Source of the DNA: a virus | Virus record (IMG/VR): IMGVR_UViG_3300007538_000020 | Span: 30,982-94,981 of that record | Length of the DNA stretch: 64,000 bases | Direction: 5' to 3' (one strand) | Shown: piece after piece, positions 1 through 64,000 of the stretch | How the letters are laid out: the number at the start of each line of letters is the position of its first letter | Numbering within the stretch: position 1 is the stretch's first letter | The notes under the pieces: generated by a model | The model's input: the letters and a program-made list of their open reading frames with translations, nothing else | What the model was told of the DNA's origin: nothing | Databases searched by the model: none | Program-made: the position numbers and the translations under genes

Positions 1-225
1 TTGGGTGAATTCGGTGAAAGTCTAGAAGTAGATAACCCCGAGCCAAGCTAAGTTTAGGTTAAAAGAACTTAGAAGGTGTAACGCATAGTAAATGAGCCTA
101 ACAATAATTTTACCACGAGCGCCCAACATTTTTAATAAAAAATGATGATGTATGCTGAACTGTAGATATAACAATTATGAAACTACAGAATTTAAAGATA
201 AAAAACTTTAAAGATAACAACATTG
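1..225 (+). ncRNA. Group I self-splicing intron (3' portion, P3-P9; IA-like), interrupting ung
   Basis: Pairings read directly: P3 ttgggtg(1-7)/cgcccaa(120-126); P4 ttcgg(10-14)/ccgag(38-42); P5 tcta/taga; P6a ctaagtt(48-54)/aacttag(66-72); P7 gcata(83-87)/tatgc(151-155); P7.1 gtaaa(88-92)/tttac(109-113); P8 cattttt(127-133)/aaaaatg(138-144); P9 ctgtag(160-165)/ctacag(183-188); tttaaag(191-197)/ctttaaa(206-212). Terminal G225 is followed by CCA TAT CAT (PYH). Confidence 0.88.
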
Positions 226-726
226 CCATATCATACTCCTAATGTAGCAGATGGTTTATGTTTTAGTTCTAATCTAAAACATATAGTACCACCTAGTCTT
301 AGAAATATTTTAACTGAAATGTATAATGATATTTATAATAAAAAACAATTAGATATTAAAGCTAATCCTAATTTGGAATATTTAGCTAAACAAAACGTTT
401 TATTATTAAATACAGCATTAACAGTTGAAAGAGGTTCGCCTGGTTCTCATACAGAATTATGGAAACCATTTACTAATTATGTTTTAAATAAAATTAGTGA
501 TAGAAAAACAGATAATATAGTAATCTTTTTATTATGGGGAAATAAAGCGAAAGAATATAAACCTATAATAGAAAAAAATAACTTTAATATCATATATGAA
601 GCAGCTCATCCATCTCCATTTTCAGCATATAATGGTTTCTTTGGATGTAGACATTTTAGCTCTGTAAATGAAACATTAAGGTTTTATAATGAAAATAGTA
701 TTAATTGGATTGATGAAATTAATTAA
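226..726 (+). CDS. ung: Uracil-DNA glycosylase family 1, 3' exon (exon 1 lies upstream of the window)
   Basis: Contains PYH (second half of GQDPYH), PPSLRNI, VLLLNTALTV, FLLWG, HPSP and FFGCRHFS. The TTG start at 223 in the ORF track is the intron end, not a real start. Confidence 0.92.
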   Translation, partial: PYHTPNVADGLCFSSNLKHIVPPSLRNILTEMYNDIYNKKQLDIKANPNLEYLAKQNVLLLNTALTVERGSPGSHTELWKPFTNYVLNKISDRKTDNIVIFLLWGNKAKEYKPIIEKNNFNIIYEAAHPSPFSAYNGFFGCRHFSSVNETLRFYNENSINWIDEIN

Positions 727-1495
727 TAAATATAATCCTAAATTAGGAATAGAAGCTTTTAAGTTTGGAATAAAATATGCAGCATGTTTAAAAGGTGAAA
801 ATGATGAATTTTATAATATAACAGCTTTTGCTACATGTAAAGATTTATTTCCAGACATTTACTGGTATGAATACAAAGGAAAGAAAGAGAAAAAAGAAAA
901 ATATATATATGGTTACGACTTATTATATACAGAAGAATATGTAAAAAATGATATTAATCATATTTGTTTACAATTAAATAAAGAACAGTTTGAATTATAT
1001 AATAAGAATTTAGAATTTTATACTGATTTTTGTAATAAATATTTGAAATATTTTAATGTAAAAGGAGAAATTAAAACCTTTGTAATTGAGAATGAAACTA
1101 AAGATGAATTTAATTATGTAATGTGTGAATTTCCAAAACACTTATGTGATAAACATTTTTTAGCTTCTATGTTAATATTAGTATTGAGAAATGGAATATA
1201 TCTAAGTAAAAAGAGAATATCTTTTAAACTCTATATTTTAGATTTAATTTCTATAGGTACAGAAATAGAGAACCAAAACAAAAAATCTACTATAATAACT
1301 ATAATAAGAGATTATTATTATTTCAAAAATATTATTAAAGTTTTATCTTTATTAAGAAAACATAAGAAGCATATAAAATCTTATTATAATTTTAATTATA
1401 TAGGAGATTCCCATGGATTTGGTGTTGTTAATATTTCAAATAATTTAGCGGATGAATCAAAATTTAAATACGTAGTAAATGAAAGTTTCATATAG
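689..1495 (+). CDS. Hypothetical protein, first gene of the ligase cluster
   Basis: 268-aa ORF overlapping both neighbours; no recognisable motif. Confidence 0.6.
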   Translation: MKIVLIGLMKLINKYNPKLGIEAFKFGIKYAACLKGENDEFYNITAFATCKDLFPDIYWYEYKGKKEKKEKYIYGYDLLYTEEYVKNDINHICLQLNKEQFELYNKNLEFYTDFCNKYLKYFNVKGEIKTFVIENETKDEFNYVMCEFPKHLCDKHFLASMLILVLRNGIYLSKKRISFKLYILDLISIGTEIENQNKKSTIITIIRDYYYFKNIIKVLSLLRKHKKHIKSYYNFNYIGDSHGFGVVNISNNLADESKFKYVVNESFI

Positions 1496-2273
1496 AATAA
1501 AAATAAGAAGTAGACATCCTAGTCATAGTGTCTTAAGAAAAAATTTACCTAAATTAGGTTTTACTAGTATTGTTAGATTAGGCAGTACTACAGAATTACT
1601 AGATAAATCCAAAGTAGAATTAAATTCAATAGAATCAATAAGAACTAGTAGTAATAAACTACTAATGAAAGAAGCTTTTACAAAACATAATGTTAAAACA
1701 GCAGATTGGTTTAAATTAATTGATATAAATAAAGAAGAACTTCCTTTCGAATATCCTATTGTAATAAAAAACATTTATGGAAGTAGAAACACAGGTAATC
1801 ACTTTATTTCTAATAGAGAGGAATTAGATTCTTTTTTAAGTAAAAGTATTAATTTAAACAATTATATTGTTGAGAAATATTATAATTATAATAAAGAATA
1901 TAGATTACATGTAAATAAACATACTTGTTTTTATACTTGTAGAAAAATGTTAAAGACTGATGCTAAAAATAGATGGTTCAGAAATGATTCTAATTCTATT
2001 TGGGTTTTAGAAGAAAATGAATTATTTGATAGACCAGCTAATTGGAATGAAATAGTTAATGAATGTATAAAAGCTTTAAATGCTGTTGGATTAGATTTCG
2101 GAGCAATTGATTTAAGAGTACAATCAAATAAAGATAAGAAAGAAAATATAAGACAAAATCCTGATTTTATAGTTATTGAAACAAATAGTGCTCCTAGTTT
2201 TGGAAATATAACACAACAAAAATATTTAGAAGAAATACCTAAAATGTTAATTAACAAATACAACAATAGATGA
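1479..2273 (+). CDS. ATP-grasp ligase (RimK-like, phiEco32-type)
   Basis: SNKLLMKEAF, YPIVIK..GSRNTG, VEKY..KEYRLHV, GLDFGAIDL and IETNSAPS (ExN) motifs. Confidence 0.88.
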   Translation: MKVSYRIKIRSRHPSHSVLRKNLPKLGFTSIVRLGSTTELLDKSKVELNSIESIRTSSNKLLMKEAFTKHNVKTADWFKLIDINKEELPFEYPIVIKNIYGSRNTGNHFISNREELDSFLSKSINLNNYIVEKYYNYNKEYRLHVNKHTCFYTCRKMLKTDAKNRWFRNDSNSIWVLEENELFDRPANWNEIVNECIKALNAVGLDFGAIDLRVQSNKDKKENIRQNPDFIVIETNSAPSFGNITQQKYLEEIPKMLINKYNNR

Positions 2274-4426
2274 TTTTAAGTAATATTTTATTAACGCTTT
2301 TATTTTGGTATAGTTTGATAACTTTTATAAGTTTGATGTTTACTAAACCAAAATATAATACCTTTAATTGTGGGTTATTTGGATACATAGGTCCTAAAGC
2401 TGATGTAATGGCTTTAAAAATACTGGGCTTATATAATAATGATAGAGGAGGAGACTCATGTGGTTTTGCTTTAAAAACCGATAATTTAGATGATTTTATT
2501 ATTGATAAAGGTTTTGATAGTAAAAAAGACTGGGGAGATTTTATAGTTTCATCTGAATTATGTAATTATGAAGATGAAACAGTTAAAGTTTTCTTAGGTC
2601 ATACTAGAAAAGCTTCAAAGTTTTATTCTAAAGAGAAAGAAACACATCCTTTCTTAATACAAAATCAAGATACAAATATAGATATAATAGGAGCACATAA
2701 TGGCACTATCCATAATATGACTGATTTATTAACTAAATATGATATGTCAGATGTTAAAGACATAATGGATTTAGATAGTTATCAATTATTTTCTATATTA
2801 AATACTAAGAATTATTCTGTATTAAAAAACTACGAAGGAACAGCTACTTTAACATGGACTTTTCCTAAAGAAAATGATTCTTTGTATATATATAAAGGAG
2901 CTTGTTTAGTTGAACAATGGAATAATACAACCAAAAAACATGAAGAAGTATTAGTAGAAGAAAGACCATTATATTATGTTAGAATAAATGATGGTTACTA
3001 TTATTCTTCTTTATACATGTCTTTAAAAGCTTGTTTTCCTAATAATAAAGTAGAATGTTTTCCTACAAACAAAGTTATTAAACTTTATTTAAACAAGGAT
3101 AATAAAGTAATAGTAAGTTATCCTAAAACTTCTGATGTAGATAGAAGTGATAACAAACAAAATGCTAATACTGGTAGAAAAAGAGTTGTTATTACTAATG
3201 TAAATAACAACATAAACACTTATTCTAGCGCTGCAAAGCAGACAGCCCTTCCATGGGAGAAAGAAACGGAAAAAACAGAAAGCTCGAAGAAGACGAAGAT
3301 GATTCAAGATTTCAGTTCTTTAAAAAATATTTTTGGAACTGGAATTAGTATTTTGTCAGAGCCTAAGTTAGATGTTTTAGACACAACTATTCATTTAGAC
3401 CGAGTTGTGTATTGGAGGGGTAGGTACTATAAAAATGGTCATTTGTGTCATGGAACATTTACATTAGATAAGTTCGGATATAAAAAAGATTCACCTTTAT
3501 TTAGTCAATATCAAGGACCTAGAATTTATTATTTTATTTTAGGTATGTTGGTAACTGAATCTGATTTTGGAAAATTATATAATGTCAACACAGATAGTGC
3601 TATTAAAAACAAAGTATTTGTAACTGATTCTTGTTATATAGATGTAGCTTTTATGAAAGATTGTTTAGTATCAGGTCATTATTATTCAGATACTACTTAT
3701 GATTTTATAGAAACCCATAGTAATTATGGATATGAACTATTTAGTTCAGATGGATTTAATGAGAAAGAAATTGAATACAAACCTTTATTTTCAAATAGAG
3801 TATATAAGATTTCATCAGATGATAAAGTATTAGGTTTAATGGAAGATATGTTTGATTCTTATATTGTTGTAAAAAAGGATTCTAGTCCAGGGTGGCTAAA
3901 GAAAACTGTACAATATTCAGTATCTTCAGCTAGTACAGAATTTATTTACTTAAATGGTTCTAAAAATCAAAATATGATTATTACAAATGACGATAATGAT
4001 AATACCAAATCTAACTCTAATTCTGATTTCAATCCTACTGAATTAACAGAAGATGTAAAAGATGTAGAAGATGCTCCATTCGATAAAGATATGGAAATGA
4101 TTTATGACGATAAAAATTATATGGAAGGAATAGCGTTAGAATTAAAAAGAGAAATTTGTGATAAATATATTTCATTTGTAGAAACAGAAATAGACAATTT
4201 TATAAAAGAAATAGAAGAAGCTAATGAAGAAATTGTCTATGCTACAGTTAATAAAGATGAAGATTTGGAACAAGTAGATTCTACTTTAAATCGTTTTATT
4301 AAAGATTTAAAGCAAGCTAAACTTTACTTAAAAGAAAGAATGAATTCTGCTATGAAAAATAGCGAGTTTATTGATTTGAATATAGAAGATAAGAATAGCA
4401 AACAGGAAATTCTTATTAATGATTAA
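2270..4426 (+). CDS. Class-II (Ntn) glutamine amidotransferase domain protein with long C-terminal extension
   Basis: CGLFG, RGGDSCG, LGHTRKAS, HPF, AHNGTI, DS and ERPL motifs. Confidence 0.85.
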   Translation: MILSNILLTLLFWYSLITFISLMFTKPKYNTFNCGLFGYIGPKADVMALKILGLYNNDRGGDSCGFALKTDNLDDFIIDKGFDSKKDWGDFIVSSELCNYEDETVKVFLGHTRKASKFYSKEKETHPFLIQNQDTNIDIIGAHNGTIHNMTDLLTKYDMSDVKDIMDLDSYQLFSILNTKNYSVLKNYEGTATLTWTFPKENDSLYIYKGACLVEQWNNTTKKHEEVLVEERPLYYVRINDGYYYSSLYMSLKACFPNNKVECFPTNKVIKLYLNKDNKVIVSYPKTSDVDRSDNKQNANTGRKRVVITNVNNNINTYSSAAKQTALPWEKETEKTESSKKTKMIQDFSSLKNIFGTGISILSEPKLDVLDTTIHLDRVVYWRGRYYKNGHLCHGTFTLDKFGYKKDSPLFSQYQGPRIYYFILGMLVTESDFGKLYNVNTDSAIKNKVFVTDSCYIDVAFMKDCLVSGHYYSDTTYDFIETHSNYGYELFSSDGFNEKEIEYKPLFSNRVYKISSDDKVLGLMEDMFDSYIVVKKDSSPGWLKKTVQYSVSSASTEFIYLNGSKNQNMIITNDDNDNTKSNSNSDFNPTELTEDVKDVEDAPFDKDMEMIYDDKNYMEGIALELKREICDKYISFVETEIDNFIKEIEEANEEIVYATVNKDEDLEQVDSTLNRFIKDLKQAKLYLKERMNSAMKNSEFIDLNIEDKNSKQEILIND

Positions 4427-4437
4427 TTTTTTAAAAT

Positions 4438-6084
4438 ATGTCTATTATAATAAATGAAGACGTTGATATTGATATGAGTAATTTAAAAGTTGTTAGTGTT
4501 AGTGGTAAAGAAATTCCAAGAACAAATGCTATTAGAATTAAAGGAAGATGGTATGAAAGAAATGTAGATTGTTTCATGATTCCTAATATTGGAAACAAAA
4601 TAGGAAAAAATGGAAAAGACTATATGTGGCATATTAAGAATAATGGTATAATTGATTTGGATTTTGAAAAAAATGAATATAGAAGAATTAGTGATATGCT
4701 TAAAGAAGGCAAAGTAAAAGGTTATATAAATAAAAAACTTGACGTTGCTTACTTTACTATTAATCCTAATTATTCTGTATTGATTAAAGAATCTTTGGGA
4801 GACCCTGGTTTATATTGTTTAAATAAAGAATTAATAGAAAACAATCCTAAATTTGTAGAAGATTTAGTAACAGGAATATATTATGTAAAAGATAATATTA
4901 ATTCTTCTTTACTAAAAAATATTACAAAGAAAAGAATAGACCATAACCAATATCCTGAAGGTTTAACCTATAATGCTGACCCTAATAATATACTATATCT
5001 AAAAATTATAGAAGAGCATACTAAATACAAAAATAGTATGAAACCTTCTAAAAACGTAAAAATAATTGCTAATAACTTATTAGAAAATTATTCTTTTGGT
5101 GTTGAGTTTGAAACTATAAATGGAACTATACCTAAGAATCTTTGTTCTATGTATGGTATAGTACCACTTAGAGATGGTTCTTTAAAAGGTCCTTACGGAG
5201 AAGGTATTGAATTTACAACAGTACCTTTAAGTGGAGCTGTTGGATTAGAAATCCTAAAAAATCAAACTTACGAATTATCTAAAAGATGTGAAATATCTCA
5301 TAATTGTAGTATGCATTTACATATATCTGGTATACCAAAAACAAGATATAATGCGATGGCTGTTTATAAGTTATTTTATCTATTAGAGGAAGAGTTCTTT
5401 GGTTTAGTTCAACCTTATAAAGAGAATCCTGGAAAACTATGTTCTGATTGGAAAAAGTTTTCTTCAGACATAAGAGACAATTATTGTAGCAAATTACCTA
5501 AATTTAGTTTTTTAAATAAAACTGTATCTGAATCTGAAGCTATAAATTATTTTAAAGATTTATTTATATTTTTAGCTGACCATTCAGAGATAACAAAAGA
5601 AAGTAGTATTTATAATTTTGAAGCTTATGTACATCCTAAGAATAGAAAATGGTTGATTAATAGTAGATATTATTGGGTTAACTTTGTTCCATTTGTATTT
5701 AATAGAAGTGAAACTATAGAGATGCGTTTACATACGCCAACTCTTAATTTTACTAAAACAAGTTGTTGGTTATTTATAAATTTAGCTGTATTAAAATTTG
5801 CAGAAAATAATGCTAATCTTATTTTAAATAAAGATTTTAATAAGATTACATTAGAAGATGTAGTTAAAGGATATCTAACTGACTTCGGAAATACTAAATT
5901 AAGTAGAACAGAAGAAGAAAACTTAATAATAAAAGATTTTGTTGATTACTTATTGGCTTATATTAATAATAGAAAAGAGTTATACTTTAGCAATAAAGAA
6001 AAGAAATTATATTACGATAAAAAAGAATTTGTTGACGATAATACATTTTCGTTGAAACATAAAAGAATGAATAGTCTTTATTAA
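4438..6084 (+). CDS. Putative amidoligase (COOH-NH2 ligase, glutamine synthetase / gamma-GCS fold)
   Basis: SFGVEFET (ExE), RDGSL, IEFTT, CSMHLHIS, SRYYWVN and TIEMRLH motifs. Confidence 0.82.
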   Translation: MSIIINEDVDIDMSNLKVVSVSGKEIPRTNAIRIKGRWYERNVDCFMIPNIGNKIGKNGKDYMWHIKNNGIIDLDFEKNEYRRISDMLKEGKVKGYINKKLDVAYFTINPNYSVLIKESLGDPGLYCLNKELIENNPKFVEDLVTGIYYVKDNINSSLLKNITKKRIDHNQYPEGLTYNADPNNILYLKIIEEHTKYKNSMKPSKNVKIIANNLLENYSFGVEFETINGTIPKNLCSMYGIVPLRDGSLKGPYGEGIEFTTVPLSGAVGLEILKNQTYELSKRCEISHNCSMHLHISGIPKTRYNAMAVYKLFYLLEEEFFGLVQPYKENPGKLCSDWKKFSSDIRDNYCSKLPKFSFLNKTVSESEAINYFKDLFIFLADHSEITKESSIYNFEAYVHPKNRKWLINSRYYWVNFVPFVFNRSETIEMRLHTPTLNFTKTSCWLFINLAVLKFAENNANLILNKDFNKITLEDVVKGYLTDFGNTKLSRTEEENLIIKDFVDYLLAYINNRKELYFSNKEKKLYYDKKEFVDDNTFSLKHKRMNSLY

Positions 6085-6092
6085 TAACAATA

Positions 6093-6458
6093 ATGCCAAA
6101 TAATAAAACAAGAGGAAGTTCTTTTGAAAGATACTGTATCAATAAACTTAAAGAATTAGGTTATGATAAAGCTGTTTCAAGTAGAGCTGAATCTAAAAAT
6201 AGAGATAACCTCGGAGTGGATATTTGTTATACAGAACCATTTAATATTCAATGTAAAACTTTATCAAAGAACATTGATATTTATGATGTTATAACAAATA
6301 TGCCCTCTGAGGAATCTATGATTAATATGATATTCTATAGAAAAACAAAAAAAGCTAAAGTTAATTTTGTTACACAAGGAGAATATGCAATATTACATTT
6401 AAATGATTTTTTAACCATAATGAAAATATTAAATAAATATAAAAAAATTGAGTTATAA
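6093..6458 (+). CDS. Holliday junction resolvase-like PD-(D/E)xK nuclease (Hjc-like)
   Basis: NKTRGSSFER, GVDI and IQCK motifs. Confidence 0.75.
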   Translation: MPNNKTRGSSFERYCINKLKELGYDKAVSSRAESKNRDNLGVDICYTEPFNIQCKTLSKNIDIYDVITNMPSEESMINMIFYRKTKKAKVNFVTQGEYAILHLNDFLTIMKILNKYKKIEL

Positions 6459-7476
6459 AACAAAAGATTTAATAAGTCAAAGTGATTTAACATTACTAAG
6501 TTTTAGTCCTTTAGCTTATTATAATAAAAAGAATTTAAATCCATTAGAAGAAGTATCTAAATCTTATTTTGATTTAGGTAGTTTAGTAGATGCTTTATTA
6601 TCAGAACCACAAGAAGTAATAGATAAACAATTTGCAATTGATTCTAATATAAATAAACCTTCTGATAAATTACTGGATTTATGTAATCAAATAGTTAAAG
6701 AAGTATATGAATATACTAATTTATTAGGTATTAGTAATCCTAAATTATTAGAAGATCCATTAATAATATTAGATGCTAGAGAAAAAACTGGATATAATAA
6801 AAATTTAAAAGAAGATACTCTTATTAATAAGGTATTAGAATATAAAGATTACATGTTATTTAAATTAGAAAATTATAATAAAGTAATAATTGATTCTAAT
6901 ACTTATAATAAAGCACATGAAATAGTTAATAGTTTATTAACTAATGATAAGATTAGTAAGATATTAGATAATTGTAAACAAAAACAATTAGAAATATATT
7001 GGAATTATAATGAAGAAGATTGTAAATCTAAATTAGATTTTGTAAAAGTAGATGAAGTAAATAAAGAAATAAACATATATGATTTAAAAACTACTTCTGA
7101 TTATGTTTATAGCTTTCCTAAATCTATTATAAAATTCAGATATGATTTACAAGGAGCATTTTATGTTAGTGCTCTTTATGAATATTATTCTAATAATCCT
7201 GAATTATTAAAAGATGATTTAATTAAGTATACTTTTAATTTTTATTTTATAGTTGAATCAACAAGTTATCCAGGAACACCTTTACTATATAAACTATCTG
7301 AAAAAGATTTAAGTTGTGGTGTATCAGGTGGTATTTTAAAATCTAATAAAATAAAATTAAAAGGATTTGTCGAATTAATTGATGATTTAAAATGGCATAA
7401 AGAAAATAATCTTTGGGAATATCCTAGAGAAGTATATGAAAATAACATGGAAATAGAAACAAATATTTATGAATAA
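6448..7476 (+). CDS. RecE / exonuclease VIII-like PD-(D/E)xK exonuclease
   Basis: LGSLVD, CKSKLD, IYDLKTT and YDLQGAFY motifs. Confidence 0.8.
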   Translation: MSYKTKDLISQSDLTLLSFSPLAYYNKKNLNPLEEVSKSYFDLGSLVDALLSEPQEVIDKQFAIDSNINKPSDKLLDLCNQIVKEVYEYTNLLGISNPKLLEDPLIILDAREKTGYNKNLKEDTLINKVLEYKDYMLFKLENYNKVIIDSNTYNKAHEIVNSLLTNDKISKILDNCKQKQLEIYWNYNEEDCKSKLDFVKVDEVNKEINIYDLKTTSDYVYSFPKSIIKFRYDLQGAFYVSALYEYYSNNPELLKDDLIKYTFNFYFIVESTSYPGTPLLYKLSEKDLSCGVSGGILKSNKIKLKGFVELIDDLKWHKENNLWEYPREVYENNMEIETNIYE

Positions 7477-8029
7477 CAATTATAATTATAGTAGTAAATT
7501 CTTACTTCCTTTTTTAAGACCTAATTATGGAATGTTATTTAATGCTTTTAATTTAAAAAATTGTTATATCGGAGATGAGAGATTTGTTCCTAAAGAAAAG
7601 AATCGTTTATATTTACTTTTTCATCCTAAACCTAATGATTTAAATGAATTTAAAAAAATACTTCAAAACAAAGGTATACCAAATATGGAATTTTATTATC
7701 CAACAAATAATATTTTAGAATATGTTGTTGTATGTAATTTTCCAAAAGATTGCTTTTATTATTTAAAAGAATTTATACAAGGAAGATATTCTAAAATTAA
7801 GCAAACAGATATTAACAAATACTTTCCAAGAATGGTTAGAAACGTATACGGAGATTCTATTATATCTCCTACTTGGGAAATATTAGTTAAATCTAAAAGA
7901 TTAAAGAAACAATTAGAACAAGATTTAGAAGTAGAGATAGATGATGAACAGGAATTATTCAGTATTCCTTATAACAATAGAGAAATAATCGAACAAAGTA
8001 AAACAAAATTATTTAATTATGTCGAATGA
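7469..8029 (+). CDS. Hypothetical phage protein
   Basis: 186-aa ORF, tightly coupled to its neighbours. Confidence 0.6.
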   Translation: MNNNYNYSSKFLLPFLRPNYGMLFNAFNLKNCYIGDERFVPKEKNRLYLLFHPKPNDLNEFKKILQNKGIPNMEFYYPTNNILEYVVVCNFPKDCFYYLKEFIQGRYSKIKQTDINKYFPRMVRNVYGDSIISPTWEILVKSKRLKKQLEQDLEVEIDDEQELFSIPYNNREIIEQSKTKLFNYVE

Positions 8030-8828
8030 GATAGGATTGAGATTTAATAAAGATAAGATTAGACATGATTTATTACCACCTTTTGCTATTAATGAAGTAG
8101 CTAAAGTATTAACATTTGGAGCTACTAAATATGAACCCAGAAATTGGGAAAAAGGATTAAGTTGGACAAGTACTTTAGCTAGTTTAAAAAGGCATTTAAA
8201 TCTTCTTGAACAAAGAGAAGATTATGATAAAGAATCTAATATGTTACATGCTGCTCATATAGCTACTAACGCATTAATGTTATTAGAGTTTTATAAAATA
8301 GCTCCTCAATTTGATGATAGACCGCTAAGAACTTTAGATCAACAATTTACCTTAGATATAGATGATGTTATATGTAGTTGGATGGATGCTTGGACAGATA
8401 GATTTAATCTTCCAAAAACTAATAACTCCTGGTATTTTGATAGAAATATTCTAGATAGATTTAAAGAATTAGCTAATAATAAAGAATTAGATGAATTTTA
8501 TTTATCTTTAAAACCTTTAATTGATCCTAAAGATTTACCATTTGAACCTCATTCTTATGTAACTAGTAGACCTGTTGATTCTGAAATAACAGAGAAATGG
8601 TTAGATATGCATGGGTTTCCAACAAGACCTGTTATAACTGTAGGATTAAATGGTTCTAAAGTAGATGCTATTAAATCTACAGGATGTAAAATACATGTTG
8701 ATGATAGTTATCGTAACTATCTAGATCTAACTAAAAACGGAATCTGTTGTTATTTATTTGATAGACCATGGAATCATAAATACGATGTTGGTTTTAAAAG
8801 AATATATTCTTTAAATGATTTAAAATAG
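8019..8828 (+). CDS. DUF5664 (dATP/dGTP diphosphohydrolase-like) fused to a HAD 5'-nucleotidase-like domain
   Basis: N-terminal KIRHDLLP..VLTFGATKYEPRNWEKG..RHL..DKES..HAAH; C-terminal LDIDDV (HAD motif I), VTSR, K and HVDD. Confidence 0.78.
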   Translation: MSNEIGLRFNKDKIRHDLLPPFAINEVAKVLTFGATKYEPRNWEKGLSWTSTLASLKRHLNLLEQREDYDKESNMLHAAHIATNALMLLEFYKIAPQFDDRPLRTLDQQFTLDIDDVICSWMDAWTDRFNLPKTNNSWYFDRNILDRFKELANNKELDEFYLSLKPLIDPKDLPFEPHSYVTSRPVDSEITEKWLDMHGFPTRPVITVGLNGSKVDAIKSTGCKIHVDDSYRNYLDLTKNGICCYLFDRPWNHKYDVGFKRIYSLNDLK

Positions 8829-9070
8829 TGAATATAAAAAATTTATTTTATGTTCCTATTAAGTTAGAAAGTATCTATAAAAGTAAATTCTCTAGTTTTA
8901 AATATGATTATATATTATATTGTAAATATAGAAGTGATTACGTTATAGATACTTTCTTAACTAAAAAACAAGTTAAAGATTTAATAGGAATAGATAACTA
9001 CAAATTATTAATTAATAAAAAACAAAATAAATTTAATATTCACTATAAACAATTAAGAAATTATGAGTAG
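8828..9070 (+). CDS. Hypothetical protein
   Basis: ORF in a gene-dense + strand run. Confidence 0.45.
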   Translation: MNIKNLFYVPIKLESIYKSKFSSFKYDYILYCKYRSDYVIDTFLTKKQVKDLIGIDNYKLLINKKQNKFNIHYKQLRNYE

Positions 9071-9362
9071 TAAAAAAATATTATCAGCACAAGATAAATT
9101 AAATAATTTATTAAAAGATAGTAATTATAGATGTAATTTTGCAATGAAATCAGGTTTAAATATTTATATAACTAGGTTTAAAAATAAATTAGATGATGCT
9201 ATTATAGTTACAACTTCTAATTTAGAAAGTGATGTTAATTATCTAATAGCTAATTATAATAAAGCAACAAGAAAAAAAAGAATACAAAGATTAAAGAAAT
9301 TAGAAGAATTCTATAATGCTTATGAAGATAAAATAACAGATATATTAAATGAAAGTAATTAA
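9063..9362 (+). CDS. Hypothetical protein
   Basis: ORF overlapping its neighbours. Confidence 0.5.
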   Translation: MSSKKILSAQDKLNNLLKDSNYRCNFAMKSGLNIYITRFKNKLDDAIIVTTSNLESDVNYLIANYNKATRKKRIQRLKKLEEFYNAYEDKITDILNESN

Positions 9363-9558
9363 AGAATATAAGTTTCCATCTTTATATAAAGTAGTTACTT
9401 TAAGAAAGAACAATATAATGACAGTAAAAACTGTAAAGTATTATACCTTAGATGGTAAAACAGAAGTTAATTCAAATTATTATCATAAACTTGATAACGA
9501 ATTGAGTAAAAAAGAAAGAGAGTTTTTATTAAAAAAAAATCTAAATAATGAGACGTAA
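9349..9558 (+). CDS. Hypothetical protein
   Basis: ORF overlapping its neighbours. Confidence 0.45.
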   Translation: MKVIKEYKFPSLYKVVTLRKNNIMTVKTVKYYTLDGKTEVNSNYYHKLDNELSKKEREFLLKKNLNNET

Positions 9559-10084
9559 ATTTAATGTTGGTGATTTTGTTACAATAAATGCTAAAGGATT
9601 TAAACTAATTAAAGATTTACCAAATGCTTTAGAAATTTATAATCAAAAAACAAAAGTTCAAATTGTTGAGTATGTAAATAGATATGATTATAATCCTTAT
9701 AAAGTATGTATAAATAATAAATATATTTATTTTAAATCAGATGAATTAGATAAAATAGAATTAAAAGGAGATATATCAATAGATACTAAAGTAAAAAACA
9801 AACAAAATTATTTAGACTTAAGTAGAAAACTACAAAAGTTAAAAGTAAATAATGAAGAGTTAGAAGAATTAAAAAAACAAAATGATTCAGAAATTTTAGA
9901 AATTGAAAATAAATTAAAATTTCTAAGAGATTTTGGATTAGGTTCTTTTGATGATAAACAATATAGAGGTATTACTAAAATAACAGGATTTATTTCAAAG
10001 ATTAATTTTATTAGTAATCCTAATCAAAGAATGTCACTTTACAATGAATTAATTAAACATTGTAAACAAATAAAAATTGAATAA
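9548..10084 (+). CDS. Hypothetical protein (SH3/KOW-like N-terminus, coiled coil)
   Basis: Starts KFNVGDFV; heptad-like central region. Confidence 0.5.
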   Translation: MRRKFNVGDFVTINAKGFKLIKDLPNALEIYNQKTKVQIVEYVNRYDYNPYKVCINNKYIYFKSDELDKIELKGDISIDTKVKNKQNYLDLSRKLQKLKVNNEELEELKKQNDSEILEIENKLKFLRDFGLGSFDDKQYRGITKITGFISKINFISNPNQRMSLYNELIKHCKQIKIE

Positions 10085-10104
10085 AATATAATAAATTTAA
10101 CAAA

Positions 10105-10434
10105 TTGAATTTAAACGATTATCAAACATTTGTAAAAGAAATTTCAGTATATCCTAATGTAGGTGAAAATATAATATATCCTGTATTAGGATTATGTGGT
10201 GAAACTGGAGAAGTAGCTGAAAAGATTAAAAAAGTTATCAGAGATAACAATGGTGTTATTACAAAAGAAAAGCAGATAGAAATAGGAAAAGAATTAGGAG
10301 ATGTTATTTGGTATATAGCTGCTATTTGTAATGAATTAAAACTTGATTTATCTGATGTTCTTTTAGCTAATATGGAGAAATTAAATTCCAGAAAAGATAG
10401 AGACAAATTACAAGGTAACGGAGATAATAGATAA
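10105..10434 (+). CDS. MazG-like nucleoside triphosphate pyrophosphohydrolase
   Basis: LGLCGETGEVAEKIKK, KELGDVIWY and NMEKLNSR motifs. Confidence 0.88.
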   Translation: MNLNDYQTFVKEISVYPNVGENIIYPVLGLCGETGEVAEKIKKVIRDNNGVITKEKQIEIGKELGDVIWYIAAICNELKLDLSDVLLANMEKLNSRKDRDKLQGNGDNR

Positions 10435-10439
10435 TAGAT

Positions 10440-10769
10440 ATGAACTTAATAATATTATTTGTAATAGCATTTATACAAAATATGGTTTTTACTTGGGTAA
10501 GTAGAAGTCGTAATAGTGGTAATGTAAATAAACATATGATTGCTTCTATATGTAGCAATTTAATTTGGTTTATATGTAACTTTTTTATACTTTTTCCAGA
10601 AATATTAAAAACAGTACAAGAAGGAAGTATATTAGATAGAGTTTTAGTTTTAATAATTTATACTATAGCAACATCGTTAGGTTCTGTAGTAATGATGAAA
10701 GTAAATTTAGGACATTGGTATATACCTTTTTTAACTGAAAATGGAAAAGATAAAGTAGGAGAAAGATAA
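10440..10769 (+). CDS. Small multi-pass membrane protein
   Basis: Three hydrophobic segments. Confidence 0.55.
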   Translation: MNLIILFVIAFIQNMVFTWVSRSRNSGNVNKHMIASICSNLIWFICNFFILFPEILKTVQEGSILDRVLVLIIYTIATSLGSVVMMKVNLGHWYIPFLTENGKDKVGER

Positions 10770-10793
10770 TGAATATATTTATAATAAGTAAAA

Positions 10794-11153
10794 ATGAAAT
10801 TAAATAAATCAGAAATAGAAGCATTAGCTAATAAAATATATGATGAATATAATGTAGAGAGAAACAAAACTATTAAAGCTGAAGAACAATCTGCTTTAGA
10901 AAAATATAAAAAAACCAAACAGTATTCTTTAATAGAACAATTAAAAAAAGAATTACCAGAAGGAATAGATTTATATTTTAAAAAACAAGGATTGAGTAGA
11001 GATTATCCTTATATGTTTGATATAAATTATACTATTAAATCAAGATATATGAGTTTAAGTGCTATAAAAGATGCTATAGTTTTAGCTCAATTAGATAACT
11101 CTAATATTAATGACATTATAGCTACTGTAAAAAAACAATTAATAAGTAATTAA
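10794..11153 (+). CDS. Hypothetical protein
   Basis: 119-aa ORF. Confidence 0.5.
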   Translation: MKLNKSEIEALANKIYDEYNVERNKTIKAEEQSALEKYKKTKQYSLIEQLKKELPEGIDLYFKKQGLSRDYPYMFDINYTIKSRYMSLSAIKDAIVLAQLDNSNINDIIATVKKQLISN

Positions 11154-11183
11154 TAAAACTTTAATAATTTTAAATTTTAATGT

Positions 11184-11435
11184 ATGATTGGTTTTTTAAT
11201 ATGTTTATTACTCATCCTTGGATTTTTTTATTTAAAAGATTGGGATGAGTCTGAGATGCTTAAATCTAGTTTGTTATTTAAGATATCTTCTTTAGAACAT
11301 AAATTAATAGCAGAGAAATATAATAATGAAGTGTTACAAAAAGAATTAACACTTAAAAAGAAAGAAATAAAACAACTATATAAAACTATAGAAGAGTTAA
11401 ATAAAAACAACATTGAAGATATTTTATTAGAATAA
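11184..11435 (+). CDS. Membrane-anchored coiled-coil protein
   Basis: N-terminal TM helix followed by heptad repeats. Confidence 0.5.
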   Translation: MIGFLICLLLILGFFYLKDWDESEMLKSSLLFKISSLEHKLIAEKYNNEVLQKELTLKKKEIKQLYKTIEELNKNNIEDILLE

Positions 11436-11436
11436 A

Positions 11437-12075
11437 ATGAATGATGAAGGAATAAATATAAATATTAAAGATTCTTTGGATAATAAATATACTCCTTGGT
11501 TTTTAATAGCTATTTTAATAATAGTAATAATACTAATGAAACAATGTGATGGTGTTAAAAAAGTAGAAGACTTTGTATGTAATTGTGATGAAAGTTATTA
11601 TGAGTTAAGAACTGTATATAGAGATACAGGTTCAGTAGAAAAAATTTACATACCAGAAAGAGATACTTTATTTGATACTGTTTTATTAGATAGATTTATT
11701 ACTATTCCTCAAGAAGTAGATACCCAGGCTATAATAGAAGATTACTTTAGAGTATATACTTGTAGAGATAGTTTTTTAGCTAATGATATTAAAGCTTATC
11801 TATATGATACTATAGGTATGAATAGAATATTATCAAGAAAGTGGGAACTTCAAAACTTGAGAGAAACATCTATTATACAACCAATTAAGAAACCCAAGTT
11901 TCAAGTTTATGTTGGTATGGGATTATCTAGTAGACATAAACTACCTATAAGAGCTGATATAAATCCTTCTTTAGCATTTAAAACTAAAACAGATTTATTA
12001 TTAACTTTTAATTATGGAGTATTTGAAAATAGAATACAGGCAACTGTATATTATAAAATTAAGTTTAGAAAATGA
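11437..12075 (+). CDS. Membrane-anchored protein with C-terminal amphipathic beta strands (spanin candidate)
   Basis: N-terminal TM helix, DT-rich spacer, C-terminal strands ending YYKIKFRK. Confidence 0.5.
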   Translation: MNDEGININIKDSLDNKYTPWFLIAILIIVIILMKQCDGVKKVEDFVCNCDESYYELRTVYRDTGSVEKIYIPERDTLFDTVLLDRFITIPQEVDTQAIIEDYFRVYTCRDSFLANDIKAYLYDTIGMNRILSRKWELQNLRETSIIQPIKKPKFQVYVGMGLSSRHKLPIRADINPSLAFKTKTDLLLTFNYGVFENRIQATVYYKIKFRK

Positions 12076-12200
12076 TAGAAATATTAAATTTTATTTTTAG
12101 TAGCTTTTGGATATGGTTAGGAACTTTTTTACTTTTAGGAGTAATTAGTTTAGGAATTTATAACTTATTCGGAAGTATTATAAAAGCAATAAGAAGATGA
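12072..12200 (+). CDS. 42-aa membrane peptide (not in the ORF track)
   Basis: MIEILNFIFSSFWIWLGTFLLLGVISLGIYNLFGSIIKAIRR; ATGA overlaps at both ends. Confidence 0.6.
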   Translation: MIEILNFIFSSFWIWLGTFLLLGVISLGIYNLFGSIIKAIRR

Positions 12201-12931
12201 GCACTTTCGTAATAGGAGATATTCATGGAAATTTAAAATCTTTAAATCAGATTTTAGAAAGAGCTAACATAACCAAGGAGGATACATTGATCTTTCTTGG
12301 TGACTATGTTGATAGATTTCCTGAAAGCGCAGAAGTAATACATAGATTAATTGAATTACAAGAAACTAATCCTTGTATATTTATAATGGGTAATCATGAT
12401 ATTTGGCTTAAAGATTATTTAAATAAAGGTATAGCTCCTAATTTATGGATAACTCAAGGAGGAAGAGAAACTATAGAATCTTATCAAAAATATTTTGACA
12501 ATAAAGAATTTATAGAAATGCACCGTAAGTTTTTAAATAATATGAAACCATATTATGTTGATAATAAGAATAGAATATTTGTTCATGGAGGGTTTACATC
12601 TTATAGAGGTATAGAACATGAACCTTATCATACTAATTATTATTGGGATAGAACTTTAGTTCAATTAGCTTATTATTATTCTAAGTTATTAGAAAAAAAT
12701 GATAACACTCCAATACCTAAAATATTAAATACTTTTAATGAACTATATTTAGGACATACTAGTACTATAAGTTGGAATGATGAAAATGGTGAACCAATAA
12801 CTACTCCTATAAAAATGTATAATGTTTGGAATTTAGATACAGGAGGGGGGTATAAAGGTAAACTAACAATAATGAATATAGACAGTAAAGAATACTGGCA
12901 ATCTGATAATGTAGAAACTTTGTACACATGA
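12197..12931 (+). CDS. Calcineurin-like Ser/Thr protein phosphatase (metallophosphoesterase)
   Basis: GDIHG, LGDYVDR, GNHD, VHGG, GHT and LDTG motifs. Confidence 0.9.
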   Translation: MSTFVIGDIHGNLKSLNQILERANITKEDTLIFLGDYVDRFPESAEVIHRLIELQETNPCIFIMGNHDIWLKDYLNKGIAPNLWITQGGRETIESYQKYFDNKEFIEMHRKFLNNMKPYYVDNKNRIFVHGGFTSYRGIEHEPYHTNYYWDRTLVQLAYYYSKLLEKNDNTPIPKILNTFNELYLGHTSTISWNDENGEPITTPIKMYNVWNLDTGGGYKGKLTIMNIDSKEYWQSDNVETLYT

Positions 12932-13101
12932 AAAGATTAAAATCAACTATTTTTATACTTGCTATAATTATGTTATTATCAATAATTATTTTAATAATAT
13001 TAAGTTTTTATCAAATAGTTAATGTGGGAGTTGCTGGTATAATATCTATAGCATTAATTTATATAAGTTATTTTTTACTTGAAACACATAAAAAATTATA
13101 A
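12928..13101 (+). CDS. 57-aa two-TM membrane protein (not in the ORF track)
   Basis: MKRLKSTIFILAIIMLLSIIILIILSFYQ..LLETHKKL; ATGA overlap upstream and abuts the next ATG. Confidence 0.6.
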   Translation: MKRLKSTIFILAIIMLLSIIILIILSFYQIVNVGVAGIISIALIYISYFLLETHKKL

Positions 13102-13425
13102 ATGAGTCTTAAACAAGATTTAATTAAGTTATTAGCTAATAACAAAATAGAAGTTAAATACACAGATGTTATAATAAACAATTATAATACTACAGGATTA
13201 AATACAATTGATTTATTTTTTAGATATAAAGAAGCTAAAGTTTTTTATTTATATACATGGTATACTAAAGGAAATACAGTTAATGCTAAATTAACTATAG
13301 ATAATATGAATAAATTAAATGCTTCTGATTTAGAAAAAATAAATCATATTTTATTTGCTTCTAAAGTGTTAATAGAACAAGAAGTAAAAACAATTAAAGA
13401 TGGACAACAACAACATATTGTCTAA
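13102..13425 (+). CDS. Hypothetical protein
   Basis: 107-aa ORF. Confidence 0.5.
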   Translation: MSLKQDLIKLLANNKIEVKYTDVIINNYNTTGLNTIDLFFRYKEAKVFYLYTWYTKGNTVNAKLTIDNMNKLNASDLEKINHILFASKVLIEQEVKTIKDGQQQHIV

Positions 13426-13879
13426 ATTAGAAAAACTAGATGCTATATTATCTCATATAAATAATGTAAGAGATAATTGTTTAAAGTTAGGTAAATATCT
13501 AATTAAAAATAATAGAGAACAATTAGGTTTATTGCTAATAGCTAATTCTCAAATACATGATCATTCTAAATTTTTTGGAATAGAATGGGATAATATAGCA
13601 GATAGACATGGTAATCCAGAATTAATTAAAGTAACAGTATTCCATCATAATCATACTAATATGCATCATCCAGAATATTGGGGTAGTATTCATAATATGC
13701 CTGATGTATATTTAGCTGAAATGGTTTGTGATTGGAAAGCTAGAAGTAATGAATTTGGAGGAGATTTAATTGATTGGGTTACTAATAAAGCTACTATTAG
13801 ATTTAAATTTACTTTAGATGATTTAGTAGGAATTAAAATAAAAGAATTTTTAAATATAATATTAGAAAAACAATTTTAA
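13400..13879 (+). CDS. HD-fold phosphohydrolase (DUF5662-like)
   Basis: HI..V, HDHSKF, HH..N.HHPEYW and EMVCDW motifs. Confidence 0.75.
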   Translation: MDNNNILSKLEKLDAILSHINNVRDNCLKLGKYLIKNNREQLGLLLIANSQIHDHSKFFGIEWDNIADRHGNPELIKVTVFHHNHTNMHHPEYWGSIHNMPDVYLAEMVCDWKARSNEFGGDLIDWVTNKATIRFKFTLDDLVGIKIKEFLNIILEKQF

Positions 13880-14175
13880 TGAAAAAAGCTAAATTAAAAG
13901 TAATAAAAACATTAATAGAAACTAATGATTTGAATTATAATAAACTTAAAGCAGCAGAAGAACTTCAAGAATTATCATTAGCTTTAACTCAACAACTTTT
14001 AAAACCTACGAGAATAACTGATGAAGCAGTTATAGATGAAATAGGAGATGTTTGGATTAGGATGCAAATTCTTATGAAGTTATATGATAAGAAAAAAGTT
14101 AATGATAGAATAGTTTATAAGTTAAATAAATTTTCTGAATACTTTGATAAAAGATTATATAAAGGAAGTATTTAA
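13879..14175 (+). CDS. Second MazG-like (all-alpha NTP-PPase) protein
   Basis: AAEELQEL and IDEIGDV motifs. Confidence 0.65.
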   Translation: MKKAKLKVIKTLIETNDLNYNKLKAAEELQELSLALTQQLLKPTRITDEAVIDEIGDVWIRMQILMKLYDKKKVNDRIVYKLNKFSEYFDKRLYKGSI

Positions 14176-14186
14176 TAATAAAAAAC

Positions 14187-14669
14187 ATGAAATTAAAAAC
14201 AAACAGTTGGCATAGTAGATATTATATGTATTTCTACGATTTGCGAGATTTTGAATTACCAAAAGATTATTGTACATATTTTTGGAAGTTGTCTTTTGCT
14301 ATTCTTTTATTTATATTACCTCTATTATCTTTACCAGCATTATTATTTGTATTTTTGTTTGATAAAAGAAATATAGATAGAATTTCTTTAAAAGAATGTT
14401 TACTAATGACTTTTTTTGGAAATATAATATTTTCTGTTTTTGGTATTGTAGGATATGAGTTTTATAGTGATTTTTATCATGCTTTAATGGCATTTCTTAT
14501 AATAATAGGTATTTTAATATTTATTATTCTTGGTGCTGTTGGATATATGTTCGTTACATCAGAAGAGTTAAAAGAATCAATATCCGATGTAGTTGAAGAT
14601 AATCTAATATATAAGAAATATAAATCATTTAAAGAAAAGAATTGTCCTATAATAGAATGGGATAAATAA
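14187..14669 (+). CDS. Membrane protein (3 TM)
   Basis: Three hydrophobic segments; CTYFW and CP motifs. Confidence 0.55.
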   Translation: MKLKTNSWHSRYYMYFYDLRDFELPKDYCTYFWKLSFAILLFILPLLSLPALLFVFLFDKRNIDRISLKECLLMTFFGNIIFSVFGIVGYEFYSDFYHALMAFLIIIGILIFIILGAVGYMFVTSEELKESISDVVEDNLIYKKYKSFKEKNCPIIEWDK

Positions 14670-14683
14670 TTAATATAAACAAT

Positions 14684-14720
14684 AAAAAAGTCCGTTGAAA
14701 CCAATCAACGGACTTTTTTT
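14684..14720. terminator. Bidirectional rho-independent terminator between the convergent arms
   Basis: aaaaaagtccgttga-aaccaa-tcaacggacttttttt: perfect stem with T tracts on both strands. Confidence 0.92.
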
Positions 14721-14739
14721 TACCCCTATCAATTAATGT

Positions 14740-17700
14740 TTATCTTGTATATCTTGAATCTAAATTTAGATTTTCTAATTCTTCTAATCTTTGAATATGA
14801 TTAACAACAGGAATTACTTTTTTAACTTTTCTAACAAAATTAGATTTATCTTTATTGTAACCAGTTTTAATTTTATCTTCTCCTTGTATTGCTCTTATAG
14901 CTGCTGGAATTAATTCATATACATCAACTATACTCTTTGTAACAGGACTAATATCTCTTAAAATTTTAATCTGAGAAACAGGAGATACAAAGAAAGATAA
15001 TTCCCCTTCAATTCTCATAGATTGATTAGTTATAAAAGTTAATAAAGCTACTTTCTCATCATCATCATCTAATTCTATTGATTTTAATATAGAAGATGCA
15101 GCTATTAAAGTTAGAATAAGTCTAAGTTCAGCTACATTCTTTCTCATATTCTCCTGATCTATTTCACTTAATCCTTCAAAAGAATTAGATTTATATAATC
15201 TAAAACTAAGTTGACTTAATATTTCAGTTCCTAACATTTTAACATAATTAACTAAATCAGTATTTTTATAAGTATCCATAGCACTTATCCATCTGCCTTT
15301 CATAGTTCTTCCTAACCTTTCATCATAATATTCTTTACCTATTCTCGCAGATATAGCTTGAGGTAACCATCTTCTAAATATCATTATCATTCTTCCCCAT
15401 GTTTGTGATTTAATCTTTATAGGAGAATCAGGATCGTAGTTACCATGTACATATTTATTTATTTGTTGTATCTTTTTGTATAACTCAAATTTGTTTTGAG
15501 ATCCATCGCCATAATTATAATCAGGAAACTCATCTTTTTTAAATTTTCCGTTATCGTCAAAAGCATCGAATAAAGTGTGTTCTTTACCATTTTTATCTTT
15601 TAATTTGATATTCAACATAGTAGCTATCATAGTTTGAGATTGTACAAACTTCTCTGTATGTATTTGAGCAAAGAATAATACATCTCCCATTTTTTTACCT
15701 ATACTACCTGATTCATAAAAAGTATCTGTAGCATCTTTAACTAAGTTAAATTCTTTAGCTAAGTTATATACTTTACTATTAGGTTTTACAATACTAGTTG
15801 CTAATAAAACAGCTCTTCTTAATTGTGATTCTGTATAATCAACATTACCTGCAGCATGTATAAAGTTAGATATAGTACCAAATAAAGTATTAGTTACAGC
15901 AGAAAAAGCATTAAAAGATAACCCTTTTAATCTGGTATAATCTATAAACCTATCAATTATATTACCTATAGTAATTTTTCTTACTTCTCCTTCAACTTCT
16001 ACAGTACCTATTTTAGAAGTATGATCTTCTCTATGTTTATCATATAACATAGAATCAATATAATATTCTAATTGGTCAATTGATTGTTTATTACCATTTA
16101 AGAGTTCAATCATCTCACCATACTTATTAGTTTTATTCTTTCCTTCTACTTCTATTCTCTCTTTTAAAGTTTTAAATATATTTCTAGCTATTATGATAGG
16201 ATCTTCTACAGCAGCTTTATATTCATAAGAATAAGACATTACTGCAAAAGCATTTAATACTTTTTCTAAATCATAAGATTTTTCATCAGCATTTAATTTA
16301 CCAGATACCATATATACTGGTATTTTCTTTTGTGGTCTACCTGTTAATGGATCTTGTAAAGAATAATCTTTAACAGCATCTAATGGTTCTGAGAAATACT
16401 TAACAAAAGCAGGACCTAAACCTCTAAAGATATCTGTCATTTTCTTTTTACTAAGTTCATGCAACATAGACCTTTTCAATTCAGGTATAAAATTAGATTG
16501 CATGTTTACTGGAAGAACACCTTTTCTTTCATCTAATTTAGTAACAAAATAATTATAGAATCTTTGTAGTTCTGGAGTATTCTCTATTTTAGTATATCTA
16601 TCATCTTTCCATAAACTTTCTTTTGGTTTATATTCTATATATAAATATTTTTTCTTACCATTTGTAGGATTGTGTTCTTTTATCCATTCTGTAAATAATG
16701 CTTCATTAACATTACCATCTACATCAGTATATAATAATTTAGCTTCACTTTTAGCTTTATTATATTTATCATTATCTACAATTATATCTGTATTCTCTTC
16801 TAAAAATTTATAATACTTATTCCATTTTTTAGTTTCTTTAGCTTCTTTTAAAAGTTTAGAACGTATATCATAAAATTCTTGTTTAATATTAGTTATGTAA
16901 TTACCTGTTAAATTACCTTTATTATCTTTCTGTACAAATAAATCCCATAATTTTTCATCTTTAATATTATTAGCTTTAGCCCATTCTTTTAATAATTTAA
17001 CTTCTTTAGAAGTTTCTTCTTCAAATTCTTTAGCTGACTCATAAGCAGAAAATGAAGCTCTATCTAATAACTCATATATTTTTCTAAACAATGGTATTTT
17101 AGATACAGATATATCTAAGAACTGAGCTTCAAAGAAATTAGTTTCTGTTGGATTTATAAATAAGTTTCTAGGATCATGAGGATTAGAAATAAAAATATCA
17201 TTTAAATAGTTATTTATGTATAATTTATTTACATTATCTAATAATCTACTTGCTTTATCAGATATTAAAGATAAGTTTTTATTTAATTCTTCATCTTCAT
17301 ATTGTATAATTTTAGATAAATTTCTCCACGCACTTAAATAGTCATTAGCAATAGCATATAAATCTTCTTTTTCTTCTCTAGATAAACTGGTAAAATTATT
17401 AAATAATTGTTCTACTTTATCTACTTGTGATTTTGCTAAATCTTCTATTAATCCTATATCTCTTGTTTTAACTAACTTTTTAATATAGTTCTCTATTGCT
17501 GTTATTCTCGCATTTATTTTGTTATTCTTTGTTTCATTTCCTTTTACTCTTTGAGATTTAAGAACATCAATTACTTTTTGTTGTCTTCTTATCTCATCGT
17601 CAATTGCTTTTACACCAGTCTTTTTACCTGATATAGAATATAAAGTATCAGTACTTAAAAAATTTCTTATATCAAAGGATGTTCCTTCTAATAAATAAGA

Positions 17701-18543
17701 AGATGATTCTTTTAATACTTCGTTTAATTGTTTTTCAAATAACTCTTCGTTACTATTTTTAAATATACTTTTAATATACTTTAATATTCTTTGTATTATA
17801 TTATCTGTTTTAGTATCAGATTTATTTTTGTTATTATGGATATAATTATTAATTAATTTACCCATAGTTTCTTTAACTAATAACTCTTCGTTATTATCAT
17901 ATTCATTAGAATATGTTTCTAATACATTATTATATTCAGTTGTATTTTTAGATAATTCGTATAATCTATTATATAAAGTAGGATTTTTAACTTTTAACAT
18001 TTCTACTAAAAAGTGAGCAGCTTCTTCTCCTAGTACTGTACTATCTAATTTATCCTTAGATACTTTAATAACTTTATTTAGAATATCTGCTAAAGCATCT
18101 GCTTTTAAATTCTTTCTTGTAGTTAAATTATCAACAACTTCTACCGATATATCATTGTTATTTAAAAAGTTAGTTATTATATCTAATAATTTAGATTCTG
18201 TTTTATCAACAGTCTCTTCTTTTGTATCCATTGATTTTTTAATAGGATTAAAAGGAGGAATCTCTTTATCAAAAGATGGTGATAAAGAATAAAATATATT
18301 ATTCTTATTATCAACTTTTTTAAATAACTCTTTATTAGGAACAGCTTTAGTTCCATTATTTTCTTCATAGAACCATTTACCTTCTATATCATATCTTTCT
18401 ATTCCGTTTTGAGTTAATAGTTTATTAACCTCTCTAAACTTCTTTAAATCAGTAATATTTAGATAAGGGTCTATTACATTATTTCTTTTCAAATAATCTT
18501 TAGCGTTAGCTTCTGCTGTTTTATAAGGTAATTTACAAGACAT
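14740..18543 (-). CDS. Large virion cargo / ejection protein
   Basis: 1267 aa, immediately downstream of the vRNAP as in crAss-like phages; degenerate zincin motif GEEAAH. Confidence 0.65.
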   Translation of the reverse strand: MSCKLPYKTAEANAKDYLKRNNVIDPYLNITDLKKFREVNKLLTQNGIERYDIEGKWFYEENNGTKAVPNKELFKKVDNKNNIFYSLSPSFDKEIPPFNPIKKSMDTKEETVDKTESKLLDIITNFLNNNDISVEVVDNLTTRKNLKADALADILNKVIKVSKDKLDSTVLGEEAAHFLVEMLKVKNPTLYNRLYELSKNTTEYNNVLETYSNEYDNNEELLVKETMGKLINNYIHNNKNKSDTKTDNIIQRILKYIKSIFKNSNEELFEKQLNEVLKESSSYLLEGTSFDIRNFLSTDTLYSISGKKTGVKAIDDEIRRQQKVIDVLKSQRVKGNETKNNKINARITAIENYIKKLVKTRDIGLIEDLAKSQVDKVEQLFNNFTSLSREEKEDLYAIANDYLSAWRNLSKIIQYEDEELNKNLSLISDKASRLLDNVNKLYINNYLNDIFISNPHDPRNLFINPTETNFFEAQFLDISVSKIPLFRKIYELLDRASFSAYESAKEFEEETSKEVKLLKEWAKANNIKDEKLWDLFVQKDNKGNLTGNYITNIKQEFYDIRSKLLKEAKETKKWNKYYKFLEENTDIIVDNDKYNKAKSEAKLLYTDVDGNVNEALFTEWIKEHNPTNGKKKYLYIEYKPKESLWKDDRYTKIENTPELQRFYNYFVTKLDERKGVLPVNMQSNFIPELKRSMLHELSKKKMTDIFRGLGPAFVKYFSEPLDAVKDYSLQDPLTGRPQKKIPVYMVSGKLNADEKSYDLEKVLNAFAVMSYSYEYKAAVEDPIIIARNIFKTLKERIEVEGKNKTNKYGEMIELLNGNKQSIDQLEYYIDSMLYDKHREDHTSKIGTVEVEGEVRKITIGNIIDRFIDYTRLKGLSFNAFSAVTNTLFGTISNFIHAAGNVDYTESQLRRAVLLATSIVKPNSKVYNLAKEFNLVKDATDTFYESGSIGKKMGDVLFFAQIHTEKFVQSQTMIATMLNIKLKDKNGKEHTLFDAFDDNGKFKKDEFPDYNYGDGSQNKFELYKKIQQINKYVHGNYDPDSPIKIKSQTWGRMIMIFRRWLPQAISARIGKEYYDERLGRTMKGRWISAMDTYKNTDLVNYVKMLGTEILSQLSFRLYKSNSFEGLSEIDQENMRKNVAELRLILTLIAASSILKSIELDDDDEKVALLTFITNQSMRIEGELSFFVSPVSQIKILRDISPVTKSIVDVYELIPAAIRAIQGEDKIKTGYNKDKSNFVRKVKKVIPVVNHIQRLEELENLNLDSRYTR

Positions 18544-18566
18544 TTAATTGATATTTTATTTTTATA

Positions 18567-21500
18567 TTAAAAAGGAGGAGGACCACAATCGTCACCTTCT
18601 ACCATATCTTCATCAGTTATTTGATCTCTTAGATCGTCTATAGTTAATTGACTTGGGTCTAATAAAGATCCAAATGGAGAACTAGTAGGAAGTAAATCAG
18701 AATTTAAAGTAGGTGTTTCTTCTTTATTTATAGGAACTTCTACTGCTACTTCATTAACAGATTTAGTTAAAAAAGAGTTCATAGAATATTCATTATTTAA
18801 TTGATTTACTTTTTCAAATATTCTATGAGTATCTGTTTCATCATATATCATATATAATTCACTTCTTCTTTTTTCTTTATTATACAGTTTAACAAAATCT
18901 GTTACTAATAAAGTATCAGGAGTAGTATTTTTAGTTATATCTATAGATACAGTTCTCTTATCTTTTGAAAATCTACCATTAACTATTTCAGGAGCTTTAT
19001 TAGGATTGTTTCTAAAGAATTGTTGGACAAATAATTTAGACATCTTTATCTCATTAATAGGATTATTATTTAGTATAGAATAAAACTCTTTAGAATTATA
19101 AGCATCTCCAAATCCAATAGATACTAAATACTCTATAGGAATAATAGAACTCAATCCATTAGAACTTCTTAGACCACCTGTTGTTAAATAAGAATAAGCT
19201 ATTAAATCTTTAGCTAATAAAGCTTCTTCTGCATTATCAGAAGATAACATATCAGCTACAGTTTTCATACCATAAATTCTTTCAGTTGATTCTAATTGGT
19301 TTGTATTTAAAGTAATCTTATCTACAAATAATTCTTTATTATCAGCTAACTCAATATTCATTCTTTGCATTAACCAATTATCAGGATTATCTGTTTTATA
19401 TTTTAATAACCTGGCTCCTATTCCTTTAAGAATATTTTTTCTATATTCATCAAAAGTTACTTCTGTAGAATAAAGATTATTTTTCTTATAAGTCATTAAG
19501 AATTGAATTAATGCTTTTTTAACATCTCTACTTAGTTTTTGAGATAACTCATCACTACCTAAAGATTTTAAAATATCAGCATTAATATCATAAAACAACT
19601 TACTATTATATGGATATAAACTATTATTGTTATATAAACTTATAACAGGTCTATAAGCTTTATCCATTAACTCACCTGCAAATGTTTTAGTATAAAAATC
19701 ATCTACATTTCTAAATGGTAAAGCTTTAACAGCTTCTTCTGAAAGTTGAGTACTCTCTCTATATTTATCTGATAGATTTATGTTTTTAACTAAATCAGTA
19801 AAGTTTTTACCTACTGATTGAGTATCTATATTTAAACCATTTATAACTTCAGTTAATTTAGCAGCTGTATTACTATATTGCATATAAGTATGTAATATTT
19901 TTAATTGAGCTTCATAGAATAATATCTTTTGTTGATTATTTAAAGATTCTAAATTTTTATTAATTTTTAAATTATTCTCTAAACCTTTTTTAGAAAATAT
20001 ACCAATATCAGTAGCTGTAAATGGTTTACCTTTTAATTCTTTTATTTTATTATTAAAATAATTTATAGTTTGTATTTCAGCTTCTTCTTCATAAGTAGTC
20101 TTTACATACTTATTTAAACTTGATTTACTAGCTTTTAAAATTTCAATATATTTAACAATAGCAGGTTGTTTTAAAAAGCCTACAATCAAAGATAAATCAT
20201 CTATACCAGATATTGCTATATACATAGCTGTAGGTAATGTTTCTATATTTAAATTAGCTTTATTCAACTGTTGCTCTTTAGCGTTATCCACAGCAGCAGA
20301 TTGGAATATCTGTAGTATATCTGATATATAGGTATTGTTAACAACACCTCTTATTTTATTAAGTTTAAATAATCCAAATAATTCTTTATTATTATAAGAA
20401 CCTGCTTTGTCTAAATCAACATCAGTATATAATTCATCTGAATCATCTTTTTTAAATTTAACTCCTTTTATAACATCATTTGTTTTTAAAGCAAAATTAG
20501 TATACTGAGCTTGAGAAAAGAAAGTAGAAAATAAAGAAGTAATACCAACTGCTGTTTTACCTACTACGTTAGATTCGAAATAAGCATCTTGTGTTACTGA
20601 AGAAAAAGGACTTATTACTTCTGTTTGTTCATCATATTGACTATAGTGATCATTCACTTCTTTTAACACATCAATTTCGTTTGGCTTCAACATTCTTTCT
20701 AATAACTTAGGATTAGTAAGAACATCTAAGTACATATCTATTATCTTATTCTGTCTGGCTTTTAAAGTATTCTGAGCAGCAGGTGATTGTTCTTTAAAGG
20801 TTTCAAAGTCAGGAATATATTTTTTATTTATCAATTCATTTATTAAAGATTTTTTACTTGTTATATAATCCTCTTCTATTTCTTTAAATTCTTTATTTAA
20901 AAATAAAGTCTTAACATTTAATAACTCTATTTTTTCTCTTATTTCATCTTCTTCTTCTCTAGTTTTAGCTTCTTCTAATTGTTCAGCATAATCTTCTAAT
21001 AGACGTTGAGTATCTTTATTACTCTTTATTGCTTTCTCATACTCTTTCTTATAAAATGAGAATGTTTTGAGTTTTGATTTATTCTCTCTTAAATATAAAG
21101 CTAATAACTCTTCTACTTTTTCAACATACCTATTCTCTACATCTTTCTCATCTAAAGATTCACTATATTTAACTACTTGTTTAGTTATAGGATCTACGTT
21201 TTTAAAATAAATATATAATTTATCAACGTCAAAGTCAGATCCCATTCTCTTCAACATCTCAGGAGAAACTACAACTAAGTCTCCCATAGAAGGAGGTAAG
21301 AATCCTTGAATTTTTAATGGAACCATTAAGTTATGTCCTTGGTTAGGAATCCTAAAACCAACTACTCTTAATAATTCTTCAGGTATATTATTAATATCGC
21401 TAAAATAACTTTTAAAGATATTTGGTAAATATATTCCTTCAGGTAATGTTCTAGCTTCTTCATTAGATTTTTGATTAAACCTTTCATTTAAAATATCAGA

Positions 21501-24500
21501 TAAAGCTCTAGCTTGAGATATATCTGTAGTAGCAAATTGATCAGTTAATGTTTTACCTTTAGCTTTTTGATATAAATCTTTTTCTAAATCTGGATTTTCA
21601 TTTAAATATTGTTCCCATAAAGATTTATAAGCTTGGTAAGACTCTTCTTTAGTCATTTTATTTAAAGGTGCTTTACCTTTACCTAATTTCCAATCGTTAC
21701 CTTGAACTCTATATCCTTTAACATCTAATTGATATGCTTCCTCTATAGTTCTACCATCATTTAATTTAGCATATAAAGCACTAAATCTTTTATCTCCTTT
21801 AGAAGAAACTTCATAATTATTTTTATTTTCTTTTTTATATCTACTCCAATCTATTTTTGTTTCTGATTCAATAGATAAGGTATCTAATGAATTACTATTA
21901 TCTCTAATATACTGAATCTTATTTTTTGCATTTTTAAATAATTCTGATTCTGTATCTATTACTTTATTAAATGCAAAGTTAGAAGCTTGAACAAATGATT
22001 TACCACTCATCTTCTGTTTTACTAATTTATTAGTAAAAATAGATAATAAGAGTGATTCTATTTGTTCAGAGTAAGGTGTTAAGTATAAAGGAATTAAGAA
22101 TTTATTATCAAGTGTTTCTAAAGCTTGTAAAAAGTTTTCATCAAATCCTCTTGACTCAGCTTCTCTTAATATTACTTCTTTAAATTTATCTATATTATTT
22201 ATTTGATACCTTTTAGTTTCAGGATCATAATAAGACTCTAAAGTAGCTACTATTAAGTTTCTATAATTCTCTTGTACTGTATATAAGTGTAAGTCTTCGA
22301 ACAATGCTTTTTTCTCTTCTGCATTAGCATCAAATTCTTTTAAAGCTTCAAAGAGAAGTTTTCTAGCCTGAGAAACTAAGTTTACTTTATTTTTCTCTGC
22401 ATCGAAAGGAACTTCTTGCTGTAGTCTCATACCACTCCAAGGAAGAACATTTATGTTATCGGGATCTAAATCTAATAACTCATAGTTTTCATTTACAATT
22501 GGTTGTATACCTTGTGAACCTATCTTAGAAGCAGATTCAAAAAATAGTATATCTACAGGATTATCTTTATTTTCCATTTTATCCTTTAACTCTTTTAATT
22601 GAGTAAAGTTATTATTATTAACTAATTCGTTAATCAATGGAAATGCTGAGAACTTAATATATTTAGGTACATATACTTTTAAAGTATCATCCCATACATC
22701 CTCCACGTATACAGGTTTCAGAGGTCCTAATACTTTGTATAAATCTTTATTAGATAGTTTTTGATTATTTCTTATCTTATTAATAATTCTCTTATAATCT
22801 TTATCTAATCTACCTAAACCATCTAACATTTTTTCATAAGTATCTAAGGTTACTATTGCCTGAGCATCAGTACCATTCATATCTTTAGAATACTCTTCAA
22901 CTAATTTATCATAAGTTTTCTTATCTTTAACAATTGATTTTAAGTCTTCTAAAAATTTATCTTTATTTTTTAAAGGATAATAAATATCTTTAACGATAGC
23001 AGCTCTAAATGAACCTTCTAAAAAGAAGTCTAAACCAGGAGCTAAGTTTTTAGCAGCTCGTTTTGAAGCATCATCAAGGTTTTTAGTAAAAGCTAAATCG
23101 TTATCCATCAAACTAGAATATACAATTTGAGATAATAAACTATTATATATATAACTATCTAATAAGTCTATATCTTTATCTTTTTGTTTAGAATAATTTA
23201 CATCAATATATTTAGATAATATATTTCCTTTATTATTTACTAAATTAAGTTTTTGTAATTGTTTTATTTTTTCTTCTTTAAGCTTAATGAAAATATCATT
23301 TAAAGCATTTAATATTTGTTCCTTATGTACTTCTGGATTATATAAAGGATCAGTTAATAAGAAAGTAGAGTTCTCTGTAGATAAACTTGTTTTATTTAAA
23401 GTTGGAAATATTACAAATTTAAAAGCTTCCCCATCTTTACTTAATTTATCTTTTTTGTAATGATAGTTTAAAACTAACTTTGATTCTAATCTCTTTTTTA
23501 GAGCTGGGTCAGTTGTAGTTTTTATAGCATCTATTAATCTATGAGCTTCTCTTATTCTATTAAACTCTGATATATAAATACTATATAAGTTATTTAAAGA
23601 TTCAGAATCTAATCTATTATTAACAAAAGATACTCTAAACTTAGGCATTTTAATAAAAGGAATAGTAGGTTTATCTGACTGAGTAGGAGATATAAACCAA
23701 CCTGTACTATTACCTTCATTCATAAAACCAATCAATTTAGTTATCTCTCTTTCTTGAGGAGATAAGTTTTTAAATGGTTTACCATTACCATAATCTCCTA
23801 TTTTATTAAAGTTAGAGAATATAGCATATTCAAAATTAGTAGAATTCCACTCACCTGAATTTAATTTCTGTGTAATAAAACTATCTTTATGAAAAGGACT
23901 ATTATTTAAAGCTAATCTAAAAGTAGAATTAGCATTAAATAAATCTCTCATTTTTTTAGATAAAGCGTGATTAGCAAAAACAGAATAAATGTTTTTACCC
24001 TCTTCGTTTCTAAACATAGTTGAGTAAACGTTATTATTAGTTAATAATTCAGCTAATGATAACATTTTAATATTGTTACTTTCTTTAGAAAAAGGATTAT
24101 TATCTATCGCATTATCACCTTCTTTTATTGATTCTAATGATTCAAATATTCTATAAACAGAAGATAAGAATTTAGTAGCAGTGTATTTTCTATTAATTAA
24201 TTGAGGACTATTAACAATTATACTTATAGTTTCAGGACTAATATCTATACCTAAATCTTTTAATAATGGTCTTAAATAAGATAATTTAACTTCAATACTC
24301 TGCTGATTATCTTTTATAATTCTATAATTCTCTAATATTTTATTTATTCTTTTTAAATCATAAACTAATTGATTATTAGAATATTTTACATTCTTATTTA
24401 AATTTGTATTTTTAAAGTTTTCATACCAATTAGTTATTATTAATTCATTAGCTTCTCTTCTATTAGAATAAATAAATCTTAATGTATTATTATTGTCATT

Positions 24501-27500
24501 TTTAGTAAACTGAGCTGTAACAAATTTAGCATGTTGTTTACTAAAGTTAGACATGAATTCTTTATAAACAGCAACAGAGTCTTGATTTTTAGAATTCTTA
24601 AACTCATTTAATTTCTCAGCTATGTAATGATACATTGAATTATATCTACCTAATTCTTGTAACCTATCATATATTTCTTCTATAGGAACATTAGATAAGT
24701 TTAATACTAAGTTATTATATACTACATCATAAGGTAGATAAGATGTCATGTTGAAAATATTAACTTTATTCTCAAACGCACCTTTAGTATTCTTTATTCT
24801 TTCAGGAATAAAAGCTAAAAACTTTTTCATTCTGGCAGAAGCTGAATCTTTTGGATTAACCTGAAATGCTTCTCTACCATAAGATTCTGAACCAATAGAA
24901 TCTAACTCTAAATCTTCATCATACTCATCTTCTAATAATTCAGAGTATGTTATGATTTTATCAAGACTTTTTATATAAGCAATAGATTTTTCTACTATTT
25001 TTTTGAAAGTAGGATTATTAAAATCATTTGCTAGAATAGATTCATATCTTTCTAATATAGGATCTTCTGAATCTAGTAATTCTATTTCTTCTTTAGTTTC
25101 TAATAATATATTTTTTAATTTACTAACAGCTTCATCTATTTTTTTATCTGGATTACGTAGAATAAAATCCAATAATACTTTACTTGATGATTTTAATATT
25201 TCATCAGTTTCGAAAATAGATAATTCAGGAACTAAGAAGTTTTCATATAAATCATATGATTTTTCTTCAGAGTTTAATTTATTATTAGAATATTTGTTAT
25301 CATAGTTTAATATATCAGATACATGCTTATCTACTAATTCATAAATAGAATTATTTTTAGTTGATATACCAAATAAAGATTTAATAAAATCTATAAACTT
25401 ATCAAATACAGATTTATCTTTATCAGTATTTTTTAATCTTTCTTTAAACTCTTTATTAGAAAAAGCTTCTGATAAGAATTCATCTATTGATGATAAAGCA
25501 TAATTGAACTTATCATCTTTTATTTTCTCTTTAGCTTCTTTGTATAATTGTTGTAGATCTTTATTACCTGTGTGTTTATGTAAAGCAGCGTGTAATAATT
25601 CGTGTACTATTACATATTCTATATCTCTTGAAGACTTTTTAATAGCTTTAGTATTAATAAGAATTGTATTAGTATTAGCATTATATTTAGCTATCTTTTT
25701 ATCCTGAGCATAGTAATATTTAAAGGTAGGTAAATTACCTTTTAAGTTATTTAATATCTTATCATAAATAATACTTAATTCAGGATCTTTACTAATTAGT
25801 TCTGGTAATACATCATATTCATTACCTACTAATTTAGTTAATTGTCTTATGTTATGTATATTACCTAATTGTGAATTGAAAGTAACACTAGAATCTATAA
25901 AAAATAAGTCATTAGGATTTTCTACATCATCTAAATCGATTACTTTACCTAAAGGATTTGTTTTACCAGATGATTTACCTTTAGGAGGAGTTTTAGGTGG
26001 AGTTTTAGGCTTAGGCTTAGGCTTAGCTTTTGGCTTAGGTTTAGCTTTAGGTTTAACTGATTTAGTAGCAGGTTCGTTTTTGTTAGTTAAAGCTTTATTA
26101 ATATATGCTTCGGCAAACTCTCTTATATTTTTAAAACCTTGTTTATCTTTTTTATATTCAGCTAAAATGCTAGGATATTTCTTAGCAATATTTCCTACAG
26201 CTTTTTCAGTTTGTACATATTCTAAATCTTCATTTGTAAATTTAGTATTTTCTGTATCAGGTATTAGTACTTCTTTATTATTAGGTTTATAAGTAGATTC
26301 TTCTTTTTTAGAAGTTTCATCTATAACTTTAAATGATATTACTGGTTGTAAGTTATAATACTTTTTACCAGGATTACTTTCACTATAAGGTAAACCTTTA
26401 ACATTAGTTGTTAAGTTTCTACCAAGAAACTCTCTATTACTTATTTTACCTTTATAAACTAATTGGTTATTATCAAATTCCATATTGATATAATCACCTT
26501 TAAGTATATTATATCTAAGGTTAGATAATAATTCTCTTATTTTAGATTCATCTTTATTAGTAAAATATTCAGTAGTCCATCCTCCTTTAGAAGACTTAGT
26601 AGTGAATATTCTAATTTCTTTTGTTTTACTATCTCTAACTACTTTAAAGTTATTAGAGTTATTACCATTATAAACAATATAATTCAATAGTTTTGAAGCA
26701 GAATTAATTTCCGCAGGAAAACCTAATTTAGCTAATTCTGTTGGGTTATCATATCTATCCCAATTTTGTAATATATATAGAGCTTTTTCTATAGCATTTT
26801 GATCTAATTGTCTAGGAACAACAGCCCATGGCATTAATACTTTTTTATTAGGATTTTTAGAACCTCTTGCGAAAGTAGGTATTAATGCGAATACAGTACC
26901 TTTTTTAAATTTATTTACATTACTAACATCTATTTCACTATCAGATAAATCTGGGTTACCTATTATTTGTAAAGCATTAACATCATCTGCATAACCAAAT
27001 GCTATATCAGAATCTAATGTTTGACCATCTCCTAACTTTTCTACTAAACTACCATAGTTATCTGTTTTATTAAACACACCATTATTCTTATCAGTTATTT
27101 CTATAGTAACTGGATTATTATTAGTTACTAAACTATCAAATAATTTAGTTCTTAATTCTAATAATTGTTTCTGAGCTTCTTTAGTATTTTTTTCACTTAT
27201 TAATCTTGCTATGTTAGGATCTATTCTATCTAAACTAGTTACTTGATTTTGGAAAGCATGTACATAAGCTACTTTCTTATTATTAGAATCTACTATAACA
27301 TAAGGAATCTTATGTAAGTTTTTAGAGTTTATCTCTATATTATTCTCCTTAGCATATTCCTCATCTATAATAATTGAAAATCTCTCACCTGGTAATATCT
27401 TATCTCTATCTAATAAATCATTGTTTATTAAATTATTAATAACAAGATTACCATTTTCATCATAGACATCTTCTAAATCTTCATTTTTTTCTATATGAAG

Positions 27501-30038
27501 ATAAGCAAAGGTTATGATATTTCCTTTTTTATATTTTACATCTTCTTCTTCATATACACTTTCATTATCTTCTAAAACAGATTCTTCTGTTTGACCACTA
27601 GTATCTATTACATCTGGGTCTGTATTTAAAGTAGGTTTAGTTTTAGTTTTAGGTTTAGCTTTAGCTTTAGACTTAGGAGGAGTCTTTGGTTTTTTACTTA
27701 ACTCTTTTTCTAAATCTATTACGCCTTCAGAAATTAATGTAGCAGCTTCAGCGAATAAGTCCTCATACTTATTCATTAAATCAATTTCTTCTTGTGTTAA
27801 ATCTACACCTTTGAGTTGTTTGTCTATTATTTCTAATATTCTTCTTTGAGAAGGTTTTTCGTCAGTAGATGTTGTTGCATCTGATTCTTCTTCTGTATCT
27901 GTTTCTGATTCTTTTTGAGACTGTTTAAAGTTTTCATACTTTAAATCTATTTCCTTTTTCTTATCTTCTGAAAGATTAGGATACATTAGTTTTAACTCTT
28001 CAAATAATTTATCTACAGTATCAGCATCATTATTATTAATAGCTTCATCAAAAGAAATTTCTTTTTCTTTAATTACTTTATCAAAAGCATCTTTAACTTC
28101 TTTCTCTCTTTGGTCATTAATATCTTTTTCTCTTTTAGTGGCATACTCAGAATCTTTTAATTTTCTATAATTATCTGTGTTGTTAGTTACTTGTATTTCA
28201 GATGCTAATATATTAGCTACTTTTTTCTGTACATCTCCATCTATCTCATCTATTAAAAAATCAACTTCACCAAAAGGTTTATTAGTATCTTCTTTTATTT
28301 TTTCTTGTAAAGATTTTAATTCTCTAGAATTAGATTCTAATTTAGATTGTAAAAATTCTATATCTTTTTCTGATAAATTCTTTCTGGTATCTTCCTCAGA
28401 TAATACACCTTCAATTACTTTATTTTCGTTTAATAATTGATTACCTCTTATTACAGAATCTTTAATTAAATTATCTACATTAGATAAATTAGCTTTACTA
28501 TATATATCAAATAAAGATGCTTTAGCTTTAGTTATAGTTTCTTTGTTAAGAAGTATATTAGCTAAGTTATTAAAAGCTTCTAATCTAACATTAGTTAATG
28601 AACCATCAAATTCATTAGTTACTTTATTCCAAGTATTTTCTATAATGTCTACTGCTTTTAGATATTCTCCTTTTTTATTTTTAATAACATTAGGATCTAA
28701 TCCAGCTGCAACAGCTTCTTCCTCTGTCATATTGAACATCTCATCTAAAGTAGCTTTAAACTGTTCAATAGTTCCTTGTTCAGCATTATGAAATGCTAAG
28801 TTATATAACATTTTCTTTTGAAGTTGTTCATATTTAACTTCATCATTATTAGCTATAGCTTCTTGCATTTCAGCATAAAGTTTAGAATTTTTATTAAAAA
28901 TATCTTTAACTTTATCTTTATTTTTATTAGCAAATGCCATTGCTTTTTCTTCTTGCTGAGCATATGTAGGAGCACCTTTTATCTTTGATATAGCATCATT
29001 CAATTTTTGTCCTCCAGCCTCAAAAGCAACACCACCAACTGCACCTAATAGACCTGCTGTTAAACCTTCATCAGAAGTTAAATAATCCATAAACCTACTA
29101 GATATAGTAGTATCATCTTGAATATTTAAAGCATCTCTTTCATTATCTTTTGCTATAAAATCCATTAAAACCTCTTCACCATATTCACCAGCAGCGTTCA
29201 TAAAATATTCTTTTCCTCTCTTTTTAATCCAAGGAGAAGCAGCATCAGCAAATCTAGAAGCAGTTTTAATTCCTCTCATTAAAGTATAGTATTGAGGAAT
29301 TTCAAACATTAAATTTATTTTAGATTGGTATACTATATCCATAGCTTCATTTAAAGCTACTTCATTAGAAACACCTTGACTTAATAATGATTTATAAGTT
29401 TGAGAAGCATTTTGCATAGCTTCTACGTAATTCATTGAATAAGCACTAGTAAGAGCACTACCAAATTTAGTTGCGTTAGCTCCTAGTTTTAAAGCTTGTA
29501 ATCCTAAAGAAGTAGCTCTACCAATAGCCATACCAGGAACCATATAACCTAATGATTCTAATACAGTATCACCATTTCTCATCCACCATTCAAAAGATAA
29601 TGGGTCAAACTCTTCACTACCAGGAATAGATCTACTGAACTCTGGAAGTTCTTCATCTAATTTATCTTTTAATCCTCTTACTGATTCTGATACAGTGTTT
29701 GTAAAATCTCTTTCTAATCCTAATATTTCAGGAATATCTAATAGAAAACCTATTGATTCTGGTATAGTTAAAGCAGCCTTACCTATACCTCTTAAAGTCA
29801 TATTACCTAATTTAGTTAGTCTAGATTGCTTTTCATTCAAATCTTCCATTATAGTAGAAGATGTAACATTGTTATAGTTTACACCATATTTATCTGCATA
29901 CTTCTGTATTACAGGATCTAAAGTTACACTGTTAGGGTCTGGAAAATTAACCCTATCTATTTTAAATTGTTGTTTAGGATCTTGTAGAGGATCTAAACTG
30001 TTGTTAAAATTTATATCTTTAAATATACTGTTAGCCAT
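18567..30038 (-). CDS. Virion-packaged multidomain RNA polymerase (crAss-like, two-barrel) with zincin and NADAR-like domains
   Basis: 3823 aa; KR..K..APG, TDAQ, LKP, FRIPNQ, GSDFDVDK (DxDxD), QNKIID and AAVDNAKE motifs; HELLH zincin motif. Confidence 0.88.
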   Translation of the reverse strand: MANSIFKDINFNNSLDPLQDPKQQFKIDRVNFPDPNSVTLDPVIQKYADKYGVNYNNVTSSTIMEDLNEKQSRLTKLGNMTLRGIGKAALTIPESIGFLLDIPEILGLERDFTNTVSESVRGLKDKLDEELPEFSRSIPGSEEFDPLSFEWWMRNGDTVLESLGYMVPGMAIGRATSLGLQALKLGANATKFGSALTSAYSMNYVEAMQNASQTYKSLLSQGVSNEVALNEAMDIVYQSKINLMFEIPQYYTLMRGIKTASRFADAASPWIKKRGKEYFMNAAGEYGEEVLMDFIAKDNERDALNIQDDTTISSRFMDYLTSDEGLTAGLLGAVGGVAFEAGGQKLNDAISKIKGAPTYAQQEEKAMAFANKNKDKVKDIFNKNSKLYAEMQEAIANNDEVKYEQLQKKMLYNLAFHNAEQGTIEQFKATLDEMFNMTEEEAVAAGLDPNVIKNKKGEYLKAVDIIENTWNKVTNEFDGSLTNVRLEAFNNLANILLNKETITKAKASLFDIYSKANLSNVDNLIKDSVIRGNQLLNENKVIEGVLSEEDTRKNLSEKDIEFLQSKLESNSRELKSLQEKIKEDTNKPFGEVDFLIDEIDGDVQKKVANILASEIQVTNNTDNYRKLKDSEYATKREKDINDQREKEVKDAFDKVIKEKEISFDEAINNNDADTVDKLFEELKLMYPNLSEDKKKEIDLKYENFKQSQKESETDTEEESDATTSTDEKPSQRRILEIIDKQLKGVDLTQEEIDLMNKYEDLFAEAATLISEGVIDLEKELSKKPKTPPKSKAKAKPKTKTKPTLNTDPDVIDTSGQTEESVLEDNESVYEEEDVKYKKGNIITFAYLHIEKNEDLEDVYDENGNLVINNLINNDLLDRDKILPGERFSIIIDEEYAKENNIEINSKNLHKIPYVIVDSNNKKVAYVHAFQNQVTSLDRIDPNIARLISEKNTKEAQKQLLELRTKLFDSLVTNNNPVTIEITDKNNGVFNKTDNYGSLVEKLGDGQTLDSDIAFGYADDVNALQIIGNPDLSDSEIDVSNVNKFKKGTVFALIPTFARGSKNPNKKVLMPWAVVPRQLDQNAIEKALYILQNWDRYDNPTELAKLGFPAEINSASKLLNYIVYNGNNSNNFKVVRDSKTKEIRIFTTKSSKGGWTTEYFTNKDESKIRELLSNLRYNILKGDYINMEFDNNQLVYKGKISNREFLGRNLTTNVKGLPYSESNPGKKYYNLQPVISFKVIDETSKKEESTYKPNNKEVLIPDTENTKFTNEDLEYVQTEKAVGNIAKKYPSILAEYKKDKQGFKNIREFAEAYINKALTNKNEPATKSVKPKAKPKPKAKPKPKPKTPPKTPPKGKSSGKTNPLGKVIDLDDVENPNDLFFIDSSVTFNSQLGNIHNIRQLTKLVGNEYDVLPELISKDPELSIIYDKILNNLKGNLPTFKYYYAQDKKIAKYNANTNTILINTKAIKKSSRDIEYVIVHELLHAALHKHTGNKDLQQLYKEAKEKIKDDKFNYALSSIDEFLSEAFSNKEFKERLKNTDKDKSVFDKFIDFIKSLFGISTKNNSIYELVDKHVSDILNYDNKYSNNKLNSEEKSYDLYENFLVPELSIFETDEILKSSSKVLLDFILRNPDKKIDEAVSKLKNILLETKEEIELLDSEDPILERYESILANDFNNPTFKKIVEKSIAYIKSLDKIITYSELLEDEYDEDLELDSIGSESYGREAFQVNPKDSASARMKKFLAFIPERIKNTKGAFENKVNIFNMTSYLPYDVVYNNLVLNLSNVPIEEIYDRLQELGRYNSMYHYIAEKLNEFKNSKNQDSVAVYKEFMSNFSKQHAKFVTAQFTKNDNNNTLRFIYSNRREANELIITNWYENFKNTNLNKNVKYSNNQLVYDLKRINKILENYRIIKDNQQSIEVKLSYLRPLLKDLGIDISPETISIIVNSPQLINRKYTATKFLSSVYRIFESLESIKEGDNAIDNNPFSKESNNIKMLSLAELLTNNNVYSTMFRNEEGKNIYSVFANHALSKKMRDLFNANSTFRLALNNSPFHKDSFITQKLNSGEWNSTNFEYAIFSNFNKIGDYGNGKPFKNLSPQEREITKLIGFMNEGNSTGWFISPTQSDKPTIPFIKMPKFRVSFVNNRLDSESLNNLYSIYISEFNRIREAHRLIDAIKTTTDPALKKRLESKLVLNYHYKKDKLSKDGEAFKFVIFPTLNKTSLSTENSTFLLTDPLYNPEVHKEQILNALNDIFIKLKEEKIKQLQKLNLVNNKGNILSKYIDVNYSKQKDKDIDLLDSYIYNSLLSQIVYSSLMDNDLAFTKNLDDASKRAAKNLAPGLDFFLEGSFRAAIVKDIYYPLKNKDKFLEDLKSIVKDKKTYDKLVEEYSKDMNGTDAQAIVTLDTYEKMLDGLGRLDKDYKRIINKIRNNQKLSNKDLYKVLGPLKPVYVEDVWDDTLKVYVPKYIKFSAFPLINELVNNNNFTQLKELKDKMENKDNPVDILFFESASKIGSQGIQPIVNENYELLDLDPDNINVLPWSGMRLQQEVPFDAEKNKVNLVSQARKLLFEALKEFDANAEEKKALFEDLHLYTVQENYRNLIVATLESYYDPETKRYQINNIDKFKEVILREAESRGFDENFLQALETLDNKFLIPLYLTPYSEQIESLLLSIFTNKLVKQKMSGKSFVQASNFAFNKVIDTESELFKNAKNKIQYIRDNSNSLDTLSIESETKIDWSRYKKENKNNYEVSSKGDKRFSALYAKLNDGRTIEEAYQLDVKGYRVQGNDWKLGKGKAPLNKMTKEESYQAYKSLWEQYLNENPDLEKDLYQKAKGKTLTDQFATTDISQARALSDILNERFNQKSNEEARTLPEGIYLPNIFKSYFSDINNIPEELLRVVGFRIPNQGHNLMVPLKIQGFLPPSMGDLVVVSPEMLKRMGSDFDVDKLYIYFKNVDPITKQVVKYSESLDEKDVENRYVEKVEELLALYLRENKSKLKTFSFYKKEYEKAIKSNKDTQRLLEDYAEQLEEAKTREEEDEIREKIELLNVKTLFLNKEFKEIEEDYITSKKSLINELINKKYIPDFETFKEQSPAAQNTLKARQNKIIDMYLDVLTNPKLLERMLKPNEIDVLKEVNDHYSQYDEQTEVISPFSSVTQDAYFESNVVGKTAVGITSLFSTFFSQAQYTNFALKTNDVIKGVKFKKDDSDELYTDVDLDKAGSYNNKELFGLFKLNKIRGVVNNTYISDILQIFQSAAVDNAKEQQLNKANLNIETLPTAMYIAISGIDDLSLIVGFLKQPAIVKYIEILKASKSSLNKYVKTTYEEEAEIQTINYFNNKIKELKGKPFTATDIGIFSKKGLENNLKINKNLESLNNQQKILFYEAQLKILHTYMQYSNTAAKLTEVINGLNIDTQSVGKNFTDLVKNINLSDKYRESTQLSEEAVKALPFRNVDDFYTKTFAGELMDKAYRPVISLYNNNSLYPYNSKLFYDINADILKSLGSDELSQKLSRDVKKALIQFLMTYKKNNLYSTEVTFDEYRKNILKGIGARLLKYKTDNPDNWLMQRMNIELADNKELFVDKITLNTNQLESTERIYGMKTVADMLSSDNAEEALLAKDLIAYSYLTTGGLRSSNGLSSIIPIEYLVSIGFGDAYNSKEFYSILNNNPINEIKMSKLFVQQFFRNNPNKAPEIVNGRFSKDKRTVSIDITKNTTPDTLLVTDFVKLYNKEKRRSELYMIYDETDTHRIFEKVNQLNNEYSMNSFLTKSVNEVAVEVPINKEETPTLNSDLLPTSSPFGSLLDPSQLTIDDLRDQITDEDMVEGDDCGPPPF

Positions 30039-32964
30039 TTAAAATATTGTTTATGTATTTTTGTGTTTCAAGAGGTAAAGCTGTTATATCTTTTTTATCG
30101 TATTTAATCCATTTGTCCACATTACCTGTTCCCCAGTTATAAGCTGCTAAAGCTAAAACTTTGTCTCCTTTATATTTATCTAATAATGCTTCTAAATAAT
30201 CTCTTCCTAATCTATATTGATGTTTTATTTGTTCTTCAGCTGATAATTGTTCATAATTATCAGGAAGAGGTTTAATATTAAAACCAGGATTTTTACCTGT
30301 AGCTGACATTATTTGTGTTAGTCCAAATGCTCCTTTTTTAGAAACAGCAGATGGATCATAATTACTTTCTTGTTTCATCAAAGGTATCATTAATTCAGTA
30401 GCCATATTTTGATATATATTATCTTTATTATTAGTTATAATTCCTGTGCTATCTTCTGTATTATCTTCGTTATCAAATATAATAGCCATTATGTTTTCTT
30501 TAGTAGGAACTATATCAGCAAATTTATCTTCAGTAGTTTGATTATTTGTTTGATTATCAGTTACTTTTTTTTTTTCGTTTTCAGCTGCCTGATTAAAGTT
30601 TTCTAAAAAATACTGAATTTGATTAGGAGAAAAACCATGTTGTTGAAGACCTTGTATAAAATAAGCTCTTTTTTGTTCAGCATCTAAATAAGGATTAGGT
30701 AATATTTCTGTTTCTAATTTATTTAAATCATAGAACATATTTAAAGCATCTAAAGTAGTATTAGCTTTTACTGTTATACCTTTATAAGTAACATCTAATT
30801 TACCTCCACTATCTTGATTATTAAAAATATCTCTTGATAATTCTATTTTAGTATCTCCAACTTTAAATTCTGCGTATGTTCCTAAAGAATTTCTTAATTG
30901 ATTTTCCATACTTTGAATATATGAATAATCTAATTGACTTTGTAAACCTATTTCTTGTAACAATCCTACATCTTCAATAGGATATTCTATTTTAAGCTTA
31001 TCATTAATAGCTATATCAGCCATCCATTTATTATCACCAGGATCATAAGTAAGAGCAAAACTAGCATTATAAAAATTATCAACATTTAATTTATCATCAT
31101 CAACTTTATCTTTTTCACTTGCTTGTGAATTTTCATATAAAAATTTATTAACTAATTTTTTCTCATCTTCAGTTAAAGGTCTATTATCAGTAGTTCTAAT
31201 TTCGTTAGAAGGATTAAATGCTAAAGCAGTTTTAATTGTACTTATAACTCCTTCTCTTGCTCTTTTAGTATCTGGATTAAAGCCAGCAGGTATAACAAAA
31301 GATAAAGTAGAAAAAGAAGTAGCTTGTGTTAAATTATTTAATTTACCTACTATTTCTTTATACTGAGGAGAATAATTACTTAAATATTCATCTCTTTTTT
31401 TATTAGCGGCTTCTATTGTTTTATCACTTAGCTTTAAATCTTTTAAATCACTTCTTAATACAACATTAGTAGCTAATGGATAATAACCTGGTTTTATTTC
31501 TTCGAAACTGTCTACTACTTTTACAGGATGTGGCAGTAAAGGATTACCTGCATTACTTCTTTGTGCTCTATATAAAGTAATAGCTTCTTCTTCTAAAGCT
31601 TGTTCATAAACTTTATCAGCATTTTTTAATACTTCTGGATGTAAATCGCCATTTTTTAATTGTCTATTTAAATCTCCTAAAATTTGTTTTACTCCATTGT
31701 AAGTACTCCAATCTTTTTCTCTAATAGAATTTATAGGTAAAACAGAGTTAGCGTAAAAGTTATTATATGTTTGTTGTTGAGCTTGACTTAGATTATCATA
31801 ATCTAAACCAGATACAATTAAAGATGTAAATCCTTTTCCATTATCTACATATTCAAAATTAACGTTAGGTATTTCTAATCCTTTATCTTGAAAAGCAGTT
31901 GTATATTGTGTACTTATTTCACTTATATATTCTTTATCTCTTTGTTCATTTGTTTCTGATAAAGCTTCTAAGTGTTTAGTCATTCCTTGAAAAGTATTAG
32001 CTGAACTTGGTAATAAAGGTTGTTGAGTTCTACTAGTAGCTATAGATGTTAAACTAGCAAAAGTACTTTCACTTGCTTTTTTACTACCACTACCACTACC
32101 ATCTTTAGAAGGAGATACTTTTTTATTCATTTGTTCTGTTACAGAATGTTCATACATTCTTATTAAATTAACTCCTAAAACATCTTCTCTATATTTATTA
32201 ATATCATATTCTAATCCTAAATCTTTTTCATAAGAAGCTTTTCTAAAAGCAAGACCTTCACCTTGACCTTCAAATAATGTATTAGTATATTCTTTATTAT
32301 CACCTGTGATAAAATTAAGTAACATATCTTTATCTATGTATTCTTCTTGACCATATTCTCCTTCTTGATAATAATAAATTTCTCCATCTTCGGATTTACC
32401 TATTTTAAGGTCTGGAAAATATGTTTTAATTTTTTCTAAAGAAGGTTTTAATAAATTGAAATGCCCTTGATATTCTTTTATCCAATCAGTTTTAGGTGTA
32501 AATTCATACCAAGATGGATCAAAATCTTCACCTTTTTTTGTTTGTATATAATTTCCACTTTTATCTAAGTAATTAAATACAGCTCCTTTATTCTCTCTAT
32601 TTATTTTTTCAGCTTCAGATCTATATTTCTCATCATATAATATATTCTTATATTCAGGATTATTAGAAATCTCTCTGGCTAATGATTTTATGTTAGCCAT
32701 TGCTTTAGATGAATTACCAGTTTTTTGAAGCTCTGTTAATATAGATTCTATTTGAGGATTATATTTCTCTTTAAACATAGTAGCTCTTTCACTAGTTCTA
32801 TAACCTCCTTCAGGAAGTAGTTTAGCTAGTTCATCTGCAGTAGTATTAGCTTTATCAAAATCTGTTTGTTTTTGATTTAATGCTATAATAGCTTCTTTAA
32901 AAGGAAGCTCTGGTACTGGATTTGGTATGTTATCTATTGATGGTAATTTAAAAAATCTAGCCAT
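30031..32964 (-). CDS. Virion cargo protein with C-terminal lytic transglycosylase (SLT) domain
   Basis: QESNYDPSAVSKKGAFGLTQIM, ALAAYNWGTGNV and ETQKYI motifs. Confidence 0.85.
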   Translation of the reverse strand: MARFFKLPSIDNIPNPVPELPFKEAIIALNQKQTDFDKANTTADELAKLLPEGGYRTSERATMFKEKYNPQIESILTELQKTGNSSKAMANIKSLAREISNNPEYKNILYDEKYRSEAEKINRENKGAVFNYLDKSGNYIQTKKGEDFDPSWYEFTPKTDWIKEYQGHFNLLKPSLEKIKTYFPDLKIGKSEDGEIYYYQEGEYGQEEYIDKDMLLNFITGDNKEYTNTLFEGQGEGLAFRKASYEKDLGLEYDINKYREDVLGVNLIRMYEHSVTEQMNKKVSPSKDGSGSGSKKASESTFASLTSIATSRTQQPLLPSSANTFQGMTKHLEALSETNEQRDKEYISEISTQYTTAFQDKGLEIPNVNFEYVDNGKGFTSLIVSGLDYDNLSQAQQQTYNNFYANSVLPINSIREKDWSTYNGVKQILGDLNRQLKNGDLHPEVLKNADKVYEQALEEEAITLYRAQRSNAGNPLLPHPVKVVDSFEEIKPGYYPLATNVVLRSDLKDLKLSDKTIEAANKKRDEYLSNYSPQYKEIVGKLNNLTQATSFSTLSFVIPAGFNPDTKRAREGVISTIKTALAFNPSNEIRTTDNRPLTEDEKKLVNKFLYENSQASEKDKVDDDKLNVDNFYNASFALTYDPGDNKWMADIAINDKLKIEYPIEDVGLLQEIGLQSQLDYSYIQSMENQLRNSLGTYAEFKVGDTKIELSRDIFNNQDSGGKLDVTYKGITVKANTTLDALNMFYDLNKLETEILPNPYLDAEQKRAYFIQGLQQHGFSPNQIQYFLENFNQAAENEKKKVTDNQTNNQTTEDKFADIVPTKENIMAIIFDNEDNTEDSTGIITNNKDNIYQNMATELMIPLMKQESNYDPSAVSKKGAFGLTQIMSATGKNPGFNIKPLPDNYEQLSAEEQIKHQYRLGRDYLEALLDKYKGDKVLALAAYNWGTGNVDKWIKYDKKDITALPLETQKYINNILNG

Positions 32965-34865
32965 TATCCTTCTAATTTTTTACCTTTATATGTAATGTTA
33001 CCTAATGCATCAATATCAAAATCATTAGATATTGACTTAAGAATATTTAACTTTTGTTTATTAGATATATTAGAAGATTGAATCTGTGCTAAAGAATATC
33101 CTCTTTTCTCTAAGTTTCTAAATGCATCAGCCATTGCTTGTCTTGAAGCATCTCTTTCTTGAGTATTTATTTGCTCTGTCATATATTGACCTTGAGCTGT
33201 TAATTGACCTTGATTAGCTAAATAATAACTTAATTGATTAGCAAAAGTATTTCTACTTTTTAATAAGTTATTCTGAATAGAATTAGAATAAGTATTAAAT
33301 AATTGTTGTTTTGCACCAGCACCTATATTAGGAGCTAATCCTTCATTTAAAGATTTTAAAGTAGTTGTTAATCCTAATCTAGATTCATTTATCATAGCTT
33401 TTTCTGCTAAATTACCTTCTTGTTTTAAAGTATTTATAGCAGGAGTCATAGCTCCTTTATAATAATTTCTAACTGTTTCTGGTTTGTTACTTTTAGCTAA
33501 AGCAAAATCAGCAGCAGTAGATAAAGCAGAAGTGAATCCTTGTGTTAATTGAGGTAACATAGAAGCAAATTTAAATCCTTCTTTATCATTATAATTAAAA
33601 TCTTTATCTCTTCTATTTAATCTCATATCTTTAGCTGGTTCTATTGTAGGTAGAACAGGAATATTAGAATTGGTTAAACTATTACTATTTACTTCGCTTA
33701 GATTAACTTTATTAAAACTAATAGGTGAGTCTATATCAACATATCGAGTTGTTGGAATATCTTCAATACCTAAAGATTCTTTAGTTACACCAGTTTTACC
33801 TCCACCATCATACTTAGGTAATTTTCCACCATTTTTAAAATTAGTTTTAAATAATTGATTAGTTATATCTTTTATAGTACTAATTGATTGTTTACCTGCA
33901 AATTTAATAGGTTCTAACGACCATTCACCTTGCTTTTTATAAAGTTCTCTATAATTTTCATGTAAAGCTCCGTGTAATTCACGAGGAGTCAAATCTTTAT
34001 AAAAAGACAATCCTATTAAATCTTTATTTTTTTCTAAAAAAGCTTTTTTATCTCCTGCATGATTATATCTCATAGCAGCTAATATAGCATTTTGTTCATT
34101 TTTTAAATCTGTTATAGATCCTCCATCTTGAAACTTTTGAACATTAAAAGATTCTTCTTTCATTCTTAATTCTTCATTAAGTTTAGCTAAATTAGAAAGT
34201 TCTCTTTCTCTTGATTCTAAAGATATTTTATCTTTTTTACCTTTATATTTCTTATCTATTTTTTTAGATAGTTCAGCAAAAGATTTATTGGAAGAAGGAT
34301 CTTTTAAGAATTCTGAGAATACATAATCTTTATAAGATGTTTCTCCTCCTTCTAATTCTGCGATAGCATTTGTTTTACTAGTTGGCATTAGGCTTTTATT
34401 TACTCCTATTCCTCCATATTTATGTTTAGGACCAGAATAAGAAAGTAAAGGAGATTTAAAAGAACTTTCTTTATTAAAAGAAACTTTACCTCCCATTTTA
34501 AATTGGTCAGAAACAGTATCTATTACATCAGTAGCTATATTTACAGCATTAGATACTTTTCCTAAAGTATCTAATCCAGAACTAGCAGCACCAGCTGCTC
34601 CTGCTCCTAATCCTCCTATTCCAAAAGAAGCAGCTAAACTACCTATTGAACCAGCTACATTACCAGTAGCTTGTCCTATACCAGCGGCTCTTGTATAAGT
34701 TTCACTTTCATCTTGAAGTGGTAACTTAGGCATTATTTGACTATTTAATTGAGCTAAGCTATCTCCTACTATAGGAATAGAGCCTAACACACCATTAGCA
34801 AAGCCAGCCATAGCACCAGCCATTTTATATTTTTTACTAGTAGGGTCTATTGGTTTTCTTTTCAT
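32964..34865 (-). CDS. crAss-like virion cargo protein
   Basis: Gly/Ala-rich hydrophobic N-terminus, HKYGGI and AELEGGE motifs, repeated F/Y-x-x-GG. Confidence 0.65.
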   Translation of the reverse strand: MKRKPIDPTSKKYKMAGAMAGFANGVLGSIPIVGDSLAQLNSQIMPKLPLQDESETYTRAAGIGQATGNVAGSIGSLAASFGIGGLGAGAAGAASSGLDTLGKVSNAVNIATDVIDTVSDQFKMGGKVSFNKESSFKSPLLSYSGPKHKYGGIGVNKSLMPTSKTNAIAELEGGETSYKDYVFSEFLKDPSSNKSFAELSKKIDKKYKGKKDKISLESRERELSNLAKLNEELRMKEESFNVQKFQDGGSITDLKNEQNAILAAMRYNHAGDKKAFLEKNKDLIGLSFYKDLTPRELHGALHENYRELYKKQGEWSLEPIKFAGKQSISTIKDITNQLFKTNFKNGGKLPKYDGGGKTGVTKESLGIEDIPTTRYVDIDSPISFNKVNLSEVNSNSLTNSNIPVLPTIEPAKDMRLNRRDKDFNYNDKEGFKFASMLPQLTQGFTSALSTAADFALAKSNKPETVRNYYKGAMTPAINTLKQEGNLAEKAMINESRLGLTTTLKSLNEGLAPNIGAGAKQQLFNTYSNSIQNNLLKSRNTFANQLSYYLANQGQLTAQGQYMTEQINTQERDASRQAMADAFRNLEKRGYSLAQIQSSNISNKQKLNILKSISNDFDIDALGNITYKGKKLEG

Positions 34866-34936
34866 ATTAAATGTAAATATAGTTAAAATAAATTAATTAA
34901 TAAAATTTTATAAAATTTTATTTATTATTTGATAAA

Positions 34937-37900
34937 TTATTTTATAGTTGATTCTAAATTTGATAAAATAAAGTTAGTAGATAATTTATTTGACTTATTA
35001 TATATCATTCTTGCACAAATATATCTATCAGATAATCTATCTCTTTGATATATATTTTTAGTAGAATTTAGTTTATTAGAGTTAGGAACTTTATCAATAT
35101 AGTATAAAAATCCACTAGCTATAATAGAACTCCAATTCTTAGAAAAGAATGATTCATTAACTGTATCATCTACAAAGTTTCTATATTCTGATATAGACCA
35201 TAATTTATTATATCTATCTGCATAGATTATAATAGGAGCGTTATTAGTTATAGTAGAATATGGATTAGACTTTTTATCTAATATTGTTTGTAACAAAGTA
35301 GATTGATAATCATTATATATTATACACTGGTCAAATGTATCATCTAAATCTTCATAGAATTCTTTATTTGAAGTATTATACTTTTTAGATATAGAAGACC
35401 ATTTAATAGCGTTTGTTGTATTTTTAGAAACATTATCTTTTGTTAATACTGATTCTACTATAAAAGGATATTGAATACCATAATAATTATTATAAACATT
35501 ACTATTATGAATATATATTTTACCATCATTTAAAGTAGAATAAAAATCATTATTATCAGAATACAATAATCTTGGTAAATAAGAATAGTAAGATATCCAA
35601 ACTTTTTCTTGTAAATGAAATGCTATTGTGAATGATTTATTTTCATAATGAGTTACATCATCAAAAGAAGGATAATATAATACATTACTTAATACATAAG
35701 CATATTGTTTATTGGTATCATCCCATAGGTATACATCATTTAATACTTCATCTTTATATCCTATTACTGTTCCATCTAATAGTTTAAACTCATTATCGTT
35801 TAAAGTATAACCTATTAATTTGTCTTCATTGATTAGTTTATAATCTTTTTTAGTTATTATAATTCTTTTATTGTTAGGATCATAACAAGCTGTAAATCCT
35901 ACTGATTTAGGACTATAAACATTATCTTGAAAATAAAATAAGCCTTCCAATAAGGAATTAGTAGATGTTAATTTTTTTAACTGATCGTAATAAAATAAAG
36001 ATAAATTTTTTTTAAAGAATTTATGTTGACCATTAGATGATATTTCTTCTAATGATGAAGTTAATAAGAATATAGATTTTTGTTTTTCAGATATTATTAG
36101 TTGTCCATAAGGAGTTGATATATCTCCAAACTTAGCATAACCTCCAGCAAAACCATTTTCACCATTAGTTATTTGATAAGGTTCTATACTAAATATTTCT
36201 CCTGTTCCTATATATAAAGGAGCTTCAATTGTTTGTATTGCTTGTTGAGGTTTAACTTGTTGTACAAATAAACTTCTCTCTGTTTTATAATAAAGTTTAT
36301 TTTCTTTAACAAATATATTTGTTATTTCACCTGTACTAGATGGAATATCTGTATAATTATTAAATAAGAAACTTCTATAGTTATCAACTCTTTCTTGTTG
36401 GTAAGATTTATTCGAAGCAGCTACTCTTGTTTTATAAGAGTTTAAACATTTAGTACAATAATTATAATTAGAAGGTATAGGAAAATAAGCTTTTATTTCG
36501 TTTATTTTAGAATAATCTAAATTATAAAAATATGTATTTGTATATACTTTATCGTTCACTATAACTGTTGGTAAACCAGTTAATCTTCTTAAATAATCAG
36601 GTACATTATTCTTTGTATCATTATAAGTTTTAGGATAATATCCACCTTGATATATATCTTCTTCATCTTCAAAGAACTCATGTCTTAATTCTGAGTTGAT
36701 TTCTGATTCACAATATAGTGTAACAATACTTCCTTCTTCCCAATATTCTATAGGAGTAAAGCTACATAGTGTAGCATAAGACCCTTTGAAACTTCTTGGT
36801 ACTGTTATACTAGAAATAAAAGTATCTCCTTGATATAAATCAATAGAAGTATTCGACTTATCTCTTGAACAATAATGAGTATCATAATATATAATGTTTG
36901 CTAAATCACCATACATTTGAGGATTATAATTCTTTAAAGCACTATAATATGATATAGCAGTAGCACCAGTAGATACTCTTAAATAAGGGGGTGATCCTCC
37001 GTAGTTATCAGCACCAACAAATTCGATATAAGTAGGATCAGGTATTTCATCTTCTAATTCTATAACATAAGTCTCTTGTTGATTCTCATTAAAAAATATA
37101 TTAGATAAATCAGAAGAAACTCTTTCATAAGGTTCTATTTTCTTTTGATTAGTTATTACTCTGTTAGTTGTTATTAAAGGATTAGTTTGAGGATATTGAG
37201 AATCTTTAAAATCTAATCTTTCTCTGTATATATAAATACCACCTGTACCATTATCTAAATCATAATTACTAACATTACCTCTCAATTCTCTTTCTATTTT
37301 TAAATAATGAGCTGTATCTATAGATGAAAACTTAGTTACAGGAGAATGAAAAGAAAAGCTTTTTGTTAAGTTAGATTCTTTTGCAAAAGGACCATTAGGA
37401 GCAGCACATAAAGGACTACCACCTGCCTCTACAACATCATAAGGTATATTATAATATAAGTTAGATACGCTTGGAGCTAAATGTTTATAATAAGGATAAG
37501 ATTGAATAGTACCACTAAAATCATTAATATTTCTTTGAACAATACTATTAGCTAAGTTAGCATTAGGAAATATAAAACCTTTATCTAATACTGTTTTATT
37601 ATTGAATTCTCTTTTTGCTCTTACTATTTTATATCCTGATATTATATCAGAATATTGAGCTGGAGGAATAATATTATTAAATTGAATACCTAATGAAACA
37701 ATTTTGTCAGAACTAGGAAATATATTAGTGTTTAATGCAGATGAACCATCTACTTCTCCCATTATAAAATGAGGTTCTAATGTAGTATCTGGAAATTTAT
37801 GATGTAATATAGGAGTTCCTGCTAATGAACCATATATATTATTACCAGAACAATCTGTTGTTGTTGGATATAATAATTCTGATTCATAATAAGCCATCTC

Positions 37901-39391
37901 TCCTGACGTATATATATCACCTGCTTCTATACTAGAATTAGATGGATTAGTATAAGTTCTAATAGCTGTATTATAAGCTTTCCATCTTGGAACTAAAGTT
38001 TGAGTAGGTAAATGTTGTAAATCTGGATGAGTTGGAAGAGCTACTAATATTTCTTTATCCCAGTTATTAGTACCAGCAGGAGGTCTATTATGAGCATTGC
38101 TGTTACCTGTAAGTTTTAAAGAACTACTATTTATAGCTACTCTACCAGGAATATGAAACGGAGGTGTTTCTGTTCCATCTGTTAATTGCCATACTATAGC
38201 AAAAGCGTAAATCTCATCTCTCATATAAGACCTTAAATCATTATAATATTTAGCTGATTTAGGAGAATAAGAATCATTAGATGAGTTTTTAGCTTGATGT
38301 ATTTTTGTAATATATTTAGAAGTTATGTTAAGAGCTTCTCTTTGAAATACAGAATAATCAATTATTTTATCTTTTAAATTAGCTATAATTAATCTATTAT
38401 CTGTTTGATCTATGTGTTTAGCTAAATAATTTATTTTAGAGGCTGTTACATCTGCTAAAGAAGATATACTATCATTAGTTACATCTATACCAGTAAAGTT
38501 ATATGTAGAAGTAGAAGAATGAATTTCTATAGGAGTTTTTAAATATACATTAGTAGATGAAGCTATAGTAGCTATTACAGCTATTCTATAATAACTAAAG
38601 TTTTGATCTAAATCAGTAATATTTAGTTTTATAGATTTATTAGTCTTTAATTCTATAGCAGGATTACCACCTTCTACTACATTATAATCTCCATTATAAT
38701 TACCTGATGTAATAGGAATAGGATTTGTAATAGAATGAAAAGGAGTTGGATTTAAATCATCATCTAAATATTGTATTGCAAATTGATATACTCCTAATTC
38801 TAAACTACCTCCTGAGTTTAATACTTTATCTAAAGATATACAAGATTGTTCAAAATCTCTAAATAAACTAAGTTTTGAAACTACTAAGTTATTAGAAGAA
38901 TCATAATATTGATCTCTTTCATCTATATCAAACACTCTAATAGAATTGTATTGATCTGTCATATATACAGTTCTATTACATCCTTCTCTTATTCTAAATG
39001 TACAATCTATAGGATAATGTATATTTAGATTTAAAGAGAAATTAGTTAGAGCATAAGTATCTTCTAATAATACAGTTTTATTTCCAGAATCATCTACAAT
39101 TAGAAAATAACCTTTAGCTGTAGAATCAGGTGTTTCATTATAATTATTAGTAACTATAAGAAACCTTTCATTATTTCCTATATTACATTGTCCTATAATA
39201 ATTAAACCTTCACCTAAATCTGTTAAATCAACAGAAGTTTGATTTCCTTTATCATTAGATAAAGAATAAGAATCTCCTTCTTTAGTTTCTAAATTTCCAT
39301 TTAGAATAAAGCTTGAAGTATTCTTAGGTTGTAAAGATTTATCAAAATCAGAATTCATTCCTTTTTGGAATGAGTTAATTGATTGCTCCAT
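34937..39391 (-). CDS. Tail muzzle / stabilisation protein
   Basis: 1484 aa; N-terminal NSFQKGMNSD, beta-rich, YMRDEIYAFAI; position after the ring proteins. Confidence 0.72.
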   Translation of the reverse strand: MEQSINSFQKGMNSDFDKSLQPKNTSSFILNGNLETKEGDSYSLSNDKGNQTSVDLTDLGEGLIIIGQCNIGNNERFLIVTNNYNETPDSTAKGYFLIVDDSGNKTVLLEDTYALTNFSLNLNIHYPIDCTFRIREGCNRTVYMTDQYNSIRVFDIDERDQYYDSSNNLVVSKLSLFRDFEQSCISLDKVLNSGGSLELGVYQFAIQYLDDDLNPTPFHSITNPIPITSGNYNGDYNVVEGGNPAIELKTNKSIKLNITDLDQNFSYYRIAVIATIASSTNVYLKTPIEIHSSTSTYNFTGIDVTNDSISSLADVTASKINYLAKHIDQTDNRLIIANLKDKIIDYSVFQREALNITSKYITKIHQAKNSSNDSYSPKSAKYYNDLRSYMRDEIYAFAIVWQLTDGTETPPFHIPGRVAINSSSLKLTGNSNAHNRPPAGTNNWDKEILVALPTHPDLQHLPTQTLVPRWKAYNTAIRTYTNPSNSSIEAGDIYTSGEMAYYESELLYPTTTDCSGNNIYGSLAGTPILHHKFPDTTLEPHFIMGEVDGSSALNTNIFPSSDKIVSLGIQFNNIIPPAQYSDIISGYKIVRAKREFNNKTVLDKGFIFPNANLANSIVQRNINDFSGTIQSYPYYKHLAPSVSNLYYNIPYDVVEAGGSPLCAAPNGPFAKESNLTKSFSFHSPVTKFSSIDTAHYLKIERELRGNVSNYDLDNGTGGIYIYRERLDFKDSQYPQTNPLITTNRVITNQKKIEPYERVSSDLSNIFFNENQQETYVIELEDEIPDPTYIEFVGADNYGGSPPYLRVSTGATAISYYSALKNYNPQMYGDLANIIYYDTHYCSRDKSNTSIDLYQGDTFISSITVPRSFKGSYATLCSFTPIEYWEEGSIVTLYCESEINSELRHEFFEDEEDIYQGGYYPKTYNDTKNNVPDYLRRLTGLPTVIVNDKVYTNTYFYNLDYSKINEIKAYFPIPSNYNYCTKCLNSYKTRVAASNKSYQQERVDNYRSFLFNNYTDIPSSTGEITNIFVKENKLYYKTERSLFVQQVKPQQAIQTIEAPLYIGTGEIFSIEPYQITNGENGFAGGYAKFGDISTPYGQLIISEKQKSIFLLTSSLEEISSNGQHKFFKKNLSLFYYDQLKKLTSTNSLLEGLFYFQDNVYSPKSVGFTACYDPNNKRIIITKKDYKLINEDKLIGYTLNDNEFKLLDGTVIGYKDEVLNDVYLWDDTNKQYAYVLSNVLYYPSFDDVTHYENKSFTIAFHLQEKVWISYYSYLPRLLYSDNNDFYSTLNDGKIYIHNSNVYNNYYGIQYPFIVESVLTKDNVSKNTTNAIKWSSISKKYNTSNKEFYEDLDDTFDQCIIYNDYQSTLLQTILDKKSNPYSTITNNAPIIIYADRYNKLWSISEYRNFVDDTVNESFFSKNWSSIIASGFLYYIDKVPNSNKLNSTKNIYQRDRLSDRYICARMIYNKSNKLSTNFILSNLESTIK

Positions 39392-39393
39392 AA

Positions 39394-40233
39394 TTAAAAT
39401 AAATAATTATAATATTTACCATTCATAGATAAATATTCTGGTGTATTTAAATTTTGAAAAAAAGAATAATACCTTCTATCTACAGGTACTAATCTATTTG
39501 TCATATTTTTAATATTCTCATATTCATCCAAAGAAGGCATCATTAAGCTACCAACTGATTTAGGATATAAGTGATTCCATTTAGTAGACCAGTATTGTAA
39601 TATAAGACCTACTCCTTCTTCTTTCATATTAAATCTTTTCTCAAATATTCTCATTAAGCAATAAGATTTAATAGCTTCTATTACATCTGGATTATTAGGT
39701 ATTAAGAAGTCTCCTTCTTCATTAACAGGATATCTTAAATAAGATATACAAATATATCCATTTTGTAAAGAAGTAGTTATACAACCATTAGGTTCTATAG
39801 TAAAAGAATGTTCACCTGGAGTATCTATATTCTTACAATCTTCACACATATACTGATTACCAAACTCAGATGTGTTATATCTCATAGGCCAATAATTATT
39901 TCTAAAGTAACTACTTGTAGTAAATCCTTCGTAATAATTATCATTATTAATACCTACTTCTCTTTTTATTTCTTCTATATCTGTTTCATCTAAAGTATTA
40001 TTTACTTTATAAGCTATCATATTCAACTGATATATTCCTTGAGGTAATACAGCTTTATGATTAGTTACTTTAGTAAAAAATATTTTATTTTCTACTTGAG
40101 TTTTAACAGCTAATTTTTCCATGGCTTTAGCTGCATTTTCAAGTACTGCCATTTCATTCCAATATTGTGAATCTAAAGAATCTTGTAAATCATCTAATAC
40201 AGTTCTTATAGATATATAATCAGTTATTATCAT
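39394..40233 (-). CDS. Tail ring / tubular protein
   Basis: GYICISYLRYPVNEEGDFLIP motif and synteny. Confidence 0.6.
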   Translation of the reverse strand: MIITDYISIRTVLDDLQDSLDSQYWNEMAVLENAAKAMEKLAVKTQVENKIFFTKVTNHKAVLPQGIYQLNMIAYKVNNTLDETDIEEIKREVGINNDNYYEGFTTSSYFRNNYWPMRYNTSEFGNQYMCEDCKNIDTPGEHSFTIEPNGCITTSLQNGYICISYLRYPVNEEGDFLIPNNPDVIEAIKSYCLMRIFEKRFNMKEEGVGLILQYWSTKWNHLYPKSVGSLMMPSLDEYENIKNMTNRLVPVDRRYYSFFQNLNTPEYLSMNGKYYNYLF

Positions 40234-40235
40234 TA

Positions 40236-40679
40236 TTATAAAGTTTCGTAGTTTATAATAGTATTATTCTCTTTTATTTCCTTAGCTAAATATCTTTTAT
40301 TTCCTCTTGTAGGTGTAAACTTATAGAAGTTTCTATTTTTAATATTATACCCTACTCTCTTCCACTCATACTTAGCATATTCATTTGAAGAATGGTTATT
40401 ATTGTGAAATACTTGTTTTTTTAATTCTTTAGATTTTTTAAAATCTATTTTTCTATCTCTTAAATGCTCTGGAATTAATCCTTTTTTTATTTGTAGATAT
40501 GAACGTAAAAAAGGCATTTTAAACTTAATGCCTTCTTTAACTAGTTTTTGTATTAAGAGTTTATTAAACTCTTTACATATATTTACAAATGTAGAATAAT
40601 CAGCATAATAAGAATCCCTTTCTGTTACATTATTCGGAAATGATTTATAAGCATCTGATAATGTTCTAGAATACTTCAT
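40236..40679 (-). CDS. IHF/HU-like basic protein
   Basis: Helix, then FKMPFLRSYLQIKK and YKFTPTR..KR.LAK; synteny with crAss-like IHF genes. Confidence 0.5.
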   Translation of the reverse strand: MKYSRTLSDAYKSFPNNVTERDSYYADYSTFVNICKEFNKLLIQKLVKEGIKFKMPFLRSYLQIKKGLIPEHLRDRKIDFKKSKELKKQVFHNNNHSSNEYAKYEWKRVGYNIKNRNFYKFTPTRGNKRYLAKEIKENNTIINYETL

Positions 40680-41359
40680 TATTCTTTTTGGTTTAATACT
40701 ATACCTTGTGAATCATTTGTTAAATCATTTAAACTTTGATTCATATATCTCATTATTTCTTCGTAAGTCATAGTTCTTATAGTGTCTAACATATAAGTAT
40801 CTATAGGATAATTTTGAGTTAATGGATCAAAACATTTACTATTATTACATGATTTTACTGTTTGTAATTCAACAGGATCTTCAAATAATCCTTTAACTTG
40901 TACATGAGATAACATGTTATTAGGATCTACTACTACTAAAAAATTATTATGAATAAACCAAAACATTTTATTATTCTTTGTTCTGGTATATTTAAAGTTT
41001 TTAGCTTCTTCTAAAGTAGAGTTATTTATTAATGTTCCATCAGGAGTATATACTTTTAATAGTAGTTGATTTCTAGATTGTATAACTCTTGGTAACTGAT
41101 ATTTGCTTTTTAAGAATTTACAATTTAAAGTCAAACAAGGACACTCAGGTAGAATACTTAACTCTAATTCAAGACAATCTATAGTTTGGAAGTTAAAGGG
41201 ATTAACTTCCTGATATTTATCTATAGATTGTCTTAATAGCTTAGCTCTATAAGACTTAATAAAGGTATAAATAAATCTATTAGAATAAATAGAATCATCA
41301 GATTTACTTCCTTTATTAAGAACAGTTTGTATACTATATATTATTTCATTTAATAGCAT
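40679..41359 (-). CDS. Tail ring protein
   Basis: VKGLFEDP, YPID and C-terminal DLTND; synteny. Confidence 0.6.
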   Translation of the reverse strand: MLLNEIIYSIQTVLNKGSKSDDSIYSNRFIYTFIKSYRAKLLRQSIDKYQEVNPFNFQTIDCLELELSILPECPCLTLNCKFLKSKYQLPRVIQSRNQLLLKVYTPDGTLINNSTLEEAKNFKYTRTKNNKMFWFIHNNFLVVVDPNNMLSHVQVKGLFEDPVELQTVKSCNNSKCFDPLTQNYPIDTYMLDTIRTMTYEEIMRYMNQSLNDLTNDSQGIVLNQKE

Positions 41360-42549
41360 TATAACAATAACAGTTTAGAGGTTGTTTTATTTTTATATTT
41401 ATCTACTTCTTCTATTAAACATCCTGGTTGAGAATATCCAAAGTTATGTTGAGTCCATTTAGAAGAACCTACTATAGAAGGTACATTAGTATAGGAGAAT
41501 CTTTTAGCTGTTTGTTCTCCATAGGTATGTAAATCTCCTTTCTTAAAATGATTATAATAAGCATGTAGATTCTTTCTATCTATATATTCATTTATAAAAT
41601 TTTCTGTTTTATTATTTAGAATATAAGGTAAATTAGCTTTCATATCTTCAGAATCTTTTCCATGACTTAACATGAAACAATGATTACCAAAAACATAATG
41701 ATCTATAAATTTATCAAATATTTTAAATGTTACAGTTGGATATTTTATATTAAAATATGTTTTTAATACTTCAAAAGCAAAATAACCAAAATCACCAGAA
41801 TGATTATCGTTGGATACATTTAATATTGTAAAATGTTTAGCAATGTTTAACCTAATTAATTCTTCATAAAACTCTTTATGTACTTTAATATAAGTTAAAA
41901 ATTGTTCTTTGTTATTCATGTTTTGAGGAAGAGCGTGACCACCTCTGGTTGTTTGTTTATTATATCCATCTAAAGGATCTCCTAAATCAGATATAACTAA
42001 TTCATCATAATACTTATCACCATATTCTTTTTTTATTTCAGATATTATTTTAAACATTCTATTTCTAAAAGTAGTATAATCATAGTTATCAGAATAAAGA
42101 GTATCTTTTGGTAATTCTAATCCAACATGTTTATCTGCTGTCCAAATAAACAATCCTTTTTCTTTTTGTTTAGAATCGATATTTTTTTCTTGAAAAATAT
42201 TAGGACTTACATCACTTAACAATTCAAATATTTCTTCTTTAAAAGATTTCCAAAAATCTTCTGGATCCATTTCATCTTCTTTCTTTGGTTTTAAAGAATA
42301 TCTCCATTCACCATTAGGAAGTTGCCATGCGCTTTTTATTTCCAAATTATCTTCTTTTACTTCTTTTTTAACAGATTCTTTAGAACTAGAACTAGAGTTA
42401 AAGATTCTAAGAGCTTCTTCTGTTTCTTCAATACTGGCTTTAATGTTATTTTTAAAAAGAATATAACTTAATCTCTTTTTACCTTCTTTTTTATAACCAG
42501 GTTTTTCAGTCAAAAAATTTAAAATAGATTCAATTGTTTTTTGATTCAT
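41359..42549 (-). CDS. Metallophosphoesterase-like protein
   Basis: ADKHVG, LGDPLDG, NDNH, SHG and GDLH motifs. Confidence 0.7.
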   Translation of the reverse strand: MNQKTIESILNFLTEKPGYKKEGKKRLSYILFKNNIKASIEETEEALRIFNSSSSSKESVKKEVKEDNLEIKSAWQLPNGEWRYSLKPKKEDEMDPEDFWKSFKEEIFELLSDVSPNIFQEKNIDSKQKEKGLFIWTADKHVGLELPKDTLYSDNYDYTTFRNRMFKIISEIKKEYGDKYYDELVISDLGDPLDGYNKQTTRGGHALPQNMNNKEQFLTYIKVHKEFYEELIRLNIAKHFTILNVSNDNHSGDFGYFAFEVLKTYFNIKYPTVTFKIFDKFIDHYVFGNHCFMLSHGKDSEDMKANLPYILNNKTENFINEYIDRKNLHAYYNHFKKGDLHTYGEQTAKRFSYTNVPSIVGSSKWTQHNFGYSQPGCLIEEVDKYKNKTTSKLLLL

Positions 42550-42562
42550 AATTTGTTTTTTA

Positions 42563-42593
42563 CAAAAATAGATAAAATATAATGAAAATCAAA
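42563..42593 (-). promoter_or_regulatory. Bacteroidota primary-sigma promoter
   Basis: TTTG-19 nt-TATTTTTG upstream of 42549. Confidence 0.7.
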
Positions 42594-42613
42594 ATAATAT
42601 AAAAAAATCTTTT

Positions 42614-42865
42614 TTAACAATTTACTTTTGTTAATTTTTCTATTTCATCTATAATAAGATTTATTTGATCATCAGTTATACATGTATCATCTTCTACTAT
42701 ATGAGTGAATATATCAAACAACATAGTAGCATCTTCTAAATTCTGTTTATAAATATTAATACATTTGCTACCTATTTTTAAGGAATTAATATATTTGTCA
42801 TAGCTAAAATTAGCTACTTTACAAACAAGACAGCTTCTATAATTAATTAATTCTTGTTCGGTCAT
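42614..42865 (-). CDS. Small Cys-containing structural protein (tail hub candidate)
   Basis: 83 aa with CLVC; position among tail genes. Confidence 0.45.
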   Translation of the reverse strand: MTEQELINYRSCLVCKVANFSYDKYINSLKIGSKCINIYKQNLEDATMLFDIFTHIVEDDTCITDDQINLIIDEIEKLTKVNC

Positions 42866-42894
42866 AATAGTTGAAGTTAAAGGTAAAATTAATA

Positions 42895-44019
42895 TTAAGT
42901 ATCATTTCTTTCCGTTTCGAAAGTAATATCTAATTTTCCTCCTGCTGTAGTTTTAGTAGTAATTACTCTTATTTCATCACCAGGATTAAAAGTGTTATTA
43001 GAAGCAGGTGTTAAACTAAATCCTGTCCCATAAGCAGAAGCTTTAGTTATTGTAACAGTTCCCATAGAGTTACCAGAATCATCTTGAAATTCTACAGTAC
43101 CATCATCAGTAGCTTCTATTAATTTAGTTACTCTTATCTTAATTTCATCTATAGTACCTTTATAAGGCATATAATGATAATTAGTGCCTTTTTCACCTGA
43201 TTCAAAAGAAGCTGATATATATTCTCTTAATGTTCTATGAACAGCCGTTAATTTAGAAGGTTGCAACGTATTAGCAGCTACTTCATTATTTGATATAGTA
43301 GATCCAACAGAGAACGTTCCTGCTGATACTTTTACTATACCTGTAGAAGAACTAAAATCTTGACCTGTACCACCTCTTGAAGGATCTAATTGAGCCTCAC
43401 TAGATAGTGTTCCTGAACCGTTATTTATTATAACATGATCTGCTGTACCATTAGCTAATTTAGTTCTTGTTATAGCAGCTGAAGCATTAATATCAGCATC
43501 TACTATAACACCAGCAGCAATAGCTGTAACACCAGCATTAGTTATAGTTACATCACCAGTTACACTCACAGCTGACCATACACCAGAACCATTAGCTACT
43601 TGTATTTGAGCAGATGTTCCATTAGCTAATTTAGTTAATTCTATAGTGTTAATATCTATTTGAGAATTAGTAATTTTAGTTGTACCATCCCAATCTATTA
43701 TAAAATCTACATTCCAAGCAGAACCATCATATTGTGCATATATTGTAACATGTTGATCTGCTAAATCAGCAGGTAAATCTACTCCATGGAAAGATACAGT
43801 ACCAACACCACCATAAGTAGCAGCACCTCTATATTTGTATATATAAGTTAAACCTGATGTAGGAGTACCACTTTCTTGAAATATATTAGAAGTTCCAGCT
43901 CCACCTAGTGAAACTGTTCCTGTTATAAGGTAAAAAGCACTTTGTTCTGCTACTGGTATAGATATAGTTTGACCAGAAGCATTTAAAGGAAATGTAGGGT
44001 AAATATATTGTATTGCCAT
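42895..44019 (-). CDS. Tail fibre protein
   Basis: G/T/A-rich; TKLANGT repeats, VTGDVTI..GVTAI and GGTG fibre motifs. Confidence 0.72.
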   Translation of the reverse strand: MAIQYIYPTFPLNASGQTISIPVAEQSAFYLITGTVSLGGAGTSNIFQESGTPTSGLTYIYKYRGAATYGGVGTVSFHGVDLPADLADQHVTIYAQYDGSAWNVDFIIDWDGTTKITNSQIDINTIELTKLANGTSAQIQVANGSGVWSAVSVTGDVTITNAGVTAIAAGVIVDADINASAAITRTKLANGTADHVIINNGSGTLSSEAQLDPSRGGTGQDFSSSTGIVKVSAGTFSVGSTISNNEVAANTLQPSKLTAVHRTLREYISASFESGEKGTNYHYMPYKGTIDEIKIRVTKLIEATDDGTVEFQDDSGNSMGTVTITKASAYGTGFSLTPASNNTFNPGDEIRVITTKTTAGGKLDITFETERNDT

Positions 44020-44020
44020 A

Positions 44021-44575
44021 TTATATTAGTGTTTTATTTATTTTCATTGAAACAATACCTAAATCAGTACCAACAAAATTAGTAGTAGAATCTGCTACTA
44101 TAGTAATAGGAATAGGATTAGTAAAATCTAATCCAGGAATTTCAGTTACTCCAACAGGACTCCATGTTCCAATAATACCTGTTTTTTCAGCTACTAATTT
44201 CATTGTATTTGTGGAATTTTTATAGAGTTCTGCTTTTAAATTAGAATAATAACCAGCATTACCTCCATAAGAATATATTATATCTGTAATAGTAGTACCA
44301 TTAATTTTTAATGTTAATTTATATGTATCCGTATTTGATAAAGGAGCATCTAATTCACCCATAATAGATATAGATAAACCATCACCATTATCTGATAAAG
44401 TATTAGGTGGTAAATTATATGTTAGTATTGGTTGTGTTGGAGCACCTGCTGTTGTATAAACAGCAGTATTTAAGCTGTATAGTACTGTAGTACCATCAGA
44501 ACCATTAGCACCTGTTGGGCCAGTTGGTCCTTGTGTACTAGTAGATAATGTTACGTCATGACATCCGCATCCCAT
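44021..44575 (-). CDS. Fibre-associated protein with a short collagen-like segment
   Basis: MGCGC followed by GPTGPTGANGSDG. Confidence 0.6.
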   Translation of the reverse strand: MGCGCHDVTLSTSTQGPTGPTGANGSDGTTVLYSLNTAVYTTAGAPTQPILTYNLPPNTLSDNGDGLSISIMGELDAPLSNTDTYKLTLKINGTTITDIIYSYGGNAGYYSNLKAELYKNSTNTMKLVAEKTGIIGTWSPVGVTEIPGLDFTNPIPITIVADSTTNFVGTDLGIVSMKINKTLI

Positions 44576-44613
44576 AATTTTATTTATTTATTGATTGATT
44601 AATTGATTAATTA

Positions 44614-45204
44614 TTAACATCCTTTACAAGCTTCTTTAGCTAGTTTATTATTTATTAAAGTAAGATAAGAAGATACCTTAGAATTAGTTAAACAATAACC
44701 TGAATATAATAAAGCTAAATAATCTGAATATATTTCTCTTAATTTATCTCTTGAAGTATTAGAAGTACAACAGTCACAATCTAATACTTTAGCTGCTAAG
44801 TTTTTTATATTACACATTATTGTACATAAGGACATTTTAGTTACTTGGTGTTGATATACTGTTCCACCACTAGTTGTTATTTTATAAGTAAAACTGTATT
44901 TTCCATCTGCGAATTTTGTTAAACCAGCATTAACTGAACTTAGTTCTAAATCAGAAACATTTATTGTTTGTGACAAAACACTACTTGATGGAAAATTAGA
45001 TGATAAATCAATGCTGTCATAAGTTACTGAATTTAATTCATCTTTTATTATTAATTCTACTGTAGAAAAATCACTAGTTGCTGGATTAGGTGAACCATAA
45101 CCTCCTGTATTAGTTAAAGCATCATAAGCACCTGTTAACTCTGTAAATATAACAGAATCGCAGCTACAACCTAAATCTATTCTTGTGTTTAGTGATAAAC
45201 TCAT
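44614..45204 (-). CDS. Tail hub-like structural protein
   Basis: TGAY...NTGGYG.PNP and DGKYSFTY; Cys-rich C-terminus. Confidence 0.55.
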   Translation of the reverse strand: MSLSLNTRIDLGCSCDSVIFTELTGAYDALTNTGGYGSPNPATSDFSTVELIIKDELNSVTYDSIDLSSNFPSSSVLSQTINVSDLELSSVNAGLTKFADGKYSFTYKITTSGGTVYQHQVTKMSLCTIMCNIKNLAAKVLDCDCCTSNTSRDKLREIYSDYLALLYSGYCLTNSKVSSYLTLINNKLAKEACKGC

Positions 45205-45218
45205 TGTTTTAATTTTTT

Positions 45219-45249
45219 AAAAAGAAAGGGTTATATTTAATATAACCCT
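45219..45249 (-). terminator. Rho-independent terminator
   Basis: agggttatat/atataaccct stem (45227-45249) followed by a T-rich tract on the - strand. Confidence 0.7.
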
Positions 45250-45293
45250 CCCTCCTACCTTTATATGAATGAAAAGAATTGTTATTATATATA

Positions 45294-46403
45294 TTAAGTA
45301 TAAAATTGATATTCTGTATCATTACTAGGGTCTGTTACTTTATCGTATTTTAGATTCATTTGTAAAAAATTAGCTAATACTCCTGAATTTAAACTCATTT
45401 GATTAGTAAAAGGACCTTTTTGTTCTACTCTTTGAATAGTACCTTGATTATTGTCACAATCAGCTACAGTTGTCTGAGAGAATTTAGACCATTTAATAAC
45501 ACCAGAATTGTTAGCAGCTTTTAAAGTAGCACCAATATCTAAATGTATAGCTCCCATTAAACCTTCGTTATAAGGAGCGTCTACAGAAGCACCATTAAAT
45601 ATAGTAAAACTTCTTGTTTCACCTGTAGAAGATTGATTGTTACAAGTCATAGGACCATTAAAACATCTATTATCATCAAATACTCCTTCATTAAAACTAA
45701 AGTCTAAGATAGAAACTGGTGTTTGAGATAAGTTGTTTGCTATGATACCTTTGTTATTTTTAGCTAATATTTGAGAAGAATATCTAACATCATTGTTATA
45801 TATAGAACCTTCGTTTAATGTAGCATCTAATAAAGCATCACTAAATAAAACATTACCTATTACCAAGTAACTTTGATTAATACAAAGAAGTCTTGATTCA
45901 GTTACTTGATTATTAAATACACCAGGAGAACCCCATTGAAATTCATCTATTGGGCTAGGAGAGTATGATGAAGCATAATCTAAAGTTAGATCAAAACAGT
46001 TTAATTGATTATCTTTTCTATAGTAGAATAGATTAGAATCAATATCATATTTTACTTCATCAACTGATTCCAGATATCCAAAACCTAAATTTGGTGTTAA
46101 CAAATTCCAGTTAGTAGTATCTAAATCAGGGGTAGTGGAAGTATTAGTTCCTGTTAAGTTTTGAAAGTGAAGCCCATTCCAAATAGATATATCATTTATA
46201 GAAAAAGTAGAACCACTTCTCCACAAAGGATAATTGTTATAATCAGGAACTAAAAATATTGCATAGCCTTTAGATAGTAACTTACTATCAGATATAGCTT
46301 GCAACGTACAATTATAAGCATCACTTATTCTATACAATTCTCCAGGAATCAAAGAATTAGTAGATATAAGGTTAAGAATGTTACTTCTTGTATTGATTAT
46401 CAT
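45294..46403 (-). CDS. Fibre / spike-like beta-helix protein with CBM5/12-like insert
   Basis: LIPGELYRISD, W.SGSTF..ND...WNG..TP....NW, Asn-ladder repeats. Confidence 0.55.
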   Translation of the reverse strand: MIINTRSNILNLISTNSLIPGELYRISDAYNCTLQAISDSKLLSKGYAIFLVPDYNNYPLWRSGSTFSINDISIWNGLHFQNLTGTNTSTTPDLDTTNWNLLTPNLGFGYLESVDEVKYDIDSNLFYYRKDNQLNCFDLTLDYASSYSPSPIDEFQWGSPGVFNNQVTESRLLCINQSYLVIGNVLFSDALLDATLNEGSIYNNDVRYSSQILAKNNKGIIANNLSQTPVSILDFSFNEGVFDDNRCFNGPMTCNNQSSTGETRSFTIFNGASVDAPYNEGLMGAIHLDIGATLKAANNSGVIKWSKFSQTTVADCDNNQGTIQRVEQKGPFTNQMSLNSGVLANFLQMNLKYDKVTDPSNDTEYQFYT

Positions 46404-46420
46404 TTTAATTTTTTTATTTG

Positions 46421-46912
46421 TTAAAAAACTTTGCCGTCTTTAATATTTTTTTCAGGAACACCTATTGATCTAAGGTAACTAGGTACATCAAAATTAGGAC
46501 AAGTTTTAGTAGTATTATACGCTTGATAATGACCTACTATTATAATATCTGGAAATTTAGCAATTATTTCTTTTATTAGTTTTGACATAGTTGTTACTTG
46601 AGGACCTGTTCTTGTATCTAAAGGATTACCTGAATAAGATTGTCCTCCTGCATAACATATATGATATGATTTATCATTAAAAGATTTTACTCCATTTGCT
46701 ATCTCATTCCATTCAACAATGCCATTATCATCAAAACTTATTAATGTATCTAATGTTCCATCAGTTCTTATAAAATAATTATAACCTACTTTACTCCAAC
46801 CTCTACCTTGAGGTTCAGGTAAAGTATGCCATCTTTTAATATCTTCTCCAGTAATGTAATGACTTATTTTAGTGTCACTACAATGAATAAATAAGTATTT
46901 TACTTTATTCAT
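46421..46912 (-). CDS. N-acetylmuramoyl-L-alanine amidase (T7-lysozyme-like endolysin)
   Basis: FIHCS, GWSKVGY, ICYAGG, DTRT..Q, VGH and KTCPNFDV motifs. Confidence 0.9.
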   Translation of the reverse strand: MNKVKYLFIHCSDTKISHYITGEDIKRWHTLPEPQGRGWSKVGYNYFIRTDGTLDTLISFDDNGIVEWNEIANGVKSFNDKSYHICYAGGQSYSGNPLDTRTGPQVTTMSKLIKEIIAKFPDIIIVGHYQAYNTTKTCPNFDVPSYLRSIGVPEKNIKDGKVF

Positions 46913-47319
46913 TTTTTAGATTTTAATATATTGTTTTCTTTTATTACTTTATCAAGTTTTAATTCTAACTCCTCAATTTTTAAAGTAAGTGATTTATTTT
47001 GTTCTCTGTACTCATCAATTTTTAATACTAACTTTTCATTTTCTTCTTTATAAGTATCTAAATCAATTCTTAATTGTTTGATATTATCAATTAATTCAGT
47101 ATTTTCTTTTTTTTGTTCAACAAGTTTTAATTCTAATTCTTTACTAGTTCTTTCCCATATATTGATGGCTTGATTAACTCCTTCTATTTTAGTAATTAAT
47201 GTTTGAGCATCAGTTTGTTTAGAAGAAGATTTTATTTGCCTCCATTGTAGAAAATTACCTATTATAGAAGGAACAGAAATTCCACTTAGAATTAATGTAA
47301 CTATTCCTTGCCATTCCAT
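46909..47319 (-). CDS. TM + coiled-coil protein (holin candidate)
   Basis: N-terminal hydrophobic helix, long coiled coil, overlaps the amidase start. Confidence 0.5.
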   Translation of the reverse strand: MEWQGIVTLILSGISVPSIIGNFLQWRQIKSSSKQTDAQTLITKIEGVNQAINIWERTSKELELKLVEQKKENTELIDNIKQLRIDLDTYKEENEKLVLKIDEYREQNKSLTLKIEELELKLDKVIKENNILKSKK

Positions 47320-47340
47320 ATTTATGTGTTAGTTTAATTA

Positions 47341-47463
47341 TTAGAAATTATTTATTTCTGTTACAAAAGCAGTAGCCCCCGTTAGCGATATAGCCGTACC
47401 AGTCTGGTCGGATAGCGTTACCGTCATTGTATATGCGTCGTGCTGTTGTATTTCGAATATCAT
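47341..47463 (-). pseudogene. 40-aa chimeric remnant ORF (BppU-N-like start fused to a fibre gene 3' end)
   Basis: MIFEIQQHDAYTMTVTLSDQTGTAISLTGATAFVTEINNF; ATGA-coupled to the upstream nuclease; last 12 aa match the end of 48205..49617. Confidence 0.7.
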
Positions 47464-47744
47464 AACCTTATTACGTCTAGTACTTGTTCTAAGCTGTTAC
47501 ACACGTCGTATTGACCTGTCCAGTTATCTTTAAAAGGTTGTTGTGCATCCCTAAGTTTCTGTTGACTAGGGCTTTTTGCCCCGTCTTTTAATTCTATTAG
47601 GTAGTTATATTTCTTGTACCCCACTACTATGTCGGGAAACCCGTTACCGCTTTGCGAGGTTATCGCCACGGTCAAGTTGGGTACTTTGCGTAGTGCGTTT
47701 ACTATCTTCCGTTGGTTGTCGTCTATTTTAGCTGCTCTTCTCAT
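47460..47744 (-). CDS. Small PD-(D/E)xK nuclease (VRR-NUC-like)
   Basis: RRAAKIDDNQ, GFPDIVVG, LIELK and KL..Q..F...W motifs. Confidence 0.75.
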   Translation of the reverse strand: MRRAAKIDDNQRKIVNALRKVPNLTVAITSQSGNGFPDIVVGYKKYNYLIELKDGAKSPSQQKLRDAQQPFKDNWTGQYDVCNSLEQVLDVIRL

Positions 47745-48205
47745 CCTACCCTATGTAAAGCAATTTTACCAGCTATGGCGGCAGGTGTGCTGTTGCCTGT
47801 GGTATCTGTTATTACAACCTGAATCACATCATTCGCACTTAGCATAAAAATATCCACATAAGACAACTGAACAATCTGGTTATTTGTTAATTCTTGATAA
47901 CCAGTACATAAACAAGCCAATGAGCCATTCACATACACACCAAGTCTTATTATGCTTCCATTAGAACCGTCTAAACTTAGCTGTGCATTGCACTTGTACT
48001 TTCCATCTTCACCTATTACAAGGCTATCGTTAGAGTAGGTAATTCCGTTTAACTGTCCTGCACCAACAGCCCATAAGTCGCTTGTATTGTTTGTTACAAC
48101 AGCCCAATCATTTTGTGTTACGTTAATGGTTTGGTTTTGTCCACCAAATCCCATTTCACCATACTGTCCTAATTGCCATACCTGTTCTTTTGATAGCCCA
48201 CCCAT
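47741..48205 (-). CDS. C1q/TNF-like (BclA C-terminal-like) trimeric domain protein
   Basis: SLVIGEDGKYKCNAQL, VYVNG and LSANDVIQV strand pattern. Confidence 0.6.
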   Translation of the reverse strand: MGGLSKEQVWQLGQYGEMGFGGQNQTINVTQNDWAVVTNNTSDLWAVGAGQLNGITYSNDSLVIGEDGKYKCNAQLSLDGSNGSIIRLGVYVNGSLACLCTGYQELTNNQIVQLSYVDIFMLSANDVIQVVITDTTGNSTPAAIAGKIALHRVG

Positions 48206-49617
48206 TAGAAGTTGTTTATCTCTATTACGTAAGCATTAGCACCATCATGTTCTAACTCTACCCAATCTCCATTATTTCCTGTTAGGGTAATGGTTGCCAC
48301 ACCACTAGGCAGTACTATATTAGTAGCTGTTGCGGCTGCTAAAGATACAGTAAAACCAACGCCAGGACGTATTTCAAATCTTTTAGAAGTATTATCTAAA
48401 TTACTTATAGTATCTATAGTAGAATTAGAATTTATGAATACTATACCAGCAAAGTGATTTTCATCAGAAGCATCAAAATCTATTGTATTAGAATTAACTG
48501 TAAAAGTTTCTATTTTATTTGATTGAGCTACATTTATATAAACGTTAGGATTACTACTATTAAACAATAATTCAGGTTCACTAGCACCTCTTGGTATTTG
48601 TATAGTAGATCCAGAACAATTACCACTATTATCATAAGTTACTGTACCACCATAAAATATAGTATTAGAAGCATTTGATGTACCAGAACTATTAATTAAA
48701 GTAGCTTTAATTAAGCAGTTAGTAAATGTAGAAGCTTCTTCTAATGTTACATCACTAGCTTGATCTACATTACTATTATTTAATGAACTTGTTCCAGATA
48801 TATTTATATTAGAACTATTAGCATTAACATTAGTCATAGTAGCTGTATCTGCTGTATTTATTAAACTAGCTTTAGCATCAATATTAGTAAAGGTACTTGT
48901 ACTAATAGTATAATCTAAATCACAAGAATCATAAGTATTATAATTTAATACACAAGTAGCATCTGTAAAATCTGCTGTAGTTCCTATAAATGTACAGTTA
49001 TTAAACTCACCATCAAAACCAGTAGCAGTTACTTCTGAAGCATTTTCAACAGAAGTATTAATTATATTACCTTCTGCATCATCGTCAAAAGTAAATATAC
49101 TTCCTTCTTTTACAGTGTTACCGTATATTTGACATCCAGAATCAGAATTTATACAATCAAAATAACCATTGATTACTGTATTATTTAAACATAAATCATT
49201 ATTCCATTTAAATACAGCTCTTGGATCACCTGGTAGTATTGTATAAGTTATATAATCAAAGGTACAACCAATTCTATTTCCTTTATCATCTATTTCTAAT
49301 TGAACATGATCATTAGTAAAATCATATTCTATTTTATTCCATTTAGAGCCACGTTTATAATGACCTTCTAAAGCAAATTTATTAGTTTCAATAGAAACTA
49401 ACATTACATTCTTATCTGTTATAAAATATTTAACCCCTGGTACTAAAGATGATAGTGCTATTCTATTTGCTGCTTGAGCGTATGTAACATTATCAACTAA
49501 GTCACCAGAGGTTATTATAGTTGCTAAATTTCTTAAAAGTTTATTTAGTTGAACCCATATATCATATAATAGACCTACTGTAGTTGATTCCGACGTATTT
49601 TGAGATCTATATTTCAT
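48205..49617 (-). CDS. Tail fibre / spike beta-helix protein
   Basis: LVPGVKYFITD; S/T/N-rich solenoid repeats. Confidence 0.65.
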   Translation of the reverse strand: MKYRSQNTSESTTVGLLYDIWVQLNKLLRNLATIITSGDLVDNVTYAQAANRIALSSLVPGVKYFITDKNVMLVSIETNKFALEGHYKRGSKWNKIEYDFTNDHVQLEIDDKGNRIGCTFDYITYTILPGDPRAVFKWNNDLCLNNTVINGYFDCINSDSGCQIYGNTVKEGSIFTFDDDAEGNIINTSVENASEVTATGFDGEFNNCTFIGTTADFTDATCVLNYNTYDSCDLDYTISTSTFTNIDAKASLINTADTATMTNVNANSSNINISGTSSLNNSNVDQASDVTLEEASTFTNCLIKATLINSSGTSNASNTIFYGGTVTYDNSGNCSGSTIQIPRGASEPELLFNSSNPNVYINVAQSNKIETFTVNSNTIDFDASDENHFAGIVFINSNSTIDTISNLDNTSKRFEIRPGVGFTVSLAAATATNIVLPSGVATITLTGNNGDWVELEHDGANAYVIEINNF

Positions 49618-49714
49618 AATTTAAAATAAGTTATTTATTTCGATAAGTTTATCTTTAATCTTTTTTAAGTAATAATTAATTTGTTTTTGAAACAAATTCA
49701 TAACTTTCTATTTA

Positions 49715-50431
49715 TTAGAATCCAACAAAAACGTTTGCAGCAGTGCATACGTAAGTAATAGTTGCTCCAGCAGCTAAAGATACAGCGGTGTTAGCCCCTG
49801 CTCCTAAATCACCTCCAGTTGAAGGAAATACGTCAGCATCATTAGCACCTGCATTTTTAATAACAAATCTTTTACCTACTAAAGTAGTAGCTGGAAGTTT
49901 TACAGAATCTCCTGTAGTACCTACTGTACCTAGTACAGAATATTCTTTGCTTAATTCTACAGCGTTAGCTTGACCACCTGTAGCAAAAGCAGTAATACCT
50001 GTTGTTATACCATGTTGAACTACTACTCCAGCACCTGAAGTCAATTCTGATACTTCGTTAACAACTAAACCTTCTGCATCAAATTCAGCTACTTTATTTC
50101 CTGTTGAAGCAACACCTATAGTGTTAGCAGCAGAACGATAGAAGCCTGTATCAGCGTCTGTATTAAACGAAATACTAGGAGCTGTAGCTGTACCAAAACC
50201 GAATAAATTCTTTCCTATATTAGCTGTAAAAGCAGTTATTGAAGTAAAAACTACAGTAGTTCCTCCAGATAAAACATTAGCTATTAAATTCTTAATATAA
50301 ACAGTTAGATCAAATTTATCATTTACATGAGAAAATGTATCTTGAACATAACTATCTTTATTAATAAAAGCTCCTCTGACTTTACCTCCTTCATTAAGAA
50401 ATACTTTCGAACTTTGTTTTTTATTAGTCAT
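49715..50431 (-). CDS. Head or tail fibre protein
   Basis: GTATAPSISFNTDADTGFYRSAANTIG fibre motif. Confidence 0.6.
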   Translation of the reverse strand: MTNKKQSSKVFLNEGGKVRGAFINKDSYVQDTFSHVNDKFDLTVYIKNLIANVLSGGTTVVFTSITAFTANIGKNLFGFGTATAPSISFNTDADTGFYRSAANTIGVASTGNKVAEFDAEGLVVNEVSELTSGAGVVVQHGITTGITAFATGGQANAVELSKEYSVLGTVGTTGDSVKLPATTLVGKRFVIKNAGANDADVFPSTGGDLGAGANTAVSLAAGATITYVCTAANVFVGF

Positions 50432-50472
50432 TTCTTTTTTTCTTTTAAAGAGTTAAAAAGTATGTAGTAGTA

Positions 50473-50877
50473 TTAAACTACTACATACTTTACTATAACA
50501 TTAATATCACCAGCACTTGTAGTACCTACAGTAGTCATTTTTAAAAGACCTGTTTCAGCTACTTTAGTATTACCAGCAGAAGTCATTGTAGCTTCAACAC
50601 CAGTAGAGGCTAAACCCATTAAAGAGTTAAGACCTGTAAAAGCAGCTAAAGCAACAGCACCTGTAAGGTTAGTATCACTAGTTCCTGTAATAGAATCTAC
50701 AAAAAATAGATAAGAAGTACCGCCAGCTAAAGCTGTATTTTCTTGTACTACCAGATCTGTAATAACAGCTCCTTTAGGTATAATAACTTCTTCTGTTGGT
50801 GTATAAGTGGTAGCAGAAGTAATTGATGTAAAATTAGCAACTGCTACTTGTTCATTTCCTATTGTTCCTCTTGACAT
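50473..50877 (-). CDS. Capsid decoration / head-fibre-like protein
   Basis: IPKGAVI jelly-roll-like pattern; T/A/G-rich. Confidence 0.5.
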   Translation of the reverse strand: MSRGTIGNEQVAVANFTSITSATTYTPTEEVIIPKGAVITDLVVQENTALAGGTSYLFFVDSITGTSDTNLTGAVALAAFTGLNSLMGLASTGVEATMTSAGNTKVAETGLLKMTTVGTTSAGDINVIVKYVVV

Positions 50878-50912
50878 GTTTTTTTATATTTTTATATTTT
50901 TTAAAAAATTAA

Positions 50913-52247
50913 TTAGATACTTACAAAAGGTAAATTAGCAGCTGATTGAATCCAAGGATTAAGTACAGCTTCCAATTGATTTTTAGTAGTAGTATCTGAA
51001 CTAGGAACCAATATAATTGTTTTCATTGGATTGTGACTTACTTCAGTTAAAGTAGTTTCCACATTAGTACCATGTTCTATAATATAAGCATCGTAGGTTT
51101 CTGTTTCTACTACATACTGAGGTTGTGGTATAACAGGATATTCTACTCGGTTAGTATGATAAGCTCTTTGACCATCAGTACCTTCGTAGTATATTTTCCA
51201 GAAACGACCACTACCTTCGCCTTCATCAGCAGCTTGAGACTCTTTTAAAAGTACAGTTGGATAGTTGAAACCAGCAGTTAAACCTAAATCTAAGTTTATT
51301 TTAACTTGTGGAACTCTATCGATGAAAGCAGTAGCTTCATCCAAAGAAAGGATAACTACAGCCTGAGTAGTAGCTACACCAGTACCAGCAGTTGTCAAAG
51401 CAGTAGGAACTATTCTTGAGCTTGAATCAATATCAGGAACATTAGCATCAGCTGCAATAGCATCTAAAGCGGCTTCCATAGCTGCTGTAATTATTACACC
51501 ATTGATACTAGTAGTACCAGCTGTAATACCAGCAATTGTAGTTGAACCAGCAGTAGCTGTAGTAGCGTCTGTATCAACAGCAAAAGCTACGAAATCTTCT
51601 TTACCTTTTCTGTTGTTAGTATTATGTAAAGTAGAATGTTTATTAATTTCTACTACCAAATTTTGTACTAAATGGTCTAAACTAGCAGAAGCTGAAAAAC
51701 CAAGAGTAGTATAATCAGGTGTTACATAATTAACACTCAAACCTTGACGACCTCTAGTAGAGTTTTCAAACTCTTTTCTACGTCCTTTTTGAGTAATCAA
51801 CAAAGAAAATTCAGTTTCATCAAGTGGTACGATAGCATCAGATTGACCCAAATCAGCACCAATAGTCCAAGCATTAAGAGTACCAGCTCTATAAGCTTTA
51901 CCTCTAAATACTTTTACACTTTTACCAGCTATTCTTGAAGCTTCATAAGTTCTAGGAAAAAAACCTTGAACACTTATAGTACTAGGACTAGATGATTGAG
52001 GAGTTCCTTGTGCTATAACAATTTCTGGAGATTCTTTAACAGTATCACCAGGGCTTATTGCAACATTAATAGCATTAGTACCATTACCAGTAGCATCAAA
52101 TACTCCTAGTTGACCATCAGCTAAATTTGTTACAAAAGTAGATTGATTAGTAAATCGGGTTGTACCGTCAGCAACAATTGCCTGACCTGTAGAACCATCT
52201 GTTTTTGCTACCAGGATTTTCTCAACTGGTCGTCTTGCATTTCTCAT
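50913..52247 (-). CDS. Auxiliary capsid / structural protein
   Basis: 444 aa with GEGSG; synteny downstream of the MCP. Confidence 0.55.
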   Translation of the reverse strand: MRNARRPVEKILVAKTDGSTGQAIVADGTTRFTNQSTFVTNLADGQLGVFDATGNGTNAINVAISPGDTVKESPEIVIAQGTPQSSSPSTISVQGFFPRTYEASRIAGKSVKVFRGKAYRAGTLNAWTIGADLGQSDAIVPLDETEFSLLITQKGRRKEFENSTRGRQGLSVNYVTPDYTTLGFSASASLDHLVQNLVVEINKHSTLHNTNNRKGKEDFVAFAVDTDATTATAGSTTIAGITAGTTSINGVIITAAMEAALDAIAADANVPDIDSSSRIVPTALTTAGTGVATTQAVVILSLDEATAFIDRVPQVKINLDLGLTAGFNYPTVLLKESQAADEGEGSGRFWKIYYEGTDGQRAYHTNRVEYPVIPQPQYVVETETYDAYIIEHGTNVETTLTEVSHNPMKTIILVPSSDTTTKNQLEAVLNPWIQSAANLPFVSI

Positions 52248-52276
52248 ATTGTATTTCTTTTAATTTGTTTAATTTT

Positions 52277-52984
52277 TTATTTATTTAATAATAAAGCTTG
52301 TTGTTTGAATTGAGTAAATTTAGGATCTTCAGCTATTAAAGAAGCTTTTAATACAGCTAAGTTAACTATTCTAGGATGTGTATGTTCAGGAAGATCACAT
52401 TCTACTTTAGTAGAACTACCTCTTAAGTTGTTACCATACGATCCTTTATTAATATAAGCTGGATCTTTAATATAATCTAAATATACTTGATCAATAGTAA
52501 AATCAGAACTTGAATATAAATATAATTTGTTATTAGTAGAAAAAACTGCTACAACCTGACCCCATAAATAATTTGGATTTTCTAAAGGATTGTTTAAAAC
52601 ATCCGTTAAATCATCATGTTGTATTATTTTAACATCTACTGTTTTACTTCCACAGTTATTAACTAAATCAGTTATTAAACACCTACTTCTAATTAAGTAT
52701 CTATATTTATAAGTTAGAGTAGATAAATCTACTTCATATATATTAGGACTTACTAAAGTAGGTGTTATTCCTGATTGTATCTCTGGAGATTTTATAACCA
52801 AACTTCTAATATCATCTATACTTCTTTGATTAATTTCAAAAGTACGATAAGTATTATCTACAAAATTTAAAATAGAATCATTTAATAACCAATCTATTTC
52901 GTTATCCTGAAAATCAGCTTTTTGTAGAGAATCTAATCTATCTACTTTAAATTTAAAATCATAGTGAAGTTCTTCAATGATCAT
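52277..52984 (-). CDS. Head-tail connector / ring protein
   Basis: EIDWLLN, YIKDP and CDLPEHTHPRIVNLAV motifs. Confidence 0.65.
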   Translation of the reverse strand: MIIEELHYDFKFKVDRLDSLQKADFQDNEIDWLLNDSILNFVDNTYRTFEINQRSIDDIRSLVIKSPEIQSGITPTLVSPNIYEVDLSTLTYKYRYLIRSRCLITDLVNNCGSKTVDVKIIQHDDLTDVLNNPLENPNYLWGQVVAVFSTNNKLYLYSSSDFTIDQVYLDYIKDPAYINKGSYGNNLRGSSTKVECDLPEHTHPRIVNLAVLKASLIAEDPKFTQFKQQALLLNK

Positions 52985-52986
52985 TA

Positions 52987-53982
52987 TTAGAATTTCATTT
53001 TAATTTTTAATTCGTTTGTTAATTCTTCTTGTTCTGGTTGTTTGTTAGGATCTATAAGAAAATCAATTGCTTCTTCTCTTCTATTTCCTATTACCATATT
53101 TTTATTAAACCAAGTATATGTTCCTTGTCTTACTCCTATAATTCTATAATAAATTAAATCTTCAAGTAAAGCAGCTGCTGTAATTTTTTCTTTTCCAGGT
53201 GCAGTTTGAAACTCTTTATACAAAAATATGAATTTTTCTACTGAATCTTTTTTACCTGTTTTAGATTTCTCTATAAATTCTGAAAGTAAATTATATGCTA
53301 CTTTATATGTTACTGTGCCTTTTGATAATTCCAAGTATTTAGCAAATTTAATAACCCATTCTTCTGTTAAATCTTCTGATGTTAAGAATCCTTTTGCTTT
53401 ATCAATTTGTTTACTTCTTTCGAATTTCAGACTTTCGTCTTCTCCTTCAAGAGAAATAAAGTGTGTTGCTCTAGGAAATTTATAATTAGCATAATCTTTC
53501 CATGAATTAGCTATTTTAGAAGATGCCAGTGCAATATAGTAAGCAATTTCATCATCAGGTTTATTAAGATCTAATACTGTAGCACCATCTTTTAATTTGA
53601 AACTAAAGGTATGGAAAAAAGGCATTTTATGTTCTGGAACTTTATGGTCTTCTTTCCTAGGAGCCATCGGACTATAAAAGTTTATTGGCTTTTGATGTTT
53701 AATTTCCAATAAATGTTGTCTAAGTATTTTATCTTTTCCTTTTACTACTTTTTCAAATTCAGGAGGATAATTACTATCTTCATTATTATAAGGGTTTTCT
53801 ACATATTCATCTAACCCTGTTGATAATCTTCCTGTTCCAGAATTATATAATGCTTGTAAACCATCATAAGTATTTCTACCTATTTTAGTTTTATTCATTT
53901 TAATTTTGGAAGTATCATTTTTAAATTCGCTTACTTTTGATGCCGTATCCCTTGGAATAGGTTTTATAAAAACTTTTGTCAT
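52987..53982 (-). CDS. Conserved crAss-like protein downstream of the MCP
   Basis: LDLNKPDDEIAY and KIANS motifs; synteny. Confidence 0.55.
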   Translation of the reverse strand: MTKVFIKPIPRDTASKVSEFKNDTSKIKMNKTKIGRNTYDGLQALYNSGTGRLSTGLDEYVENPYNNEDSNYPPEFEKVVKGKDKILRQHLLEIKHQKPINFYSPMAPRKEDHKVPEHKMPFFHTFSFKLKDGATVLDLNKPDDEIAYYIALASSKIANSWKDYANYKFPRATHFISLEGEDESLKFERSKQIDKAKGFLTSEDLTEEWVIKFAKYLELSKGTVTYKVAYNLLSEFIEKSKTGKKDSVEKFIFLYKEFQTAPGKEKITAAALLEDLIYYRIIGVRQGTYTWFNKNMVIGNRREEAIDFLIDPNKQPEQEELTNELKIKMKF

Positions 53983-54040
53983 GTTGTTCCTTATAAGGTT
54001 TTAAAACTTATATAAGTATTTTCAATTTGTTAAAAAAATA

Positions 54041-55486
54041 TTAGTTAACTTCCATTATGATTTCACCACAACGAGTCACATCTTTAATCCATATACCAGC
54101 AGTACCTTCACAGAATGAAGTGTAACCAGCTACCATTGAACTTGTTGCACCACCTTTAACTGGACCCATAGGAGTAACAGTACCAGGGATGTAACCATGA
54201 CGCATTGTATCTTTAACTTGTAACCATTGGATGTTAGATTCGCCTTCTGATGTACCAAAATCAAGGAAAGTAAAACGAGCTGAATCTATAGGGAAATTAG
54301 TATAGATAGGGTGAGTTACTTTACAGTATTTGAAATCATCATACATAGGGTCTTTAATAACTGTTACTTCGATACCTTCTGGACCTTGATAGTGGGTGAA
54401 CTGAGCACCATAAGACAAGTGTCTTGGGTTTTTGCTAAGTTGAGTTACATAGTTAGTATCAACAGTCAAGAATGAACTAGCTGAAGCAGCTAACATATCA
54501 TGGAAAATCATAGAACCAAGTGTACCTGTAATAGCTACAACTTTACGATCTGATTCATTCACCCTAGCCATCAATATATTCATCAAGTAATCTTTCAGAC
54601 GAGATTCAGTCAATACACCATTGTAGTATTCAATGAAAGAATCTTTCATTTGTTGACGAACACCAGGCCCTGTTTTAATCCAGTAATTACCTTTACCTGG
54701 TTTAGTACTTTTTGTACCATATTTACATTGGGCTTCCATAGAAGTGTACAACTCATCTTTGATTTTGGCTTCAGCCATAGGGATGAATTTTTCACCTTTA
54801 TTTTTACCAACAGAGTAAGGGATACCCAAACGACCTTGTTCTCTAAGAGCTTTATCGCTAACTTTTAAAGATTGAGCAAAAGCAGATACTTGAGATTCAA
54901 GTTCGAATACAGGGCTACCGAAATAAGTAGTACCGAATTCATCGTTCAATTCAGATTGAACTGAAGTCCATACTTTAGAAAATTCTGAACCTACTTGAAG
55001 CAAATCACCAGGTAAGTATGCTGTAGGATCATCTGTTTCCAATCTAACAATATAGATGTAACCAGAGTTGTCATGAACAGGACCTTCTAATACACGAAGA
55101 GAATATTCATTGTTTTCTGGCATCAATACGTCAGGAGCTTGAAACCAACCTTCATCCAACTTAATTTTAAATGGTTCACCATTTAAACCAGGAGTAGCAT
55201 TACCAGACTCAAGGTTTTGAACTACTCTTACAGATTTTTCTTCAGCACCTGCAAGTTTCCAACGATAAACTTCGTTATCGATTACTTTAACAGCGCCTTT
55301 AGCTAGGGTCATACCCATTAATGATTTAGTAGAAAATCTTTCACTAGAACTGAATATCTTACCCATAACTCCTTCGAAGATGTGAGGTTTACCCGCATCA
55401 TAAGAATTAACAAGATAATCAGAGTCTATAAAGTTTCCTCCGAAACCATCATATTGTCTCAATTTAATTTGACTTGTTTTAGACAT
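54041..55486 (-). CDS. Major capsid protein (HK97 fold, crAss-like)
   Basis: 481 aa after portal and scaffold; YRWKL, TGPGVRQQ, TGTLG, DPMYDD and GIWIKDVTR motifs; high-expression codon bias. Confidence 0.85.
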   Translation of the reverse strand: MSKTSQIKLRQYDGFGGNFIDSDYLVNSYDAGKPHIFEGVMGKIFSSSERFSTKSLMGMTLAKGAVKVIDNEVYRWKLAGAEEKSVRVVQNLESGNATPGLNGEPFKIKLDEGWFQAPDVLMPENNEYSLRVLEGPVHDNSGYIYIVRLETDDPTAYLPGDLLQVGSEFSKVWTSVQSELNDEFGTTYFGSPVFELESQVSAFAQSLKVSDKALREQGRLGIPYSVGKNKGEKFIPMAEAKIKDELYTSMEAQCKYGTKSTKPGKGNYWIKTGPGVRQQMKDSFIEYYNGVLTESRLKDYLMNILMARVNESDRKVVAITGTLGSMIFHDMLAASASSFLTVDTNYVTQLSKNPRHLSYGAQFTHYQGPEGIEVTVIKDPMYDDFKYCKVTHPIYTNFPIDSARFTFLDFGTSEGESNIQWLQVKDTMRHGYIPGTVTPMGPVKGGATSSMVAGYTSFCEGTAGIWIKDVTRCGEIIMEVN

Positions 55487-55515
55487 TTATAATAGTATTT
55501 TTGTTAAATAATTTA

Positions 55516-56634
55516 TTATTTTAATAGGAATTCTCCTTTTGTGATATCAATATCACTTCTAGAACTTCTTTCTGTTCTACCTGAAGGAGTGTTTTTTGTT
55601 TTGTTATTTCTTCTTATTTTATCAAAAAATTTAGAATTGGATTTCTTTTCTATTTCTTTTTCTATTTTTTGAGTATCAAAATCTTTCATCAAGAAAGTAC
55701 CTAATACAACAAATTTTTCAGGATCAGATAAATATTGTTGTAATTTATAATCAAAACTTAACATTACTTGATTATTTCCAACTTTAACTTTTTCCTGTAA
55801 AAAGTTTTTAAATTTAGCTTTTTCTTCTTTAGTAAATTCTACATTACCTATTTTAGTTGTAGAATTTATAGTATTCATTAATTTTTCGTAATTCTCTTTT
55901 TCTTTCTGTTTTTCTAATTCTCTCTGAGCTTTTACTTCTTTCTCAAAATTCTCTTTTCTTTTCTCGTATATACTTTTTAATTCAGGTAAAGCTTCTTTTG
56001 CTTCTTCTTCATCTTCTCCTAAATCTATAATTCTACTTACGTTCTTTTGTATCTTAGCTTCAGAGAATCCTTTTTCTTTATACAGTAAAGTTAATATTTG
56101 TTTTCTTTGTTCTGGATCTTCTAAATCTACATCATCTAAACTAACTTCAGAAGTATATTTTTTGTAGTTTTCTATATCCGTTCCACCAGAAAGCAAATAA
56201 TTAGCTAATTCTTTTGTTTCGTCTGGAATATTTTCTAGTATAGAATTATAAGCTAAACTTTTTAAATTTTCAAAAGAGTCTTGTATTGCTTTTTCAAACC
56301 CTTCTTCAGTATTTTCAAAATTATAATCTTCTGGTAAGATTATAATACCTTTCTCTTTTAGATAATTAAAGCTATCTGTTAAAACATCAAATTCTTCTGA
56401 TTCTTCTGATTCTTCATCAGTTGAACTTTCTTCTTGTTCTTCATCCTCTTCGTTATCTTGTTCATCTTCCTGATCAGTATCTTGATCTTTAAACGATTCT
56501 TCATCAGAATCCTGTACATCATCTTCATTATTATCAGAGTCGTTAGGATCATCAGAAAGCTCATCATCTTTTACTTCCAATTCATCGTTTTCGAATTCAA
56601 AGAACTCAAATTCATCTTGGTTATTGTTACTCAT
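55516..56634 (-). CDS. Scaffolding protein (putative)
   Basis: Highly acidic N-terminus, coiled coil, located between portal and MCP. Confidence 0.65.
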   Translation of the reverse strand: MSNNNQDEFEFFEFENDELEVKDDELSDDPNDSDNNEDDVQDSDEESFKDQDTDQEDEQDNEEDEEQEESSTDEESEESEEFDVLTDSFNYLKEKGIIILPEDYNFENTEEGFEKAIQDSFENLKSLAYNSILENIPDETKELANYLLSGGTDIENYKKYTSEVSLDDVDLEDPEQRKQILTLLYKEKGFSEAKIQKNVSRIIDLGEDEEEAKEALPELKSIYEKRKENFEKEVKAQRELEKQKEKENYEKLMNTINSTTKIGNVEFTKEEKAKFKNFLQEKVKVGNNQVMLSFDYKLQQYLSDPEKFVVLGTFLMKDFDTQKIEKEIEKKSNSKFFDKIRRNNKTKNTPSGRTERSSRSDIDITKGEFLLK

Positions 56635-56639
56635 TGTTG

Positions 56640-56670
56640 CAAAGTTAATAAAAAAATATTTGTTTTCAAA
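56640..56670 (-). promoter_or_regulatory. Bacteroidota primary-sigma promoter of the scaffold/MCP operon
   Basis: TTTG-19 nt-TAACTTTG, 5 nt before the ATG. Confidence 0.8.
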
Positions 56671-56719
56671 ATCAATTTTAATATAATATCAGCTATTATA
56701 TAGCTAAAGTAGTAATATT

Positions 56720-59191
56720 TTATTTCTTACTATCTATCTCTTTATTTGTCTTATTTTCTTTAGCTATTTTAAGATTAGTATCAGCTACATATTTTTTAGT
56801 TTTTTCCTGATTATCTGATATTTGTTTTTTAATTTGTAATTCTTTTTCTTTTAATTGTGTGTCATTAGCCGTTTTAATACTATCTAACATATTAGAAGCT
56901 TCTTGTGTTGCTAAATCTACAGTACTATCACCAGCTATATCAGAAGTAACTATACTTGTATCTGATTGTAATTTAGCTATTAATATCTTAGTTTGATTAG
57001 TAGTATCTGTTTTGTATTTGTCTAATAACATTTTCTGTTCTTCTAATTCTTTTTTAAGTTGCTCTACTTGAACTAAAGCTTCTCTATCTTGTTGTTGTTG
57101 TAATTGTTGTAGTTTTTCTTTTTTCTTTTCATAAGAAACTAGCTCTCTTTCTAAATCTTCTAAACTTACTTTTTTAAATATTTTCAATATATCACTCAAT
57201 CTTCCTTGATTCTGAAGTATTGGTAAAGCTAATTGACTTAATTGATTATATATCTCATGTTCTTTAGAAGAAAACTTAATAAACACACCCATATCCTGAT
57301 ATGATATTTCTCCTGGTTCTAATTCTATTAAACCTCTTGAAGAATCATCAAGAATATATTGCATAAATTCACCTTCTTCTTCATAACTATATTGAATAAC
57401 ATTCAATAAAGAATTTAAAACTTGTTCCCATAGAGTTTCGTGTATAACAAATAAAGGTTCTGTTACTTGAGAAGATTGTATTATTTCCTGATTAGTGTTA
57501 CCTACAGCCTGAGTAGTTTTAATCCTACCTAATCTTGCTTCAGATAAACCTGATATAGAAGCTATTTTTTGTTCTAATGCACCTATAATATTTATATAAT
57601 TAGATATAAATTGAGCATTAGACATATCATAAGTAGCTCCACTAATAGCTCCTCTGTTAGCAGCTAAAGGATTATCAGAGTTTTCTAATGAGTTATAAAT
57701 ATAGAAATCCTGATTCTTAAAATAATATAATGTTTTATCTATACCTGTTTTTCTATCTATTCTTGAAACATCAATTGGTATTTTTTTACCACTATCCTGA
57801 GCTATGAGTTTCTTTAATTTATTAATAACTACAAGTAATAGATAAAAGTAAGGTTTTATTCTATCCATCATAGAAACAGCAGGAGCATTTGTATTAGAAT
57901 AAACTACACCATGATATCCTAATTTAACTTCGTATGGATCTGAATAAGGAGCAAATTGAATATCTTTAGGACGCATATTAATATAGATATCTGTATTAAT
58001 TCTTGTACCTTCCCATATTTCAGGAATCCATTCCCATTCAATACTTTCTCCTAAAAATTTATTTGGTTTATAAGATTCATCTACTATGTCAACTATAGTT
58101 TCATTTGTCAAAGGATCTGTATAAGTCAATTTACCTACTTTTCTTTCACTTCTCCATTCTACATGATATTCTTCAATATCATCTTCATCTGAATAACCAT
58201 AATTACCTTCGTATTCATCTTCATTTAAAACTGAATTTCTACCTAAATATTTAAGTTCTATATTTTGAAAATCATATTCCATTTTCTTACCAGGAGTACT
58301 ACTTACTCCATACATCCCTGGTCTTAATTCTAATAACCTATTTATTTGATCTTCAGTTAAATCATTTCTATATCTATCTAATATATCTCCTATATTTCTT
58401 CTTGTTCTATAACCAGCATATAAACTGTCTTGAACAAACAGAGTATCTTGAGACTTATGGTAAAATACTCCAAGAGGATTTAATACTTCTATATGAGGTT
58501 TACCTTTTTTAATACCTACCCATACAAACTCTTCACCAGCTAATAGACCATGTTTAAATCCATGATTTTTCTTTAACCTTAAATTTAATTTGTAAGTATA
58601 AGCTTTTAATAATTTATTAGCTTTTATTTCCTGAGCTGTTAAATATTCAGTAGAAACATATTTATCTACTTCTTCAGGATCCATTATTTGATCTAATTCT
58701 TGCTGTAAAGCTTCAGGATTTTTTTCAAGTTCAGGATTCTGTTCAATTAACATTGAAGTAAAAGTCTGTAATTCTTTTTGAAAGTTATACGTTAACCATT
58801 GCTTATACATCTGAGTTTTGTATAATTCTTTCTCTTTAATACCTTCTGAATTAACAAGAATAGCTTTATAGTTAAAGTCTTTCTTCCATTCTTCTCCTAG
58901 TAACCTATTTATAATAGTATAAGCTTCATTATAAGAATCTATCTTATCTTCTGCTTGTCCTAAATCAAAACCAAGAGGATTTAACTCTTGTTTAAAATCA
59001 TTTTGATCAAGAATATTATTATACAGTTTATAGTTAGTTAGTTTTCTATAATAATCTGTATTAGAGCTTTTACCTGCTCTAGTAGAATCATTAGCATTAT
59101 CAATTATGTTATCGATTGTTTCTTTAACAAATTGATAATCATTTTTTACTTTTTCTTTATATGATAATCGTTGACTTGGTATGTTTGCCAT
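56720..59191 (-). CDS. Portal protein
   Basis: 823 aa following TerL; IPSQRL, LLGEE, WRSERKVG, WIPEIWEGTRI and SGLSEARLG motifs. Confidence 0.88.
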   Translation of the reverse strand: MANIPSQRLSYKEKVKNDYQFVKETIDNIIDNANDSTRAGKSSNTDYYRKLTNYKLYNNILDQNDFKQELNPLGFDLGQAEDKIDSYNEAYTIINRLLGEEWKKDFNYKAILVNSEGIKEKELYKTQMYKQWLTYNFQKELQTFTSMLIEQNPELEKNPEALQQELDQIMDPEEVDKYVSTEYLTAQEIKANKLLKAYTYKLNLRLKKNHGFKHGLLAGEEFVWVGIKKGKPHIEVLNPLGVFYHKSQDTLFVQDSLYAGYRTRRNIGDILDRYRNDLTEDQINRLLELRPGMYGVSSTPGKKMEYDFQNIELKYLGRNSVLNEDEYEGNYGYSDEDDIEEYHVEWRSERKVGKLTYTDPLTNETIVDIVDESYKPNKFLGESIEWEWIPEIWEGTRINTDIYINMRPKDIQFAPYSDPYEVKLGYHGVVYSNTNAPAVSMMDRIKPYFYLLLVVINKLKKLIAQDSGKKIPIDVSRIDRKTGIDKTLYYFKNQDFYIYNSLENSDNPLAANRGAISGATYDMSNAQFISNYINIIGALEQKIASISGLSEARLGRIKTTQAVGNTNQEIIQSSQVTEPLFVIHETLWEQVLNSLLNVIQYSYEEEGEFMQYILDDSSRGLIELEPGEISYQDMGVFIKFSSKEHEIYNQLSQLALPILQNQGRLSDILKIFKKVSLEDLERELVSYEKKKEKLQQLQQQQDREALVQVEQLKKELEEQKMLLDKYKTDTTNQTKILIAKLQSDTSIVTSDIAGDSTVDLATQEASNMLDSIKTANDTQLKEKELQIKKQISDNQEKTKKYVADTNLKIAKENKTNKEIDSKK

Positions 59192-61373
59192 TTGGGAATA
59201 AATTTTTATTATTATTTAAAAAATCCATTACGTGAGTAGCGTCTTCTTTTTCTTTTTCAAACTCATTAAACTTAGCTCTTAAACCAATTATACATCCCAT
59301 AAAGGACATCACAGCATCAAAGTTACCATCACTATTATACATTATTAATTGTTTAAGAAGAAACCTGGATTTTATTTTATGAACTTTTAATACGTTTTTA
59401 TTTTCATCACTTTCTCCAACTGACTCTTTAAGCCAATCAGATAAGTATCTTTCTGAATTTTGTTTTATATATTTATTACTCATAGGATATCCATACACAT
59501 TATTACTTTTAGAATAAGTATTACCTTTATTTAAAGTAGATTTTGGTTGGATAGCAAGAGCAATTAGTTTTTTCTTTTTCTCAAAGTAATCTTTTGTATT
59601 ACCAACTTCGTTTTCGAAATAAATAGAACCAGAAGGAGAACCATACATCATCCATAACTTTTCTAATATTTCATTAACTACGTTCATACCATTAGCTGGT
59701 CTTCCTATATATTCAGCTACTATTTCTTCTCCTCCATGAGTAGAGAAATATTTAGAATTTTTAAATACATATATAGCACCTAAAGAGTCTCCTGATTCAT
59801 CTTTTCTATAAGTATCATAGGAAAAGATGTACATATCATTAGGAACTTCTCCATCTATTTCTATTGGAAATTCGTATATTATAACAGCACCTTCTAAATT
59901 AGATTTATCTTTTAAAGGGAATTCTGTTATAGGTTTTAATTTATTCTCTGTATCAACTCTATAGTTAACTCCTGTTTTTGAATTAGGATCAAAGAATAAT
60001 TCAACTACTGTTTCTAAAGCTTTATAATTATGATTACTTTCTAATTCAGCTAATGTATTCTGAGCTTCTATAACTGGAAAATCGTTATAATTACTCATCA
60101 AAAACATTTCTGATGGTTTAATAGGGTTATATTGTATATAAGAATTTAAAGCAGAAGAAGATATTTTAGCTAATCTTTCTCTTTCTTTTTCTTCTGATCT
60201 TAGAGCTAATTCTAGATTAGTAACTCCTTTATTATCTTTATACTGAGGTTTACCTTTTGTAGCAGGTAAGTAATACCCTATTTTACCTCTATTTTCTATA
60301 TCGTCTACAAAAGCTAATATATTATAAGCATCTGGATCATAATACATTTTCTTTATATCTGCAGTACCACCACCCATCATATCACCACCTGTACCAAGAT
60401 ATAAACAAGAACCAAACTTATATGTACCATTCTTCATGGTTTCAGCATCCGCTTCCCATGTTTGTAATAAGTTATTAAACATACCAACCTCTTCCTTAAC
60501 CATAACAGAAGGACGAGTACCTTGTGAAGCAAATGGATTATCACCGTAGGTTCTATGTTTTATAGTAGAACCAGAACCAGAATCCATCCATTTATTACCA
60601 ACTTTTTTCTTATATTTTTGTATTATTTCTTTAGATGGTTCCCAAGAACCACTATATTGTTTATAAAGAGGAGAAGGATAATATATATCATTTATCATTA
60701 TTCCTCCTGGTAAATTATCATAAGATATTTTAACCTTTTTTAATAAATCTTTAGAATATTTAGCATCATGAGCACCTACTACAATTTCAATTTGGTTTGG
60801 ATTTTTAATACTTTCTTCTGTATATTCTTTAGCTCCATCAAATAAAAACTCATGTAATACAACACCATTAGCAACCCAATATGATTTACCAGGTCCCCTA
60901 TTAGCCATTAAAACAAAATCCTTAGCTTCATTAAGATATAAAGGTTTTCCTAGATCTACATTTGGAGTTTGTAATAACTCTCTAATATTAGGTATATTTT
61001 TTCTAATACCTTTTTCTTCTTCTTCAGTTACAATAGGTTGTCCATATAAATCTAACAATTGACTAACAGGTTTCTGTTTAGAAAAACCTGTTAAACCTCT
61101 TGCTTCTAACCAATAATAACTTACTTCTTCTAAGAAATCAAAGTATAATGGTCTTCCTGGTGTTTTTGTTTTAGAAGTTCTTCCTTTATTTAAAAGTATA
61201 GTTCCAAAATTTAAATAAAAGTAAAGGATAGGGGGACACCATTTACCCCCTACCCAATATCCTTCTATACATCTTTTCTTTTGTTCTTTCCAATACTCTA
61301 TATACTCATAGGAATGAGGATGTAATTTAGGTATTTCTGTTTCTATAAATAATTCTGGATTTATATAATGCAT
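59157..61373 (-). CDS. terL: Terminase large subunit
   Basis: YFYLNF, Walker A RGPGKS, Walker B KEEVG, GTGG; RNase H-like SYDTY, FENE and GNFDAVM. Confidence 0.92.
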   Translation of the reverse strand: MHYINPELFIETEIPKLHPHSYEYIEYWKEQKKRCIEGYWVGGKWCPPILYFYLNFGTILLNKGRTSKTKTPGRPLYFDFLEEVSYYWLEARGLTGFSKQKPVSQLLDLYGQPIVTEEEEKGIRKNIPNIRELLQTPNVDLGKPLYLNEAKDFVLMANRGPGKSYWVANGVVLHEFLFDGAKEYTEESIKNPNQIEIVVGAHDAKYSKDLLKKVKISYDNLPGGIMINDIYYPSPLYKQYSGSWEPSKEIIQKYKKKVGNKWMDSGSGSTIKHRTYGDNPFASQGTRPSVMVKEEVGMFNNLLQTWEADAETMKNGTYKFGSCLYLGTGGDMMGGGTADIKKMYYDPDAYNILAFVDDIENRGKIGYYLPATKGKPQYKDNKGVTNLELALRSEEKERERLAKISSSALNSYIQYNPIKPSEMFLMSNYNDFPVIEAQNTLAELESNHNYKALETVVELFFDPNSKTGVNYRVDTENKLKPITEFPLKDKSNLEGAVIIYEFPIEIDGEVPNDMYIFSYDTYRKDESGDSLGAIYVFKNSKYFSTHGGEEIVAEYIGRPANGMNVVNEILEKLWMMYGSPSGSIYFENEVGNTKDYFEKKKKLIALAIQPKSTLNKGNTYSKSNNVYGYPMSNKYIKQNSERYLSDWLKESVGESDENKNVLKVHKIKSRFLLKQLIMYNSDGNFDAVMSFMGCIIGLRAKFNEFEKEKEDATHVMDFLNNNKNLFPNGKHTKSTIII

Positions 61374-61891
61374 TATATTATACCTTTTTCAGATAAAGAT
61401 TCTTCAGCTCCACCTTTAACAACAGAATTATCTTCAGATTCTAATTGTTTCTGAGTTTGAAGATATAAATTCCATATTTTATCAGTTTCTTTTAACATTT
61501 TATCTAACATTTCAAATGTATCTTCATTATAAGATAAATTCTTTATAAATTCAGATCTTTCTTCTAGTTTTTCTTCCCATTGTTTTAATAGCTTTTGAGC
61601 TTTAGAAAGATTCAATCTCTCATATTCGTTTATAAGATAACTAATTTCTTCCCATTTGAACTCTTTATCCTTTAAATAATCACTAGCTATTAGTAGTTTT
61701 TTATCTGATGCAGAGAGGTTAACATATGGTGAACTCTTATGCAATAATAAGGATATTGCCCACATAATAAGAGAAGAATCCTTTTTATTTTTAGACTTAT
61801 CATTTTTATAAAATTTATTAAATACTTCTGGTATTTTACAATTAGGGTTAGCTTGCCAGAAGTTTAAATCTGTATTAAACGTCTCTATCAT
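61373..61891 (-). CDS. Hypothetical protein (terminase small subunit candidate)
   Basis: Helical, directly upstream of TerL, C-terminal VKGGAEES. Confidence 0.45.
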   Translation of the reverse strand: MIETFNTDLNFWQANPNCKIPEVFNKFYKNDKSKNKKDSSLIMWAISLLLHKSSPYVNLSASDKKLLIASDYLKDKEFKWEEISYLINEYERLNLSKAQKLLKQWEEKLEERSEFIKNLSYNEDTFEMLDKMLKETDKIWNLYLQTQKQLESEDNSVVKGGAEESLSEKGII

Positions 61892-62372
61892 CTTTTATAG
61901 TCTTAATATCTTTCATATTCTCAAGATAAAACTGATAAAACCTTTTCATTATAAATTCTGTACAATATCCAAACATTTCGTTAGAATTAGAAACATTAGA
62001 TGTAGTTATAAGAAATCTAGGAGATAAATAACTAGCTGTTAAGGCTGATAATCTAGCTAGTAAAGCTATAATATTATCAGATTTATAATTAAGAACTTTA
62101 GACTCATTTAACCATAAATAACATTTAATCTTATCTTCTAAATCCATAACAATAACATTATATTCTTTATCACTGTTAATTGGATTTGTTACTGAATCAA
62201 AGTTTAAATAGTTTAAATATTCTTCAAATTCTTCTGCACTTAATTCTTCCTTTAATTCCTTTGTTTGATCTTCTATTTCTAATGATAATTTTTGTACTAA
62301 AGTATTATAATCAGATAAAACAAAATGATATTCTATCTCATTAATCCTATCTTCATAAGTTTTTATAATCAT
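61875..62372 (-). CDS. Hypothetical protein
   Basis: 165-aa ORF. Confidence 0.5.
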   Translation of the reverse strand: MIIKTYEDRINEIEYHFVLSDYNTLVQKLSLEIEDQTKELKEELSAEEFEEYLNYLNFDSVTNPINSDKEYNVIVMDLEDKIKCYLWLNESKVLNYKSDNIIALLARLSALTASYLSPRFLITTSNVSNSNEMFGYCTEFIMKRFYQFYLENMKDIKTIKDDRDV

Positions 62373-62836
62373 TTTTTATAAACTTTTTCAATCATATTTT
62401 CATTAATCTTAACAGTAAAGAACTTTTCTGTTTTTGAAACATAATTATTATCATCTATAAAAAACTCTACTATTTCAAATCTTTGTCTCATAAAAGAAAC
62501 AACATCTCCTACTTTAAAATTCTTATTAGATACATTAACTCCTAATTTTATAACAACACCTTTATACTGATAAGGATAATCCATATCTTTTAACTTTGTT
62601 TTAAAAGTATCAGGATCATCTTGCATTATACTTGTATTCATTGTTATAATCAAACCTTTATCATTCTGTATTTCTTCTAATTTAAAAGGTCTTATCAATA
62701 TAGAATTACCCATTAATTCAAAATCATTTACATCTTTAGAATGATCATATTCTAGTAGAATCTCATTATAAGTTAGTTTACCTTTAACTGGAATAGTTTC
62801 TTCTTTAAGATTAAGACTTTCTTTTTCTTTGTTCAT
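62369..62836 (-). CDS. GroES-like co-chaperonin
   Basis: LMGNSILIRP, KGLII, KGVVIKLG and FKVGDVVSF motifs. Confidence 0.65.
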   Translation of the reverse strand: MNKEKESLNLKEETIPVKGKLTYNEILLEYDHSKDVNDFELMGNSILIRPFKLEEIQNDKGLIITMNTSIMQDDPDTFKTKLKDMDYPYQYKGVVIKLGVNVSNKNFKVGDVVSFMRQRFEIVEFFIDDNNYVSKTEKFFTVKINENMIEKVYKK

Positions 62837-63128
62837 AAATTAACAATTTTTTTCTTTTTTTGAGAAGAGAAGTTACTAACACTTTTGCTTTAGAGTAACT
62901 AATCTCTCCTCTTCTTTTCATATTAATCACATTATAAATATAAGCTTTAAGTTTATCAGAAGAAGTAGAGAAAGTTCCTAGATTATGAATAAGTATTCTA
63001 GGTGTAATCTTTTCCATTTCATTTAGAATAAATCTAAACTGATGTAATACTATATTTAAAATGTAATCTTCGGATTTACCATATTTATTAGCTAACTCCT
63101 TAATTATAGAATCAAATTCTTTATCCAT
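62811..63128 (-). CDS. HU/IHF-like DNA-binding protein
   Basis: IIKELANKYG..I..F..I and ILIHNLGTF. Confidence 0.6.
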   Translation of the reverse strand: MDKEFDSIIKELANKYGKSEDYILNIVLHQFRFILNEMEKITPRILIHNLGTFSTSSDKLKAYIYNVINMKRRGEISYSKAKVLVTSLLKKRKKLLIYEQRKRKS

Positions 63129-63139
63129 TTAATTAACAC

Positions 63140-63370
63140 TTAAACTATTTCTATATGGTACGAATCCATTAAATCTTCAGATTGTAATACTGCTATAACA
63201 AGACCTTTATATCTTGGAAGTTCTGAATCAAAACCGATATTCAGATTCTCCTTAAGATTTATATAAGAAGTCAAGTCCATTATAAGATAATTACCAGGAT
63301 TATTATTCTTCCTTATAAAATCTCTTTGTTTAATCAATATTACATCTTCTATGTTAGTTATATCATTCAT
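63140..63370 (-). CDS. Hypothetical protein
   Basis: 76-aa ORF. Confidence 0.5.
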   Translation of the reverse strand: MNDITNIEDVILIKQRDFIRKNNNPGNYLIMDLTSYINLKENLNIGFDSELPRYKGLVIAVLQSEDLMDSYHIEIV

Positions 63371-63743
63371 TAGTAGAAAGGATGAAATTTATATTCAATT
63401 GTTTTTTATTCAATAGTGCTTCTATATTCTTATTAGTATATTTTACTCTATCAGAGTCTTCAGTTATATAGCTTTTCTTTATCAAAGCTCTTAATTTGGT
63501 AGTTATATTTGATTGATTTATAACCTTACCATATTTCCTTTTATAAACTCTTTCAACTTCTTTTTTACCTTTAGAAGCATACCTATAATACTTATACTCA
63601 TCAGACAACAACAAGAACTCAACAAATAAATCTCTCTCTGAATTTATTAATCTCTTATTTTCAGGTTGTATCAAATTTAGAATATCTAAGAACCTTTTAA
63701 TAAACTCTTCCTTAGATATATCATTATACTCTTTTTTAAGCAT
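63363..63743 (-). CDS. Winged-helix-like DNA-binding protein (putative)
   Basis: LINSERDL..NITTKLRALIKKSYI pattern. The ATG at 63743 is preferred because the TTG at 63749 lies inside the -7 promoter box. Confidence 0.5.
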   Translation of the reverse strand: MLKKEYNDISKEEFIKRFLDILNLIQPENKRLINSERDLFVEFLLLSDEYKYYRYASKGKKEVERVYKRKYGKVINQSNITTKLRALIKKSYITEDSDRVKYTNKNIEALLNKKQLNINFILSTNE

Positions 63744-63746
63744 ATA

Positions 63747-63778
63747 CAAAATTACAAAATTATTATTTTATATTCAAA
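63747..63778 (-). promoter_or_regulatory. Bacteroidota primary-sigma promoter
   Basis: TTTG-20 nt-TAATTTTG, with a tandem second TAATTTTG. Confidence 0.65.
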
Positions 63779-63797
63779 TAACAAAAAATTATTTTTT

Positions 63798-63968
63798 TCA
63801 TTTATCATTTAAAATCTCTGTTTTTAATTGATTCAATTCTTTTCTTATAGTTAAACCTGGAATTATTTCCAAGTATTCATCTATTATTTTAACTATTTCA
63901 TTTTTAGGATGATCCATAAATATAAGCCAACGAATATGTCCTATTATACCTGTTTGTATTGTAATCAT
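63798..63968 (-). CDS. 56-aa hypothetical protein (not in the ORF track)
   Basis: MITIQTGIIGHIRWLIFMDHPKNE..ILNDK. Confidence 0.45.
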   Translation of the reverse strand: MITIQTGIIGHIRWLIFMDHPKNEIVKIIDEYLEIIPGLTIRKELNQLKTEILNDK

Positions 63969-64000
63969 TAATTTTATTATTTATTATTTTCAACTTGACA

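Follow-up and report, generated by a model that had tools for sequence, protein, structure and literature searches.

A probable mobile group IA intron with an I-SceI-like endonuclease gene in the uracil-DNA glycosylase gene of a freshwater crAss-like phage

The group IA introns of the T4 genes td, nrdB and nrdD (sunY), with I-TevI, I-TevII and I-TevIII, lie in genes of nucleotide and DNA metabolism of a virulent phage, as does the element described here. The open reading frames of the T4 introns sit in the P6 or P9 loops. Introns in nrd, DNA polymerase and lysin genes of Bacillus and Staphylococcus phages are of the same broad kind (PMC3984707), and the 2014 review of bacterial group I introns that covers them makes no mention of uracil (PMC3984707). 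In a survey of crAss-like phages (Yutin et al. 2021; PMC7886860), introns were recognised via LAGLIDADG and other endonuclease domains in the genes for MCP, PolB, primase, ATP_43b and RNAP, and UDG was listed only as a conserved gene. A literature search for group I intron or homing endonuclease combined with uracil-DNA glycosylase (UNG) found no report of a UNG intron.

The window, i.e. the whole stretch of DNA analysed (64,000 nt), corresponds to bases 30982-94981 of an IMG/VR record of 94,981 bp (~95 kb) with a completeness estimate of 92%. The 1.5 kb 5' of the window was included as locus L001, where the window position equals the L001 position minus 1500. The phage has a GC content of 26%; its TerL, portal and major head proteins all have matches among phage families. 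By TerL, Cellulophaga phage phi14:2 is nearest (33.6%), and crAss-like phages of Flavobacterium and Bacteroides come next; the phage DNA, as a whole stretch or in parts, occurs in 11 DNA sequencing runs from seven freshwater/aquatic studies, and no RNA run was found to contain it. Based on this TerL affinity and the occurrence in freshwater runs, the virus was assigned as a freshwater crAss-like phage, and its host is probably a member of the Bacteroidota. UNG sits inside a run of peptide/amide-ligase-type genes (window 689-6084 and L001 103-495), with a GGACT/AIG2-like gamma-glutamyl cyclotransferase on its 5' side (Pfam 9.5e-17) and, on its 3' side, a RimK-like ATP-grasp protein (weak match, 6e-4), a protein of 718 aa that has CGLFG at the N-terminus and on visual inspection resembles class II amidotransferases, and an amidoligase (PHROG 2443, 2e-16). 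The layout predicted for the split gene is as follows.

L001 482-694: UNG exon 1, 71 codons, MEYSNIYKK...LKVVILGQD; last codons GGA CAG GAT, then directly TAA
L001 695-1725 (G000:C1:30176-31206): whole intron, 1,031 nt, preceded by U, with terminal G
806 nt 5' of the window: upstream portion of the intron, with a 55-nt leader, the LAGLIDADG gene and the guide sequence
L001 750-1499: endonuclease open reading frame, 249 aa, intact, in the P1 loop between 5' splice site and guide
L001 1488-1493: guide sequence GUCCUG, 7 nt 5' of P3
Window 1-225, + strand: 3' part of the intron, ribozyme core P3-P9.1 and terminal G
Window 226-726, + strand: UNG exon 2, 166 codons plus stop (724-726); opens CCA TAT CAT (PYH)

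Read from window position 226, the frame gives PYHTPNVADGLCFS... and matches Pfam UDG at 2.6e-11. It aligns to solved family-1 UNGs from their PYH (E. coli P65; best E value 1.5e-32) and covers residues 65-221 of the E. coli and human UNG structures at E ~1e-31. A preceding sequence-only reading of the window had this frame resume exactly at PYH, which is borne out by these alignments. The same reading had pointed upstream for an in-frame exon ending in GQD with a GAT codon and for a P1 guide, and both are present, with GAT at L001 694, 1,031 nt before window 226. A search with the exon-1 protein returned no match except itself. Joined in a script, L001 482-694 and 1726-2226 encode a 237-aa family-1 UNG, collinear with the uninterrupted UNGs of nine further viral contigs, which share the stretch ...VRVVILGQDPYH..., and carrying all family-1 hallmarks checked (GQD/PYH, LLLNTALTV with its Asn and HPSPFS with its His). 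Since the joined product is collinear, the intervening 1,031 nt behave as a phase-0 intron between the Asp and Pro codons. The split of GQDPYH between Asp (GAT) and Pro (CCA) that had been proposed thus agrees with the anatomy, U-1 being paired to a guide G and the intron ending in a terminal G.

On the record, the UNG halves stand as separate proteins from the gene callers, a 71-aa orphan and a 167-aa fragment, so that intact UDG genes are under-counted in crAss-like genome annotation. Protein P0101 (166 aa) was considered as another split UNG and rejected; it is a short gene call with a start before GQDPYH.

The ribozyme core was assessed with covariance models. Rfam Intron_gpI (RF00028) matched window 1-174 with 30.9 bits (E 4.9e-6 for 600 nt searched); the match was marked as cut short at its 5' end and lies below the gathering score of 50 bits. 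At the gathering threshold, neither the whole window nor the upstream 31 kb gave an intron match. The uncut locus (L001 1-2400) gave none in E-value mode either, because the ~790-nt insertion in the P1 loop defeats the model. A family-specific covariance model (R1) was built from nine other UNG introns, leaving the present sequence out, on a trimmed version of a 318-column alignment. R1 scored 99 bits on the full core of the present intron (E ~2e-23, a rough calibration) and 74.2 bits on the window part. The model search proposed in the sequence-only reading accordingly gave a partial Rfam match below gathering and a clear one with the UNG-intron model. The helices were drawn on the present sequence and are listed below (all + strand, window positions).

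P3, 1-7/120-126: UUGGGUG with CGCCCAA; 95.7% paired in UNG introns, 4/7 pairs changed on both sides
P4, 11-15/37-41: encloses P5; one U-C mismatch in the present copy
P5, 20-24/29-33: inside P4
P6, 42-44/75-77: invariant GCC/GGU, 100% paired
P6a, 48-54/66-72: 89% paired, compensatory changes
P7, 83-87/151-155: GCAUA with UAUGC; pseudoknot with P3; 100% paired in both alignments
P7.1 hairpin, 88-92/109-113: within P7
P8, 127-133/138-144: within P7
J8/7, 145-150
P9, 160-165/183-188: 94-96% paired
P9.1, 191-197/206-212: 91-100% paired, 7/7 pairs covary
3' tail GAUAACAACAUUG, 213-225: ends in omega-G at 225, the predicted 3' splice site

Pairs of this helix model (P3, P4, P5, P6, P6a, P7, P7.1, P8, P9 and P9.1) were counted in two alignments. 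Among 19 family members, 84.9% of the cells were paired, against 34-41% in slid controls, and 38 of the 57 pairs showed changes on both sides; among 10 UNG introns, 91.2% were paired (slid controls 32-44%), with changes on both sides in 33 of 57. No shuffle out of 500 reached the observed value in either alignment. P4 reads UGCUG/CAGCA in the relatives versus UCGGU/(C)CCGA here, with 4/5 pairs covarying, and P7 (GCAUA/UAUGC here versus GACUA/UAGUC elsewhere) differs by a double compensatory change, CA/UG against AC/GU. GAUAACAnnnUG stands directly 5' of the downstream exon in most family members, in UNG as well as in other genes. All core helices being present with covariation and 99 bits under R1, the earlier assignment of window 1-225 to a group I core ending in G225 is upheld, and the data support a group I intron of the IA type with predicted splicing.

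A match to window 131-153 at G000:13342-13364 (L002) was rejected as a second intron; it is an AT-rich chance match. Four of the DNA runs were searched and gave only short low-complexity matches and no contig joining across the intron, so that neither an intronless allele of this phage nor a spliced form was seen, a blank result.

The open reading frame in the P1 loop encodes a protein with a match to Pfam LAGLIDADG_2 (PF03161; 5.9e-34 over residues 62-220), and its closest solved relative is I-SceI (5.5e-11). Two motifs are found in one chain (...GSMLGDG... and ...WYFDDG...), of which the Gly and Asp are invariant in an alignment of 17 relatives (D70, D172/D173). The last codons, AGU CCU GUA UAA, overlap the guide. 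The representative library contains 4,686 relatives, the best being 37-48% identical at equal length; no close relative was found among deposited phage genomes, and an exact-peptide search of viral contigs returned nothing, while the alignment-based search did find relatives. The sequence-only reading had noted the absence of a homing endonuclease gene, which is correct for the window itself and incorrect for the intron, where the intact LAGLIDADG gene lies just upstream; the gene was invisible to it because it lies wholly outside the window, with a stop codon ending 2 nt short of base 1.

TAnnTTTG, the Bacteroidota -7 promoter consensus, occurs 5-35 nt 5' of the endonuclease start in 8/10 distinct introns, and in the present locus alone its frequency is not above chance. 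Its conserved position, the one support for it, offers only a lead towards a possible internal promoter for the endonuclease. In seven of the related UNG introns (L139-L143, L152, L195), the LAGLIDADG frame runs through the guide, P3, P4 and P5 into P6 and stops ~141 nt before the 3' splice site, ~85 nt being both coding and ribozyme core.

At the 5' splice site, GUCCUGU pairs with the exon-1 end ACAGGAU and U-1 stands opposite G, giving a P1 with U.G at the splice site. A local P1 hairpin, in which the first 6 intron nt would pair with UAUUUA 40 nt further on, was discarded, as it gives U-1 no G partner. The hexamer GUYCUG 5' of P3 is invariant in 15/15 distinct UNG introns, in which the linker UAUAAA is conserved too, and the base that follows the guide changes in step with the wobble base of the Gly codon at exon -7 (A-U in 8, U-A in 4, G.U in 1, mismatch in 2). 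For P10 in the relatives, exon-2 CCN pairs with the NGG that directly precedes the hexamer, with covariation (A-U, U-A and G-C) in the third pair, at the Pro wobble position. This pattern is, as a predicted pairing, the classical alignment of both exons on one guide. The Gln codon of GQD is CAG in all intron-bearing alleles and CAA in nine intronless relatives; CAG is the codon P1 needs and is rare in the present genome (CAA:CAG = 436:65).

Among the alternatives, a decaying intron survives best and is nonetheless unlikely: the element would be group I by descent, splice inefficiently, and leave UNG effectively a split pseudogene. P10 in the present phage has 1/3 pairs, versus 3/3 in most relatives, because a G-to-A change has turned GGU into AGU, which costs the guide one base and exchanges Gly for Ser in the endonuclease frame that overlaps it. 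This weakness, together with the one P4 mismatch and the Rfam score below gathering, speaks for decay. Two related introns (L146/L147) end in A, without the terminal G, and may be decaying, which would place decay within the lineage. Against it stand two open exons with their catalytic motifs kept, core helices intact bar the one P4 U-C mismatch (the deviation in P7 being a double compensatory change), a full-length endonuclease frame with both catalytic Asp present, and the retention of the rare P1-matching codon CAG. P10 is, in addition, dispensable in many group I introns. For the intact intron that is preferred here, the weak P10 and the P4 mismatch leave a small chance that the present copy splices poorly.

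The intron recurs at a single UNG nucleotide. When viral contigs were searched with the endonuclease alignment, 80 loci were obtained. In at least 20 other viral contigs, UNG exons flank the endonuclease, exon 1 ending at the D71 equivalent and exon 2 starting at P72 (tblastn); four further loci were partly resolved. The junctions are the same at the nucleotide level, namely GGNCAGGAT, an intron of 870-1,081 nt, and CCNTAYC, and identity to the present proteins at these loci is 29-41% for the UNGs and 25-47% for the endonucleases. The records with UNG introns are ~4 to 175 kb in size and come from >12 metagenomes, and 3/5 of those searched contain a distant homologue of the TerL of the present phage. 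In the record behind L141, this homologue (G001:C1:43903-45219) lies in a 1,085-aa open frame, versus 738 aa here, which may reflect an intein or a fusion. The description of ung as an unusual host gene in the sequence-only reading thus holds for the searched literature and not for metagenomes, where at least these 20 other contigs carry the same insertion.

Most UNG introns end in GAUAACAAnnUG, as the present one does. Those of L137 and L150/L151 sit at the same nucleotide with a 3' end ...GGGUAG or ...GGGAUAG, without P9.1 and without a P7.1-type hairpin, and represent either a second ribozyme subtype that uses this homing site or a derivative that has undergone strong reduction.

That there is no intron at all, and that two independent gene fragments are separated by a free-standing endonuclease gene followed by a chance RNA-like fold, is very improbable. 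Free-standing endonuclease genes between phage genes are common, and the missing Rfam match at the gathering threshold would be in line with such an arrangement. It is opposed by the 99 bits of the family-specific model, the extensive helix covariation, the covarying exon-guide pairing, and the GQD/PYH junction, which is precisely restored in 15 distinct sequences, each of which would have lost its enzyme had the insertion been free-standing. Another intervening element (intein, group II intron or split trans-spliced gene) has the least to recommend it, since, even though inteins also occur in crAss-like phages (PMC7886860), the stop codon directly after exon 1 and the endonuclease in another frame leave no in-frame intein, neither a reverse transcriptase nor a domain V is present, and the core matches group I models only.

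The locus is therefore very probably a mobile group IA intron with an I-SceI-like endonuclease interrupting the UNG gene of a freshwater crAss-like phage, with splicing and homing predicted from its anatomy. In short, the guide 5'-GUCCUGU would hold the exon-1 end ACAGGAU, with the 5' splice site marked by a U.G wobble, an external guanosine would attack after U-1, and G225 would then take the G-site in P7, so that the exons would be ligated to GAU-CCA and GQDPYH restored. As the intron begins with an in-frame UAA, unspliced RNA would give only a 71-residue stub, and UNG activity would for this reason depend on splicing. The endonuclease may be made from its own promoter-like TAnnTTTG element. 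During co-infection, it would be expected to cut intronless UNG alleles at GGNCAGGAT/CCNTAYC, the predicted intronless target being GGACAGGAT-CCATATCAT, and the intron would copy itself in. Such site-specific cleavage is suggested by the recurrence of the lineage at one UNG nucleotide in 20 other loci, and homing at a conserved site would account for a single endonuclease/intron lineage at one shared nucleotide in UNGs that are only ~30-40% identical.

Whether intron and endonuclease are kept for a function is a separate matter. For splicing, phage group I introns depend on both translation and the supply of guanosine. A splicing switch that times or throttles uracil excision, or a weapon that excludes co-infecting intronless relatives, is conceivable but unlikely; under either reading, function would be what keeps the intron in UNGs only 30-40% identical.

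The UNG intron is recurrent and apparently undescribed, its mechanism and logic being those of the textbook, i.e. a homing intron on the most conserved codons of an enzyme. With it, UDG would join the short list of phage genes hosting group I introns, and one LAGLIDADG/intron lineage would follow a single nucleotide in the codons of a catalytic loop through many uncultured, probably Bacteroidota-infecting phages. The family is a clean natural data set for covariation of P1 and P10 with codon wobble positions, and it supplies a candidate I-SceI-like enzyme whose target of ~18 bp can be predicted. The understanding of how such introns work is unchanged by the UNG case.

A second group I intron was noted in the same phage, in the gene for tRNA-Leu(UAA) ~23 kb 5' of the window (L212 7283-8090; G000:C1). 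The tRNA halves, the first ending ...GGACUU and the second reading AAAAUCC...GGUUCGACUCCC..., lie ~710 nt apart and enclose an HNH open reading frame (7353-7910, 185 aa) and the group I core motifs GUAGAGACUAGA ... GAAGAUAUAGUCC. The UNG-intron model matches weakly at 7849-8011 (15.5 bits, E 0.025); ARAGORN and Rfam at the gathering threshold missed this intron.

Outside UNG, the core motif GAGCCAAGC...AAGGTGTAACG was found in at least 119 viral contigs, 0/119 in UNG. An intron of the same family splits an RNR small-subunit gene in IMGVR_UViG_3300020045_006172 (L012 1870-3224, minus strand), with a GIY-YIG open reading frame upstream of the core; it was reached via a 19-nt exact match and scores 81.7 bits with Rfam. 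It shares with the UNG intron the identical 19-nt P4-P5 stretch, the GAGCCAAGC...AAGGUGUAACG core and the GAUAACA...G 3' tail, and differs in host gene, guide sequence and endonuclease family.

Compared with the described systems, the UNG intron has in common with the T4, Bacillus and Staphylococcus phage introns a position in conserved catalytic-motif codons, a homing-endonuclease gene and an IA core with an extra hairpin between P7 and P3'. It differs from the T4-type introns in its host gene, UNG, and in its endonuclease, which is LAGLIDADG (I-SceI-like) here and GIY-YIG or HNH there, as well as in the placement of the open reading frame, here located in the P1 loop and extending across the guide (in relatives across P3-P6). 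The introns of crAss-like phages (PMC7886860) belong to the same broad phage assemblage, with gut phages there and freshwater metagenomes here. I-SceI itself, encoded in the omega intron of the yeast mitochondrial LSU rRNA (PDB 1r7m), is a monomeric two-motif LAGLIDADG_2 enzyme like the product of the intron frame; the relationship is distant (E 5.5e-11), the phage protein having an extra conserved N-terminal segment of ~55 residues and another expected target.

Follow-up and report, generated by a model that had tools for sequence, protein, structure and literature searches.

What kind of domain is inserted just ahead of the catalytic motifs of a giant viral RNA polymerase, and what might it do there? 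The window (the whole stretch which we have analyzed, 64,000 nucleotides, positions 30,982 to 94,981) comes from the IMG/VR virus record IMGVR_UViG_3300007538_000020, a genome of 94,981 bp which is 92% complete. An earlier note on this DNA had proposed that the polymerase carries a NADAR-like domain, which removes ADP-ribose from the guanines of the template ahead of all phage gene expression.

A crAss-type virion RNA polymerase

The gene is an intact ORF of 3823 amino acids, found at 18567–30038 on the minus strand (the features given below are on the same strand), and codes for a giant virion RNA polymerase or polyvalent protein, P0001. Its catalytic block matches phi14:2 gp66 (tblastn E 2e-12, 47.6% identity over 63 amino acids), and 134 Crassvirales records match this block, including gp66 itself and the "putative RNA polymerase" of crAss001. 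A phmmer search with the C-terminal 1310 amino acids of the polymerase against PDB sequences gave no match, gp66 included. P0001 and gp66 share the RIPNQ...DFDxD barrel. RIPNQ (21339–21353, amino acid 2896) stands where the catalytic double-psi beta-barrel begins and appears at position 1322 in gp66; the pattern RIP[NT][QE] is present in 56 of the 61 polymerase homologues compared, and RIPNQ itself in 41. The catalytic metal-binding motif DFDVD (21222–21236, amino acid 2935) corresponds to DFDID at 1361–1365 in gp66, where each aspartate is essential for RNA synthesis (gp66 preprint). gp66 is packaged in the virion and then translocated into the host (gp66 preprint); gp66 and its neighbouring proteins are structural, as confirmed by mass spectrometry.

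P0001 is also similar to the phage polyvalent proteins: It is likewise giant and multi-domain, with a HELLH zincin metallopeptidase motif (25590–25604, amino acids 1479–1483) and weak Pfam matches to YgjP-like, SprT-like and MPTase-PolyVal. Its relatives contain a variety of cargo domains, such as helicase, AlkB-like, canonical NADAR and DUF7831.

An inserted domain in a variable loop

The insertion is found between two conserved polymerase blocks identified in homologue alignments. The upstream block, GKSFVQASNFAFNK (21963–22004), corresponds to GGSFIQLSNFG at about 1235–1245 in gp66, the end of the Connector domain (1095–1238, gp66 preprint). The downstream block, PEGIYLPNIF (21414–21443), follows the insertion directly; it aligns in seven of nine homologues, with a gap in the two most distant ones (P0132 and P0133). 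The inserted domain itself has an HMM envelope of 21450–21857, amino acids 2728–2863, in which YEVSSKGD starts at amino acid 2742 and SDILNERF at 2847. It matches PHROG family phrog_9995, annotated as of unknown function, from end to end (2–123 of 124 positions, E 4.5e-49), far beyond chance. The discrete block which the earlier note had placed at 21478–21857 agrees with these limits, and the peptides quoted there are indeed encoded on the minus strand, in frame with the ORF. Its placement about 40 amino acids before RIPNQ is also correct: The domain ends about 35 amino acids before RIPNQ and about 70 before DFDVD.

The GC content of the domain is 25.7%, practically that of the whole ORF (25.6%), so the domain is fully ameliorated. 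GC3 also matches. We reject an intein or a recently transferred cassette because of this composition and because the domain is in frame.

In the closest polymerase homologues the site has only about seven residues, and in the solved structure of gp66 it is a 20-residue loop (about 1262–1281), just past the Connector and about 40 amino acids ahead of the catalytic barrel; gp66, with 2180 amino acids, has no phrog_9995 domain there, while P0001 does. The segment is thus a variable insertion and not part of the conserved polymerase core, as the earlier note had expected. It is missing from 57 of the 61 homologues. On the other hand, at least 28 giant polymerase proteins carry the phrog_9995 module elsewhere in the chain, at no fewer than five other sites: Virion RNA polymerases have captured it recurrently. 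The block is practically certain to be a horizontally mobile domain. Its variable position among polymerases also counts against a need to sit beside the active site.

The predicted fold

An AlphaFold2 model of the domain has a pLDDT of 93.3, and the three best matches in a structure search with this model are all NADARs: G. lovleyi NADAR, P. nicotianae NADAR and E. coli YbiA. The domain very probably has a NADAR-like fold, as judged from this model. The interpretation of the earlier note is partly supported. Neither Pfam NADAR (PF08719) nor NADAR-DarT1 (PF22397) matches the P0001 domain at E ≤ 1, and PF08719 is absent from the whole phage genome; PF22397 is reached by one of 43 family members, with an E of 0.056. 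An hhalign comparison of a 252-sequence family profile with a 34-sequence profile of YbiA and phage NADARs, a weak test given the low diversity of both, gave an E of 0.15 and a probability below 1%. Only a local motif of 29 columns was aligned, and local, global and greedy modes were all non-significant. The family profile gave nothing against the single YbiA sequence, and searches of the segment against Pfam, NCBIfam and PDB sequences returned only noise (uL18, ApoA-II, YidC, Peptidase_MA_2). We consider true homology to NADAR somewhat favoured.

The domain could instead belong to the RapZ-C/DUF488/DUF4326 clade and handle phosphate or ribose-phosphate groups, such as those of ADPr-1''-phosphate or of nucleic-acid ends, with no N-glycosidic cleavage. 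The C-terminal half of phrog_9995 does show a weak likeness to this clade in profile, Pfam and language-model comparisons. Nevertheless, the scores fall under significance or curated cut-offs (DUF488-N3i, 15.9 versus 27 bits; Atlas, below 0.9), and Pfam DUF4326 does not match the domain itself. NADAR is ahead of RapZ-C by 4 Z units in the structural comparison, and a genuine DUF4326 control model ranks them the opposite way, which also makes a rhodanese-phosphatase (DUF4326-like) fold less likely. The CxC...CHG signature of DUF4326, with its nearly invariant C95, C97, C102, H103 and G104, is missing: phrog_9995 has TD.FA....SQA and no cysteine. DUF4326 and phrog_9995 also co-occur as separate units within one protein. 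We consider membership in this clade improbable. Burroughs and Aravind reportedly defined the DUF488/DUF4326 clade in 2023. In a more speculative and rather improbable reading, phrog_9995 would be an evolutionary bridge between the NADAR fold and this phosphatase-like clade, since its N-terminal motif and its fold resemble NADAR and its C-terminal profile resembles DUF4326.

Conserved residues and candidate active site

Nine polar residues are essentially invariant in the 252 standalone and embedded copies: E30, D36, S40, E53, Q57, K61, K74, D120 and Q129 in the numbering of the model. Three residues of P0001 may form an active site. E2766 (21741–21743), the first glutamate of TIEEAYQ, is a candidate equivalent of the catalytic glutamate in the first core helix of NADARs, E48 in YbiA; it is invariant (252/252), and the two are aligned only in the non-significant local hhalign. 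K2774 in DVKG (21717–21719) is conserved in 251 of 252 members and would be the equivalent of the phosphate-binding lysine, as judged from its position. The NADAR pair is E43/K50 in P. nicotianae and E48/K55 in YbiA; the spacing is eight residues in phrog_9995 versus seven in YbiA/NADAR. D2833 in TLTD (21540–21542), also invariant (252/252), is found right after the last beta-strand (residues 117–119 of the model, followed by D120). A charged residue at the last strand, either E, D or H, contributes to catalysis in NADARs and distinguishes their subfamilies (PMC11125620), and D2833 may be its counterpart, going by the order of secondary-structure elements.

Such invariance of polar residues fits an active site rather than a scaffold. 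A non-catalytic insertion, which would use a retained NADAR-like scaffold for binding, packaging, ejection or regulation, is very improbable. It would agree with a surface-loop site in a protein which has to enter the capsid and then pass through the tail, and for the neighbouring DUF488-N3 family Pfam recognizes subclades labelled "inactive", but the same module also exists as a free protein of 120 amino acids and at many positions.

Known NADARs show both similarities and differences. T4 gp30.3/AdfN and other standalone phage NADARs, which are anti-DarTG1 DNA ADP-ribosylglycohydrolases, are small phage-encoded domains like phrog_9995, and AdfN is recognized through the same three PDB structures that head our fold search. 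By analogy, an early-acting counter-defence role is plausible. However, AdfN is recognizable as a NADAR by sequence, while phrog_9995 is missed by the Pfam NADAR models; AdfN has a histidine at the last-strand position instead of an aspartate; and phrog_9995 lacks the D.YWG loop. The DarT1-associated NADAR antitoxin (DarG1, PDB 8BAT, BC4488 NADAR family) has 219 residues versus about 125, and the D130/W133 loop which contacts pyrophosphate in 8BAU has no counterpart in phrog_9995. In this analysis no toxin was found linked to phrog_9995. In E. coli YbiA (PDB 2B3W), an N-glycosidase of riboflavin intermediates, the segment containing E125, D130 and W133 contrasts with the shorter TD.FA....SQA.

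Possible function

The explanation which we prefer, with a probability of about 0.5, is that phrog_9995 is an independently folding mobile enzyme module with a NADAR/YbiA-type fold, placed in a variable surface loop of the polymerase and used as a pre-made counter-defence. As a part of the polypeptide which crAss-like phages package and then translocate into the host, the domain would enter the cytoplasm ahead of any phage gene expression; AdfN, in contrast, is made after infection. Once inside, the domain would most likely be a glycohydrolase which uses E2766, K2774 and D2833 to cleave ribosyl adducts of the ADP-ribose type, or derivatives of these, against immunity based on NAD+ or ADP-ribose. 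We infer the catalysis, the substrate and the delivery in this phage. That the domain is an ADPr-related hydrolase serving counter-defence has even odds. DarT-like DNA ADP-ribosylation would be the prime target, still unproven; a specific action on guanine-ADPr DNA or DarT1, as the earlier note had proposed, seems unlikely. A repair in cis, in which the module, tethered beside the catalytic barrel, clears the single-stranded template or the nascent RNA of ADP-ribose (or of a similar bulky ribosyl adduct) during transcription, is quite doubtful. If true, P0001 would be the first RNA polymerase to contain its own nucleic-acid de-ADP-ribosylase.

Phage NADARs have recently been shown to defeat DarTG1 defence, only as ordinary early genes. 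No NADAR-like module in crAss-type polymerases appears in the literature which we have searched; Burroughs and Aravind (2023) may already list phrog_9995 as a NADAR or DUF488-like clade. Judging from the model, the members of this large family, so far without annotation, appear to be cryptic enzymes with a NADAR fold. If the enzyme is active, the phage would bring along a ready-made enzymatic counter-defence which works before phage gene expression. A widespread phage gene now called "hypothetical" would then have a function, and crAss-type polymerases would be delivery vehicles for swappable anti-defence enzymes.

Distribution of the family

One search detected 264 homologues of 82–263 amino acids, with 50–67% identity among the 120 matches listed; a search of 1.84 billion proteins gave 906 cluster representatives at E ≤ 1e-3. 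The module is commoner as a standalone phage protein of 120–145 amino acids than embedded in polymerases. Standalone copies are found in phiKZ (082.1), PhiPA3 (gp084) and N4-like phages, and the family also has a member in 201phi2-1.

Matches in cultured phages are mostly found in lineages which use virion RNA polymerases (phiKZ-like, N4-like and crAss-like), and some members are fused to guanylate kinase and SF1 helicase. Both features, and the fact that YbiA acts on N-glycosides other than ADPr (PMC9503650), would agree with a NADAR-fold enzyme intrinsic to early transcription by these polymerases rather than to defence evasion, which might process NAD/ADPr-type 5' caps or initiating nucleotides, or serve in nucleotide salvage. 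We consider this role rather improbable: The absence of the domain from most of the polymerase homologues makes it dispensable for polymerase function, and the module is also present in phages of other types, from Rhizobium, Erythrobacter, Bacillus and Vibrio. Accessory counter-defence genes typically show such a patchy and mobile distribution.

The commonest fusion partner of phrog_9995 is DUF4326. We have also surveyed 80 IMG/VR loci, mostly from syntenic jumbo phages. No adjacent canonical NADAR is found in them; DUF4326 is present in two, in one case fused to the domain and in the other in a neighbouring ORF.

The domain and its carrier protein

The phrog_9995 domain lies inside an intact ORF of 3823 amino acids (positions 18567-30038, minus strand), whose neighbours are other very large co-directional ORFs. 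The virus record is 94,981 bp long and about 92% complete, and the DNA of the window has a very low GC content (26%). In tblastn searches, the 183 residues downstream of the domain match 134 Crassvirales records. Among these records are the crAss001 "putative RNA polymerase" and gp66 of Cellulophaga phage phi14:2, a virion RNA polymerase studied by experiment, which is 47.6% identical over the catalytic block (E 2e-12). Since its catalytic region matches Crassvirales records including gp66, we classify the protein by sequence as a crAss-type two-barrel virion RNA polymerase (vRNAP). gp66 is a packaged protein that accompanies the DNA into the host, where it transcribes the early genes, and the aspartates of its DFDID motif are essential (preprint 10.1101/2020.03.07.982082).

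The discrete block described in the earlier note, just upstream of the catalytic barrel motifs, is indeed present (amino acids 2728-2863, positions 21450-21857, minus strand). Its peptides YEVSSKGD (starting at amino acid 2742) and SDILNERF (2847) are in the same minus-strand frame as RIPNQ (2896) and DFDVD (2935). A 150 amino acid slice matches phrog_9995, a PHROG family of unknown function, from end to end (122 of 124 positions, E 4.5e-49).

The same polyprotein contains an intact HELLH zincin motif (25590-25604, minus strand, amino acid 1479), with weak similarity to YgjP, SprT and MPTase-PolyVal; in this it resembles the "polyvalent proteins" of phages. The zincin could process the giant protein. 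Its release of the NADAR-like domain is unlikely, because the insertion sits within the RNAP core.

A variable insertion in virion RNA polymerases

We have aligned 550 amino acids around RIPNQ from this protein and its nine best homologues. Both flanks of the domain are conserved, ...GKSFVQ.S.F.F...I.WIR.N.NSLD upstream and PEG..LPNI...RIPNQ downstream. The stretch between them is about 140 residues long in the window, but in the seven closest homologues it measures about 7 (VKDNKLE and similar). The equivalent site in gp66 is a loop (about 1262-1281) 40 amino acids ahead of RIPNQ (1322) and DFDID (1361). It comes directly after the Connector domain, which spans 1095-1238 (preprint 10.1101/2020.03.07.982082).

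Only three of 61 other giant homologues retrieved with the catalytic region contain the domain, leaving aside P0122, and all three have it elsewhere in the protein. P0122 is a shorter record of the same protein, 100% identical over the queried region, and its 2201 amino acids, against 3823 in the window, are probably due to a truncated contig (45,951 bp) or to a later start call. In total, the gathered proteins include 28 giant ones that have a recognisable crAss RNAP core together with the domain. The domain is found just upstream of the core (the window, P0192 and P0211), about 220, 355-580 or 800-1500 amino acids downstream of it, or, in one case, about 1300 amino acids upstream. P0192 and P0211 have it in the same region as the window, with different junctions. 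The block is therefore an insertion, as the earlier note had anticipated, and a mobile one. When the window's protein is compared with P0192, P0211, P0124, P0175 and P0179, the domain is 67-73% identical and the vRNAP bodies 26-41%; in four of these five comparisons the domain is more conserved than the 68 amino acid catalytic block. Its GC and GC3 equal those of the host ORF, which indicates, at the level of base composition, that the acquisition is not recent.

Predicted fold and conserved residues

An AlphaFold2 model of the domain was obtained from a 43-sequence alignment (pLDDT 93.3, pTM 0.86). Foldseek gives a single credible match in the PDB, 8bat, the DarT1-linked NADAR of G. lovleyi (E 0.05, prob 0.93). 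An independent scan of 48,161 PDB representatives ranks the same structure first (8.9, 3.8, 129, 19% identity; the columns carry no labels), followed by E. coli YbiA, 2b3w (8.8, 3.7, 123), the P. nicotianae NADAR with ADP-ribose, 8bau (7.8, 3.5, 121), and the C-terminal domain of RapZ, 5o5q (4.5, 3.9, 93). The first three had also served to identify T4 gp30.3/AdfN as a NADAR. The elements follow one another as in YbiA: a strand and a small hairpin come first, then the helix that bears the Glu, short helices, a long helix, another helix, the last strand and a terminal helix. The N-terminal motifs of YbiA, FYS..FSNF..DGK..TSEHYFQA, are paralleled by YEVSS..RFSAL..DGR..TIEEAYQ.

E53 (E2766) and D120 (D2833) are found in all 252 family members and K61 (K2774) in 251; Q57, S40, Q129, E30, D36, K74, Y91 and W95 are also invariant or nearly so. 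Such conservation has the appearance of an active-site signature. In NADAR catalysis the first helix supplies a Glu and a Lys, and there is an E, D or H at the last strand; Asp in this place is usual for the DarT1-linked BC4488 family (PMC11543638, PMC11125620). From their positions in the sequence and its predicted elements, we infer that E2766, K2774 and D2833 fit this scheme.

Relationship to NADAR and DUF4326

The proposed NADAR resemblance thus holds for the predicted fold, but homology to NADAR finds no confirmation in sequence comparisons. Searches of the domain against Pfam and NCBIfam give no match above threshold, Pfam NADAR included, and PF08719 has no match across the phage genome. 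NADAR-DarT1 is matched by one of 43 members (E 0.056), and with hhalign the comparison to a NADAR profile of 34 sequences reaches E 0.15. Known NADARs are longer, and the D130/W133 loop of 8BAU, which contacts the ADPr pyrophosphate, is absent here.

Several weak similarities lead towards the RapZ-C/DUF488/DUF4326 clade: a Pfam DUF488-N3i match (E 0.019), ESM Atlas neighbours with DUF4326 (0.81) and DUF488 (0.75), DUF4326 proteins among the BFVD matches, and an hhalign match of the C-terminal half to DUF4326 (E 0.0066). Nevertheless, the DUF4326 motif C.C....CHG is missing from the phrog_9995 family, and both domains occur side by side, in either order, in 16 of the proteins gathered. The predicted fold is therefore taken as NADAR-like, not DUF4326-like. 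The reciprocal weak cross-matches may reflect a deep relationship between the NADAR-like family and the DUF4326 clade.

Fusion partners and cargo domains

The domain is fused to DUF4326 (frequently: P0005, P0007, P0010, P0019, P0244, P0248, P0273, P0290, P0293, P0296, P0301, P0307, P0315, P0318, P0320 and others), DUF488-N3a (P0184), DUF7831, SF1 helicase and guanylate kinase (P0222). DUF4326, usually fused to Macro, NADAR or SLOG domains, is predicted to process ribose-linked phosphates on ADPr derivatives (PMC9503650). On that analogy, the phrog_9995 domain would fill the NADAR/Macro slot next to DUF4326.

Precomputed Pfam hits in the vRNAP homologues P0126-P0182 reveal other extra domains: canonical NADAR PF08719 (P0151, amino acids 2558-2676; P0162, 1969-2106), SF1 helicase (many), AlkB-type 2OG-Fe(II) oxygenase PF13532 (P0128), PF12694 (P0141, P0179), amidase_2 PF01510 (P0177) and DUF7831 (P0158, P0166, P0182). 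With such varied additions, crAss-type polymerases look like a delivery chassis for exchangeable cargo enzymes.

Possible function

The polymerase would be ejected into the cell with the domain tethered in a loop, and the domain would there hydrolyse an ADP-ribose-type adduct or derivative produced by host NAD+-dependent immunity, ahead of phage gene expression. By analogy, the most concrete candidate target is DNA ADP-ribosylation by a DarT-like toxin, because phage NADARs counter DarTG1, and because DarT acts on single-stranded DNA and gp66 uses single-stranded or denatured templates in vitro (preprint 10.1101/2020.03.07.982082). The earlier note had the polymerase clear its template. In a strict form, with cleaning at the active site, this model is opposed by the highly variable position of the domain in vRNAPs and by its usual occurrence as a free protein. 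The earlier interpretation is partly supported, in its fold and its variable insertion; its substrate and its target defence stand as proposals. Counter-defence by phage NADARs is already known, as are ADPr enzymes packaged in virions and polyvalent proteins; what appears to be new is a large cryptic family with a predicted NADAR fold and, as sequence comparison suggests, the way in which injected polymerases of the crAss type have repeatedly captured it.

Distribution of the family

We have found 264 homologues of 82-263 amino acids in a collection of 5.8 billion proteins. The 120 listed share 50-67% identity with the window's copy, and no functional name is given to any of them. When 1.84 billion representatives were searched with a profile, 906 clusters were recovered (E<=1e-3), which range from standalone proteins through mid-size fusions to numerous giant proteins. 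Of the copies at 80 IMG/VR loci, 51 lie in ORFs no longer than 200 amino acids, and the other 29 form part of larger ORFs.

Several groups of cultured phages encode the domain as a small "hypothetical protein": phiKZ PHIKZ082.1, PhiPA3 gp084, 201phi2-1, Sphingomonas phage PAU gp29, and N4-like Achromobacter and Delftia phages. In phiAxp-3 its gene is third when counted from the left terminal repeat and lies upstream of the annotated RNA polymerase gene, in what by comparison with N4 we take to be the early region transcribed by the injected vRNAP. Lineages that are known to bring an RNA polymerase of their own into the host supply most of the matches in cultured phages. They comprise phiKZ-like jumbo phages, with 69 Pseudomonas records, Achromobacter and Delftia phages of the N4 type, and crAss-like phages. 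This bias may be a coincidence, or it may be linked to early transcription independent of the host RNA polymerase.
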